Positions 1 through 38,952 of a DNA stretch of 38,952 nt are shown here, in pieces. Source of the stretch: Candidatus Staskawiczbacteria bacterium (lineage in GTDB: Bacteria > Patescibacteriota > Minisyncoccia > Minisyncoccales > Staskawiczbacteraceae); assembly GCA_943354455.1 (NCBI GenBank), contig CALRCB010000001.1:1-38952 (forward strand), in the 5' to 3' direction. The translations under genes were made by a program, and so were the position numbers. Under the pieces are notes generated by a model. The model saw only the letters and a program-made list of their open reading frames with translations. It was not told where the DNA came from and ran no database searches. Every line of letters starts with the position of its first letter. Position 1 is the first letter of the stretch.

Positions 1-156
1 TGCAGTGTGTGTTTGAATTATAAAAAAAATTATATTTGCCATTTATTGAAAGCGGGGGAGATAACGGCACTCCGGCTTATTACCTTTCATAATCTGCATT
101 ATTTTAACAGTTACGTGGAAGAAATCCGGGGAAAGATAAAACGGGGAGAGATTTAG
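1..156 (+). CDS. tgt: tRNA-guanine transglycosylase, C-terminal fragment (5' end lies outside the window)
   Basis: Frame 1 reads CSVCLNYKKNYICHLLKAGEITALRLITFHNLHYFNSYVEEIRGKIKRGEI*. This matches the Tgt C-terminus: CxCxxC..H zinc site, LxTxHNLxFY, and IRxxIxxGxF. Stop is TAG at 154-156. Confidence 0.8.
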   Translation, partial: CSVCLNYKKNYICHLLKAGEITALRLITFHNLHYFNSYVEEIRGKIKRGEI

Positions 157-166
157 TATGTGTTTG

Positions 167-175
167 TGGTATAAT
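167..175 (+). promoter_or_regulatory. Extended -10 promoter candidate (TGgTATAAT) upstream of the SOD gene
   Basis: The sequence tggtataat lies about 30 nt upstream of the ATG at 204. The same TGnTAYAAT pattern recurs before other operons in this window. Confidence 0.4.
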
Positions 176-203
176 TAACTATAATAAATAAATTTAAAAT
201 TAT

Positions 204-812
204 ATGAAACACGAAGTTACAAAGTTGCCTTACGCATACAATGCACTTGAGCCGTATATTAGTAAAGAAATTATGATGTTGCACAATGATAAGCATCATG
301 TGGCTTATGTCAATAATTTAAATACGGCGCTTGAGCCTTATACTGATTTGGCTGAAAAATCTGCCGAAGAACTATTGATGAATTTAGATTCTGTGCCCGA
401 AGCAATTCGCACTGCCGTAAAAAACAATGCCGGGGGGCACGTAAACCACTCAATGTTTTGGGAAATTATGAAGCCAGCAGGTGGCGGAGAACCAAGTGGC
501 GTGTTGGCTGAAGAAATTGCCAAACACTTTGGCAGTTTTACTGATTTTCAAACTAAGTTTAATGAAGCCGGGGCCAAGCGGTTTGGGAGCGGATGGGTGT
601 GGTTGGTAAAAAATAAAGAAGGTGACTTGGAAATTATATCAACTGCAAATCAAGATAATCCCATGAGTGACGGATTAGCACCCATTATGGGAAATGATGT
701 TTGGGAGCACGCCTATTATTTGCAGTATAAAAATGTGAGGCCAGATTATTTAAAGGCTTGGTGGAATGTGGTCAATTGGCAAGAAGTTGAAAAAAGGTTT
801 ACAAATTCATAA
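204..812 (+). CDS. Fe/Mn superoxide dismutase
   Basis: [23 protein letters not shown] and [18 protein letters not shown] are canonical Fe/Mn-SOD motifs. Length is 202 aa. Confidence 0.95.
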
Positions 813-823
813 ATTTAAATCAT

Positions 824-1486
824 ATGATTACATTAGAAGACGTTAAAAAAAATCCTCAAATATTAGAATATATTAATCAAACCGAAGAGGCGATGGAAGC
901 TTTGTCATATACTAATCATGGTTTGCGCCATTCTAATATCGTTTCAGATAGGGCCATGCAAATTGCCAAAAGCCTTGATTTTGAGCCACGGGAAGCGGAA
1001 TTAGCCGGCATTGCCGGTTTTTGCCACGATATGGGCAACTTTATGACCCGCACCTTTCATCATTTTTTTGGCGCTATGTTGTTTGGCCAGGTATTTACCA
1101 ATCAGTTTGACCCAAAAGAATTAGCGATGATTATGCAAGCCATTTCAAACCACGACAAAGAAGAAATGAATTTTACTCATAATATTTCTGCCATTTTGGT
1201 GTTGGCTGACAAATCTGACGTGGACAGGTCCCGGGTAACTTCACAAGATTTAAATCAGTTAAAAACAGATATTCACGACAGGGTAAATTATGCAACGACA
1301 GAAAGCAGTATAGAAATAGATGCGCCGGAAAAGCGGATTACGCTTACTTTGAAAATTGATACGAATTTTTGCCCCGTAATGGAATATTTTGAAATTTTTA
1401 CCGAAAGAATGGTGTTTTGCCGTAAAGCCGCCCAATTTTTGGGGTATGACTTTGGACTGGTGATAAATAAGTTTAAATTACTGTAA
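824..1486 (+). CDS. HD-domain metal-dependent phosphohydrolase
   Basis: GLRHSNIV ... GFCHDMGN gives the H..HD signature. Length is 220 aa. Confidence 0.7.
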   Translation: MITLEDVKKNPQILEYINQTEEAMEALSYTNHGLRHSNIVSDRAMQIAKSLDFEPREAELAGIAGFCHDMGNFMTRTFHHFFGAMLFGQVFTNQFDPKELAMIMQAISNHDKEEMNFTHNISAILVLADKSDVDRSRVTSQDLNQLKTDIHDRVNYATTESSIEIDAPEKRITLTLKIDTNFCPVMEYFEIFTERMVFCRKAAQFLGYDFGLVINKFKLL

Positions 1487-1944
1487 TGAAGCCTGAGTTT
1501 TATGTGGTGTGTGATAATGTTAGGAGTTTGGAAAATATCGGTTCAATTTTTAGGACGGCCGATGCCCTAGGGGTGACGAAAATATTTTTGTGCGGGATTA
1601 CCGGCACTCCACCTAACGATAAAATAACCAAAACCGCCTTGGGGGCGGAAAAAATTATTCCCTTTGAATATCATAAACAAACCTGGAGATTAATAGAAAA
1701 ATTAAAAAAAGATGGGATTAATATTGCGGCACTGGAGCAAGACAAAAAAAGTATTTTATATTCAAAGTTTAAGCCTAAGTTTCCGCTAGCCTTAATTATT
1801 GGACACGAAGTAAAGGGTATATCGAAAAAAAATTTAGAATTGGCCAATCATATTATTCATTTGCCAATGGTCGGCAAAAAAGAGTCGCTTAATGTATCAG
1901 TAGCATTTGGAGTTGCAGGTTATGAAATTATTAAAAGCCGTTAA
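1486..1944 (+). CDS. SpoU/TrmH-family RNA 2'-O-methyltransferase
   Basis: The three SpoU motifs are present: NIGSIFRTADALGV, LIIGHEVKGIS and ESLNVSVAFGVAGYEI. The start overlaps the previous stop (taATG). Confidence 0.85.
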   Translation: MKPEFYVVCDNVRSLENIGSIFRTADALGVTKIFLCGITGTPPNDKITKTALGAEKIIPFEYHKQTWRLIEKLKKDGINIAALEQDKKSILYSKFKPKFPLALIIGHEVKGISKKNLELANHIIHLPMVGKKESLNVSVAFGVAGYEIIKSR

Positions 1945-2338
1945 AAAATTTAGCAGATATTTTGCCATTTTCAGAAAGAAAAAGGTATTATTTATTACGA
2001 TTTTAGCAATCGTGGTGGTTTTTGGATTTTTTCTATATTATCGCTCCTATCTAAATCCTCCGATACCCGGCATAATTTTATTTGAGGGAGACGAATGTGC
2101 CCAGTGCGAAAGAGTGGAAACGTATATTAAAAATAATAAGGTGGAAGAAAAAGTTGTGTTTACTAGACTGGAAGTTTTTAATAACAATGCCAATATTAGT
2201 TTACTGGAAGATAAGGCGCAAAAATGCGGACTGGACTCTTCGCATATTGGAGTCCCATTTTTGTGGGACGGCGAGCATTGTATTATTGGATATATTGATG
2301 TGATTGAGTTTTTCAGGCAGAAAATATCAAAAAAGTAG
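1907..2338 (+). CDS. Membrane-anchored thioredoxin/glutaredoxin-like protein with CxxC (start may be the ATG at 1922)
   Basis: There is an N-terminal TM helix (ILAIVVVFGFFLYY) followed by ECAQCERVETYIKNN, a CxxC motif in a thioredoxin-fold context. Confidence 0.6.
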   Translation: MELQVMKLLKAVKKFSRYFAIFRKKKVLFITILAIVVVFGFFLYYRSYLNPPIPGIILFEGDECAQCERVETYIKNNKVEEKVVFTRLEVFNNNANISLLEDKAQKCGLDSSHIGVPFLWDGEHCIIGYIDVIEFFRQKISKK

Positions 2339-2462
2339 TTTAAAACTTGACACACAGGTTGACCTCAAAGCTATTATAAGCTAAAATAAGCTTGTAGATA
2401 ATAATTTAACAAGGTCGAGCACAATAACATTATTTATTAATCTTTTAAAAAAATAAAAAATT

Positions 2463-2720
2463 ATGCCAGAAAAAACAAATTCAGCTTTTATGAAACCAAT
2501 GAAACTTTCTGCTGATTTAGAAGCAGTAGTTGGTAGTGGTCCAATGCCAAGAAGCCAAGTGGTAAAAAAACTTTGGGAATACATCAAGAAAAATAATCTT
2601 CAAAATCCAGCAAACAAAAGAAATATTATCGCCGATGCAAATTTAAAACCGGTATTTGGAGGAAAGGGAGAAGTTACTATGTTTGAAATGACAAAATTGG
2701 TTTCAAAACACCTCTCTTAA
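2463..2720 (+). CDS. SWIB/MDM2-domain protein
   Basis: The 85-aa product contains PMPRSQVVKKLWEYIKKNNLQNPANKRNIIADANLKPVFG, which is typical of standalone bacterial SWIB domains. Confidence 0.8.
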   Translation: MPEKTNSAFMKPMKLSADLEAVVGSGPMPRSQVVKKLWEYIKKNNLQNPANKRNIIADANLKPVFGGKGEVTMFEMTKLVSKHLS

Positions 2721-2744
2721 TTAACATTTAATAATTACATTTTT

Positions 2745-2909
2745 ATGACAACAGCTTACTGTGTAAAATGCAAAGAAAAAAATGCAGAGATGCAGGATGC
2801 AAAAGAAGTCCCATTTAAAAGAAAAGGTGGAAAAGTGGGAAGAGCTATGACCGGCATTCATGCAAAGTGCGGAACTAAAATGTTTAGAATCTTAGGAGCC
2901 AATGCCTAA
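2745..2909 (+). CDS. Small zinc-ribbon protein (DUF5679-like), 54 aa, absent from the supplied ORF track
   Basis: My own translation is MTTAYCVKCKEKNAEMQDAKEVPFKRKGGKVGRAMTGIHAKCGTKMFRILGANA*. It has CxxC ... C, and I recall this pattern from small DUF5679 proteins common in CPR genomes. It overlaps the next start by 8 nt. Confidence 0.6.
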   Translation: MTTAYCVKCKEKNAEMQDAKEVPFKRKGGKVGRAMTGIHAKCGTKMFRILGANA

Positions 2910-3786
2910 ATTTTCATTTAAAACGCCACTGGGTGCACTATTGTGCCTGGTGGCTGTTTTATTTATTTTAAATATTTTTGCTTGGAAAGAAGTGTTTGCC
3001 ATTGTTGGTCCGAATTATTTGACCGTGAGTGTATTGGATGTTGGTCAAGGGGACTCTATTTTTATTCAAACCCCGGCCATGCGCACGGTGCTAATTGATG
3101 GTGGGCCTGATGCCCAGGTTATGACGCGTTTGCAAAAATTATTACCCTTTTGGGAAAATCATTTGGATGTAGTGGTATTAACCCACCCCGATGCGGATCA
3201 CTTAAATGGCTTGCTATATGTGTTGCAAAAATATAAGGTTGACTATATTGTTTGGACAGGAGTTGTGCGCAATGGAGCTCAATATGAAAAGTGGATAGAA
3301 CTAGTGTCCAAAGCCAAAGAGAATGGGACTAAAATTGTTATCGTAAAATTGGGCGACCAAATAAAAAATGGTAATGTCTTGATGAATATAGTAAATCCAT
3401 TTGAAGATGTATCTGGTCAATATTTAAAAACCACCACCAATGAAACAGGAATTATTATGGAGGTGTCATATAAAGAGAATTATTTTTTACTAACCGCTGA
3501 TGTGGGGTTTAAAACCGAACAAATGTTATTGAAAAATAAGGTTGATATAAATTCAGATGTATTAAAGGTTGGTCATCATGGGTCAAAGTATTCAACCGGT
3601 GAAGAATTTTTGCGGGCGGTAAACCCTAAAATTGCCGTAATTTCTGTGGGTGGTAAGAATACTTATGGTCATCCAACGGCGGAAGTTTTGCAAAAATTGG
3701 AAAAATTTGGTATAAAAACATTCAGAACCGATCAAGATGGTACTGTTCAAATGCTATCTGACGGCAATAATATTCAAGTTAAATAA
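2902..3786 (+). CDS. ComEC/Rec2-related metallo-beta-lactamase domain protein (standalone MBL domain with an N-terminal TM helix)
   Basis: VLDVGQGDSIFIQTP, HPDADHLNGL and KVGHHGSKYS are present, with an N-terminal hydrophobic helix. Confidence 0.8.
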   Translation: MPKFSFKTPLGALLCLVAVLFILNIFAWKEVFAIVGPNYLTVSVLDVGQGDSIFIQTPAMRTVLIDGGPDAQVMTRLQKLLPFWENHLDVVVLTHPDADHLNGLLYVLQKYKVDYIVWTGVVRNGAQYEKWIELVSKAKENGTKIVIVKLGDQIKNGNVLMNIVNPFEDVSGQYLKTTTNETGIIMEVSYKENYFLLTADVGFKTEQMLLKNKVDINSDVLKVGHHGSKYSTGEEFLRAVNPKIAVISVGGKNTYGHPTAEVLQKLEKFGIKTFRTDQDGTVQMLSDGNNIQVK

Positions 3787-3798
3787 AAATAAATTTTC

Positions 3799-4305
3799 AT
3801 GTCAGAAAAATTACAAAGAACATTGGTGTTATTAAAACCTGATGCATTACATCGGGGTATTGTTGGTGATATTTTGCATCGGTTTGAAAGAGTTGGGGCT
3901 AAAATGGTTGGTTTAAAAATGTTGGTTTCTGATAAGGACGCGGCATCAAGACACTATACCGAAGATTTGGCCAAAAGAAGGGGAGAGAAAGTAAGAAACA
4001 TGATGATAGAGATGATAACTTCAGGCCCAATTATTGCCATTGTGTTTGAAGGAATTGAAATTGTGGAAACGGTTAGAAAATTGGTCGGGTCAACCGAGCC
4101 AAAGTCCAGCGCACCAGGAACCATTAGGGGAGATTTTAGTCATGTTTCTTTTGAATACGCTGATGCCAAGCAAATTCCGGTGATGAATTTAATTCACGCC
4201 TCCAGCTCGCCCGAAGAAGCCGAGGTAGAAATAGGCGTTTGGTTTAAGCCAGAAGAGACAGTAGTTCATATCCCAAGTTATACCAAATATACGCTTTCAG
4301 AATAA
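3799..4305 (+). CDS. ndk: Nucleoside diphosphate kinase
   Basis: TLVLLKPDALHRGIVGDIL, TIRGDF and NLIHASSS (active-site His region) are present. Confidence 0.9.
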   Translation: MSEKLQRTLVLLKPDALHRGIVGDILHRFERVGAKMVGLKMLVSDKDAASRHYTEDLAKRRGEKVRNMMIEMITSGPIIAIVFEGIEIVETVRKLVGSTEPKSSAPGTIRGDFSHVSFEYADAKQIPVMNLIHASSSPEEAEVEIGVWFKPEETVVHIPSYTKYTLSE

Positions 4306-4318
4306 TGGGGTATTTTAG

Positions 4319-4350
4319 AGCAAAAACAGGCCAATTGGCCTGTTTTTGCT
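4319..4350 (+). terminator. Perfect 14-bp hairpin after ndk (probable terminator); marks the left edge of the GC-rich island
   Basis: The arms agcaaaaacaggcc and ggcctgtttttgct flank the loop aatt. The T-run lies inside the 3' arm. Confidence 0.6.
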
Positions 4351-4399
4351 TGGCCAGACGCGAGCAAGGCCGGCTTTGCAGGATTGCCCGTCTCGGCTA

Positions 4400-4428
4400 T
4401 TGACAAACGTTGTTACTGGGTGTATAAT
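4400..4428 (+). promoter_or_regulatory. Consensus sigma70-type promoter for the DGR target gene
   Basis: TTGACA (4400-4405), a 17-nt spacer and TATAAT (4423-4428) lie about 60 nt upstream of the target ORF. Confidence 0.6.
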
Positions 4429-4487
4429 GAAGTCATAGGGTAAATAGCTTATTTTAAGCCTATTCCCTTGTACTTTTCAATGAAAGG

Positions 4488-5174
4488 ATGATGACGATGT
4501 CCAAGACATTGATCACATCTCGCGACCCCAAAGGCCTACAAATTGCTACCCTTTTTGATGCTGCGCTCAACAAAGCGCCGCTCGATTCCGAGCGCGCCCA
4601 GCGCCTCATTGAGAGAGGAGGTGAATTCCAGGATGGTATTCTGGAGCTCGTGGCAAAACTGTCGGCCCCCGAACCAATCGCCAAGTGGACCGAAAAAGAC
4701 GGCGTCATTAAGCTGACCGTCACGTCCGATGGCAAGACCGGCCAAGAGTGGATTTCCCACTTTGAGGCCAATGGAGTCCGGCTTTCAAAATGGGCTAAGG
4801 GTGTTCTCCTGTCGCCGGACTTCAAGCCGACCAACGGTGTGACCACAAAAATCGAAGTCTTGAAGGGTTCGCTCTTTACTGACAACGATCGGATCACATC
4901 GAAGATTCGCGTCGAGGCCGATAAGCGGAAGTTTTCTAAGCCCAATGCGGAAGTCGCTTGTCTCATCCGTGACATGTTCACAGATGCAGAAATGGAAGCG
5001 ATGGGTCTTTATTGGATTGTGGTGTTCCACGAACCCATTAAGGATTCCGTTGGCGTTCCTGGCCTTCTGAGCGCGTATCGCAGTGACGATGGTCGATGGC
5101 TCGACACCGACTATGGCAAGCCTGACTACTACTGGAGTCAGGACAGCGGTTTCGCTTTCGCGTCTGGCAAGTAG
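4488..5174 (+). CDS. DGR variable (target) protein with a C-terminal VR, probably a C-type-lectin-like fold (start more likely the ATG at 4497)
   Basis: The last 42 codons are the variable repeat. The C-terminus reads LLSAYRSDDGRWLDTDYGKPDYYWSQDSGFAFASGK. AGGA at 4485-4488 is spaced best for the ATG at 4497. GC content is much higher than in neighbouring genes. Confidence 0.85.
   Translation: MMTMSKTLITSRDPKGLQIATLFDAALNKAPLDSERAQRLIERGGEFQDGILELVAKLSAPEPIAKWTEKDGVIKLTVTSDGKTGQEWISHFEANGVRLSKWAKGVLLSPDFKPTNGVTTKIEVLKGSLFTDNDRITSKIRVEADKRKFSKPNAEVACLIRDMFTDAEMEAMGLYWIVVFHEPIKDSVGVPGLLSAYRSDDGRWLDTDYGKPDYYWSQDSGFAFASGK
5043..5170 (+). repeat. DGR variable repeat (VR)
   Basis: It aligns base-for-base with 5513-5640 (offset 470). 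There are 16 mismatches, each opposite an A in the other copy. Confidence 0.93.
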
Positions 5175-5235
5175 GTTCTTGATGCTTATTTCCCTTTGCC
5201 CCTTTGGGCACTTGGAACATTTGCACTTTGAACGT

Positions 5236-5283
5236 GCGCTTTATGAAAAAATCACAAAGATTTTTTCATAAAGCGCTTTTTTT
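5236..5283 (+). terminator. Rho-independent terminator of the DGR target gene
   Basis: A perfect 18-bp stem (gcgctttatgaaaaaatc / gattttttcataaagcgc) with loop acaaa is followed by T7. Confidence 0.85.
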
Positions 5284-5284
5284 A

Positions 5285-5293
5285 TGCTACAAT
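5285..5293 (+). promoter_or_regulatory. Extended -10 promoter candidate (TGcTACAAT) that could drive the TR RNA
   Basis: The sequence tgctacaat sits immediately after the terminator. It matches the TGnTAYAAT pattern seen at 167, 8161 and 26361. Confidence 0.35.
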
Positions 5294-5512
5294 ATTTGCG
5301 GTAGTAGGCGATTATGTAAAAGACTAAGGTTTTTTGCTGCCAAATCCAGTATCCATATATTGAGAATATCTTAGGCCACGGCTTTAGGTAGAGTAGTATA
5401 TGAAATTAAAAAAAAGAAGATACTTGGTGCGAGATATTAAGGCATTAAGATGCCAAATAAAATACAGTCCCAAGAATATTCAAGGGACAGTGGCACAGAT
5501 GATGTCTCGTAC

Positions 5513-5640
5513 AATTCCGATGGCGATCCTAACCTTCTGAACGCGAATCGCAATGACGATGGTCAATGGCTCAACACCAACTATGACAAGCCTGACAACA
5601 ACTGGAATCAGAACAGCGGTTTCGCTTTCGCGTCTGGCAA
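5513..5640 (+). repeat. DGR template repeat (TR), a non-coding RNA template
   Basis: This is the adenine-bearing copy of the repeat. In the VR frame it contains 11 AAY (Asn) codons, all 11 of which are altered in VR. Confidence 0.93.
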
Positions 5641-5646
5641 CTCTCT

Positions 5647-6090
5647 TTATTTCTCCTCCTTTTGTATATTGGAGGAGTTTTCTTTTGCAAGCTGTTTTAC
5701 TAATTGCCCGTTCCAACCGCCCAACATTTTACCGACTTCATCTATTTTTAATGACAGTGCAATATATTTTTTATTGTCTAAGGATTTTGTTTCCCAGAGA
5801 ATCATTAGGAGTATTTTTAATAAATCATTTTTCTTAATTGCAAAAACTACGTAGGGTAGTTTTTTGGTGCGGTCAAGAAAACTAGCAGTGGAAACTGCTT
5901 CTATTATTTCGACAAATAAATTATCAATACGTTGTCCTAGCGAGTGCCTGTGGACTTTTGGTAGTAATGGGTAATAATCAAACCAAGCTAAATAAGCACT
6001 TTTGGTTTTTTCTAAAATAGGCAAAAGTCGCAAGGTCTGGGGGGGGGGATTAGAAGCCCCGTTATTATTATGAAAATTATTTGCAACCAT
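5647..6090 (-). CDS. avd: Avd-like DGR accessory protein (four-helix-bundle family); true start uncertain (ATG 6090, or TTG at 6033 or 6024)
   Basis: PLLPKVHRHSLGQRIDNLFVEIIEAV and KIDEVGKMLGGWNG resemble Bordetella phage Avd (PIAQSIPRKHG..., AEVGRILGSWI). The size and the position next to TR and RT fit. Confidence 0.8.
   Translation of the reverse strand: MVANNFHNNNGASNPPPQTLRLLPILEKTKSAYLAWFDYYPLLPKVHRHSLGQRIDNLFVEIIEAVSTASFLDRTKKLPYVVFAIKKNDLLKILLMILWETKSLDNKKYIALSLKIDEVGKMLGGWNGQLVKQLAKENSSNIQKEEK
5653..5686 (+). terminator. Terminator-like hairpin plus T-run immediately 3' of TR (inside the 3' end of the antisense avd gene)
   Basis: A ctcctcc / ggaggag stem of 7 bp with an 11-nt loop is followed by ttttctttt on the + strand only. 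Confidence 0.45.
6039..6048. repeat. G10 (C10 on the minus strand) homopolymer tract
   Basis: I counted ten consecutive G. The tract lies in codons 15-18 of the avd ORF if the ATG at 6090 is used, and 21 nt upstream of the RT ATG. Confidence 0.9.
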
Positions 6091-7074
6091 CGGTTTGAAG
6101 ATTTAATTCATATTGAAAATCTGCTTTTGGCATGGGAAGAATTTTTGAAAGGTAAAAAACAGAAAAAAGATGTCCAGCAATTCCAGTTCAATCTTATGGA
6201 TAATATCCTATCACTGAACCGCGACCTTAGCAATGGAACGTACCGCCATGGCAAATACTACGAATTTAATATTTCTGACCCAAAACCCCGCATCATCCAC
6301 AAAGCCACCGTGCGCGACAGGTTATTGCACCACGCAGTGTATCGGGTTTTGTACCCATTTTTTGATGACACTTTCATTGCTGATTCTTTTTCCTGCCGAA
6401 TCGATAAAGGTACCCACAAAGCCATGGCCCGGTTTAAAACATTCGCCAATATTGTTTCAAGGAATAACACCAAAACCTGCTGGATATTAAAGTGCGATAT
6501 TAAAAAATTCTTTGCCAGCATAGATCAGAATATTTTGCTAAATATCTTGGATGAAAGGATTAAAGATAAAAGAATCGTTGCCGTATTACAGAATATTATT
6601 GAAAGTTTTAATTCGGGCAGGCCGAGAACCGGCCTGCCGTTGGGAAACTTAACCAGCCAGTTATTCTCCAATGTGTACATGAATGAATTTGACCAGTTTG
6701 TAAAACATAAGCTAAAACTGAAATACTACATCAGGTATGCTGATGACTTTGTAATATTTTCCGATGATAAAACATATTTGGAGCAGGTAATTATGCTGAT
6801 GGCAGAATTTTTGCACGATACCCTAAAACTTACTTTGCACCCCGATAAAATTTACATCAAAACTCTGGCCCAAGGAGTGGACTTTTTGGGCTGGGTGCAC
6901 TTTTTTGACCACCGGGTGTTGCGGACGGTGACTAAAGACAGGATGTTTAAAAAGTTAGAAAAAACTAGAAAGCCACAAGTGCTGGCTTCGTATTTGGGAT
7001 TGTTGGGGTATGGGGATACCGGGAATATTAAAGAAAAAGTTTTCCACTTGACTGGGTTTTTTAAAAAATTATAA
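6070..7074 (+). CDS. DGR-type reverse transcriptase
   Basis: LPLGNLTSQLFSNVYMNEFD carries the DGR-specific (I/L)GxxxSQ motif, and YIRYADDFVIFSDD carries the YxDD box. At 334 aa it lacks maturase and endonuclease domains. Confidence 0.93.
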   Translation: MKIICNHRFEDLIHIENLLLAWEEFLKGKKQKKDVQQFQFNLMDNILSLNRDLSNGTYRHGKYYEFNISDPKPRIIHKATVRDRLLHHAVYRVLYPFFDDTFIADSFSCRIDKGTHKAMARFKTFANIVSRNNTKTCWILKCDIKKFFASIDQNILLNILDERIKDKRIVAVLQNIIESFNSGRPRTGLPLGNLTSQLFSNVYMNEFDQFVKHKLKLKYYIRYADDFVIFSDDKTYLEQVIMLMAEFLHDTLKLTLHPDKIYIKTLAQGVDFLGWVHFFDHRVLRTVTKDRMFKKLEKTRKPQVLASYLGLLGYGDTGNIKEKVFHLTGFFKKL

Positions 7075-7082
7075 TTAAGATA

Positions 7083-7207
7083 GCTCTGAAGTCCTGTAAA
7101 TATTCTATATTACATTTATATCGGGAGTCCAATATCCGCTATGGCCTTGGTCATGGCATGAGGACACCCACTTAAAATTTCATAGAAATTTTAAAGGAAG
7201 TCAGAGC
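7083..7207 (+). other. Structured intergenic segment 3' of the RT (candidate ncRNA or RNA element, function unknown)
   Basis: A closing stem gctctga (7083-7089) / tcagagc (7201-7207) is extended by tcc/gga. An inner stem pairs gggagtcc (7123-7130) with ggacaccc (7162-7169). A 9-bp hairpin spans 7172-7194. Confidence 0.25.
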
Positions 7208-7210
7208 AAC

Positions 7211-7244
7211 AAAAATCCGCCCTACGTAGGCGGTTTTTTGTTTT
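7211..7244. terminator. Bidirectional terminator between the RT (+) and rpmB (-)
   Basis: The sequence aaaaa-tccgcc(c)tacgtaggcgg-tttttt has A5 on one side and T6 on the other. Confidence 0.7.
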
Positions 7245-7257
7245 AAGTAATATATAA

Positions 7258-7449
7258 TTATTTAGCCATTGCCTTCATGCACTTAGTGCAGGCAAGGACT
7301 CGTGCTTTAGTGCCGGTAAGCAAACGAACCCATTGTAAGTTTGGGTATTTCCTCACTTTTTGAGTAGGGTTGTATTTTCCTCGCAATTTTACTAATTGCC
7401 AAGACATCCCGGATTTTTTCTTGCAGATTGTACAGATTTTTGATGCCAT
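7258..7449 (-). CDS. rpmB: 50S ribosomal protein L28
   Basis: The 63-aa product is MASKICTICKKKSGMSWQLVKLRGKYNPTQKVRKYPNLQW...VLACTKCMK, an L28 pattern with a Cys pair. Confidence 0.85.
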   Translation of the reverse strand: MASKICTICKKKSGMSWQLVKLRGKYNPTQKVRKYPNLQWVRLLTGTKARVLACTKCMKAMAK

Positions 7450-7516
7450 AATATTTTTATATAAATGTACTATATCTTATCTTTTATTTTTTTGCAATAC
7501 CTGTTATACAGTAAGT

Positions 7517-8140
7517 ATGGAAGTTATTATTACCATTTTTTCATTGGTCGTTTTATTATTTTCGGTTATCATTCATGAACTGGCCCATGGTTATGTGGCC
7601 AATTCTTTGGGTGACCCAACCGCAAAATACGCTGGGCGCTTAACTTTAAACCCAATCCCGCATTTGGATATGTTCGGTTCTATTATATTACCGCTCTTAC
7701 TATTTATATCAGGAAGTCCAATGTTGGTTGGCTGGGCCAAACCGGTTCCTATTAACCCGTATAATTTTAAAGACCAAAAATGGGGGACACTAAAAGTTTC
7801 TTTGGCGGGGCCCTTAACCAACATTGCCCTGGCCTTAGTGTTTGGATTATTATTGCGGTTTATACCCGAGGCATTTTTTGCAACTATGCCAGGACTGTTT
7901 ATTATATTTTCTTTTGTGGTTCATATTAATATCATTTTAGCTATTTTTAATTTGGTGCCAATTCCTCCGCTGGACGGTTCATGGGTACTGTTTAAATTTA
8001 TTCCACCGCAATTTGAATATATAAAAACATTCTTGCATCAGTACGGAGTTTTTCTGTTGATTTTCTTTATCTTTTTTGGGGGGCTGCAATTTTTGGGAGC
8101 CATTACTGAATTTATTTTTCACATAATCACCGGTATTTAA
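7517..8140 (+). CDS. Site-2 protease family (M50) membrane metalloprotease
   Basis: HELAHGYVA (HExxH) and FNLVPIPPLDGS (NxxPxxxLDG) are present in a polytopic membrane profile. I moved the start to the ATG at 7517 to avoid overlapping rpmB. Confidence 0.85.
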   Translation: MEVIITIFSLVVLLFSVIIHELAHGYVANSLGDPTAKYAGRLTLNPIPHLDMFGSIILPLLLFISGSPMLVGWAKPVPINPYNFKDQKWGTLKVSLAGPLTNIALALVFGLLLRFIPEAFFATMPGLFIIFSFVVHINIILAIFNLVPIPPLDGSWVLFKFIPPQFEYIKTFLHQYGVFLLIFFIFFGGLQFLGAITEFIFHIITGI

Positions 8141-8169
8141 TTGACAGCAAAAAATAAATTTGCTACACT
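8141..8169 (+). promoter_or_regulatory. Promoter of the str operon
   Basis: TTGACA (8141-8146), a 17-nt spacer and TACACT (8164-8169) are present, with TG at 8161-8162 giving an extended -10. Confidence 0.6.
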
Positions 8170-8204
8170 GTTATTACATTAAGCGCAATCGCGCTTTTAA
8201 TTTT

Positions 8205-8615
8205 ATGCCAACAATTCATCAATTAATTAAAAAACCAAGAAAAGCCATTAAAGCCAAAAAGAAGGGTGTGGCTTTGCATTACGGGTTTAACGCTTTGCAA
8301 AACAAACCTTCTGTATACCCATCACCATTTAAGCGGGGAGTATGTATAAAAGTGTTTACTCAAACTCCAAGAAAACCAAACTCAGCTTTAAGAAAAGTAG
8401 CCAGGGTTAAATTGTCTAATGGAATGGAAGTAACTGCATATATTCCCGGAGAAGGGCACAATTTGCAAGAACACAGCGTGGTATTAATCAGAGGAGGAAG
8501 AGTAAAGGATTTGGGAGGAGTACGATACCACATTGTAAGAGGAGTGTTAGATACTGCCGGAGTTGAAAATAGAAAGCAGGGAAGGTCAAGGTATGGAACT
8601 AAATTAAAGAAATAA
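8205..8615 (+). CDS. rpsL: 30S ribosomal protein S12
   Basis: [13 protein letters not shown] ... [16 protein letters not shown] ... GGRVKDLPGVRYH-like motifs are present. The start is set at the ATG at 8205. Confidence 0.95.
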
Positions 8616-8635
8616 ACAGTATATAATAGAAACCT

Positions 8636-9100
8636 ATGCGAAGAGCTTATAAAAAACATATTATTGCCCCGGATTCAGTTTACAACGACTTAGTTGTTGC
8701 TCAATTCATTAACAAAGTAATGAAGTCTGGTAAGAAAACCGTTGCCCAACGCATCGTGTACGATTCTTTTAATATTATAAAAGAAAAAACTCAAAAAGAA
8801 CCGTTGGAAGTATTTAACTTGGCGATTGAAAATGTTTCTCCATTATTGGAAGTAAAACCAAAAAGAGTTGGAGGAGCTACTTACCAGGTACCAATGGAAG
8901 TAAGAATGGAACGAAAATTGGATTTGGCGATTAAGTGGATTTTAGACGCCGCCAGAAGCAAAAAAGGAAAAGGTATGGCGATTAAATTGAGTGAAGAATT
9001 ATTGGCCGCTGCTAATAACGAAGGAAACGCCATGAAAAAGAAAGCCGACACTCACCGAATGGCCGAAGCAAACAAAGCTTTTGCCCACTTTGCAAGATAA
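8636..9100 (+). CDS. rpsG: 30S ribosomal protein S7
   Basis: The [17 protein letters not shown] and ANKAFAHF motifs are present, and the gene is in the expected position after rpsL. Confidence 0.95.
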
Positions 9101-9133
9101 ATACCCTCGTTCTAATTTTAATTTTATATTTTT

Positions 9134-11209
9134 ATGTCACGAGAATACCCAATTGAGAAAATGAGAAACTTCGGAATTATTGCCCACATTGATGCGGGCA
9201 AAACAACTGTTTCAGAGCGGTTGCTTTTTTATACCGGAGTATCACACAAAATCGGAGAAGTTCACGAGGGAGACACCGTGATGGACTGGATGCCTCAAGA
9301 ACGAGAACGGGGAATCACCATTACCGCCGCCGCAATTACCATGCACTGGAAGGGGATTCAAATGAACTTAATTGATACCCCTGGTCACATTGACTTTACT
9401 GCTGAAGTACAGCGATCTTTGCGTGTATTGGACGGAGCCTGCGTGGTGTTTGACGGAGTGGCCGGAGTTGAACCACAATCTGAAACCGTTTGGAGACAGG
9501 CCGATAAATATGGTACGCCAAGAATGTGTTTTATTAATAAATTGGACAGAATGGGAGCTTCTTTTGAAAAGTCTTTCCAAAGCATTCACGATAAGTTAAC
9601 CAAAAGTGCGGTAGCGATTACTATTCCCATTGGAACTGAAGCTGATTTTGCCGGAGTGGTTGATTTATTAAAAATGAAAATGCTTTCTTACGAAGGCGAA
9701 ATGGGGGAGAATGTGGTTGAAAAAGAAATTCCCGTTGAAATGTTGGAAAAAGCCAAACAGTGGCGTGAAACCATGGTAGATATGATTGCCGGCTCTGATG
9801 AAAAATTAACCGACAAACTTTTGGGTGGAGAGGAAATTTCACGAGAAGAACTGATGAAGGCTTTGCGAGCCGCAACTTTGGCTTCTAAATTGGTGCCGGT
9901 ATTTTGCGGAACCGCTTTAAAGAATAAAGGAACTCAATTGATTTTAGACGGAGTGATTGATTATTTGCCTTCGCCATTGGATATTGGCTCTGTAAAAGGA
10001 ACTGATCCAAAAACTGGAGCCGAAATTGAACGGAAGTTTACCGATGACGAACCATTTGCCGCTTTAGTATTTAAAGTGGCCACCGACCCCTTCGTCGGGC
10101 AATTAACGTTCTTTAGGGTGTATTCCGGAACCTTAAACAAGGGTACTTACGTATTAAATTCCGTTACCGGAGAACAGGAAAGAATTGCCCGAATTTTGCG
10201 GATGAAATCAAATTCACGGGAAGAACTTGATGTTTTGTATGCCGGAGAAATTGGTGCCACGGTTGGATTAAAAGATACTTCAACCGGACACACATTGTGC
10301 GACAAAGATAAACCGGTGATTTTAGAAAAAATTTCTTTCCCAGAACCGGTGATTGCTATGCGAGTTGAACCAAAAACCAAGGCTGACCAAGAAAAGCTTA
10401 TTATGTCTATTAGAAAGTTAACCCAAGAAGACCCGACTTTTAGAATTAAAGAAGATATTGAAACCGGTGAGACGATTATTTCCGGTATGGGAGAATTACA
10501 CTTAGACATTATTCAAGATAGATTAAAACGGGAATTTAACGTGGACGCCAACTTTGGTCGCCCACAAGTGGCTTATAAAGAAACTATTACCATGGAAGCC
10601 GAAGCCGAAGAAAAATATATTCGTCAGTCTGGAGGTAAAGGACAATATGGTCACGTTTGCATAAGGCTCAAGCCAATGGAGCGAGGTGCAGGATTTTCAT
10701 TTATTGATGCAATTAAAGGAGGATCTATTCCAAAAGAATTTATTAAGCCAACTGAAAAGGGTATTATTGAAGCGTTAGACAAGGGAATTGTCGCTGGCTA
10801 CCCAATGGTAGACGTTGAAGTTACTCTTTACGATGGATCATTCCACGATGTTGACTCTTCGGAATTTGCCTTTAAAATTGCCGGATCTATTGCTTTGCAA
10901 TCCGGTGCCAAATCAGCCAAGCCGGTTATTTTGGAACCAATTATGAAAACAGAAGTCATTACCCCCGAGGCATTTTTTGGAACGGTTATTTCTGACTTAA
11001 ATTCACGAAGAGGGAAAATTGCTGAGACTAAAGAAAGAATGGGAATGAAAGTAATGGATGCGATGGTTCCTTTGTCAGAAATGTTTGGATATGCCACCGC
11101 TTTAAGAAGTTTAACGGAAGGCCGGGCATCATTTACCATGGAATTTAACAGCTACGAACAGGTTCCCGGCAACGTAGCCCAACAGATTATTGAGGGAAGA
11201 GGAAAGTAA
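9134..11209 (+). CDS. fusA: Elongation factor G
   Basis: NFGIIAHIDAGKTT, DTPGHIDF and GELHLDI are present. Length is 691 aa. Confidence 0.97.
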   Translation: MSREYPIEKMRNFGIIAHIDAGKTTVSERLLFYTGVSHKIGEVHEGDTVMDWMPQERERGITITAAAITMHWKGIQMNLIDTPGHIDFTAEVQRSLRVLDGACVVFDGVAGVEPQSETVWRQADKYGTPRMCFINKLDRMGASFEKSFQSIHDKLTKSAVAITIPIGTEADFAGVVDLLKMKMLSYEGEMGENVVEKEIPVEMLEKAKQWRETMVDMIAGSDEKLTDKLLGGEEISREELMKALRAATLASKLVPVFCGTALKNKGTQLILDGVIDYLPSPLDIGSVKGTDPKTGAEIERKFTDDEPFAALVFKVATDPFVGQLTFFRVYSGTLNKGTYVLNSVTGEQERIARILRMKSNSREELDVLYAGEIGATVGLKDTSTGHTLCDKDKPVILEKISFPEPVIAMRVEPKTKADQEKLIMSIRKLTQEDPTFRIKEDIETGETIISGMGELHLDIIQDRLKREFNVDANFGRPQVAYKETITMEAEAEEKYIRQSGGKGQYGHVCIRLKPMERGAGFSFIDAIKGGSIPKEFIKPTEKGIIEALDKGIVAGYPMVDVEVTLYDGSFHDVDSSEFAFKIAGSIALQSGAKSAKPVILEPIMKTEVITPEAFFGTVISDLNSRRGKIAETKERMGMKVMDAMVPLSEMFGYATALRSLTEGRASFTMEFNSYEQVPGNVAQQIIEGRGK

Positions 11210-11239
11210 TTATTTTAGGTAATAATTAATTTTTAAAAC

Positions 11240-11710
11240 ATGTCACTTGATCCAGAAAACAATTATGAAGATTCTTCTCAGAGAGAGGAACGATTAATGC
11301 AAGAATTACATTCGGCTTTTGAGGAAGTAGTAGCATTTTTTGAAAGTGCCGAAAGTGGTATTGGAGAAATGAGGGGTTTATCAAAAAAATTTAGCGCCTT
11401 AGAAGAGCGAATAGAGGAATCAGATAAATTAGAGCATGATTTAAAAATAGAATTAGATAAGCTAAAAGCTAAAGAAGAAACTATTTCTGATTTGGATGAA
11501 AAAATTGATGCGTCAAGAGATGTTGCCGAGCAGCAAGCTAAGATCTGGGAACTTTGGTCAAAGCAAGATGATTTATATAAGGAGTTTTATAAAATTTGCG
11601 AAGATGAGGCTGGAATGAAGGGTGATGTTGAGGGGACTATGGCAATTATCCAAATGAAGATAGAAAAAATTGAAGCAATAAAAAAAGAATTAAGAGAGTT
11701 GGGAAATTAA
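11240..11710 (+). CDS. Hypothetical acidic coiled-coil protein
   Basis: The 156-aa product is Glu/Lys-rich and heptad-like, with no recognisable motif. It sits between fusA and tuf. Confidence 0.5.
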   Translation: MSLDPENNYEDSSQREERLMQELHSAFEEVVAFFESAESGIGEMRGLSKKFSALEERIEESDKLEHDLKIELDKLKAKEETISDLDEKIDASRDVAEQQAKIWELWSKQDDLYKEFYKICEDEAGMKGDVEGTMAIIQMKIEKIEAIKKELRELGN

Positions 11711-11767
11711 GTAAAAAAAGAGCGCTGAACCGAAGTTAAGCGCCTTGAACTTTAAAGAAAGATTTTT

Positions 11768-11953
11768 TTACTCTTTCTTTTCTCGTTCCATTAAAGTCAC
11801 ACATCCATAACTACCAATGTATATTGGCACTACTTTCCAGCCATCTTGTCCGGCTTGATTAAGAAGACTTTCCAATTCCTTGGCACGGTCATCAGAGTTC
11901 AAATCGCAGGAAAAATCCTGATACTTGATAACCTTATACTCCCACTTTCGCAT
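11768..11953 (-). CDS. DUF4177-like small protein
   Basis: MRKWEYKVIKY ... LNQAGQDGWKVVPI matches the DUF4177 pattern. A strong SD (aaggaga) lies 7 nt upstream on the minus strand. Confidence 0.6.
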   Translation of the reverse strand: MRKWEYKVIKYQDFSCDLNSDDRAKELESLLNQAGQDGWKVVPIYIGSYGCVTLMEREKKE

Positions 11954-12147
11954 AACGATTCTCCTTTCGGAAGAAAAAGAGGATTCGGCAGTATCAAACA
12001 GCTTATCGATAATATATAGTAATAGAAGGGATTTGTCAAATAGTACAGGATGAGATAGAATATTGTATTGACTTATTAAAAATAATATAATAGTATTACT
12101 GGTATAAACAAAATAAATAAAAATAATAACTAAAATTTCTCACACAT

Positions 12148-13347
12148 ATGGCAACAGAAAAATTTGAGAGGTCAAAACCTCACGTAAACATTGGTACCAT
12201 CGGACACGTTGACCATGGAAAAACTACCACCTCAGCCGCAATCATGCACGTTACAGGATTGCGTGGTTTAAAGCATTCAGCCGCCGGAGTTGATGATATC
12301 GACAAATCTCCTGAAGAAAAAGCCAGGGGGGTAACAATTTCTATTACTCACTTGGAAATGGAAACTCCAAAAAGGCACTATGCTTTGATTGATTGTCCAG
12401 GACACGCTGACTACATCAAAAACATGATTACGGGAGCTGCCCAAATGGACGGTGGAATTTTAGTAGTATCTGCTCCAGACGGACCTATGCCTCAAACCAA
12501 AGAACATATTCTGTTAGCTAAACAGGTTGGTTTGCCTAGTCTTTTGGTATGGATGAATAAGTGCGATATGGTGGACGACCCAGAAATTTTAGATTTGGTT
12601 GAATCGGAAATCCGGGAATTATTGAAAAAATATGGTTTCCCAGGAGACACTACTCCCATTATCAGAGGTTCAGCGGTAAAAGCTTTAGAATCAAAGTCTA
12701 TTGATGATGCAGGAGCCAAGTCAATTATTGAATTATTGGATGCATGCGACACCTATATCCCAGAACCCGTAAGAGAATTAGAAAAACCCTTTTCAATGGC
12801 TATTGAAGACGTGTTTTCTATTGAAGGACGGGGAACCGTTGCTACTGGAAGAATTGAACGAGGAGTTATTAAACAAAACGATGAAGTTGAAATTGTGGGG
12901 CTTAAACCAACACAAAAGTCTGTAGTCGTTTCTGTTGAAATGTTCCAAAAATCTTTGGAAGCAGGAGGACAAGCTGGAGACAATGTTGGAATTTTGCTCA
13001 GAGGCTTGAAAAAAGAAGATATTGAAAGAGGTCAAGTTTTGTGCAAACCAGGATCAATTACTCCTCATACAGAATTTGAAGCCGAGGTATATGTATTAGG
13101 CAAAGAAGAGGGCGGAAGACATACGCCATTCTTTACTGGATACAAGCCGCAATTATATATGAGAACTTCAGATATTACTGGTGATGTAACTTTGCCAGCA
13201 GGAACCGAAATGGTTATGCCTGGAGATACTGCCCAATTAATCGTTAAATTAATTGTGCCAGTAGCTTTAGAGGAAAAATCAAAGTTTGCTATCAGAGAAG
13301 GGGGTAAGACTGTAGGAGCAGGAGTGGTAACTAAAATAATTAAATAG
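12148..13347 (+). CDS. tuf: Elongation factor Tu
   Basis: [17 protein letters not shown] and NKCD are present. Length is 399 aa. Confidence 0.98.
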
Positions 13348-13365
13348 AAATAATAGCTCTTTAAT

Positions 13366-13752
13366 ATGGCAGTAGCAAAAAAGACAACTCCAAAGAAAAA
13401 GACCGAGAAGCCTGAAGTGGATGCTCCAAAAGAAGCCGGTAGTGCTGTAGTGCCAAAACTCAGAATTAAGTTAAAGGCTTACGACCATAAAATTATTGAT
13501 AATTCTGTTCGACAGATTATTGATATTGCTAACCGGAATGGAGTTGAAGTAGTTGGTCCAGTGCCATTGCCTACTGAAATATTAAAGTACACCGTAAACC
13601 GATCAACCTTTGTTCACAAAAACGCCAGAGAGCAGTTTGAGATGAGAGTCCACAAAAGAATTATTGATGTGTTAAATCCAAACGAAGGGATTATTGAAGC
13701 ATTGAGAGAATTAAATTTGCCGTCAGGGGTTGACATATCAATTAAAATTTAG
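13366..13752 (+). CDS. rpsJ: 30S ribosomal protein S10 (about 28-aa Lys-rich N-terminal extension, or alternative GTG start at 13450)
   Basis: The [14 protein letters not shown] and VHKRIIDV motifs are present. Confidence 0.92.
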
Positions 13753-13775
13753 TAAATTATAGCATTGTGATACTA

Positions 13776-13851
13776 CTCTTACTAAGTAAGAGATAAGTCC
13801 AAAATTAAGATCTTTTCTTAGATCTTGCTTTATCGGGCTTAATGCCCGATA
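13776..13851 (+). promoter_or_regulatory. Three tandem 7-8 bp hairpins in the rpsJ-rplC spacer
   Basis: The hairpins are ctcttac-taa-gtaagag (13776-13792), aagatct-tttctt-agatctt (13807-13826) and tatcgggc-ttaat-gcccgata (13831-13851). Confidence 0.5.
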
Positions 13852-13868
13852 TTTGATTGAAAAAAAGT

Positions 13869-14459
13869 ATGAAATTTATCATCGGAAAAAAAATTGGAAT
13901 GACTCAAATGTTTGATAGTACCGGAAAAATAACTCCGGTAACTTTGGTTGAGGCAGGTCCTTGTACTATATTGCAAAAAATGTCTAAAGATAAAGAAGGG
14001 TATGATGCTTTGCAATTAGGATACATAAAAATTGAAAAGAAAAGTAAGATTAAAAAGTCAATGAAGGGCAAAGAGTATCGCTATATTAAAGAAACCAGAA
14101 CCACTGATACTGCCACCGTTGGCGACCAAGTTACGGTTTCTATTTTTGCCGAGGGAGATAAAGTAACCGTTGTTGGTACGTCAAAAGGAAAAGGATTTCA
14201 GGGAGGAGTAAAACGGCACGGATTTCATGGAAGAAACGCCACCCACGGAGCCAAGCACGAAGCTAGAACCATAGGATCCATTGGACAGAGATTTCCCCAA
14301 CACGTTATTAAAGGAAGAAAAATGCCTGGCCGAATGGGCTTTGATAGGGTTACGGTAAAGAATTTGAAAGTTGCTAAAATTGACGTGGAAAATAATATGT
14401 TGGCTTTAATGGGTGCCATTCCGGGACACAAAGGCACATTGCTTCAAATTAAAGGATAA
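13869..14459 (+). CDS. rplC: 50S ribosomal protein L3
   Basis: MKFIIGKKIGMTQMF and the FQGGVKRHGF motif are present. I prefer the ATG at 13869 over the TTG at 13857. Confidence 0.95.
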   Translation: MKFIIGKKIGMTQMFDSTGKITPVTLVEAGPCTILQKMSKDKEGYDALQLGYIKIEKKSKIKKSMKGKEYRYIKETRTTDTATVGDQVTVSIFAEGDKVTVVGTSKGKGFQGGVKRHGFHGRNATHGAKHEARTIGSIGQRFPQHVIKGRKMPGRMGFDRVTVKNLKVAKIDVENNMLALMGAIPGHKGTLLQIKG

Positions 14460-14468
14460 TTTTTAAAA

Positions 14469-15101
14469 ATGAAAACAGCAGTTTATACAAAAGACGGAAA
14501 AGAGGCAGGTGAAATCACGTTGCCAAAAGAAATATTTGAAGTTCCGATGAACGCTGATTTGGTGCACCAAGTATTAATTTCACAAACCGGGAATAAACGA
14601 CAAGTTGGAGCTCATACTCAAAATCGAGGAGAGGTGCGCGGAGGAGGAAGAAAACCTTGGCGCCAAAAAGGTACCGGACGGGCCCGACACGGATCAACTC
14701 GATCTCCAATTTGGAAGGGCGGAGGAGTTTCAGGGGGTCCAAGAAATGACAAAAATTATACCAAAGAAATTCCTACTAAAATGAGAAGAAAAGCTTTGTT
14801 TATGGTATTGTCAGAAAAAGCAAAAAAGAATTTATTGGTGGTATTAGATAGTGCAAGCATTGAAAAGCCAAAGACAAAAGATATGGCTTCGACTATTAAA
14901 AATTTACCAATAAAGTTAGATAGCCGATTAGTAGTATATCAAACTGCCGACAAGAAAATGTTTTTAGCAACACGAAACATTAAAAAAACCGGAGTATCAG
15001 AGGCGCGGAATTTGAATGTTGTGGATTTGTTAAATTATAAATATTTGTTAATTAGCAGGGAAGGAATAAAAGAAATTGAAACTACGTTCGTAAAGAAATA
15101 A
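14469..15101 (+). CDS. rplD: 50S ribosomal protein L4
   Basis: [19 protein letters not shown] is present. Confidence 0.95.
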
Positions 15102-15102
15102 T

Positions 15103-15177
15103 TATATACAAGTATATATTTAATCACTCGGTCGGAATAATAAATTGTGATTTCTTGTTCCTCCCTCCCTCATAAAT
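15103..15177 (+). repeat. Conserved leader motif, copy A (variant palindrome plus 28-nt core) upstream of rplW
   Basis: The variant palindrome tatatacaagtatata is followed by cggtcggaataataaattgtgatttctt (15129-15156). That core is identical to 26401-26428. A CU-rich tract then leads to the ATG. Confidence 0.7.
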
Positions 15178-15612
15178 ATGGCATTATTAGATTTTTTAAA
15201 AAATAAAGAAGGAAAAGAGAAAGCTAAAAAAGCAGCTGAAAAGAAACCGGTGAAGGCTTCGGTTGCGCCAAAAGCTGAAAAAGTTGAAAAGAAAGGCGCC
15301 CCAGTAGTAGAAGTTAAAGCTTCACTACAGGGCAAGGGGTTCTCTTATAACATTGTAAAAGAACCGCACATTTCTGAAAAAGCCAGCGTTTTGGCAGAAA
15401 GTGATAAATATACCTTCAAGGTATATTCAAATACTAATAAACTGGAAATAAAAAAATCAGTCCAAGGAATTTACGGAGTAAATGTGTTAAGGGTAAATAT
15501 TATAAAGTCCCCAAAGAAAAAACGAAGATTAGGAAGAACCGAAGGTTATAAGAAAGCTTTTACTAAGGCAGTGGTTACCGTTAAAGCCGGCCAAAAAATA
15601 GAAATACTATAA
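15178..15612 (+). CDS. rplW: 50S ribosomal protein L23 with an N-terminal Lys/Ala-rich extension of about 55 aa
   Basis: YNIVKEPHISEKAS ... KKSVQGIYGVNV ... forms the L23 core. There is no alternative in-frame ATG. Confidence 0.9.
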   Translation: MALLDFLKNKEGKEKAKKAAEKKPVKASVAPKAEKVEKKGAPVVEVKASLQGKGFSYNIVKEPHISEKASVLAESDKYTFKVYSNTNKLEIKKSVQGIYGVNVLRVNIIKSPKKKRRLGRTEGYKKAFTKAVVTVKAGQKIEIL

Positions 15613-15622
15613 ATTAAGAATT

Positions 15623-15639
15623 TATATGCAAAGCATATA
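15623..15639 (+). repeat. Palindrome tatatgcaaagcatata, partial leader copy overlapping the rplB start codon
   Basis: It is identical to the 17-mers at 21735-21751 and 26374-26390. Confidence 0.7.
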
Positions 15640-16469
15640 TGAAAATATATAAACCTACAACTCCATCAAGGCGCGGAATGACAGGAATTGATTTTTCTTT
15701 GCTTACAAAAAAGCGAGCTGAAAAAAGCCTGGTAAAATATGTTAGAAGAAGTAATGGAAGGTCAAAGGCTTCTGGCAGAATTACCGTGCGCCACAAGGGT
15801 GGAGGAGTGAAAAAATTATACCGGATTGTAGAATTTGCCCAAACTAAAATGGATATGCCTGCTACAGTAATTGCTTTAGAATACGACCCAAATAGAACCG
15901 GTTTCATTGCCTTGATAGAATATACTGATAAAACTAAGCAATACATTATTACCCCTCAAGGATTAAAAGTAGGAGATAGTGTTTTATTTGCAGAAACTGC
16001 TCCATTGACTCCAGGTAATCGAATGAAATTAAAGAATATCTCTGTAGGAACGCCGGTATATAATATTGAATTAGAGTCTGGAAGGGGGGGGATTTTGGCA
16101 AGATCGGCCGGAAATAGCGCACAAGTATTGGCCCAAGAACACGGATTTACTAACTTAAAAATGCCTTCAAGTGAAGTGCGAAAGGTAAAAGATGAATGTT
16201 TTGCCACGATTGGAATGGTTTCAAATCCAGAAAACAGATTTTATCGGGTTGGAAAAGCTGGTAAATCAAGATTAAAAGGAAGACGGCCACATGTTAGAGG
16301 ATCAGCGATGAATCCGGTGGACCATCCACACGGAGGAGGAGAAGGAAGGCAGCCAATTGGATTAAAACATCCAAAGACGCCATGGGGTCTGCCAGCACTG
16401 GGAGTGAAAACTCGATACCGAAAGAAATGGACAAATAAATATATAATTTCAAGAAGAAAGAAAAAATAA
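15639..16469 (+). CDS. rplB: 50S ribosomal protein L2
   Basis: RHKGGGVKKLYR and MNPVDHPHGGGEG are present. Confidence 0.97.
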   Translation: MKIYKPTTPSRRGMTGIDFSLLTKKRAEKSLVKYVRRSNGRSKASGRITVRHKGGGVKKLYRIVEFAQTKMDMPATVIALEYDPNRTGFIALIEYTDKTKQYIITPQGLKVGDSVLFAETAPLTPGNRMKLKNISVGTPVYNIELESGRGGILARSAGNSAQVLAQEHGFTNLKMPSSEVRKVKDECFATIGMVSNPENRFYRVGKAGKSRLKGRRPHVRGSAMNPVDHPHGGGEGRQPIGLKHPKTPWGLPALGVKTRYRKKWTNKYIISRRKKK

Positions 16470-16475
16470 AAAACT

Positions 16476-16817
16476 ATGTCAAGAAGCTTAAGAAAAGGAC
16501 CATTTGTTGACCCAAGATTACTCCAAAAAGTATTGAAAGTAAGAAAAGACGAAAAAGTAATCATTAAAACTTGGGCAAGACATTCTACTATTTCTCCGGA
16601 AATGGTTGGGTTTACATTTGGAGTACATAATGGAAAAGAATTTGTTCCGGTATTTGCTTCAGAAGATATGGTGGGACATAAATTGGGAGAATTTTCTGCT
16701 ACGACTAAATTTTCACGACATGGAGGAAAAATGCAAAAAGGATTAGAACAGCAAGCCGAAGCATCAGCATCAGCGAAAACCGCAGCTGAAGTTAAGGCCC
16801 CGGCTGGTAAAAAATAA
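16476..16817 (+). CDS. rpsS: 30S ribosomal protein S19 (short Ala/Glu-rich C-terminal extension)
   Basis: [11 protein letters not shown] and [13 protein letters not shown] are present. Confidence 0.95.
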
Positions 16818-16826
16818 TACATAACC

Positions 16827-17273
16827 ATGGAAGTCAAAGTATATTTAAGAAATTTAAGAACTGCCCCCCGAAAGTCAAAGGAAGTTATTGATTTAATCAG
16901 AAATAAAAATGTGGTTGAAGCACGTGCTCTTTTAGAATTTACCGTAAAGCGATCAGCTGACCCGGTGTTGCGATTGTTAAACAGCGCAGTTGCTTCTGCG
17001 GTAAATGATTTTCATTTAGAAGAATCAAATCTTAAAATTGCCAGATTATGGGTTGATGAAGGGCCGAAATTAAAACGATCCTTCCCAATGAGCCGAGGAC
17101 GAGCTTACCCAATTATGAAACGAACCAGTCATATTACCTTGGTAATTGATGAAATTAAACCAACTAAAGAAGTAAAAGAAGCAAAAACAACAGAAAATAA
17201 AGAAGTTGCCGAAGTAAAAAAAGAAGTTAAGAGGGAAGTAAAAAAAGTAGTTAAAAAGAAAACAACAAAATAA
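16827..17273 (+). CDS. rplV: 50S ribosomal protein L22 (Lys-rich C-terminal extension)
   Basis: RTAPRKSKEVIDLIR and SRGRAYPIMKRTSHITLV are present. Confidence 0.93.
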   Translation: MEVKVYLRNLRTAPRKSKEVIDLIRNKNVVEARALLEFTVKRSADPVLRLLNSAVASAVNDFHLEESNLKIARLWVDEGPKLKRSFPMSRGRAYPIMKRTSHITLVIDEIKPTKEVKEAKTTENKEVAEVKKEVKREVKKVVKKKTTK

Positions 17274-17282
17274 TACATAACT

Positions 17283-17987
17283 ATGGGACACAAAGTACAC
17301 CCAAAATCATTTAGGATAAAGGGCATTGAAGACTGGAACGTTCGCGGTTTTTATGGCGCAAAAATGCCTCAATACTTGGAAGAAGACTTTTTAATCAAAG
17401 ATTTTTTGAGAAAAATTTTGGTTGAAGCATCTGTTTCTAATATTTCTATTGAACACTCGGCCAATAAAATAAACATTATTATTGAATCGGCTCGTCCAGG
17501 TTTGATTATTGGAAGAGGTGGGGAAGGAGTAGAAACATTAAAGAAAATGATTGTAAAGAAAATGCATGATAAAGTGTTTTCTTCAACCAGAGTGGATAAG
17601 GTCGCTGATAAAACTGCTACTGAAAAATCTGAAACAAAACGGGAAATTAAAATTGATATTAAAGAAATTAAAAATCCTTGGGTATATTCTATGTTAGTTG
17701 CCCAATGGGCCGCTCAGCAATTAGAAAAGAGAATTCCATTTAGACAGGTATTGAAGCAGGGATTGGAAAAGGTAATGCAAAATAAGGAAATTAAGGGGGT
17801 AAGAATGGAAGTTTCAGGAAGATTGAACGGAGTAGAAATTGCTAGAAAAGAATGGTTGCGACAAGGAAGAATGCCAAGACAAACCATCAGAGCCGACATT
17901 GATTATTCTCAATATGAAGCCCACTGCACATACGGAGTCATTGGAATTAAAGTGTGGATTTATAAAGGAGAAAGATTTGATAAGTAA
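17283..17987 (+). CDS. rpsC: 30S ribosomal protein S3
   Basis: MGHKVHPKSFRIK, GLIIGRGGEGVE (KH domain) and GRLNGVEIAR are present. Confidence 0.96.
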   Translation: MGHKVHPKSFRIKGIEDWNVRGFYGAKMPQYLEEDFLIKDFLRKILVEASVSNISIEHSANKINIIIESARPGLIIGRGGEGVETLKKMIVKKMHDKVFSSTRVDKVADKTATEKSETKREIKIDIKEIKNPWVYSMLVAQWAAQQLEKRIPFRQVLKQGLEKVMQNKEIKGVRMEVSGRLNGVEIARKEWLRQGRMPRQTIRADIDYSQYEAHCTYGVIGIKVWIYKGERFDK

Positions 17988-18018
17988 AAATTGTTAAAAC
18001 AATAAATTAAGAATTATT

Positions 18019-18435
18019 ATGAGTTTATTAATGCCCAAAAAAGTAAAACACCGAAAATGGCACAAAGGAGTGACCAAGGGCGTGGAAACACGTGCTGCGC
18101 AGTTGAATTTCGGCAGTTATGGTTTAAAAGCCATGGGTACTAAATGGATTACTGCAAGGCAACTTGAATCAGCCCGAAGACACATTATTCGATATATGAA
18201 AAAAGGAGGAAAGCTTTGGGTGAGAATTTTTCCAGACAAACCAGTGACATCAAAGGGAGAAGAAGTACCATTGGGAGGAGGAAAGGGAGGAGTGCACCAC
18301 TATGTATATGCCATTCGTCCAGGAAGAATTATTTTTGAAATTGACGGATTAAAAGAAGAAGTGGCTAGGGAAGCATTTAAAGGAGCTAGCATCAAATTGC
18401 CAATTAAGACAAAATTTATTAAAAAAGACAATTAA
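18019..18435 (+). CDS. rplP: 50S ribosomal protein L16 (start 18019 or 18031)
   Basis: MPKKVKHRKWHKG and RIFPDKPVTSK are present. Confidence 0.95.
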   Translation: MSLLMPKKVKHRKWHKGVTKGVETRAAQLNFGSYGLKAMGTKWITARQLESARRHIIRYMKKGGKLWVRIFPDKPVTSKGEEVPLGGGKGGVHHYVYAIRPGRIIFEIDGLKEEVAREAFKGASIKLPIKTKFIKKDN

Positions 18436-18449
18436 GTATTAACGCGAAA

Positions 18450-18638
18450 ATGAAAAATAACGAATTACGGAAAAAAGATATTAAAGAATTGCAAAAATCA
18501 GTTTTGGAAAATACCAAAAAATTGAGTGATTTGAGATTCAAGCTTTCTTCCAACCAGCTAAAGAATGTAAAGGAAATGCATAATACCAAAAAAGAAATCG
18601 CCAGAATGTTAACTATTATTAAGGAATTATCTAAATAG
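18450..18638 (+). CDS. rpmC: 50S ribosomal protein L29
   Basis: The 62-aa product contains ELRKKDIKELQKSV...LRFKL, and the gene is in the expected position. Confidence 0.9.
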   Translation: MKNNELRKKDIKELQKSVLENTKKLSDLRFKLSSNQLKNVKEMHNTKKEIARMLTIIKELSK

Positions 18639-18639
18639 T

Positions 18640-18876
18640 ATGTCAAAAAAGAAATTACAAGGAATCGTCGTTTCCGATAAGATGCAAAAGACTGTGGTGG
18701 TTTTGGTTGAACGAATTAAAGAACATCCAAAATACAAAAGACGATATAAAATCCATAAAAAGTATAAGGCTCATGATGAAGCGAAGGAATATAAAGTGGG
18801 CGACAAGGTGGTAATAGAAGAGACTGCACCGATTTCAAAAGATAAGCATTTTAAAGTAATCGGAAAAGTAAAATAA
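18640..18876 (+). CDS. rpsQ: 30S ribosomal protein S17
   Basis: LQGIVVSDKMQKTVVV...HPKYKRRYK..YKAHDE is present. Confidence 0.93.
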   Translation: MSKKKLQGIVVSDKMQKTVVVLVERIKEHPKYKRRYKIHKKYKAHDEAKEYKVGDKVVIEETAPISKDKHFKVIGKVK

Positions 18877-18877
18877 T

Positions 18878-19246
18878 ATGATACAGCCAAGATCAATGTT
18901 AAAAGTTGCAGATAATTCCGGAGCAAAAATACTTCAATGTATTAATGTGCCGGGAGGAACCAGAAAAAGATACGCTCAATTGGGAGATGTGATTGTGGGA
19001 ACGGTTAAAAAAGCCGAACCGCGAAAATTGGTTAAAAAACACGAAGTAGTCAAAGCTGTGATTATTCGACAAAGAAAGGAATTTAAACGACAAGATGGCA
19101 GCTATATAAGGTTTGATGACAATGCGGTGGTGATTTTAGCAGAAGGCAAATTACCAAAAGGAGGAAGAGTATTTGGCCCAACTGCAAAAGAATTGAAAGA
19201 TAAGGGTTTTGATAAAATTGCTATGATGGCAACAGAACTTTTATAG
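18878..19246 (+). CDS. rplN: 50S ribosomal protein L14
   Basis: MIQPRSMLKVADNSGAK ... IRFDDNAVV is present. Confidence 0.97.
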   Translation: MIQPRSMLKVADNSGAKILQCINVPGGTRKRYAQLGDVIVGTVKKAEPRKLVKKHEVVKAVIIRQRKEFKRQDGSYIRFDDNAVVILAEGKLPKGGRVFGPTAKELKDKGFDKIAMMATELL

Positions 19247-19271
19247 AATTTGTTAACGTAATTATAAAAAA

Positions 19272-19577
19272 ATGAAATTAAAAAAAGGCGATACAGTGTT
19301 AATAATCTCCGGTAAAGACAAGGGCAGAACTGCTAAGATTTTGAAGTCCTTGGTAAAGGAAAAGAAAATTTTGGTTGAAGGAATTAATTTGAAAAAGAAA
19401 CACGTAAAACCAAAGAAAGAAGGAGAAAAGGGACAAGTTATTTCAGTATCAATGCCATTGGATATTTCTAACACTAAATTCCTTTGCCCAAAATGTCAGA
19501 AAGCCACCAGAATTGGATATAAAATTGAAGGAGATAAAAAATTCCGAATTTGCAAAAAGTGTAAATCAGAAATTTAA
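19272..19577 (+). CDS. rplX: 50S ribosomal protein L24 (with a Cys4 zinc-ribbon-like C-terminus)
   Basis: LKKGDTVLIISGKDKG is the KOW motif. CPKC...CKKC is also present. Confidence 0.93.
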   Translation: MKLKKGDTVLIISGKDKGRTAKILKSLVKEKKILVEGINLKKKHVKPKKEGEKGQVISVSMPLDISNTKFLCPKCQKATRIGYKIEGDKKFRICKKCKSEI

Positions 19578-19586
19578 TTTACGAAT

Positions 19587-20165
19587 ATGGAAAAATTACA
19601 GCAAAAATATAATAAAGAAATAATTCCAGCTATGATGACCAAATTCGGATACAAAAATCCGATGGCGGTTCCAAAGATTACCAAGGTTACCCTTAACACT
19701 TCTTTTGGTAAGCAAGTGGTAAGCAAAACTTCCGGTGAACGAGAAAAAATACAAAAGTTTGTATTGCAGGATATGGCTTTAATTGCCGGACAAGGACCGC
19801 GATTGGTTAAATCACGAAAATCTATTGCCGGGTTTAGTTTGCGAGAAGGACTGGAAATTGCCGCAATGGTAACATTGCGAAAAGGCAGAATGTGGGACTT
19901 TTTGGAAAGATTTATTTATTTGTCACTGCCACGGTCACGAGACTTCCAAGGGTTAAATCCAAAATCAATTGATCAAGGGGGTAATATGAATATTGGTTTT
20001 CGAGAACATATTTCATTCCCGGAAATATTCGTTGAAAAAGAAAAGACTATTTTCGGATTGGAAGTCACCATATCTACGAATGCAAAAAGCCGGGAAGAGG
20101 GAGAAGCATTATTCAGATTACTTGGATTACCGTTAAAAGAAGATAAAAAAGTAGAAAAAAAATAA
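19587..20165 (+). CDS. rplE: 50S ribosomal protein L5
   Basis: NPMAVPKITKVTLN and GNMNIGFREHISFPE are present. Confidence 0.96.
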   Translation: MEKLQQKYNKEIIPAMMTKFGYKNPMAVPKITKVTLNTSFGKQVVSKTSGEREKIQKFVLQDMALIAGQGPRLVKSRKSIAGFSLREGLEIAAMVTLRKGRMWDFLERFIYLSLPRSRDFQGLNPKSIDQGGNMNIGFREHISFPEIFVEKEKTIFGLEVTISTNAKSREEGEALFRLLGLPLKEDKKVEKK

Positions 20166-20174
20166 TTATTATAT

Positions 20175-20360
20175 ATGGCAAAAACATCACAAGAAGCAAA
20201 GGCAAAAATGAAACCAAAGTTCTCTTCGCGCCTGCAAAGACGCTGTTTTAAATGCGGACGAAGACACGGTTTTATGAGAAAGTTCGGTCTTTGCAGAATA
20301 TGTTTTAGGGAATTGGCCAACAAAGGCGAAATACCAGGAGTAACAAAATCAAGCTGGTAA
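20175..20360 (+). CDS. rpsN: 30S ribosomal protein S14, type Z (zinc-binding)
   Basis: The 61-aa product contains [20 protein letters not shown] (CxxC-x12-CxxC). Confidence 0.95.
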
Positions 20361-20401
20361 ATAATAAAAAGTAAAAACAATAAGTTAATTTTTAAACTTT
20401 C

Positions 20402-20791
20402 ATGACAGATCCAATCACGGACATGTTAAACCAAGTACGAAATGCCCAAGCGGTTGCAAAACCGGAGGTTTTGATTCCTTTTTCAAAATTGAAAAACCAA
20501 ATTGGAATGCTTTTGGCGCAAGAAGGTTTTGTGGTGGATGTCAAAAAAATTGCCAAAGATAAAACCAAGATAATGAAAGTGGTATTGAAATATGATAATG
20601 GAATACCGGCTATTGAAGGATCAAAGAGAGTTTCAAAACCAGGACAAAGAATTTACGCCAAATACACTGAAATCAAGAAAGTACGCGGAGGATTTGGAAT
20701 TTCCATTATTTCAACATCAAAAGGACTAATGACCAACAACCAGGCACGAAAGGCAAAGTTGGGAGGAGAGGTGATGCTTGAAGTTTGGTAA
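20402..20791 (+). CDS. rpsH: 30S ribosomal protein S8
   Basis: TDPITDMLNQVRNA and GGEVMLEVW are present. Confidence 0.96.
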   Translation: MTDPITDMLNQVRNAQAVAKPEVLIPFSKLKNQIGMLLAQEGFVVDVKKIAKDKTKIMKVVLKYDNGIPAIEGSKRVSKPGQRIYAKYTEIKKVRGGFGISIISTSKGLMTNNQARKAKLGGEVMLEVW

Positions 20792-20831
20792 AAAATATAC
20801 TAGAATAAAGGGACTTAAATTAGTCAATATT

Positions 20832-21380
20832 ATGTCAAGAATAGGTAAAAAATTAATAGAAATCCCAGCTACCGTAAAAGCGGAAATTAACGGCCAAGAT
20901 ATGAAAGTGACTGGGCCTAAGGGAGAATTAAATATCAAGATACATCCTGCTATAAAAGCAGAAATAAAGGATGGCAAGATTTTGGTATTGCCCGCCAGAA
21001 CTCTTATTAAAAGTGCCAGAGGATTATGGGGATTGTACCGAGCCTTAATTGCGAATATGATTGAGGGTGTGGACAAGGGCTTTGAAAAGAAATTGGAAAT
21101 TGAAGGGGTTGGATTTAAAGCTTCCGTTGTGGGAGATGAATTAGTAATGAACTTGGGCTTTGTAAATCCGGTTAGAATTAAGAAACCGGAAGGTATTACC
21201 TTTTTGGTAGAAAAAAACTTAATTACTGTTTCTGGAATTTCAAAAGAATTGGTAGGACAAATTTCAGCTGAAATCCGAGAAACCAAAAAAGCAGAACCCT
21301 ATAAAGGAAAAGGAATTAAATATCAAGGCGAGAAGATTAGACGAAAAGAAGGTAAAAAAGTAGTAGCAACAAAGAAATAA
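20832..21380 (+). CDS. rplF: 50S ribosomal protein L6
   Basis: MSRIGKKLIEIP ... EPYKGKGIKY is present. The start is set at the ATG at 20832, not the 20778 start of the track ORF. Confidence 0.95.
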   Translation: MSRIGKKLIEIPATVKAEINGQDMKVTGPKGELNIKIHPAIKAEIKDGKILVLPARTLIKSARGLWGLYRALIANMIEGVDKGFEKKLEIEGVGFKASVVGDELVMNLGFVNPVRIKKPEGITFLVEKNLITVSGISKELVGQISAEIRETKKAEPYKGKGIKYQGEKIRRKEGKKVVATKK

Positions 21381-21381
21381 T

Positions 21382-21726
21382 ATGTTAAGAAAACAGTTAA
21401 AAAGAAAAAAAATCCACAAAAAAATACGGTCAGTGATGTCTGGAACCAAAGATCGTCCACGATTGTCGGTTTTCAGATCCACTCAACACATTTATGCTCA
21501 ATTAATTGACGATGATAGTGCTAAGGTATTAGCTCAGGCTTCAGACGTGAAAATGAAAACAAAGGGAACTAAAGTAAGCAAGTCGCTGGAAATAGGAAAG
21601 TTAATTGCTAAAGAAGCATTGGCCAAGAAAATTGAAGCAGTAGTATTTGACCGCGGAGGCAACGTGTACAGCGGAAGAATTAAAGCTGTGGCCGATGGAG
21701 CCCGCGAAGGGGGACTTAAATTTTAA
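21382..21726 (+). CDS. rplR: 50S ribosomal protein L18
   Basis: RPRLSVFRSTQHIYAQLIDD and FDRGGNVYSGRIKAVADGAREGGLKF are present. Confidence 0.96.
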   Translation: MLRKQLKRKKIHKKIRSVMSGTKDRPRLSVFRSTQHIYAQLIDDDSAKVLAQASDVKMKTKGTKVSKSLEIGKLIAKEALAKKIEAVVFDRGGNVYSGRIKAVADGAREGGLKF

Positions 21727-21734
21727 TTAAAATT

Positions 21735-21810
21735 TATATGCAAAGCATATAAATAATCATTTGGTCGATATGAAAAAATAAATTCTTTCATATCTTCCTC
21801 ATTCATATTT
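21735..21810 (+). repeat. Conserved leader motif, copy B, upstream of rpsE
   Basis: The first 24 nt (tatatgcaaagcatataaataatc) are identical to 26374-26397. They are followed by ggtcg, a 9-bp hairpin (21767-21775 / 21786-21794) with aataaatt in the loop, and ttcctc...tcatatttATG. Confidence 0.7.
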
Positions 21811-22356
21811 ATGGCAGACGAAGTAAAACAACCTACATCTAATAAACCAGCCAACAATCTGCCTGTGCAGACAGGTGGCTTTCGGCCCATAAAGAAAGGC
21901 TACGGTAGAAGGAATGAAGTGAGCGATGGAATTGATTCTAAGTTATTGGATTTGGCTCGGGTTACCAGAGTTACCGGCGGAGGAAAAAGAATGAGCTTTA
22001 GAGCCGTAGTGGTTGCCGGGGATAAGAAAAGTAAAATTGGAATTGGAATTGATAAGGGAAAAGATGTTTCACAAGCCATTGAAAAAGCGACTGCCAGAGC
22101 TAAAAGAGATATGATTAGCGTGGTTATTGTAAATGGAACTATTCCTCATCAAGTTGAGGCAAAGGTAGGACCTGCAGTAATTTTATTGAAACCACAGAAA
22201 AAGGGCAGAGGATTGGTTGCTGGAGGAGCCGTGAGAACTATTTGCGATTTGGCTGGGATTCAGGATGTTTCTTCAAAAATTCTCTCAGGATCAAAAAACA
22301 AATTAAACAATGCGCGAGCAACCATGGAGGCGTTAAGAAAACTTAAAGTACGGTAA
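21811..22356 (+). CDS. rpsE: 30S ribosomal protein S5
   Basis: RVTRVTGGGKRMSFRAVVVAGD and GRGLVAGGAVR are present. Confidence 0.96.
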   Translation: MADEVKQPTSNKPANNLPVQTGGFRPIKKGYGRRNEVSDGIDSKLLDLARVTRVTGGGKRMSFRAVVVAGDKKSKIGIGIDKGKDVSQAIEKATARAKRDMISVVIVNGTIPHQVEAKVGPAVILLKPQKKGRGLVAGGAVRTICDLAGIQDVSSKILSGSKNKLNNARATMEALRKLKVR

Positions 22357-22367
22357 ACCATATTTTT

Positions 22368-22799
22368 ATGCAAATACATCAATTAAAACCAAAACATAAA
22401 TCAAAAGACCGGATGATTGTCGGTCGAGGTGGAAAGAAAGGAACTTATTCTGGAAAGGGAGGCAAGGGTCAGTCAGCAAGGTCTGGAAGAAAGATGGTGC
22501 CGATTATTCGGGAATTAATCAAGCGATATCCAAAATTAAAAGGATATAGGAGTTTTGTATTTGAAAATACTACTGCGGTGGTTAATTTAAATGCGTTAGA
22601 TAAACATTTTAAAGATGGTGAAATAGTAAGCCCAGCTAATTTAGTTAAGAAAGGAATTATCAGAATGTTAAAGGGCAAAATTCCGGCAGTTAAGATCTTG
22701 GGTAACGGAAAAATATCTAAAAAAGTTATTGTTGAAAATTGTACTACTTCAAAAACAGCAAAAGGGGCAATTATTAAGGCTGGAGGAACCGCTAAATAA
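22368..22799 (+). CDS. rplO: 50S ribosomal protein L15
   Basis: GRGGKKGTYSGKGGKGQSARSG is present. The gene follows rpsE directly, with only an 11-nt gap and no L30 gene. Confidence 0.93.
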   Translation: MQIHQLKPKHKSKDRMIVGRGGKKGTYSGKGGKGQSARSGRKMVPIIRELIKRYPKLKGYRSFVFENTTAVVNLNALDKHFKDGEIVSPANLVKKGIIRMLKGKIPAVKILGNGKISKKVIVENCTTSKTAKGAIIKAGGTAK

Positions 22800-22820
22800 T
22801 TAAACGTTATATATTATTAT

Positions 22821-24098
22821 ATGTGGTACGAAAAAATATTGTTTTTGTTTAAAAATAAAGACATTAGAAAAAAGTTTATTTTTGTAATATTTTTGTTTGT
22901 TGTTTTCAGAATTGCAGCTAATGTTCCAATACCAGGAATTGGGCTGGAAAATTTACGTAAATTTTTTGACCAAAACCAAGTGTTCGGTCTTTTAAATATA
23001 TTTTCTGGAGGAGCCCTAAGTAATTTTTCTATTGTGCTTATGGGTGTCGGCCCCTATATTACGGCCACTATTATTTTACAACTTTTAACCATGATTTTCC
23101 CGGCTTTGGAAAGAATGTACAAAGAAGAGGGGGAAGCTGGCAGACATAAATTCAACCAATATGGCAGGTTGTTGACTATTCCATTGGCCGGTTTTGAAGG
23201 TTTTGGTATGCTTACATTATTTGAACGGCAGGGCGTGATTACCGGATTGACTCCAGCTATAATGCTAAGTGCAATTATTACCATTATGGCCGGAGCAATG
23301 TTTTTGATGTGGTTGGGAGAACTTATTAGTGAACAAGGTATTGGAAATGGCATATCATTGTTAATTTTTGCGGGTATTATTGCCAGCTTGCCAATTAATA
23401 TTTTTCAAACATTTGCAACATGGGACCCATCGCAAATTCCTTCATATATTTTATTTTTTGTATTATCGGTTGTCATTATTGCCGGTGTGGTGTTAATTAC
23501 CGAGGCCCGAAGAAATATTCCTGTATCGTATGCCAAGCGCGTGCGGGGCAATAAAGTATATGGTGGTCAATCAACATACTTGCCATTGAATGTTAACCCT
23601 GCCGGAGTGATTCCAATTATATTTGCCCTTTCTATGTTGTTATTTCCGGGAATGATCGCCGGATTTTTAACTGGAGCACCAGGATTTGTGGGGGTTGCTG
23701 CCACTAATGTTTCCGCGTTCTTCAATAACCCTTGGGTATATGGGGTATTGTATTTTATTCTGGTTATTGCGTTTACCTATTTTTATACCGCCGTTACATT
23801 TGATCCAAAAAAGATAGCTGAAAACTTGCAAAAAATGGGAGGATTTATTCCAGGGGTCAGGCCGGGAGAATCAACAACAAAATTTTTAAAACATATTTTA
23901 AATCGGGTGCTATTTTTGGGAGCTACTTCCCTGGGTTTAATTGCCGTATTGCCAAATATGGTAGCAGGAGCCACTGGAATTACTGGTTTTACTTTCTTAA
24001 TTGGAGGTACATCATTGTTAATTATCGTAAGCGTAGTTTTGGATACCTTGCGACAAATTAACGCCCAGTTGCAGATGAGAGAGTACGACACGTTTTAA
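22821..24098 (+). CDS. secY: Preprotein translocase subunit SecY
   Basis: The 425-aa product has a 10-TM profile with GIGPYITATIILQLL-like, GELISEQGIGNGISLLIF and PLNVNPAGVIPIIFA motifs. Confidence 0.97.
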   Translation: MWYEKILFLFKNKDIRKKFIFVIFLFVVFRIAANVPIPGIGLENLRKFFDQNQVFGLLNIFSGGALSNFSIVLMGVGPYITATIILQLLTMIFPALERMYKEEGEAGRHKFNQYGRLLTIPLAGFEGFGMLTLFERQGVITGLTPAIMLSAIITIMAGAMFLMWLGELISEQGIGNGISLLIFAGIIASLPINIFQTFATWDPSQIPSYILFFVLSVVIIAGVVLITEARRNIPVSYAKRVRGNKVYGGQSTYLPLNVNPAGVIPIIFALSMLLFPGMIAGFLTGAPGFVGVAATNVSAFFNNPWVYGVLYFILVIAFTYFYTAVTFDPKKIAENLQKMGGFIPGVRPGESTTKFLKHILNRVLFLGATSLGLIAVLPNMVAGATGITGFTFLIGGTSLLIIVSVVLDTLRQINAQLQMREYDTF

Positions 24099-24122
24099 TT
24101 TTACATTTTTGAATAAAAAAAT

Positions 24123-24155
24123 AAGCCTCGACTTGTGTCGGGGCTTTTGGTTTTG
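24123..24155. terminator. Terminator hairpin after secY (also faces the convergent small ORF)
   Basis: The arms aagcctcgac and gtcggggctt flank the loop ttgt, with one G-U pair. An A-run lies upstream and a T-rich tract downstream. Confidence 0.65.
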
Positions 24156-24183
24156 CCCATTAGGCTTACCCCGTATAAATTTT

Positions 24184-24336
24184 TTAGGGTAACATGGGCA
24201 CAACCCTGTAAACTACTCCTTTTGCCGTTTTCTCCAGTTCAGTTTTTTTTCTGAATAACTTGGCTTGGTCTTCTGAGACCTCAAGAGTGATCCAACACTC
24301 GCCGAAGTCATCAATAACCTGTAAGCAGTATTTCAT
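24184..24336 (-). CDS. Hypothetical 50-aa protein, absent from the ORF track
   Basis: My own translation is MKYCLQVIDDFGECWITLEVSEDQAKLFRKKTELEKTAKGVVYRVVPMLP*. A GGAGA lies 7 nt upstream. It occupies an otherwise empty 340-nt gap between secY and adk. Confidence 0.35.
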   Translation of the reverse strand: MKYCLQVIDDFGECWITLEVSEDQAKLFRKKTELEKTAKGVVYRVVPMLP

Positions 24337-24441
24337 GGCATTTTCTCCGGGGGAAGGGGAACTAAAATAACGGTAATCTATTTTCCAATAATTGTCAATA
24401 TTTAATTAATCAAAAAATATGTTATTATAAAAGAAAAAAAT

Positions 24442-25152
24442 ATGTCAAAAAAGGTTATTATTTTATTTGGTCCGCCAGGGGCGGGAAAGGGAACACAATC
24501 TGAGCTTTTATCTGAAAAGATGGGGTTGTATTTGTTTGAAACCAGTAAAATGCTGGAACGGGAATTTAGAAACGCAGAAGATTTGTCAGAAGATGACCCA
24601 GCCAGATTCGTAGAAATTGAAGGTGAAAAATTTGATATATTAAACGAAAAAGAAATTTGGAAAAATGGAGAACTATGCAGTCCGACATGGGTGACGTGGT
24701 TGACCATGAAAGAATTAAAACGATTGCATGATGACGGGGACAATATTATTTTGTCTGGCTCGCCAAGAACTTTGTACGAAGTCGAGATTGAAGCCCCTTT
24801 ACTGGTAGAGCTTTACGGCAAAGAAAATATTCATATTGTATTAATTGAGATTTCAGCTGAGGTGACGGTTTTTCGAAACACTCACCGCAAAATTTGCGAG
24901 TTGATGCGCCATTCCATTTTATTTAACGACGAAACTAAAACATTAACCATCTGTCCATTGGATGGGTCGCTTTTGACTAACCGAAAAGATTTGGATGACC
25001 CAGAAACTATTAAGGTGCGCCTTGAACAATACAGCCAGCGAACATTGCCATTGTTTGAATATTTTCAAAATAATGGTTTTAAGGTAGCTAAAATAAACGG
25101 GGAAGGAAGTGTGGCAAATGTGCACGGTGAGATTTTAAAAATCATTGAATAA
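24442..25152 (+). CDS. adk: Adenylate kinase (divergent)
   Basis: The P-loop GPPGAGKGTQ is present and the gene sits between secY and map. The NMP-binding and LID regions are atypical: SGSPRT replaces DGFPRT, and the LID has only 2 Cys. Confidence 0.8.
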   Translation: MSKKVIILFGPPGAGKGTQSELLSEKMGLYLFETSKMLEREFRNAEDLSEDDPARFVEIEGEKFDILNEKEIWKNGELCSPTWVTWLTMKELKRLHDDGDNIILSGSPRTLYEVEIEAPLLVELYGKENIHIVLIEISAEVTVFRNTHRKICELMRHSILFNDETKTLTICPLDGSLLTNRKDLDDPETIKVRLEQYSQRTLPLFEYFQNNGFKVAKINGEGSVANVHGEILKIIE

Positions 25153-25902
25153 ATGGTTCACATAAAATCAGCAGAAGAAATTGCAATCATGGCCGAGGGC
25201 GGGAAAATCCTGGCAACGGTGTTGTATCAGGTTGCTGATATGGCTAAGCCGGGCATTACCACCATGGAACTGGACAGGGCTGCCGAAGCTCTTATTTTAA
25301 AATACGGCGCCAAACCGGCATTTAAGGGATATGAAGGGTTTCCTTATTCTTTGTGTGCTTCGGTAAATGAAAATATTGTGCACGGGTATCCATCAAATAC
25401 GCCATTGAAAAATGGTGATATTGTAGGGCTTGATTTGGGTGTTTTGCATAAAGGATACAATACCGACATGGCCGTAACGGTGGCTGTCGGCGAAGTTTCC
25501 TTTGAAGCAAAACGGTTGTTGAAGGTAACCGAAAAGGCTTTGCGCCTTGGCATTAAAAAAGCCCGCGCTGGAGTTACTACCGGAGATGTGGGTAATACCA
25601 TTCAACGGTTTATTGAAGATCAGGGGTTTGGGGTAGTGCGAGACTTGTACGGCCACGGCATTGGTAAGCAGGTACATGAAGATCCATTGGTTCCTAATTT
25701 TGGAAAACGACAAGAGGGGACTGTTTTGAAAGAAGGAATGGTGATTTGCATTGAGCCGATGGTAACCATGGGAGATTTTAAAATGAAGCGTTCCGATGAC
25801 GGCTATGGCTATGCGACGCGGGATGGCTCGTTGTCCGCCCACTTTGAACATACCCTAGCGATTACGAAAGACGGTTGTCGAGTTTTGACGGTAGCACCTT
25901 AA
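25153..25902 (+). CDS. map: Methionine aminopeptidase type I
   Basis: IKSAEEIAIMAEGGKI, GDIVGLDLG, YGHGIG and HFEHT supply the metal ligands. Confidence 0.95.
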   Translation: MVHIKSAEEIAIMAEGGKILATVLYQVADMAKPGITTMELDRAAEALILKYGAKPAFKGYEGFPYSLCASVNENIVHGYPSNTPLKNGDIVGLDLGVLHKGYNTDMAVTVAVGEVSFEAKRLLKVTEKALRLGIKKARAGVTTGDVGNTIQRFIEDQGFGVVRDLYGHGIGKQVHEDPLVPNFGKRQEGTVLKEGMVICIEPMVTMGDFKMKRSDDGYGYATRDGSLSAHFEHTLAITKDGCRVLTVAP

Positions 25903-25929
25903 CAACGTTAACCAAGAAAGGGGCGACAC

Positions 25930-26331
25930 GTGGAAAAGGTAAAACCTTCGATAGTAAATATAATCGTAACCCTTTCAGTTACGGTATTATTTGCTTTTTC
26001 GTTTCAGGTTAGCTTTCTTGCCGGACAGATAATATTAGTAGCAGTGTTTTTTTGCTATAATATTGTTTGCGAATCTGTGCTTGGGCGGTGTGTGGGAATG
26101 TGGTGGTTTAGAAAGAAATGGCGCAATCAAAGGACTATTCGGCACAAAATGCTGTATATTTTCTGCTACACTGCTTCATTTAGCACATTAGTGATTTACG
26201 TTTGGTTCCCATTAGATATTTTCCTGGTTAACATTTTAATTTTCCAACTCCCATGTTTCTTGTTGAAAAGGAACACCTTTCACGGTTACGTGGGTGGTAT
26301 GGAAACAATTCCATTTGACCCTGCATCTTAG
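25930..26331 (+). CDS. Hypothetical membrane protein (possibly RDD-like), GTG start
   Basis: Three to four hydrophobic helices are present. ESVLGRCVGMWWF loosely resembles the RDD motif. Confidence 0.5.
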   Translation: MEKVKPSIVNIIVTLSVTVLFAFSFQVSFLAGQIILVAVFFCYNIVCESVLGRCVGMWWFRKKWRNQRTIRHKMLYIFCYTASFSTLVIYVWFPLDIFLVNILIFQLPCFLLKRNTFHGYVGGMETIPFDPAS

Positions 26332-26347
26332 GATGCGGGGTTTTTTC
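26319..26347 (+). terminator. Rho-independent terminator
   Basis: The arms ccctgcatc and gatgcgggg flank the loop ttag and are followed by T6. Confidence 0.8.
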
Positions 26348-26360
26348 TTTTATTATTTTT

Positions 26361-26369
26361 TGGTACAAT
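26361..26369 (+). promoter_or_regulatory. Extended -10 promoter (TGgTACAAT) for tpiA
   Basis: The sequence tggtacaat lies 5 nt upstream of the leader palindrome. Confidence 0.5.
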
Positions 26370-26373
26370 CAAC

Positions 26374-26449
26374 TATATGCAAAGCATATAAATAATCGTG
26401 CGGTCGGAATAATAAATTGTGATTTCTTATTCCTCTCTTACTCATATTT
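26374..26449 (+). repeat. Conserved leader motif, copy C, upstream of tpiA
   Basis: The palindrome tatatgcaaagcatata is followed by aataatc, the 28-nt core (26401-26428) and ttcctc...tcatatttATG. Confidence 0.7.
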
Positions 26450-27172
26450 ATGGAAAAATTAATTGTCGCTAATTGGAAATTAAATCCGATAACTTTTAAA
26501 GAAGCCAAAGATTTGTTTGGCGCGGTAAAAAAACATGCGAAAGTAAAAAATACCCAAGTGGTCATTTGTCCGCCGTTTGTGTATTTACCATTGTTAAAAG
26601 GTTTGAGTTTGGGATCGCAAAATATTTCTTCCGAACAAAAAGGGGCCTTTACCGGAGAAATTTCTGCTCTGCAACTTAAGGATTTGAATATTGAATACGT
26701 TATCATTGGACACTCTGAACGCCGAAAACATTTTAGTGAAACTAATGAAACGGTAAATAAAAAAATAAAAATGGCATTGGAAGCAGGCTTGAAGGTTATT
26801 TTTTGCATTGGTGAAAACGAGGGAGAAGAAAAAAATACCATTTTGCAAAATCAAATTACCAAAGGGCTGGCCGATGTGTTGCCAGCGCAGATGGAGCAAG
26901 TAGTTATTGCCTATGAACCGGTGTGGGCGATTGGCACGGGAAAAAATTGTTCAACCGAAGAAACTAAAAGTGCTGTGGAATCAATAAAAAATACGTTAAT
27001 AAGTCTATATGGCTCTCAAATTGCCGAAAATACCAGAATTTTATATGGGGGGAGTGTAAATAGTACTAATTCGGCTGAGTATTTAAAAAATGGGGAAGTA
27101 AATGGACTATTGATTGGTGGAGCTTCGCTGAAACCAGATGAATTTATCGCCATTGTAAAATCCACAGAATAA
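26450..27172 (+). CDS. tpiA: Triosephosphate isomerase
   Basis: ANWKLN, IGHSERR, AYEPVWAIGTG and GGASL are present. Confidence 0.96.
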   Translation: MEKLIVANWKLNPITFKEAKDLFGAVKKHAKVKNTQVVICPPFVYLPLLKGLSLGSQNISSEQKGAFTGEISALQLKDLNIEYVIIGHSERRKHFSETNETVNKKIKMALEAGLKVIFCIGENEGEEKNTILQNQITKGLADVLPAQMEQVVIAYEPVWAIGTGKNCSTEETKSAVESIKNTLISLYGSQIAENTRILYGGSVNSTNSAEYLKNGEVNGLLIGGASLKPDEFIAIVKSTE

Positions 27173-27215
27173 GTTTTTTGTTTGACTATTTTCCGGTTTG
27201 GCGTATATTCAAACT

Positions 27216-27746
27216 ATGGAAGGAAACATTAAAGATGGAACATTTTTTAGTCCCAGTAAGGGTGATATGACCTTTAGCGATTTGATAAAAGAGATTTTTG
27301 ATTACATTTCGGCCAAGCCGGAATTTTTTTATGATATTGTGGTGGGGTGTGATTCGCCGTCAACCGACAAACCATTTTTCCCGATTGCCATTGTAGTGCT
27401 GCGAACTGGCGCCGGTGGCAGGTTTTTCTTAAAAAAAATGCATTACCCCGATGCTTATTTAAAACGTTTTATGCACATTAATTGGAAACAGCGCATTCTG
27501 CAGGAAGTGTATCTGTCTTGCGATCTGGCGTTATTATTGCGGGAAACGTTGGAAAAAGAATTCGGTCAAGCTCGCCCTAACTTTAATTACCAATTTGCCT
27601 ATATTCATGCTGATGTCGGAGAACAAGGAAAAACCAAAGAAATGGTAAAAGAGGTGATTGGATTAATCCGTGCCAATGGTTTTGAACCAAGAATCAAACC
27701 GGAATCTTTTGCCGCCTCGGTGGTTGCAGATAGATACACTAAATAG
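27216..27746 (+). CDS. YkuK/DUF458-family RNase H-like protein
   Basis: FFSPSKGDMTFSDLIKEI...IVVGCDS...IHADVG matches the DUF458 pattern as I recall it. I prefer the ATG at 27216 over the TTG at 27198. Confidence 0.6.
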   Translation: MEGNIKDGTFFSPSKGDMTFSDLIKEIFDYISAKPEFFYDIVVGCDSPSTDKPFFPIAIVVLRTGAGGRFFLKKMHYPDAYLKRFMHINWKQRILQEVYLSCDLALLLRETLEKEFGQARPNFNYQFAYIHADVGEQGKTKEMVKEVIGLIRANGFEPRIKPESFAASVVADRYTK

Positions 27747-27774
27747 TCCTTTAACATAACAGGGAGGATTTGTA

Positions 27775-28113
27775 ATGCTCGCTAAACTGCCCGAAGACAA
27801 GGTGCTTTTTAGTCAAGCCCTGGAAACCGATAAAGAAAAGGTGCAAAAGCTTTGTGTCAACATTGAGATGATGTGTTGCGCCTATAGTAAAAATCAGCAC
27901 CGTCAGTTGATGTTGTATAAGCGCGAGAATGCATATGGCAGGCAAGAGGCGGGGATCGCCTATTTACCAGGACCCAAGTGTACGGCTTCCAAGCTTTTCG
28001 CAAGGGAAATGCTTAGGTTGTTTTCTAAAGATCCCAATTATTGTTTCGATTTTGCCGAAAAATACTATTTTGACTTGGTAAGTGCGAAGAATTATCTGAG
28101 TCCCCACAGTTAG
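27775..28113 (+). CDS. Hypothetical protein (compositionally atypical)
   Basis: The 112-aa product has no recognisable motif. GC content is visibly higher than in the flanking genes, and a strong SD (GGGAGGA) lies upstream. Confidence 0.5.
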   Translation: MLAKLPEDKVLFSQALETDKEKVQKLCVNIEMMCCAYSKNQHRQLMLYKRENAYGRQEAGIAYLPGPKCTASKLFAREMLRLFSKDPNYCFDFAEKYYFDLVSAKNYLSPHS

Positions 28114-28123
28114 GTCTTTGTAG

Positions 28124-28146
28124 GCGTCTTTTATTAGACGCTTTTT
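28124..28146 (+). terminator. Rho-independent terminator
   Basis: The arms gcgtct and agacgc flank the loop tttatt and are followed by T5. Confidence 0.7.
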
Positions 28147-28187
28147 AATTATTTGCGAAAAGATATTTTGTAGTATAGAATAATATT

Positions 28188-29921
28188 ATGAAATCAAGTG
28201 AATTGCGCCAAAAATTCTTGCAATTTTTTGAAAAAAACGGACACGCGGTTATTCCGAGCACTTCTTTGATTCCCGATGAAGTCGGTTTAGATCAAAAAAC
28301 TCTTTTTATTACCGCTGGTATGCAACCGATGGTGCCATATTTAATGGGTAAAAAACATCCAGAAGGAAAAAGAATTGTTGATATTCAGAAATGTTTTAGA
28401 ACCGTTGATATCGATGAAGTTGGCGATGACACCCATCATACCTTTTTTGAAATGATGGGGAATTGGTCATTGGGTGACTATTGGAAAAAAGAATCCATTG
28501 GTTGGAGTTTTGAATTTTTAACCAAAGAACTTAATATTCCGCTTGAAAAATTGGCTGTTTCTTGTTTTGCTGGCGATGAAAATGCGCCAAAAGATGAAGA
28601 ATCGGCCAGAATTTGGGAGTCACTTGGAATACCTAAAGAACGAATTGCCTTTTTGCCAAAAGAAGATAATTGGTGGGGTCCTGTTGGAGCTTTCGGTCCC
28701 TGTGGACCGGATACAGAAATTTTTTATTGGAAAGCAAACGATATTCCTGTTACAAAGGGATTTGATCCACAAAATAAAAATTGGGTTGAGATTTGGAATA
28801 ATGTTTTTATGGAATATGTAAAAGATAGTAACGGAAATTATGTTTTAGCAGAACAAAAAAATGTAGATACGGGAATGGGTTTTGAAAGGACGCTTGCCAT
28901 TTTAAATGGTTATACAAATAATTACGGAACTGATCTTTTTGCTTCAATTATTTCGAAAATAAATGAAAATAGTAATTCGGACGATGAGGCGGGCAAAAGA
29001 ATTATTGCTGATCATATCCGCGCAACTGTATTTATGATTGCCGATGGTATTGAGCCATTGAATACTGGACGTGGATATTTATTGAGGCGCTTATTGCGCA
29101 GAGTGGCTTACTACTGTAATTCCATTGAATTAAAGAATATTTTCCTATCTGACTTGGCCGAAGTTGTAATTAGTATTTATGATGATGTTTATGCTCTTAA
29201 CGAAAGTAAGAAATTAATATTAGAGACTATTGAAAAAGAGGTTTCATTATTTAATAAAACCCTCGAGGCTGGTAAGAAAAAATGTGAGGAAGGAGAAGAT
29301 CCGTTTATTCTTTCCACTACATATGGTTTTCCCATAGAATTAACACGTGAAATAGCCAAAGAAAATGGAAGGACGATTGATATGCAAGATTTTGAACAAA
29401 AAATGAAGCAACACCAAGAACTTTCGCGCACCGCCTCGGCGGGAATGTTTAAGGGGGGATTGGCTGACCACGAGCCCGCCACGGTAAAATTACATACTGC
29501 GCACCATTTATTATTGTCTGCTTTGCAAGAGGTATTTGGCAAAGAGGTAAAGCAGCGGGGAAGTAATATTAATCAAGAACGGTTAAGGATTGATTTTTCG
29601 TTTGATAGAAAGTTAACCGATGAAGAAAAAAGCCATATTGAAATTATGGTAAATGAAAAAATACAGCAGGGATTAGACGTGGTAAAACGGGAAATGCCTT
29701 TGGAGGAGGCAGAGAAACTTGGTGCAGAGATGGAATTTGGTGTAAAATACGGTAATATGGTGTCTGTGTACTTCATTGAAGATAAAAAGGGAAACGTGGT
29801 AAGTAAAGAATTTTGCGGAGGCCCCCACGTAACTAATACATCAGAGTTAGGACACTTTAAAATTTTAAAAGAAGAAGCTTCTTCGCAAGGAGTACGAAGA
29901 ATTAAAGCAATTTTAGAATAA
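28188..29921 (+). CDS. alaS: Alanine--tRNA ligase, short form (577 aa, no C-Ala domain)
   Basis: FLQFFEKNGHAVIPSTSLIP, TAGMQP and WGPVGAFGPCGPDTEIF form the class II core. HTAHHLL ... CGGPHV is the editing-type HxxxH/CxxxH motif near the C-terminus. Confidence 0.9.
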   Translation: MKSSELRQKFLQFFEKNGHAVIPSTSLIPDEVGLDQKTLFITAGMQPMVPYLMGKKHPEGKRIVDIQKCFRTVDIDEVGDDTHHTFFEMMGNWSLGDYWKKESIGWSFEFLTKELNIPLEKLAVSCFAGDENAPKDEESARIWESLGIPKERIAFLPKEDNWWGPVGAFGPCGPDTEIFYWKANDIPVTKGFDPQNKNWVEIWNNVFMEYVKDSNGNYVLAEQKNVDTGMGFERTLAILNGYTNNYGTDLFASIISKINENSNSDDEAGKRIIADHIRATVFMIADGIEPLNTGRGYLLRRLLRRVAYYCNSIELKNIFLSDLAEVVISIYDDVYALNESKKLILETIEKEVSLFNKTLEAGKKKCEEGEDPFILSTTYGFPIELTREIAKENGRTIDMQDFEQKMKQHQELSRTASAGMFKGGLADHEPATVKLHTAHHLLLSALQEVFGKEVKQRGSNINQERLRIDFSFDRKLTDEEKSHIEIMVNEKIQQGLDVVKREMPLEEAEKLGAEMEFGVKYGNMVSVYFIEDKKGNVVSKEFCGGPHVTNTSELGHFKILKEEASSQGVRRIKAILE

Positions 29922-29947
29922 AATACTATTAAAAGTTTTTATATTTC

Positions 29948-31240
29948 ATGCCAAAAAAAATGCACGATATTTTGTCTCCCAAGGCAAAGCGCAAAATAGA
30001 TAGCACTGTAAAGGAAATTGTTAAGGACTTATCGGTAGTTTCTAGGAAAAAAAGAACTGTGCACAAAAAAATCGTGCAAGAGTCGATTGTTAAAAAAGAA
30101 AAAAGTTTTCCATTAAAAGAAATAGTAATTGGGGGTGCGGTGGTAGTGCTTTTATTGGCCTGGTATGGAATTACAAAATTACCAAAAGCCGATATTCAAA
30201 TTTGGCCTAAAATCGATACATTAACCCTTTCCCAAAAAATTACGGCAGATAAATCAGTAACTGTCATAGATATATCCCGTGGAATTATTCCTGCAACCTA
30301 TGTGCAAGAGATTAAAGATGGTAAGCAAGAATTTTTGGCAACGGGAAGTGCATCTGATGACGGAAAAGCAACTGGATCTATTATAATTTATAATAAAAAT
30401 AATTCTGTTTTCACGTTGGTAAAAGGTACTCATTTTTTATCTGACTCAGGAAAATATTTTGTAACTCTCGCAAGAATTAGTATTCCGGCAATGTCAAAGA
30501 AAACTCCCGGATCGGCTTTGGCTCAAGTCCAGGCTAAGGAAGCCGGAGAATCATATAATATCGGTTCTTCTAAGTTTTCCGCACCAAAGCTATATGGCAC
30601 AGAGTATTATTATAGTATTTACGCGCAATCAGACAGTAATATGTCGGGCGGACAAACTGGAGAGGTAAAAAAAGTTACTGCTGACGATATCAAAGAAGCT
30701 AAAAATTCTTTGACAAAAAAAATATTGCAAGAAGCCAAGGATTCTTTACGGGCAAGGCTTTTGGCCGATGAGGTGTTATTAGAAGGTGCCATCCAAAATA
30801 CAGTAGTTAGTGATAGTGCAGATGTGGCGGCCGGAACTATTGTAGATAAATTTAATGAATCAGTTAGTGTAAAAATTTCTGCATTAGTGGTAAAAAAGCA
30901 TGATCTAGAAGTAGTAGTTAAAGATAATATTGTGTCCGAATTACCAAAGGTCAATAACTTTATTGAAAACAGCTTAGATATTAAGCCCATTCTTACATCG
31001 GTTGACTTTAAAGCTGGTAAAATGATACTTGATACCTCGTCTTCGGTTAAAACCTATTACAATATTAATAATAATGAATTGATAGATTTATTCCCAGCAA
31101 AGTCTGGCGACCAAATAAAACAGGTGATTGATCAACTACACGAAGGCCAGATCTCTGAATTGAAAATTAATTTCTGGCCATTTTGGGTTCACCGGGCTCC
31201 AGATAATAAAAATAGAATAAAAATAAATTTAAATTTCTAA
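29948..31240 (+). CDS. Hypothetical single-pass membrane protein
   Basis: A basic N-terminus and one TM helix (IVIGGAVVVLLLAWYGI) precede a large extracytoplasmic domain with no motif I can name. Confidence 0.5.
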   Translation: MPKKMHDILSPKAKRKIDSTVKEIVKDLSVVSRKKRTVHKKIVQESIVKKEKSFPLKEIVIGGAVVVLLLAWYGITKLPKADIQIWPKIDTLTLSQKITADKSVTVIDISRGIIPATYVQEIKDGKQEFLATGSASDDGKATGSIIIYNKNNSVFTLVKGTHFLSDSGKYFVTLARISIPAMSKKTPGSALAQVQAKEAGESYNIGSSKFSAPKLYGTEYYYSIYAQSDSNMSGGQTGEVKKVTADDIKEAKNSLTKKILQEAKDSLRARLLADEVLLEGAIQNTVVSDSADVAAGTIVDKFNESVSVKISALVVKKHDLEVVVKDNIVSELPKVNNFIENSLDIKPILTSVDFKAGKMILDTSSSVKTYYNINNNELIDLFPAKSGDQIKQVIDQLHEGQISELKINFWPFWVHRAPDNKNRIKINLNF

Positions 31241-31914
31241 TGAAATTATTATTATTAAGACATTTAAAATCCCAGTGGAATAAAGATGATCGTTTTGCTG
31301 GTTGGGTTGACAATCCATTGTCCGACGAAGGCAGGCTACAGGCCAAAGGAATTTTTGAACAATTAAAAAATCAGAAAATCGATGTGGCTTATTGTAATGC
31401 GTTAATCCGATGCACAGAAACAGTGCTGCGTATATTTGAAGATATTCCCGGAAAATATCCGTTATTTTTACATATTGATGGCGGAAAAATGCAAAAATGG
31501 GGTAATTTTGAGGGCACGGACATGGGAGAAATTCCTTTTTATGTAACAGAAAAATTAAATGAACGCTATTATGGAAGTATTCAGGGATTAAATAAGGCAA
31601 AAACTAAGGAAAAGCATGGAGAGGTATTGGTGCAGGAATGGAGAAGATCGTTTAATGGTAAGCCAGCGGGCGGAGAATCTTTAAAAGATGTGTGCAAAAG
31701 GGTCGATTCATTTTTTAAAAAATATATCGAAAAAGATTTAAAGCAAAATAAAAATATTTTAGTGGTGGCCAGCCACAATAGCTTGAGGGCAATGGTAAAA
31801 TATATTGAAAACATACCAGATGAAGATATTGTAAATTTGGAACTACCCTTTGGTGCTTTGGTGGAATATGAATATAGTGATGGAAAATTTATGAATTTGC
31901 ATTTTAAAAAATAA
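31240..31914 (+). CDS. gpmA: Histidine-phosphatase family / 2,3-BPG-dependent phosphoglycerate mutase-like protein
   Basis: LLLRHLKSQWNKDDRFAGWVDNPLSDEG corresponds to the RHGESxWN..FTGWxDxxLS motif, and SHNSLRA to SHGNSLRA. Confidence 0.75.
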   Translation: MKLLLLRHLKSQWNKDDRFAGWVDNPLSDEGRLQAKGIFEQLKNQKIDVAYCNALIRCTETVLRIFEDIPGKYPLFLHIDGGKMQKWGNFEGTDMGEIPFYVTEKLNERYYGSIQGLNKAKTKEKHGEVLVQEWRRSFNGKPAGGESLKDVCKRVDSFFKKYIEKDLKQNKNILVVASHNSLRAMVKYIENIPDEDIVNLELPFGALVEYEYSDGKFMNLHFKK

Positions 31915-31948
31915 TAAGATATAAATAATTAATAAAAAAAATAACATT

Positions 31949-33001
31949 ATGTATAAACGTATGATCAGTAAATTAAGTAAGTTAAATAAAAATACGGTAT
32001 TAATAGTTGTTGCCGTGATTGCTATTTTAGTGACAGGAGTTTTTGTTTCTAATAAGCCTCTTTCTTCTCAGGTCATATCATTTTTTAAGGTTGGGGGGTC
32101 CCGCGACGCTATTGCTAAAAAATCCGTAGATTATTTAAATAGCAGCGTCTTAAAAGATGGCCAGACTGCCATTATAAAAAGCGTTTCAGAAGAGAGTGGT
32201 TTAGTAAAACTTGAAATTCAAATAGGCAATAGTAATTATACTAGTTATGCTACTAAAGACGGCAAACTATTATTTCCCGAAGCATTTACCATGGGCACCG
32301 CAAAGAATTCTCCAACAGCTTCAAGTACTCCAGATGCCACTGCCGGTGCATCAATAACTCCCGCCAATGTAGAAAAAGTAGATAAAACATCTCTTGAGGC
32401 ATATGTCGTGAGCAGATGTCCTTTTGGACTTCAAATGCAAAGGGCCATGGCGGAGGCCGTAAAAAACAGTCCAGCTTTGGCAGACTACGTTAAAGTAAGA
32501 TATATTGGATCAATTTCTGGAAATACAACTATCGCTATGCATGGTCCCGAAGAGGCTGCGGAAGATCGCAGGCAAATATGCTTACGAGAAGAACAGCCCG
32601 TTAAATACTGGCCTTATGTCGCTTGTCAAATGAAAAGCAAGGATGCGGCCGATGGGTGTTTATCGTCAGTGGGCGTTAATGTAAATAAGTTAAATTCATG
32701 CTTATCAGATAAGGTATTGACATACGCAAAAGTAGATTTTGATTTAAATGCTAAATACGATGTATCGGGTTCTCCAACAATGATTTTAAATGGTAAAGAG
32801 GTTTCAGAAACTCCTTTTGGAGGTAGATCTGCAGATGCTATAAGAAATTTGGTATGCTCTTCATTAACTACCGCTCCAGCTTTTTGTGAAAAAAAGTTAG
32901 ATACGGCTCCTGCAGCAGCTTCTTTCTCATTGACATTAACAACTCCAACTGGTGGAGCCATAGCAAGTGCTAATACTGCTTGTGCACCAGCAGTACAGTA
33001 A
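31949..33001 (+). CDS. Membrane-anchored thioredoxin-fold (DsbA-like) protein
   Basis: An N-terminal TM helix is present. SRCPFGLQ sits at the active-site position, and GSPTMILNGKEV resembles the DsbA cis-Pro loop. Confidence 0.5.
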   Translation: MYKRMISKLSKLNKNTVLIVVAVIAILVTGVFVSNKPLSSQVISFFKVGGSRDAIAKKSVDYLNSSVLKDGQTAIIKSVSEESGLVKLEIQIGNSNYTSYATKDGKLLFPEAFTMGTAKNSPTASSTPDATAGASITPANVEKVDKTSLEAYVVSRCPFGLQMQRAMAEAVKNSPALADYVKVRYIGSISGNTTIAMHGPEEAAEDRRQICLREEQPVKYWPYVACQMKSKDAADGCLSSVGVNVNKLNSCLSDKVLTYAKVDFDLNAKYDVSGSPTMILNGKEVSETPFGGRSADAIRNLVCSSLTTAPAFCEKKLDTAPAAASFSLTLTTPTGGAIASANTACAPAVQ

Positions 33002-33007
33002 ATAACG

Positions 33008-33241
33008 ATGATTACTATTTATTCAACTCCAACTTGTGTGTACTGCAATAATGTAAAAGAGTACCTTACTAAAAATAATATTCAGTATCAAGAAATTGAT
33101 GTTTCTTTAGATGAAAAGGAATTAGAAAAAATGGTTGCTATTTCTGGCCAAATGGGGGTTCCGGTAATTGATATTGATGGGGATGTGGTAGTTGGTTTTG
33201 ATAAAGAAAAAATAGACGAATTACTGAAATTAAAACCGTAA
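33008..33241 (+). CDS. Glutaredoxin-like protein (NrdH/YruB type)
   Basis: The 77-aa product contains ITIYSTPTCVYCNNVKEYL and GVPVIDIDG. Confidence 0.85.
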   Translation: MITIYSTPTCVYCNNVKEYLTKNNIQYQEIDVSLDEKELEKMVAISGQMGVPVIDIDGDVVVGFDKEKIDELLKLKP

Positions 33242-33246
33242 AATAT

Positions 33247-34254
33247 ATGACAAAAATTGCTATTAATGGATTTGGTCGCATTGGCCGGCAAACATTTAAA
33301 AGGATATTAGAAACACATCCTGATTTAGAAGTGGTGGCGATTAACGATTTAACCGACACTAAAACATTAGCTCATTTATTGAAATATGATTCTAGTTATG
33401 GAATTTTAAATAAAGAAGTGAGTTTTGATGAAAGAAACATAATTGTTGATAGTAAAAAATATAAAGTATTGGCAGAAAAAAACCCAGAAAATCTGCCATG
33501 GAAAGATTTGGAGGTAGATATTGTGCTTGAATGCACAGGGTTATTTAACGATAAAGAAAGTGCGCAAAAGCACATTACTGCTGGCGCAAAAAAGGTGATT
33601 CTATCAGGCCCCGCCAAAGAGAAAGAAGTTCCCGGATTTATTTTGGGCGTAAATTCTGATGAATTTGATATTAGTAAGACCGATATTATGGATATGGGTT
33701 CTTGTACTACTAATTGTTTGGCACCGGTGGCAAAAATATTGAATGATAATTTCAAAATTGTAAAAGGATTTATGACCACGGTGCATAGCTATACTAATGA
33801 TCAACGAATTCTTGATTTACCTCATAAAGATTTGCGAAGAGCTCGGGCAGCCGCCGTTAATATGATTCCAAGTAGCACGGGAGCCGCCAAAGCCATTGGT
33901 AAAATGATTCCTGATTTGCAGGGAAAGTTAGATGGAATATCAATTCGAGTGCCAACCGCAGCGGTTTCTGTTTTGGATTTAACCGTAGAGGTTGAAAATG
34001 CCACCGATAAAGAATCGGTAAATAACGCCTTTAAAAAAGCTGAAAAACAAGAGAGTCTTGAAGGTATTTTCCGGGTTGAAACCAATGAATTAGTTTCATC
34101 TGATTTTAAGGGAGATTCTTATTCTTCTATCATTGATGAAAGCCAGACCATGGTAAATGGAAATATGGTAAAAGTGCTGGCGTGGTATGATAACGAATGG
34201 GGATTTAGTTGTAGATTAGCCCAATTTGCCGAATTCGTAGGAAAGAAATTGTAA
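33247..34254 (+). CDS. gap: Glyceraldehyde-3-phosphate dehydrogenase
   Basis: INGFGRIGR, SCTTNCLAP and WYDNEWGF are present. Confidence 0.97.
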   Translation: MTKIAINGFGRIGRQTFKRILETHPDLEVVAINDLTDTKTLAHLLKYDSSYGILNKEVSFDERNIIVDSKKYKVLAEKNPENLPWKDLEVDIVLECTGLFNDKESAQKHITAGAKKVILSGPAKEKEVPGFILGVNSDEFDISKTDIMDMGSCTTNCLAPVAKILNDNFKIVKGFMTTVHSYTNDQRILDLPHKDLRRARAAAVNMIPSSTGAAKAIGKMIPDLQGKLDGISIRVPTAAVSVLDLTVEVENATDKESVNNAFKKAEKQESLEGIFRVETNELVSSDFKGDSYSSIIDESQTMVNGNMVKVLAWYDNEWGFSCRLAQFAEFVGKKL

Positions 34255-34259
34255 AAATT

Positions 34260-36683
34260 ATGGAAGGGGGAAAAAATATTTTGTGGTTTAAAGAACTGGG
34301 GATTAAAGATGTCCCTGATGTTGGCGGAAAGAATGCTTCCTTGGGGGAAATGTATAATAATTTACTTACCAAAGGTGTAAATCTTGCCAATGGTTTTGCC
34401 ACCACTTCTGGTGCATATTTTTATTTTTTAGATAATACTGGCTTGACAAAACAAATTGAAGAAATTTTAAAAGATGTTGATGTTCATGATTTAAAAAGTT
34501 TGCAACAAAAAGGAAAGAAAGTAAGAGAATTAATTATTGCATCAACTCTACCACATGCTCTACGGGAAGATATTATTAAGTCTTACTTAGAATTATCGCG
34601 ATTATATTATGTGGAAAATACGGACGTAGCTGTGCGGTCTTCAGCCACTGCCGAAGATTTGCCTGGCGCTAGTTTTGCCGGCCAACAAGAAACTTTTTTA
34701 AATATTACTGGAGCTGAAAATGTGTTAATAGCAGTTAAAAAATGCTTTGCTTCTTTGTTTACTGACAGGGCTATTGTTTACCGGCAAGAAATGGGGTTTG
34801 CCCATTCAAAGGTTGGGCTTTCTGCGGGAATCCAAAAAATGGTACGTTCTGATATGGGAGCTTCTGGTGTAATGTTTTCTTGCGATACTGAATCGGGTTT
34901 TGCCGATGCGGTTTTGATAAATGCGAGCCTTGGTTTGGGCGAAAATGTGGTATTGGGAAGAGTTGAGCCAGACCAATATTATGTTTTTGAAACCACTCTT
35001 CGAATTGGCAATACTCAAGGTAAACCATATAGACCAATTATTGAAAAGAAGATTGGGTCAAAATTGGTGAAGATGATTTATACTAAAGACCCAAAGGCAC
35101 CGACTAAAAATATTGCCACCACGCCAAAAGAACGTCATAATTTTGTGTTAACTGATGATGAAATTTTGCAATTGGCCAAGTGGTCAATGATTGTGGAAGA
35201 ACACTATAAAAAACCGATGGACATGGAATGGGCCAAAGACGGTAAAGAAAATAAATTATACATTGTACAGGCTCGGCCAGAAACCGTACAAAGCAAGCGG
35301 AATTTAAGTGTACTGGAAGATTATGTGTTGGAAAAATCTGCTGACAAAAAAGTGATTGCCCAAGGAATGAGCGTGGGAGGAAAAATTGGATCTGGAAAAG
35401 CCAATAAAATCATGTCGGCCAAAGACATTAATAAATTTAAAAAAGGGGAAGTGCTGGTTACCGGCATGACTGACCCCGACTGGGTGCCAGCTATGAAGCT
35501 TGCCTCGGCCATTATTACCGACCAAGGAGGCCGAACGGCCCATGCGGCTATTGTTTCCCGCGAATTGGGGATTCCTTGCATTGTGGGGGCTGGCAATGCC
35601 ACCAAGGTGCTAAAAACCGGCCAGCCATTAACCGTTGACTGTTCGGGTGGAGAAGAAGGCTTTGTATATGAAGGGTTGATTCATTTTGAGGTTAAAAAAA
35701 CTGATATTTCAAATATTCAAAAAACCAAAACCAAGATTTCCATGAACTTGGCTGACCCGTCGCAGGCTTTTAACCTAAGTTTTATCCCCAATGACGGTGT
35801 TGGTTTGGCTCGGGAAGAATTTATTATTGCCAACACCATAAAAATCCACCCAAACGCGCTGATTAATTATAAAAAGTTAAAACCGGCATTAAGAAAACAA
35901 ATTGATGCTCTTACTTTAGGGTATACTGACAAAGCAAATTTTTACGTTGATAAATTGGCCGAGGGCGTGGGAAAGATTGGCGCGGCCTTTTACCCAAAGC
36001 AAGTTATTGTGCGGTTTTCAGATTTTAAAACTAATGAATACAGGGGATTGATTGGCGGGGATTTGTATGAACCAAAAGAAGAAAACCCGATGATTGGGTT
36101 TCGGGGGGCATCACGGTATTATAATGAAGCCTTTAAAGAAGCGTTTGTATTGGAATGTAAAGCGATTAAAAAGGTGCGCGAGGAATTTGGCATTGATAAT
36201 GTGCAGGTGATGGTGCCAATGTGCCGAACCGTGGACGAAGGCAAAAAAGTGCTTGAAATTATGAAAACGGCGGGGTTGGTAAAAGGGGAAAAAGGACTAA
36301 AAGTGTTTGTGATGTGTGAGGTGCCAAGCAACGTTATTTTAGCCAAGCAATTTTTGGAAATTTTTGACGGGTTTTCCATTGGGTCAAATGATTTAACACA
36401 ATTAACACTGGGATTAGACAGAGATAATTCCGTGGTTGCCAACGTGGCCAATGAAAAAAATGAAGCCGTAAAAATTTCAATTACAAAAGCCATTGAAGCC
36501 TGCAAAGAGGCCGGAAAATATTCTGGAATTTGTGGGCAGGCGCCAAGCGATTTTCCAGATTTTGCAGAGTGGTTGGTAGAGCAAGGAATTGAAAGCATTT
36601 CATTAAACCCCGATTCTATTATTAAAACCATGTTGGTAGTAGCCGATAAAGAAAAACAATTAAATTATTATCAAAATGTTTGA
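34260..36683 (+). CDS. ppsA: Phosphoenolpyruvate synthase (pyruvate, water dikinase)
   Basis: VGGKNASLGEM and GGRTAHAAIVSRELGIPCIVG (phospho-His swivel) are present, with GSNDLTQ in the PEP-utilizing C-terminal domain. Length is 807 aa. Confidence 0.92.
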   Translation: MEGGKNILWFKELGIKDVPDVGGKNASLGEMYNNLLTKGVNLANGFATTSGAYFYFLDNTGLTKQIEEILKDVDVHDLKSLQQKGKKVRELIIASTLPHALREDIIKSYLELSRLYYVENTDVAVRSSATAEDLPGASFAGQQETFLNITGAENVLIAVKKCFASLFTDRAIVYRQEMGFAHSKVGLSAGIQKMVRSDMGASGVMFSCDTESGFADAVLINASLGLGENVVLGRVEPDQYYVFETTLRIGNTQGKPYRPIIEKKIGSKLVKMIYTKDPKAPTKNIATTPKERHNFVLTDDEILQLAKWSMIVEEHYKKPMDMEWAKDGKENKLYIVQARPETVQSKRNLSVLEDYVLEKSADKKVIAQGMSVGGKIGSGKANKIMSAKDINKFKKGEVLVTGMTDPDWVPAMKLASAIITDQGGRTAHAAIVSRELGIPCIVGAGNATKVLKTGQPLTVDCSGGEEGFVYEGLIHFEVKKTDISNIQKTKTKISMNLADPSQAFNLSFIPNDGVGLAREEFIIANTIKIHPNALINYKKLKPALRKQIDALTLGYTDKANFYVDKLAEGVGKIGAAFYPKQVIVRFSDFKTNEYRGLIGGDLYEPKEENPMIGFRGASRYYNEAFKEAFVLECKAIKKVREEFGIDNVQVMVPMCRTVDEGKKVLEIMKTAGLVKGEKGLKVFVMCEVPSNVILAKQFLEIFDGFSIGSNDLTQLTLGLDRDNSVVANVANEKNEAVKISITKAIEACKEAGKYSGICGQAPSDFPDFAEWLVEQGIESISLNPDSIIKTMLVVADKEKQLNYYQNV

Positions 36684-37650
36684 TATTATTACATTTGGGT
36701 CAGCAACGCAGGATATTTTGTTAAAACCAAAACATTTAACGGTGTTAAATTATAAAAAAGAAGTTTCGGCTAAAGAAGTCTGTTTTCCCATGGGGTCAAA
36801 AATTGATATTGAAGACATGCAGTTTAATACTGGTGGTGGTGGAACTAATACCGCGGCTACCTTTGCCTTGCAGGGTTTAAAAACTGCTTTTTGCGGAGTG
36901 ATTGGGCGCGATATTTCCGGCCAAGAAATTATCAATGAACTAAAAAAATTTAAAATAAACACCGACTTGGTGCAAACTACCGATAAAAAACGCACCAATC
37001 ATTCGGTAGTGATGTTAAATACCGGGTCAGACAGAACCATTATGGCTTATCGTGGAGCAGCGGAGTTAATGGATAAAAATAATATTCCGTGGAATAAATT
37101 AAAAACGAAGTGGCTTTATTTGGCGCCGTTGTCGGGACTGTTGTGCGACAGCTTTGAAGACTTGGTTAATTTTGCTTTTGATAAAAAAATAAAACTTGCG
37201 GTAAATCCAGGAATGGCTCAATTGTCTTTGCCGAATTTTCCACAAATTGCAAAAAAGATTGATGTGTTGATTATGAACCAAGAAGAAGCCAGTTTTTTGA
37301 CCAAAATTCCTTATGAAACCGAAAAAGAAATTTTTCAAAAAATTGATGATATGTGTTCTGGAATTGTGATAATGACAAAAGGACCAGACGGAGTCTTGGT
37401 TTCTGATGGTAACCATATATATTCGGCTGTGCCACCGGTTCACAGAATTATTGTTGATACGACCGGGGCGGGTGATTCGTTTTCATCAGGATTTTTGAGT
37501 GAATTTATCAGAACTGGCGATTTAGAAAAAGGTATTCAGTTGGGAATGGGAAATTCCGTGGGGTGCCTTTCACAAGTAGGCGCCAAAAACGGGTTGTTGA
37601 AGAAGGATCAAGAATTTGAAAAAGTAGAAGTTAAAAAGGAAAATATATGA
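36676..37650 (+). CDS. PfkB-family carbohydrate kinase
   Basis: GGGGTNTA and DTTGAGDSF are present. It overlaps the ppsA stop by 8 nt. Confidence 0.85.
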   Translation: MFDIITFGSATQDILLKPKHLTVLNYKKEVSAKEVCFPMGSKIDIEDMQFNTGGGGTNTAATFALQGLKTAFCGVIGRDISGQEIINELKKFKINTDLVQTTDKKRTNHSVVMLNTGSDRTIMAYRGAAELMDKNNIPWNKLKTKWLYLAPLSGLLCDSFEDLVNFAFDKKIKLAVNPGMAQLSLPNFPQIAKKIDVLIMNQEEASFLTKIPYETEKEIFQKIDDMCSGIVIMTKGPDGVLVSDGNHIYSAVPPVHRIIVDTTGAGDSFSSGFLSEFIRTGDLEKGIQLGMGNSVGCLSQVGAKNGLLKKDQEFEKVEVKKENI

Positions 37651-38069
37651 ATAAAAATATAATAAGAATTCTATATTTACTATTTAGTGCTGTTTTTTTC
37701 TATTTTATCGTCTATAAAAATTTTTCGTCATATGATCCGAGTGGCCCTTTTGCTGGTTTTGATAAGATGTTTTTATTTGTCTATTCTATTATTAATATTA
37801 TATTTTTTTTGTTTGGTGTGGGGATATTAAAGACTAATAAGTTTTCAAATATATCCCTAATATTATCATCAATTTTGTTAATTATTCACTATATATTACC
37901 ATGGGATTATTATACCACTCTTCACATTCAAAATATTCAAATTGTGTTTTTGATCAATAGAATACTATATAGCTTGAATCCCTATGTTTTTTGGCCAATT
38001 TCAGTTGTTCTTTTGATTATAGGTGCTATAGTCGCTCTTAGAGAAAAATTTTCTAACAAACTATCATAA
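37647..38069 (+). CDS. Hypothetical polytopic membrane protein
   Basis: Four hydrophobic segments are present. The ATGA start-stop overlap suggests translational coupling. Confidence 0.5.
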   Translation: MNKNIIRILYLLFSAVFFYFIVYKNFSSYDPSGPFAGFDKMFLFVYSIINIIFFLFGVGILKTNKFSNISLILSSILLIIHYILPWDYYTTLHIQNIQIVFLINRILYSLNPYVFWPISVVLLIIGAIVALREKFSNKLS

Positions 38070-38071
38070 AT

Positions 38072-38929
38072 ATGAAATCATTAAAACACTACTTTAAGAA
38101 AGCGTATAAAGAAAAGTTTGCTATTGGACAATTTAACTTTTCTGATTGGTCGCAGGTGAAGGGAATTTTGGCCGCCGCCCAAAATTTAAAGGCGCCGATT
38201 ATTTTAGGAACCTCGGAAGGCGAAAGCAAATATGTAGGCTTGGCTGAGGCTGTGGCCATGCGAGATGTGTTAAGAAAAAAAACCGGCCTGCCCATTTTTT
38301 TGAATTTAGACCACGGCAAATCATTTGAATATTTAAAAGAAGCCATTTTGGCGGGTTACGACATGGTGCATTTTGACGGGTCAAAATTGCCATTGGAAGA
38401 AAATATAAAAATTAGTAAAGAAGTGGTGAAATTTGCCCATTGGCGGGGGGTGGTGGTTGAAGGTGAAGTGGGAAAAATTGGAACCGATGCTTCAAGAACC
38501 TATACCGAAAAATTTGAAATAAAAGAAGAAGACTTAACCAAGCCACAAGAAGTGGTGGAATATTTAAAACAGGCAAAGGTGGACGTGCTGGCCGTTAGCG
38601 TGGGCACATTTCATGGGATGGATGTGACGGGTGTTTCACCTGACATTAGACTGGAAAAATTAAAAGAAATTACCGCGGTGGCTAATATTCCCCTGGTGTT
38701 GCATGGTGGCAGTGGTACTCCGGAAGAAAGCTTGAAACAATCAATTGCCCTGGGTATTAGTAAAATTAACATTAATACCGAAACCCGGCTGGCATTTGCT
38801 AATACCTTAAAAGCGGAACTGGAGAAAAATGAAATTACGCCTTACAAATATATGGTCGAACCCATTAAGGCGGTGCAGGCAGTAATTGAAGGAAAAATTA
38901 AGCAGTTTGGTAGCGAAGGCAAAGCATAA
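38072..38929 (+). CDS. fba: Class II fructose-bisphosphate aldolase
   Basis: LDHG, HFDGS, LVLHGGSG and NINTE are present. Length is 285 aa. Confidence 0.9.
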   Translation: MKSLKHYFKKAYKEKFAIGQFNFSDWSQVKGILAAAQNLKAPIILGTSEGESKYVGLAEAVAMRDVLRKKTGLPIFLNLDHGKSFEYLKEAILAGYDMVHFDGSKLPLEENIKISKEVVKFAHWRGVVVEGEVGKIGTDASRTYTEKFEIKEEDLTKPQEVVEYLKQAKVDVLAVSVGTFHGMDVTGVSPDIRLEKLKEITAVANIPLVLHGGSGTPEESLKQSIALGISKININTETRLAFANTLKAELEKNEITPYKYMVEPIKAVQAVIEGKIKQFGSEGKA

Positions 38930-38952
38930 GCCTGTCTGCCGGCAGGCAGGTA

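Follow-up and report, generated by a model that had tools for sequence, protein, structure and literature searches.

Compositional decoupling of a hypervariable target gene from its reverse transcriptase in a CPR-type DGR

The DNA analyzed here, referred to throughout as the window, is a 39-kb stretch from a member of the Patescibacteria (CPR) that is AT-rich (mean 37.6% GC). One segment of it, at positions 4351-5235, had been singled out by a sequence-only reading as GC-rich relative to the flanking genes and to the nearby RT and avd genes, and the question raised by this locus is what the segment encodes and how a gene of such composition came to lie in AT-rich surroundings. The segment contains a single ORF (4488-5174). 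Preceding it in the window are genes for SOD, an HD-domain protein, SpoU, SWIB, MBL, and ndk; following it are avd, RT, L28, an M50 peptidase, and the S12-S7-EF-G-EF-Tu ribosomal-protein operon. The features discussed below are collected in Table 1. The match of avd to NCBIfam DivGenRetAVD (1e-14, 54.7 bits) falls under the family cutoff of 80, and the translated RT displays YADD as well as a GNLTSQ motif (the SQ motif being read by eye). The order of parts, TR followed by inverted avd and then RT, corresponds to the CPR B3 layout, TR-(avd)-RT, and is kept in approximately 40 related loci. At least 33 loci have RT conserved beside the target, and no partner gene other than RT and avd was found to be conserved beside the target across the related loci.

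Table 1. Coordinates of the target gene, its expression signals, and the DGR components in the window
Feature	Position	Strand	Evidence
Target (variable protein) ORF, 225 aa	4497..5174	+	ORF list, translation; likely start
Longest target ORF, 228 aa	4488-5174	+	ORF list
Sigma-70-type promoter of target gene, TTGACA-17-TATAAT	4400..4428	+	12/12 consensus match
Short 5' leader of target gene	4436..4496	+	Sequence and fold; hairpin ~4447-4472, SD AAAGGA 4483-4488
Variable repeat (VR), residues ~186-228	5044..5170	+	Alignment to TR
Intrinsic terminator of target gene, 18-bp hairpin and T-run	5236..5283	+	Terminator scan (hairpin 5236-5276)
Promoter-like TTCATA-17-TACAAT with TG, then box GGTAGTAGGCGATTATG	5265..5316	+	Scan and conservation
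Template repeat (TR)	5514..5640	+	Repeat alignment to VR
avd (accessory variability determinant)	5647..6090	-	Pfam bAvd 5e-11
DGR reverse transcriptase (RT)	6070..7074	+	Pfam RVT_1 1.7e-23

The gene at 4497-5174 is the hypervariable target of an active CPR-type DGR. Its VR is repeated 470 nt downstream as the TR, and the two align over 127 nt with 15 mismatches, every one of which falls at a TR adenine; an additional A-to-G difference lies just beyond the alignment, at 5043/5513. Mismatches are likewise restricted to TR adenines in approximately 44 related loci. At its 3' end, the VR is identical to the TR over some 27-28 nt (5144-5170 corresponding to 5614-5640), with divergence beyond. Judged by its sequence, this invariant end is IMH-like, and the terminator hairpin beginning at 5236 may double as the post-IMH hairpin typical of DGR targets. 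In 24 codons of the TR, the first or second base is A; eight of its codons are AAC, a single A occupies a third position, and approximately 9e21 protein variants are thereby permitted. Strain P0001, represented by a protein from a contig of the same synteny, differs from the window protein at 15 residues, of which 14 are in the VR and one is elsewhere. As all 14 of the VR differences sit at TR-adenine codons, we infer that the DGR is active in the population. The gene thus displays the attributes of a DGR variable protein, namely differences confined to TR adenines, adjacent RT and Avd, diversification, and an IMH-like end with a hairpin. In this DGR, the RNA of the TR is copied with errors specific to adenines, and the mutated copy takes the place of the VR, so that up to 24 C-terminal codons are recoded.

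With the DGR of Bordetella phage BPP-1 (mtd-avd-TR-brt), the element has in common adenine-specific mutagenic retrohoming from TR to VR, Avd and RT, an AAC-rich TR, an unmutated IMH-like 3' end, and a hairpin downstream of the VR. Unlike its BPP-1 counterpart, the window element is chromosomal rather than phage-borne and has an inverted avd; its target possesses its own promoter and terminator, and is not a recognizable C-type-lectin tail-fibre protein. As a CPR-type DGR target, the window element is of a kind already known. It is like the CPR DGRs described as B3 (PMC5758913) or "DGR clade 2" (PMC8144416) in gene order, inverted avd, and CPR host, and also in having a VR class of unknown fold (UVR) and a small, C-terminally diversified target in which TM segments, signal peptides, and known domains are all lacking. 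The B3 TR-(avd)-RT architecture is found in 90% of CPR DGRs, and such VRs were left as "unknown VR" (UVR) classes (Wu et al. 2018, PMC5758913). That CPR DGR targets are without TM segments, signal peptides, and known domains has likewise been reported (Roux 2021, PMC8144416).

The target segment is a self-contained transcription unit, consisting of a consensus promoter, a short leader, the ORF, and a terminator. The earlier suggestion that this gene has a textbook promoter of its own was well founded, as its promoter is the sole 12/12 match on either strand of the entire window, in which 11/12 sites number three. Most of the window is a single ribosomal-protein operon, which would account for a scarcity of promoters if, as the sequence-only reading remarked, most genes in it lack promoters and SD sites. 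Near-consensus promoters are conserved upstream of the family, with matches of at least 11/12 in 46 of 75 loci compared with 0.6% of random 250-nt controls. A Shine-Dalgarno sequence ahead of the gene, also noted previously, is present as AAAGGA. The 228-aa product that had been read from 4488, on the other hand, is probably not the real one. Relatives keep AGGAGG-ATGATGACG-ATGTCT, and because they do, the ATG at 4497 (MSKTLITS..., 225 aa) is the probable start. The proteins of the nearest relatives open with MS(K/T)TLITS, the SD/start context of the window is conserved in two of the related loci (L083 and L084), and the choice of start rests on AGGAGGATGATGACGATGTCT, which is conserved in relatives.

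In approximately 70 of 80 related loci, which were drawn from GTDB species representatives, the promoter is followed by a structured 5' leader of ~140 nt, comprising a long stem in two parts, a CCUC...GAGG hairpin similar to an anti-SD/decoy-SD pair, and a further hairpin directly adjoining the SD. Of the 29 pairs in the predicted structure, 22 show compensatory changes, and pairing amounts to 94% versus 79.5% in shuffles, with none of 500 shuffles reaching the observed value. This leader is absent from the window (best E 0.63), which has a 61-nt leader instead. Rfam searches with the leader and with the window segment returned no match; upstream of the TR, there was a lone sub-threshold match to RT-16. 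The leader of the relatives was also found upstream of unrelated small GC3-rich proteins with VR-like C-termini (GC3 0.63-0.77). Downstream of the target, a GC-rich hairpin and T-run occupy the equivalent position across the family. The box that follows, GGCAGTAGGTGAATATG, is at the same place in relatives, as is a -10-like element, and judging from this conserved sequence, the box GGYAGTAGGYGA (5300-5316 in the window) is probably where the TR-containing DGR RNA starts.

The target protein belongs to a large family that is found only in Patescibacteria. More than 1,374 homologues were present in a 90%-identity collection, in which all of those named to an organism are from Patescibacteria, and a profile search returned 2,356 clusters at 50% identity. 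A viral reservoir for the gene was considered and rejected, as no homologue was found in IMG/VR or among GenBank phages. The sequence-only reading had stated that the body of the protein matches nothing recognized, and database searches agree: the window protein had no match in Pfam, NCBIfam, or a sequence search of the PDB, a Pfam HMM search of 56 family members was similarly blank, and the family profile matched nothing in the PDB. The first ~60 residues are variable and were modeled, with low confidence, as three helices. Residues 65-228 are highly conserved, and the model of this core (pLDDT 94.2, pTM 0.90) places the VR in a beta-hairpin (~191-209) and the final strand (~220-226). The predicted architecture is therefore a variable three-helix N-terminus joined to a conserved alpha/beta core, with the diversified residues in the terminal beta-hairpin and last strand.

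A loose resemblance of the VR-encoded tail to C-type-lectin (CLec) variable proteins had also been proposed, and this resemblance is unsupported. Foldseek with the core model gave nothing significant (best PDB hit, E 0.18 and TM 0.25; best BFVD hit, E 0.34), compared with the TM above ~0.5 on Mtd, TvpA, or a CTLD that we took to indicate a CLec fold. There were no DGR variable proteins among the top 50 PDB hits, and none of the 56 family members matched FGE-sulfatase, DUF1566, or another CLec family at E <= 1. Among the Foldseek hits that fall short of significance, C-type lectin domains are enriched. Like the CLec variable proteins (Mtd, TvpA, FGE-sulfatase/DUF1566), the window protein has a C-terminal VR ending in a G-F-x-F-like strand; its model, too, has the variable residues on a beta-hairpin, and the order of elements (beta-alpha-beta-alpha-beta ... 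hairpin-beta) is loosely CTLD-like. Unlike them, it has three extra helices at the position of the CTLD long loop. The core could still be a very divergent or elaborated CLec.

By hydropathy and sequence inspection, no signal peptide, TM segment, lipobox, or upstream extension was detected in the window protein or in 94 relatives. Kyte-Doolittle means over 19 residues peak at 0.87 in the window protein and at no more than 1.52 in the 94 family members, under the TM threshold of ~1.6, and the reading frame opens no earlier than 4458, in keeping with the initial description of a protein without an N-terminal signal or TM segment. These data suggest that the target protein would bind a ligand either within the cell or following export by a non-classical route. 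In multicellular bacteria, DGRs diversify intracellular sensors of conflict systems (PMC10907252). The window target resembles these sensors in that it probably lacks export signals, and its diversification may accordingly serve intracellular recognition. The targets in multicellular bacteria are described as components of putative conflict systems, whereas the window target is a stand-alone protein of 225 aa with no conserved partner.

The composition of the gene was confirmed to be exceptional within the window. The segment is 51.4% GC and the ORF at 4488-5174 is 53.3% GC (GC3 0.62), whereas RT is 38% and avd 35%, and sliding 687-nt windows elsewhere (SD 3.0 points) reach a maximum of 47.3%. 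Of approximately 55 ORFs in the window, only the target has a GC3 above 0.51. With the window's own ribosomal-protein and elongation-factor genes as the reference set, its CAI of 0.369 is the lowest among 48 genes, the remainder averaging 0.618 +/- 0.072. Both windowed GC and codon usage, the checks that the original observation had called for, thus place the target outside the normal range, and the gene has the atypical composition by which horizontally acquired genes are recognized. RT and avd are mildly atypical as well (RT, GC3 0.47 and CAI 0.58; avd, CAI 0.51). The target differs from the bulk of the window in base preference, too. At its four-fold sites, C is the preferred base (0.42) and A is avoided (0.11).

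NNY-ending codons are a mark of highly expressed genes in many bacteria, and such codons, together with the consensus promoter and SD of the target gene, are what one would look for if its codon bias reflected translational optimization for high expression. However, the ribosomal-protein and EF-Tu genes of the window favor A-ending four-fold codons (A 0.4-0.55, C 0.08-0.15), and on these preferences, as well as on its bottom rank in CAI, we rejected this explanation as highly improbable. It is extremely improbable that the composition results from a functional structure of the mRNA or from an antisense gene overlapping the target. A 173-aa antisense ORF is indeed present at 4460-4981, but its frame is open in 51% of family members, which is no more than in synonymous shuffles. 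Similarly, the transcript has an MFE z-score of -5.7 relative to dinucleotide shuffles, but part of this value is probably due to the 18-bp terminator hairpin included in the fold, and z-scores relative to synonymous shuffles average -2.0, equal to those of control genes. Both the antisense gene and the functional mRNA structure were rejected on these grounds.

The GC excess of the window's target is a family-wide trait rather than a local accident. Across 77 loci, targets average 56.5% GC versus 43.4% for their flanks (+13 points), and target GC exceeds that of the accompanying RT in all 35 cassettes compared, by 16.4 +/- 6 points. RT and avd lie 3-4 points under the flanks, with which their GC varies in step (r 0.74 and 0.69, respectively; RT slope 0.85). 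In 59 of 70 loci, the target has the highest GC3 of all ORFs (mean z 4.7), and the rise in GC is limited to the target ORF. Target GC3 stays at 0.68-0.72 across host GC3 values of 0.3-0.67, and is native-like (z 0.8) only in hosts with a GC3 of at least 0.6. Across the related loci, base frequencies at four-fold sites are A 0.08, C 0.44, G 0.25, and T 0.23 in targets, versus A 0.22, C 0.25, G 0.23, and T 0.29 in flanks. This shift is strand-asymmetric and larger than that in GC-matched CPR genes; at matched GC4, the purine fraction is 0.33 in targets compared with 0.46 in other CPR genes, an extra pyrimidine bias that transfer alone does not explain.

The scarcity of adenine at synonymous sites could, in principle, result from DGR adenine mutagenesis spilling across the entire target gene, an explanation with which the purine depletion specific to the coding strand is consistent. 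Four-fold A, which is 0.22 in flanks, declines toward the VR, with values of 0.18 for the N-terminal region, 0.08 and 0.06 for the core, and 0.02 for the VR itself; however, the drop is a step at the boundary between N-terminus and core, and not a gradient. Longer TRs spanning the target core were considered and rejected, as the TRs of all loci measure just 126-135 nt and show no homology to that core. The spectrum of VR/TR changes (A>G 448, A>T 150, A>C 84) is at odds with synonymous sites that are rich in C, and the per-locus spectrum is uncorrelated with composition. Moreover, copies of the target that lack a DGR within 3 kb match the others in GC content, and some DGR-linked members have an A4 of 0.2-0.3. 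On the length of the TR, the mutation spectrum, and the GC-rich copies lacking a DGR, we rejected off-target adenine mutagenesis, which we consider very unlikely.

Evidence for exchange of the target between genomes comes from the relatives; the sole close relative of the window lineage, P0001, is known as protein and not as DNA. Among 26 pairs of cassettes whose target cores are at least 90% identical at the DNA level, 19 have RTs no more than 70% identical, and the RTs that accompany near-identical targets are just ~65% identical. In such pairs, identity at four-fold sites is 0.7-0.95 for the target and 0.2-0.35 for RT, a level at which RT is saturated. Breakpoints can be located in individual pairs. 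In L006/L011, identity is 96-99% over the whole stretch that begins with the ORF and continues across the 3' UTR and the 5' portion of the DGR RNA to the end of the TR, and falls to 55-70% at the TR/avd boundary and from avd onward; in L003/L020, the breakpoint is between avd and RT. The pair L051/L072 is 92-100% identical save for ~300 nt within the target ORF (64-79%), and is thus an intragenic mosaic. By single linkage, 32 of 81 species-level loci have target cores at least 86% identical, and these loci carry many CPR lineage names, flank GC values of 0.30-0.52, and unrelated neighbors. Because near-identical targets adjoin divergent RTs, with breakpoints at the junctions, we conclude that the target, often together with the TR, has a history separate from that of avd and RT. 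Incongruence of the target with its linked genes is clear in the relatives, the loci in which it was shown. Exchange is frequent, yet not free, as target and RT distances are correlated (Mantel r 0.47). It had been proposed that the target/VR and RT/avd modules have different histories; at the level of the family, this proposal holds (19 of the 26 pairs), but the boundary of the module needs to be redrawn, as the TR moves with the target in some pairs (L006/L011, for example).

We judge it probable that the window's target is GC-rich as part of a horizontally exchanged module of target, with or without TR, that is largely independent of avd and RT. Such a module, often including the TR, would be exchanged and recombined among Patescibacteria and would retain a GC3 of ~0.7, a value that only the lineages richest in GC have natively; once it had arrived in an AT-rich host, like that of the window, the module would slowly decay via C>T and G>A changes. 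Low-GC family members have four-fold frequencies of T 0.35-0.49, A 0.14-0.30, C ~0.25, and G 0.04-0.11, which is what a GC-rich state would become through C>T and G>A transitions, and the purine fraction is steady at 0.26-0.34 over all GC4 bins. Among polarized synonymous singletons, 23 are S>W and three are W>S. Genomes at compositional equilibrium, too, show a surplus of S>W in their recent changes, and the singleton excess is therefore not decisive. A pure model of GC-rich donors would need a very large outward flow, given that distant GC-rich members are near synonymous saturation (four-fold identity 0.37 versus 0.30 expected) and that GC-rich hosts are few (approximately 6 of 64).

Alternatively, the GC3-rich, pyrimidine-ending codon usage may be maintained within each host, by recombination-associated GC-biased gene conversion (gBGC) or by selection on synonymous sites, rather than imported from GC-rich donors. 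The near-constant GC3 of targets across hosts would be expected under such maintenance, as would the persistence of high GC3 in the distant members that approach saturation, the restriction of the GC rise to an ORF that is a demonstrated recombination hot spot, and the Mantel correlation between target and RT. The GC3 richness of the unrelated small proteins behind the same leader, and a purine depletion of the coding strand beyond that of GC-matched CPR genes, point in the same direction. However, gBGC is strand-symmetric, while the observed shift is mostly a decrease in A and an increase in C with G unchanged; there is no known selective reason for such a bias, and codon usage in the target is opposite to that of the host's highly expressed genes. 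The preponderance of S>W among recent synonymous changes and the existence of an ameliorated low-GC clade also run counter to maintenance, which is further weakened by the mosaics and exchanges. We therefore regard a bias maintained in each host as unlikely, although it is a serious competitor of module exchange.

Returning to the exchanged module, which we favor, a more far-reaching version can be formulated, although we put it forward tentatively and with considerable doubt. The diversified domain may be a DGR variable scaffold of a third kind, distinct from both C-type lectin and Ig, borne on a promoter-leader-ORF-TR module that circulates among Patescibacteria, joins unrelated avd and RT genes, and owes the persistence of its high GC3 and pyrimidine content to some process linked with its mobility or regulation; a new leader RNA would control several unrelated target families.

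Several properties of the window's family appear to be undescribed in the literature surveyed. Compared with published descriptions of CPR DGRs, these are the compositional decoupling of target from RT (a 16-point difference in GC), the swapping of the target, with or without the TR, between divergent avd and RT genes, a fold without a structural match, and the structured 5' leader present in most members. DGRs are unusually common in CPR bacteria, and the window's gene can now be placed in one of the largest target families, whose diversified domain has no detectable structural relative. As the target, with or without the TR, acts as a transferable unit apart from the enzymes, RT trees alone mislead the tracing of cassettes; the same transferable unit would account for the striking compositional island in the window. 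Finally, the conserved promoter and covarying leader of the relatives provide handles on when the target proteins are made.

Most of the related target loci taken from GTDB species representatives share a conserved leader RNA, roughly 140 nt long, located between promoter and target gene. Its predicted structure has 29 base pairs, 22 of which are marked by compensatory changes, and includes a CCUC/GAGG hairpin as well as a second hairpin adjoining the Shine-Dalgarno sequence. The leader has no Rfam entry and is absent from the window. It also precedes four small proteins, in loci L036, L016, L074, and L060, that matched neither the target-family HMM nor Pfam. These proteins have VR-like C-termini rich in W, G, R, and D, and their genes are GC3-rich as well (0.63-0.77); no TR match for them was found inside their own loci.

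Coordinates of features in the window and in related target loci (L numbers)
Feature	Position	Remark
Leader RNA, ~140 nt	L003:9830-9985; L015:9825-9979; L036:2400-2557	also about 70 other loci
Leader-preceded small proteins	L036:3904-4638; L016:4094-4657; L074:8413-9024; L060:7808-8320	
GC-rich stretch	window 4346-4399	ndk terminator hairpin to -35 box
Promoter-like site and conserved box GGTAGTAGGCGATTATG	window 5265-5316	
Sub-threshold RT-16 RNA match (Rfam)	window 5457-5491	directly 5' of TR
avd/RT ORF overlap	window 6070-6090	avd (-), RT (+)
Promoter match, 11/12	window 7048-7075	at RT stop codon
Bidirectional terminator hairpin	window 7217-7233	between RT and L28-like gene
L28-like gene	window 7258-7449	minus strand
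tRNA genes	L015:9699-9769; L003:9088-9161 and 9347-9418	immediately 5' of cassette
112-aa ORF	window 27775-28113	

Within the window, the promoter-like site and its accompanying box lie approximately 210 nt 5' of TR and probably mark where the DGR RNA begins. The RT-16 RNA match was sub-threshold (21.9 bits, E 1.5). Further downstream, the longest avd ORF and the RT ORF share 21 nt, their 5' ends overlapping. This divergent abutment is also present in relatives, and the avd/RT junction is a recombination breakpoint in the locus pair L003/L020.

The GC-rich stretch of about 55 nt preceding the target promoter may represent the left edge of the imported module; relatives do not conserve it. The cassettes of L051 and L072 are 92-100% identical everywhere but in approximately 300 nt of the target gene, where identity falls to 64-79%. 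The divergent stretch spans roughly nucleotides 100-400 of the ORF, making this pair an intragenic mosaic.

As to genomic setting, tRNA genes lie immediately 5' of the cassette at some loci. In L017, L076, and the window, the target gene adjoins the M50-peptidase/S12 operon region; the L076 copy has neither RT nor avd with it. Elsewhere in the window, the 112-aa ORF, which is unmatched in Pfam and not repeated anywhere else in the window, ranks second in atypicality among the window genes (GC3 0.51, CAI 0.48).

Follow-up and report, generated by a model that had tools for sequence, protein, structure and literature searches.

The diversity-generating retroelement (DGR) of Bordetella phage BPP-1 is organised as mtd-VR, avd, TR, Sp and brt, where VR is the variable and TR the template repeat. 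Its Avd protein is needed for cDNA synthesis, and the target protein Mtd has a C-type lectin fold, as is typical of DGR targets. The avd gene is located upstream of the TR on the same strand, while Sp, a 140-nt structured spacer with the priming nucleotide A56 and with stem-loops that bind the RT and Avd, lies 3' of the TR. To our knowledge, BPP-1 avd contains no simple repeat and no on/off control has been described for known DGRs; many DGRs look inactive in surveys, without explanation. A duplex joins the TR flanks of BPP-1 and a stem-loop is found just after the TR (bioRxiv 10.1101/2023.10.23.563531), both of which have counterparts in the locus described here.

According to the available sections of two surveys, DGRs are enriched in CPR bacteria, with a CPR-restricted reverse transcriptase (RT) clade and a CPR-typical gene order (PMC5758913; PMC8144416). 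The locus analysed here occupies positions 4400-7074 of a 38,952-nt stretch of DNA (the window) from a Candidatus Staskawiczbacteria MAG. Going by the same sections, it shares its host group with the CPR-specific DGRs (the 'CPR set', B3, of Wu et al. 2018, PMC5758913; 'DGR clade 2' of Roux et al. 2021, PMC8144416). We take its gene order to be the CPR-typical B3, for which the available text of PMC5758913 gives the name and prevalence. Like the CPR targets reported in those sections (PMC5758913; PMC8144416), its target is small and has no signal peptide, transmembrane segment or known domain. Nothing sets the element apart from this known CPR-specific clade, of which it is a member, so the DGR itself is not new; the novelty implied by the original prediction was too strong, since the CPR enrichment, RT clade and gene order were already known. 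The available sections of PMC5758913 and PMC8144416 and the full-text literature contain no mention that we could find of a repeat in avd, a head-to-head overlap of avd and RT, a structured leader or a GC-rich target. The avd repeat and the leader, which recur in related cassettes, appear to be undescribed.

As in BPP-1, transfer from TR to VR is adenine-specific, Avd is present as a partner and the variable positions lie in AAY codons; the two RTs belong to one clade. The order is target gene with VR (4488-5174, plus strand), TR, avd (5647-6090, minus strand) and RT (6070-7074, plus strand). All DGR reading frames in the window are intact, and the three genes are found where they had been predicted. 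In contrast to BPP-1, avd is antisense and downstream of the TR. It overlaps the RT gene head-to-head by 21 nt (6070-6090), a feature absent from the original prediction that makes the 5' ends of the two genes complementary. The avd ATG is antisense to RT codon His7, and no recognisable Shine-Dalgarno sequence precedes it in the window. Of the proposed flanking genes, ndk (3799-4305) is confirmed; rpmB/L28 at 7258-7449 is a weak assignment (Pfam E = 8e-4, under the gathering score). A promoter-like site of the target gene (TTGACA-17-TATAAT, 12/12 matches; 4400-4428, plus strand) and a terminator-like hairpin with an 18-bp perfect stem and T-run that closes the target transcript (5236-5283, plus strand) are present. 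An sRNA-like hairpin 3' of the RT (7083-7243) is stable (z = -6.6); it is missing from related cassettes and is therefore not part of the DGR. Rfam returned no family for the leader or other parts, searching the region at E <= 1 and the whole window at the gathering score. A metagenome scan gave no near-identical relative of the window, the top RT identity being 73%.

The RT (334 aa) carries the (I/L/V)GxxxSQ-type DGR motif as LGNLTSQ (6640-6660), plus YADD (6736-6747). Its top relative of solved structure is 8ub7_A (328 aa, 'Reverse transcriptase'; E = 2e-42), presumably the bRT that was studied together with Avd by cryo-EM in the Bordetella phage system, with group II intron RTs at 1e-19. 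NCBIfam, which has no DGR-RT model, gave sub-threshold matches to other RT families only. The avd product (147 aa), a member of the bAvd four-helix-bundle family, reaches 43.4 bits against Pfam PF22296 bAvd (gathering score 40) and 54.7 against NCBIfam DivGenRetAVD, under the cut-off of 80. It is annotated in the source as a 'four helix bundle protein'.

The VR (5043-5170, plus strand) forms the final 43 codons of the target and aligns to the TR (5513-5640, plus strand) without gaps at an offset of 470, with no extension possible at either end. Realignment reproduced exactly the pair and the 16 mismatch positions of the original prediction. As it had claimed, all 16 fall on TR adenines (11 A>G, 5 A>T, 0 A>C) and none on other TR positions; with 38 A in the 128 nt of the TR, the chance of this is P = 2.4e-10 (hypergeometric). 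Its count of AAY codons also holds: in the target frame all 11 within the repeat are altered, to D, G, S or Y. Four more A-containing codons are altered in the VR (GAT>GTT twice, CAA>CGA, GAC>GGC). The GC-rich 28 nt closing both repeats (5143-5170 and 5613-5640), where an IMH/IMH*-type 3' boundary element would be looked for, are substitution-free and identical. No second VR for this TR was found on either strand of the window. Related cassettes (n = 81) have the same geometry, with a median offset of 472 nt and a median repeat length of 127 nt, and 1299 of their 1348 VR/TR mismatches are at TR adenines. Over the family, 61% of the changes are A>G, 25% A>T and 14% A>C.

Directly 3' of the VR, a strand-specific array of CTTNG motifs with 7-8 nt spacing (5175-5232, plus strand) is found family-wide and possibly marks the recipient site. 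A small hairpin lies here in the window (5197-5210). A hairpin resembling the BPP-1 cruciform was considered for this position and rejected, as there is no family-wide consensus for it; the CTTNG array is conserved there instead.

The target gene encodes 228 aa; at least 1374 CPR proteins make up its family. Its GC content is ~52%, against ~37% around it; DGR-driven depletion of A was discarded as the source, the AT skew of the target being positive. The protein has no sequence match in Pfam, NCBIfam or the PDB, nor did a profile search of the PDB yield anything of use. Structure models reached a pLDDT of 69 at first and 90.5 with a deeper alignment. C-type-lectin-like domains make up the majority of the top ranks in a fold search with the model, none of them significant (top E = 0.11 in the PDB and 0.16 in BFVD; TM-scores <= ~0.3). 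The fold of this target, unlike the C-type lectin of Mtd, is not recognisable.

The region around the TR differs from that of BPP-1. The BPP-1-type structured spacer of ~140 nt 3' of the TR is absent, and ~46 nt with one hairpin and a U-run take its place; the large structured domain is located 5' of the TR. An extended -10 element (TGcTACAAT, 5285-5293, plus strand) is conserved ahead of the TR leader and would place the RNA start at ~5300. The leader (5300-5512, plus strand, ~210 nt) folds into nine predicted helices: P1 (5307-5310/5338-5341), P2 (5317-5320/5333-5336), P3 (5322-5325/5328-5331), P4 (5354-5361/5395-5402), P5 (5367-5371/5386-5390), P6 (5372-5377/5380-5385), P7 (5427-5438/5501-5512), P8 (5441-5446/5449-5454) and P9 (5467-5471/5484-5488). 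Compensatory changes are seen at 48 of its 55 pairs, and across the family pairing is 95.3%, compared with 77.3% when shuffled (0/500) and 37-48% when slid. The motif GAUACUUGG (5419-5427, plus strand) contains ACUUGG, its most conserved part.

A leader strand, AAAAGAAGA (5412-5420, plus strand), pairs with 5644-5652 just 3' of the TR (8/9 pairs in the window), and is proposed to be the primer-side strand. This leader:tail helix is 87.7% paired, against 78.7 +/- 0.9% with shuffled partners (0/1000) and 47-61% when slid. P7 ends at the TR start and the leader:tail helix begins 4 nt past the TR end, with one contiguous leader strand serving both. The 3' tail (5641-5686, plus strand) consists of the leader-pairing strand, a hairpin (5653-5659/5671-5677) and a U-run (5678-5686); hairpin and U-run are supported by covariation in 76 sequences. 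The tail is antisense to the final avd codons, the avd stop codon lying 6 nt past the TR. A pairing between the TR 3' end and UUGC, located 3' of the tail hairpin, was rejected: identical TR ends are combined with differing tails, and the region codes for avd.

Our placing of the RNA ends and of the priming nucleotide, like the role given to the leader, is inferred. In the proposed mechanism, a discrete RNA of ~390 nt (~5300-5686) would be made from its own -10 element and comprise the 210-nt structured leader, the TR and a short tail that closes with a hairpin and U-run. The contiguous leader strand 5412-5438 would pair with 9 nt after the TR and 12 nt before it, and since one strand holds both flanks, the TR would be extruded as a loop with its ends clamped together. 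The flanks would thus be brought together as in BPP-1, but by another topology. The RT-Avd complex would copy the TR to cDNA with misincorporation opposite A, and the cDNA would take the place of the VR in the target gene. In topology alone, the arrangement recalls the retron msr-msd RNA, in which the template follows a structured part that bears the primer, and reverse transcription starts where a duplex of this 5' part with the region 3' of the template places it. The two are unrelated in sequence and family; the window has a DGR-clade RT, a product meant to replace the VR and a putative priming nucleotide.

The second unusual feature is a simple-sequence repeat (SSR) in the 5' coding part of avd, 3' of its conserved ATG. 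It is G10 on the plus strand (6039-6048, 21 nt 5' of the RT ATG), read as C10 in avd codons 15-18 (..N PPP Q..); CCC makes up merely 16% of Pro codons in the window. Of 107 related cassettes, 98 have an SSR in the avd 5' region. At least five types occur, C7-C12 being the usual form, with (CCAA)n, (CAAT)n, (CCAG)n or (CA)n in some cassettes. Of the 105 SSRs in 1.03 Mb of related loci, 92 lie within this 1.25% of the sequence. A G8 tract at 16084 was rejected as a second switch, being a GRGG motif of an L2-like gene. In silico, tracts of G7, G10 and G13 yield an Avd of 146-148 aa, and G8, G9, G11 and G12 products of 25-37 aa.

Tract lengths were read from assembled consensus sequences, in which homopolymers are error-prone. 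For the strain of the window, G10, which encodes the full 147-aa Avd, is found in three assemblies (the window, L163 and an ENA 49-kb contig). G11 (37 aa) is deduced for an ENA 32.8-kb contig from the RT protein called there (P0128), and G12 (26 aa) occurs in L082, with 0 mismatches in 1348 nt of flanking sequence. A second pair, L023 and L026, has G8 and G9 and zero other differences. Across related cassettes, the ratio of avd in frame (ON) to out of frame (OFF) is 32:66 with an SSR and 7:2 without (Fisher P = 0.011). The avd core is intact in every one of the 61 OFF alleles scorable as far as the stop codon, which counts in favour of a switch. One third in frame is also the chance expectation for a non-coding repeat, which counts against a switch.

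Similar repeats form the contingency loci of Haemophilus, Neisseria and Campylobacter. There too, a homopolymer or tetranucleotide repeat right after the start codon shifts the frame by its length, homologues have differing repeat types at one site, and both ON and OFF states turn up among isolates; the units (CAAT)n and (CCAA)n occur in Haemophilus contingency genes. Contingency loci usually encode a surface antigen or methyltransferase, whereas the avd product is a subunit of the complex that carries out mutagenic reverse transcription. A hypermutable sequence would here have a second hypermutation system under its control. Slippage in the repeat would change the frame, with hypermutation therefore on (G10) or locked off (G11, G12), and the mutator would be active in some lineages and silent in others. 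We infer that Avd is probably gated in this way by the repeat in its first codons, with hypermutation on or locked off by lineage. A literature search for any link of DGRs or Avd to phase variation, or to homopolymer, tetranucleotide or other simple repeats, returned nothing relevant; an earlier account in Paul et al. 2017, the main CPR-DGR paper, is possible.

Three other readings of the repeat have to be weighed. The C-run could be decoded by transcriptional slippage or ribosomal frameshifting with no heritable switch, so that each allele makes a little Avd and the repeat keeps Avd scarce. An in-frame fraction of exactly one third would then reflect a consensus frame without selection. RNA polymerase is known to slip on runs of 9-11 identical bases, and the intact avd cores of the 61 scorable OFF alleles speak for this reading as well. 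However, seven cassettes have tetranucleotide or dinucleotide repeats at the site. Such repeats are classic slipped-strand switches of DNA but lend themselves poorly to RNA slippage, and tract length varies at the DNA level between otherwise identical sequences. We regard this reading as unlikely, though it fares best among the alternatives to a heritable switch.

It is less probable still that the repeat acts chiefly on the RT, its length tuning RT translation or the antisense pairing of avd and RT mRNAs. The repeat lies within the RT 5' leader, 9-30 nt ahead of the RT ATG, where the divergent transcripts overlap with complementary 5' ends, and its placement relative to the RT start is constant across all cassettes. 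Yet of the 9 cassettes that have lost it, 7 read in frame starting at the conserved ATG (P = 0.008 when compared with one third), which indicates that translation of avd includes the repeat. For some OFF alleles (L007, L056) there is no alternative downstream start, and no RT-related structure involving the tract was found.

That the tract differences and out-of-frame genes are homopolymer sequencing or assembly errors, avd really being always in frame, is very improbable. G/C homopolymers are prone to Illumina errors, and some loci come from very low-coverage assemblies (~1x for L023/L026). Occasional errors would nevertheless keep most genes in frame, not one third; the repeat, tetranucleotide forms included, recurs in many studies and platforms; and G10 comes from three assemblies, with G12 two bases longer.

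The element itself is a working one. In four members of the target's 90% protein cluster, differences are confined to VR residues 187-220, with three VR alleles on one otherwise identical protein background. Between the window and L001, an independent assembly, 18 of 1305 nt differ; every one lies inside the VR and 16 are at TR-adenine sites, whereas the TR is identical. Contigs of other assemblies end at the VR. The variation foreseen by the original prediction is thus observed, in assembled sequences rather than reads: assemblies of the same strain vary inside the VR alone, almost always at TR-adenine sites, so the element is currently active. An inactive relic, or an ordinary diverged duplication in place of VR and TR, finds support solely in the general fact that many catalogued DGRs look inactive, and is hardly credible given the VR alleles, the invariant TR, the adenine specificity and the intact reading frames.

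The adenine-specific repeats, the RT nearest to 8ub7_A, the Avd score above the Pfam gathering score and the VR-only variants bear out the identification as a DGR. As a whole, 4400-7074 is with high confidence best explained as a complete, currently active DGR of the CPR-specific type, for which the RNA and retrohoming mechanism outlined above is proposed. We see about an even chance that the CPR DGR clade combines a heritable avd-repeat switch of the RT-Avd mutator with a permuted RNA, in which a 210-nt structured domain, and probably also the priming site, would be found 5' of the template in the manner of retrons, rather than 3' of it as in the Bordetella phage. Should the avd repeat and the leader both fail, the locus would be one more active member of a catalogued clade.

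The covariation-supported leader would represent a second natural way to position the template for cis-primed, adenine-mutagenic reverse transcription, of use both to mechanistic work and to the engineering of compact DGR-based diversifiers. To the question of how a retroelement that rewrites a host gene is restrained, the avd repeat offers a concrete, testable answer for the largest cellular DGR clade. If it is true, tract length in long reads should track VR diversity, and lineages would alternate bursts of target diversification with locked-in variants.

The VR (5043–5170) and the TR (5513–5640) of the diversity-generating retroelement (DGR) form an ungapped alignment with an offset of 470 nt, and the homology has sharp ends at both sides. 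The 16 A-only mismatches that the original prediction listed by position are exactly reproduced: the TR base is A in 16/16 cases, and the VR base is G (11) or T (5). With 38 A among the 128 bases of the TR, the probability that all 16 differences fall on A is 2.4e-10. In the frame of the target ORF (4488–5174), 11/11 AAY codons are changed, as had been claimed, along with four other A-containing codons. The VR/TR observation is confirmed. No further VR copy matching the non-A positions of the TR was found on either strand of the window. In one ENA assembly a gene was predicted for a 134-aa ORF (5450–5854) that crosses the TR. This ORF is most likely spurious, since the TR retains the reading frame of the target C-terminus.

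The DGR is active. The 90%-identity cluster of the target comprises four proteins, identical over residues 1–186 except for V55M. Many differences separate them at residues 187–220, which correspond to the VR, yielding three VR alleles. L001, a Logan contig of an independent run, aligns without gaps to window positions 4334–5638 with 18 differences, all within the VR; 16 are at TR-adenine positions and 2 adjacent to such positions, and the TR is identical. Two of the three alleles come from one ENA sample, with one contig stopping at the target and another starting inside it, and two further assemblies begin at 5146, immediately beyond the last variable site. Such breaks at the VR are the expected product of a heterogeneous population. 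According to the original prediction, a lack of variation at the A-templated VR sites would refute it; the assemblies and L001 instead favour an active DGR. Of the related loci, L101 and L102 show 100% identity across a 1398-nt stretch at avd and the RT gene, repeat tract included, yet differ in the VR (16 vs 13 mismatches to the TR) and by a 12-nt VR–TR indel.

The DGR interpretation is also supported by the protein components. The RT (6070–7074, + strand; Pfam RVT_1 match) has its closest solved structure in chain 8ub7_A (E = 2e-42, RT residues 11–298 aligned), compared with E about 1e-19 for group II intron and retron-type RTs. Chain 8ub7_A is a 328-aa 'Reverse transcriptase' present in nine entries and presumably represents bRT, the Bordetella phage enzyme in the cryo-EM study. 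Avd (5647–6090, − strand) scores above the Pfam bAvd gathering threshold and below the stricter NCBIfam cut-off. The source MAG annotation (Candidatus Staskawiczbacteria) lists the RT as 'hypothetical protein' and Avd as 'four helix bundle protein'. The cassette is preceded by ndk and followed by a weak L28 match. The avd start codon (ATG) lies antisense to RT codon His7, which gives the avd and RT genes a head-to-head overlap of 21 nt (6070–6090); related cassettes are arranged alike. The promoter of each gene must therefore sit within the other gene, and the 5′ ends of the two mRNAs would be complementary.

For the target (4488–5174, + strand), sequence searches of Pfam, NCBIfam and PDB gave no match. 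Target residues ~1–60 are helical and variable, the core (60–228) is highly conserved, and the VR is C-terminal. Foldseek searches of PDB and BFVD with a model of the core based on 120 homologues (pLDDT 90.5, pTM 0.87) gave no significant match; the top-ranked hits are largely C-type-lectin-like domains, at non-significant values (E = 0.1–1, TM-scores at most about 0.3). No N-terminal hydrophobic stretch indicative of a signal peptide or membrane segment was seen in the target, in agreement with the CPR targets reported in Roux 2021 (PMC8144416). At least 1374 proteins make up the target family, none of them named; their source names lead without exception to Patescibacteria, and the family is found in 265 GTDB species representatives. 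Many genomes have a target homologue whose downstream 5 kb lacks avd, the RT gene and a TR (L020, L030, L031, L033, L041, L048, L054, L062, L063, L065, L067, L073, L079 and L080). Such solitary homologues may be served at a distance by a DGR elsewhere in the genome, or they may be former targets that have become fixed.

The target GC content in the window is about 52%, with about 37% around it. The mean over 38 cassettes is 58.6% for the target, 38.6% for avd, 38.1% for the RT gene and 42.0% for the flanks, and the target exceeds the flanks in 38/38. A-depletion is ruled out as the cause, since the target AT skew is positive. A strand-specific array of CTTNG motifs, spaced by 7–8 nt, follows the VR at 5175–5232 in the window and over the 100 nt after the VR in 81 loci. 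Its density there is 3.3 per 100 nt, compared with 0.39 in the background and 0.42 on the other strand. The array may serve as the recipient-site mark that is a cruciform in BPP-1 (Bordetella phage DGR).

Genomes and metagenomes yielded 81 cassettes of the same geometry. Each has a VR and a TR of about 127 nt, set about 472 nt apart, an avd on the opposite strand with its end about 6 nt past the TR, and an RT gene divergent from avd. The VR/TR mismatches fall at TR adenines in 1299/1348 cases, with A>G accounting for 61%, A>T for 25% and A>C for 14% of the substitutions. Extra copies occur in two of the related loci. L047 (3660–4517, 6004–7395) has a further, incomplete copy of avd/RT, whose avd likewise has C8 at the 5′ end, and L075 (1630–3616, 5001–5516) has a second target copy about 1.4 kb past the RT gene.

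The 5′ region of avd contains a simple-sequence repeat. In the window, a G10 run (6039–6048), which is C10 on the avd strand, spans avd codons 15–18 (N-PPP-Q), 42 nt past the avd ATG and 21 nt ahead of the RT ATG. The predicted N-terminal peptide of Avd, read through the tract, is MVANNFHNNNGASNPPPQ. A repeat is present at this site in 98/107 related avd 5′ regions. Its type varies: C7–C12 (C9 and C10 being commonest), (CCAA)n of up to 11 units, (CAAT)7, (CCAG)8 and (CA)8–12. Of 1.03 Mb of related loci, the avd site covers 1.25% and holds 92/105 such repeats; several of the remaining 13 are the same site on truncated contigs. Of the elements that share 94% identity, one has C12 and the others have (CCAA)n, and CCC accounts for only 16% of the proline codons in the window. 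These swaps of repeat type and the rarity of CCC indicate that the homopolymer is maintained at the nucleotide level. The window has one other G/C run of at least 8 (16084–16091); it encodes a GRGG motif of an L2-like ribosomal protein, probably a coincidence of coding.

Where the repeat is present, 32 cassettes have the conserved avd ATG in the frame of the Avd body and 66 do not, so that exactly one third are in frame. Without the repeat, 7/9 are in frame, and the other two carry a degenerate C-run (Fisher P = 0.011 with vs without repeat; P = 0.008 for 7/9 against one third). Some out-of-frame alleles lack an alternative downstream start codon. All the out-of-frame alleles that could be scored to the stop codon (61/61) have an uninterrupted core of at least 107 codons, like the in-frame alleles, and are therefore not decaying pseudogenes.

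The tract also varies in length within this strain. The window shares G10 with another NCBI assembly (1 mismatch in 4929 nt) and with a 49-kb ENA contig. A second ENA contig from the same sample has G11, as deduced from the RT called there, which carries an N-terminal extension that ends in KVWGGGIRSPVIIM; no avd is called. A Logan contig, otherwise identical over 1348 nt, has G12, and a second locus pair is identical over 840 nt save for G8 vs G9. In silico, G10 gives a 147-aa Avd, G11 a product of 37 aa and G12 one of 26 aa. In Bordetella, bRT, Avd and the DGR RNA are together necessary and sufficient for cDNA synthesis (PMC6182149). Given this requirement for Avd, the simplest reading of the repeat is a slipped-strand switch that gates mutagenesis. 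Less likely, the repeat is decoded through transcriptional or ribosomal slippage, acts on the RT leader, or reflects assembly error; occasional errors would leave most avd genes in frame, not one third.

The VR–TR interval of roughly 340 nt is non-coding. The target terminator (5236–5283) is followed by a conserved extended −10 element (TGcTACAAT, 5285–5293), and about 210 nt upstream of the TR are strongly conserved. An RNAalifold model of this leader from 59 non-redundant sequences contains 55 pairs in ten helices, 48 of the pairs with compensatory changes. In the leader 95.3% of cells are paired, compared with 77.3% after shuffling (0/500 reach the observed value) and 37–48% when the alignment is slid by 1–3 columns. 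The covariation score is 0.662, falling to 0.299 when shuffled and to at most 0.18 when slid. Helix P7 (5427–5438/5501–5512) terminates exactly at the first base of the TR. On the 3′ side of the TR, 12 conserved nt precede a covarying hairpin and a U-run, a combination that resembles an intrinsic terminator and also occupies the position of the Avd-binding stem-loop in BPP-1.

A further helix connects the leader with this tail. Residues 5644–5652, beginning 4 nt past the TR, pair with 5412–5420, just 5′ of a conserved UACUUGG. Pairing is seen in 87.7% of cells over 58 distinct sequences, compared with 47–61% when slid and 78.7 ± 0.9% when partners are shuffled among loci (0/1000 reach the observed value). 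Covariation includes A-U/C-G at pair 1 and U-A/C-G at pair 6. Since P7 and the leader:tail helix use one contiguous leader strand, both ends of the TR would be clamped and the TR extruded as a loop. In BPP-1, a duplex of TR-upstream sequence with the spacer 3′ of the TR lies beside the template:primer duplex (bioRxiv 10.1101/2023.10.23.563531). Both systems clamp the TR; however, the partner strand is 5′ of the template here and is the spacer 3′ of the TR in BPP-1. The 5′ location recalls the topology of retron RNAs. We infer the placement of the primer 5′ of the template, as well as the RNA ends, predicted near 5300 and 5686, and the priming nucleotide; a 2′-5′ RNA–cDNA link is predicted at or beside A5420–A5422.

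No Rfam 15 family matches this DGR RNA, and none reaches the gathering score in the 39 kb of the window (1–38952), ribosomal-protein region included; ARAGORN found no tRNA or tmRNA genes there. At 7048–7243, a promoter-like site (11/12 matches) precedes a 125-nt irregular hairpin and a bidirectional terminator (MFE −59 kcal/mol, z = −6.6). This element has no Rfam match, is not conserved beside related DGRs, and probably encodes a small RNA of the host.

CPR bacteria are described in the literature as enriched in DGRs. Roux 2021 (PMC8144416) describes a CPR-restricted RT clade whose targets have no recognisable domains, and does not mention Avd. In Wu 2018 (PMC5758913), the 'B3' gene order covers 90% of CPR DGRs and is nearly absent elsewhere, and the fold of the CPR VR classes is given as unknown. 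Based on this literature, the DGR itself is an ordinary member of a known clade. Full-text searches, with the key CPR paper (Paul et al. 2017) outside their coverage, returned no paper linking DGRs or Avd with such repeats. The avd repeat and the permuted, structured DGR RNA are recurrent across related cassettes and appear to be undescribed, and it is these features that lift the locus above a routine DGR call.
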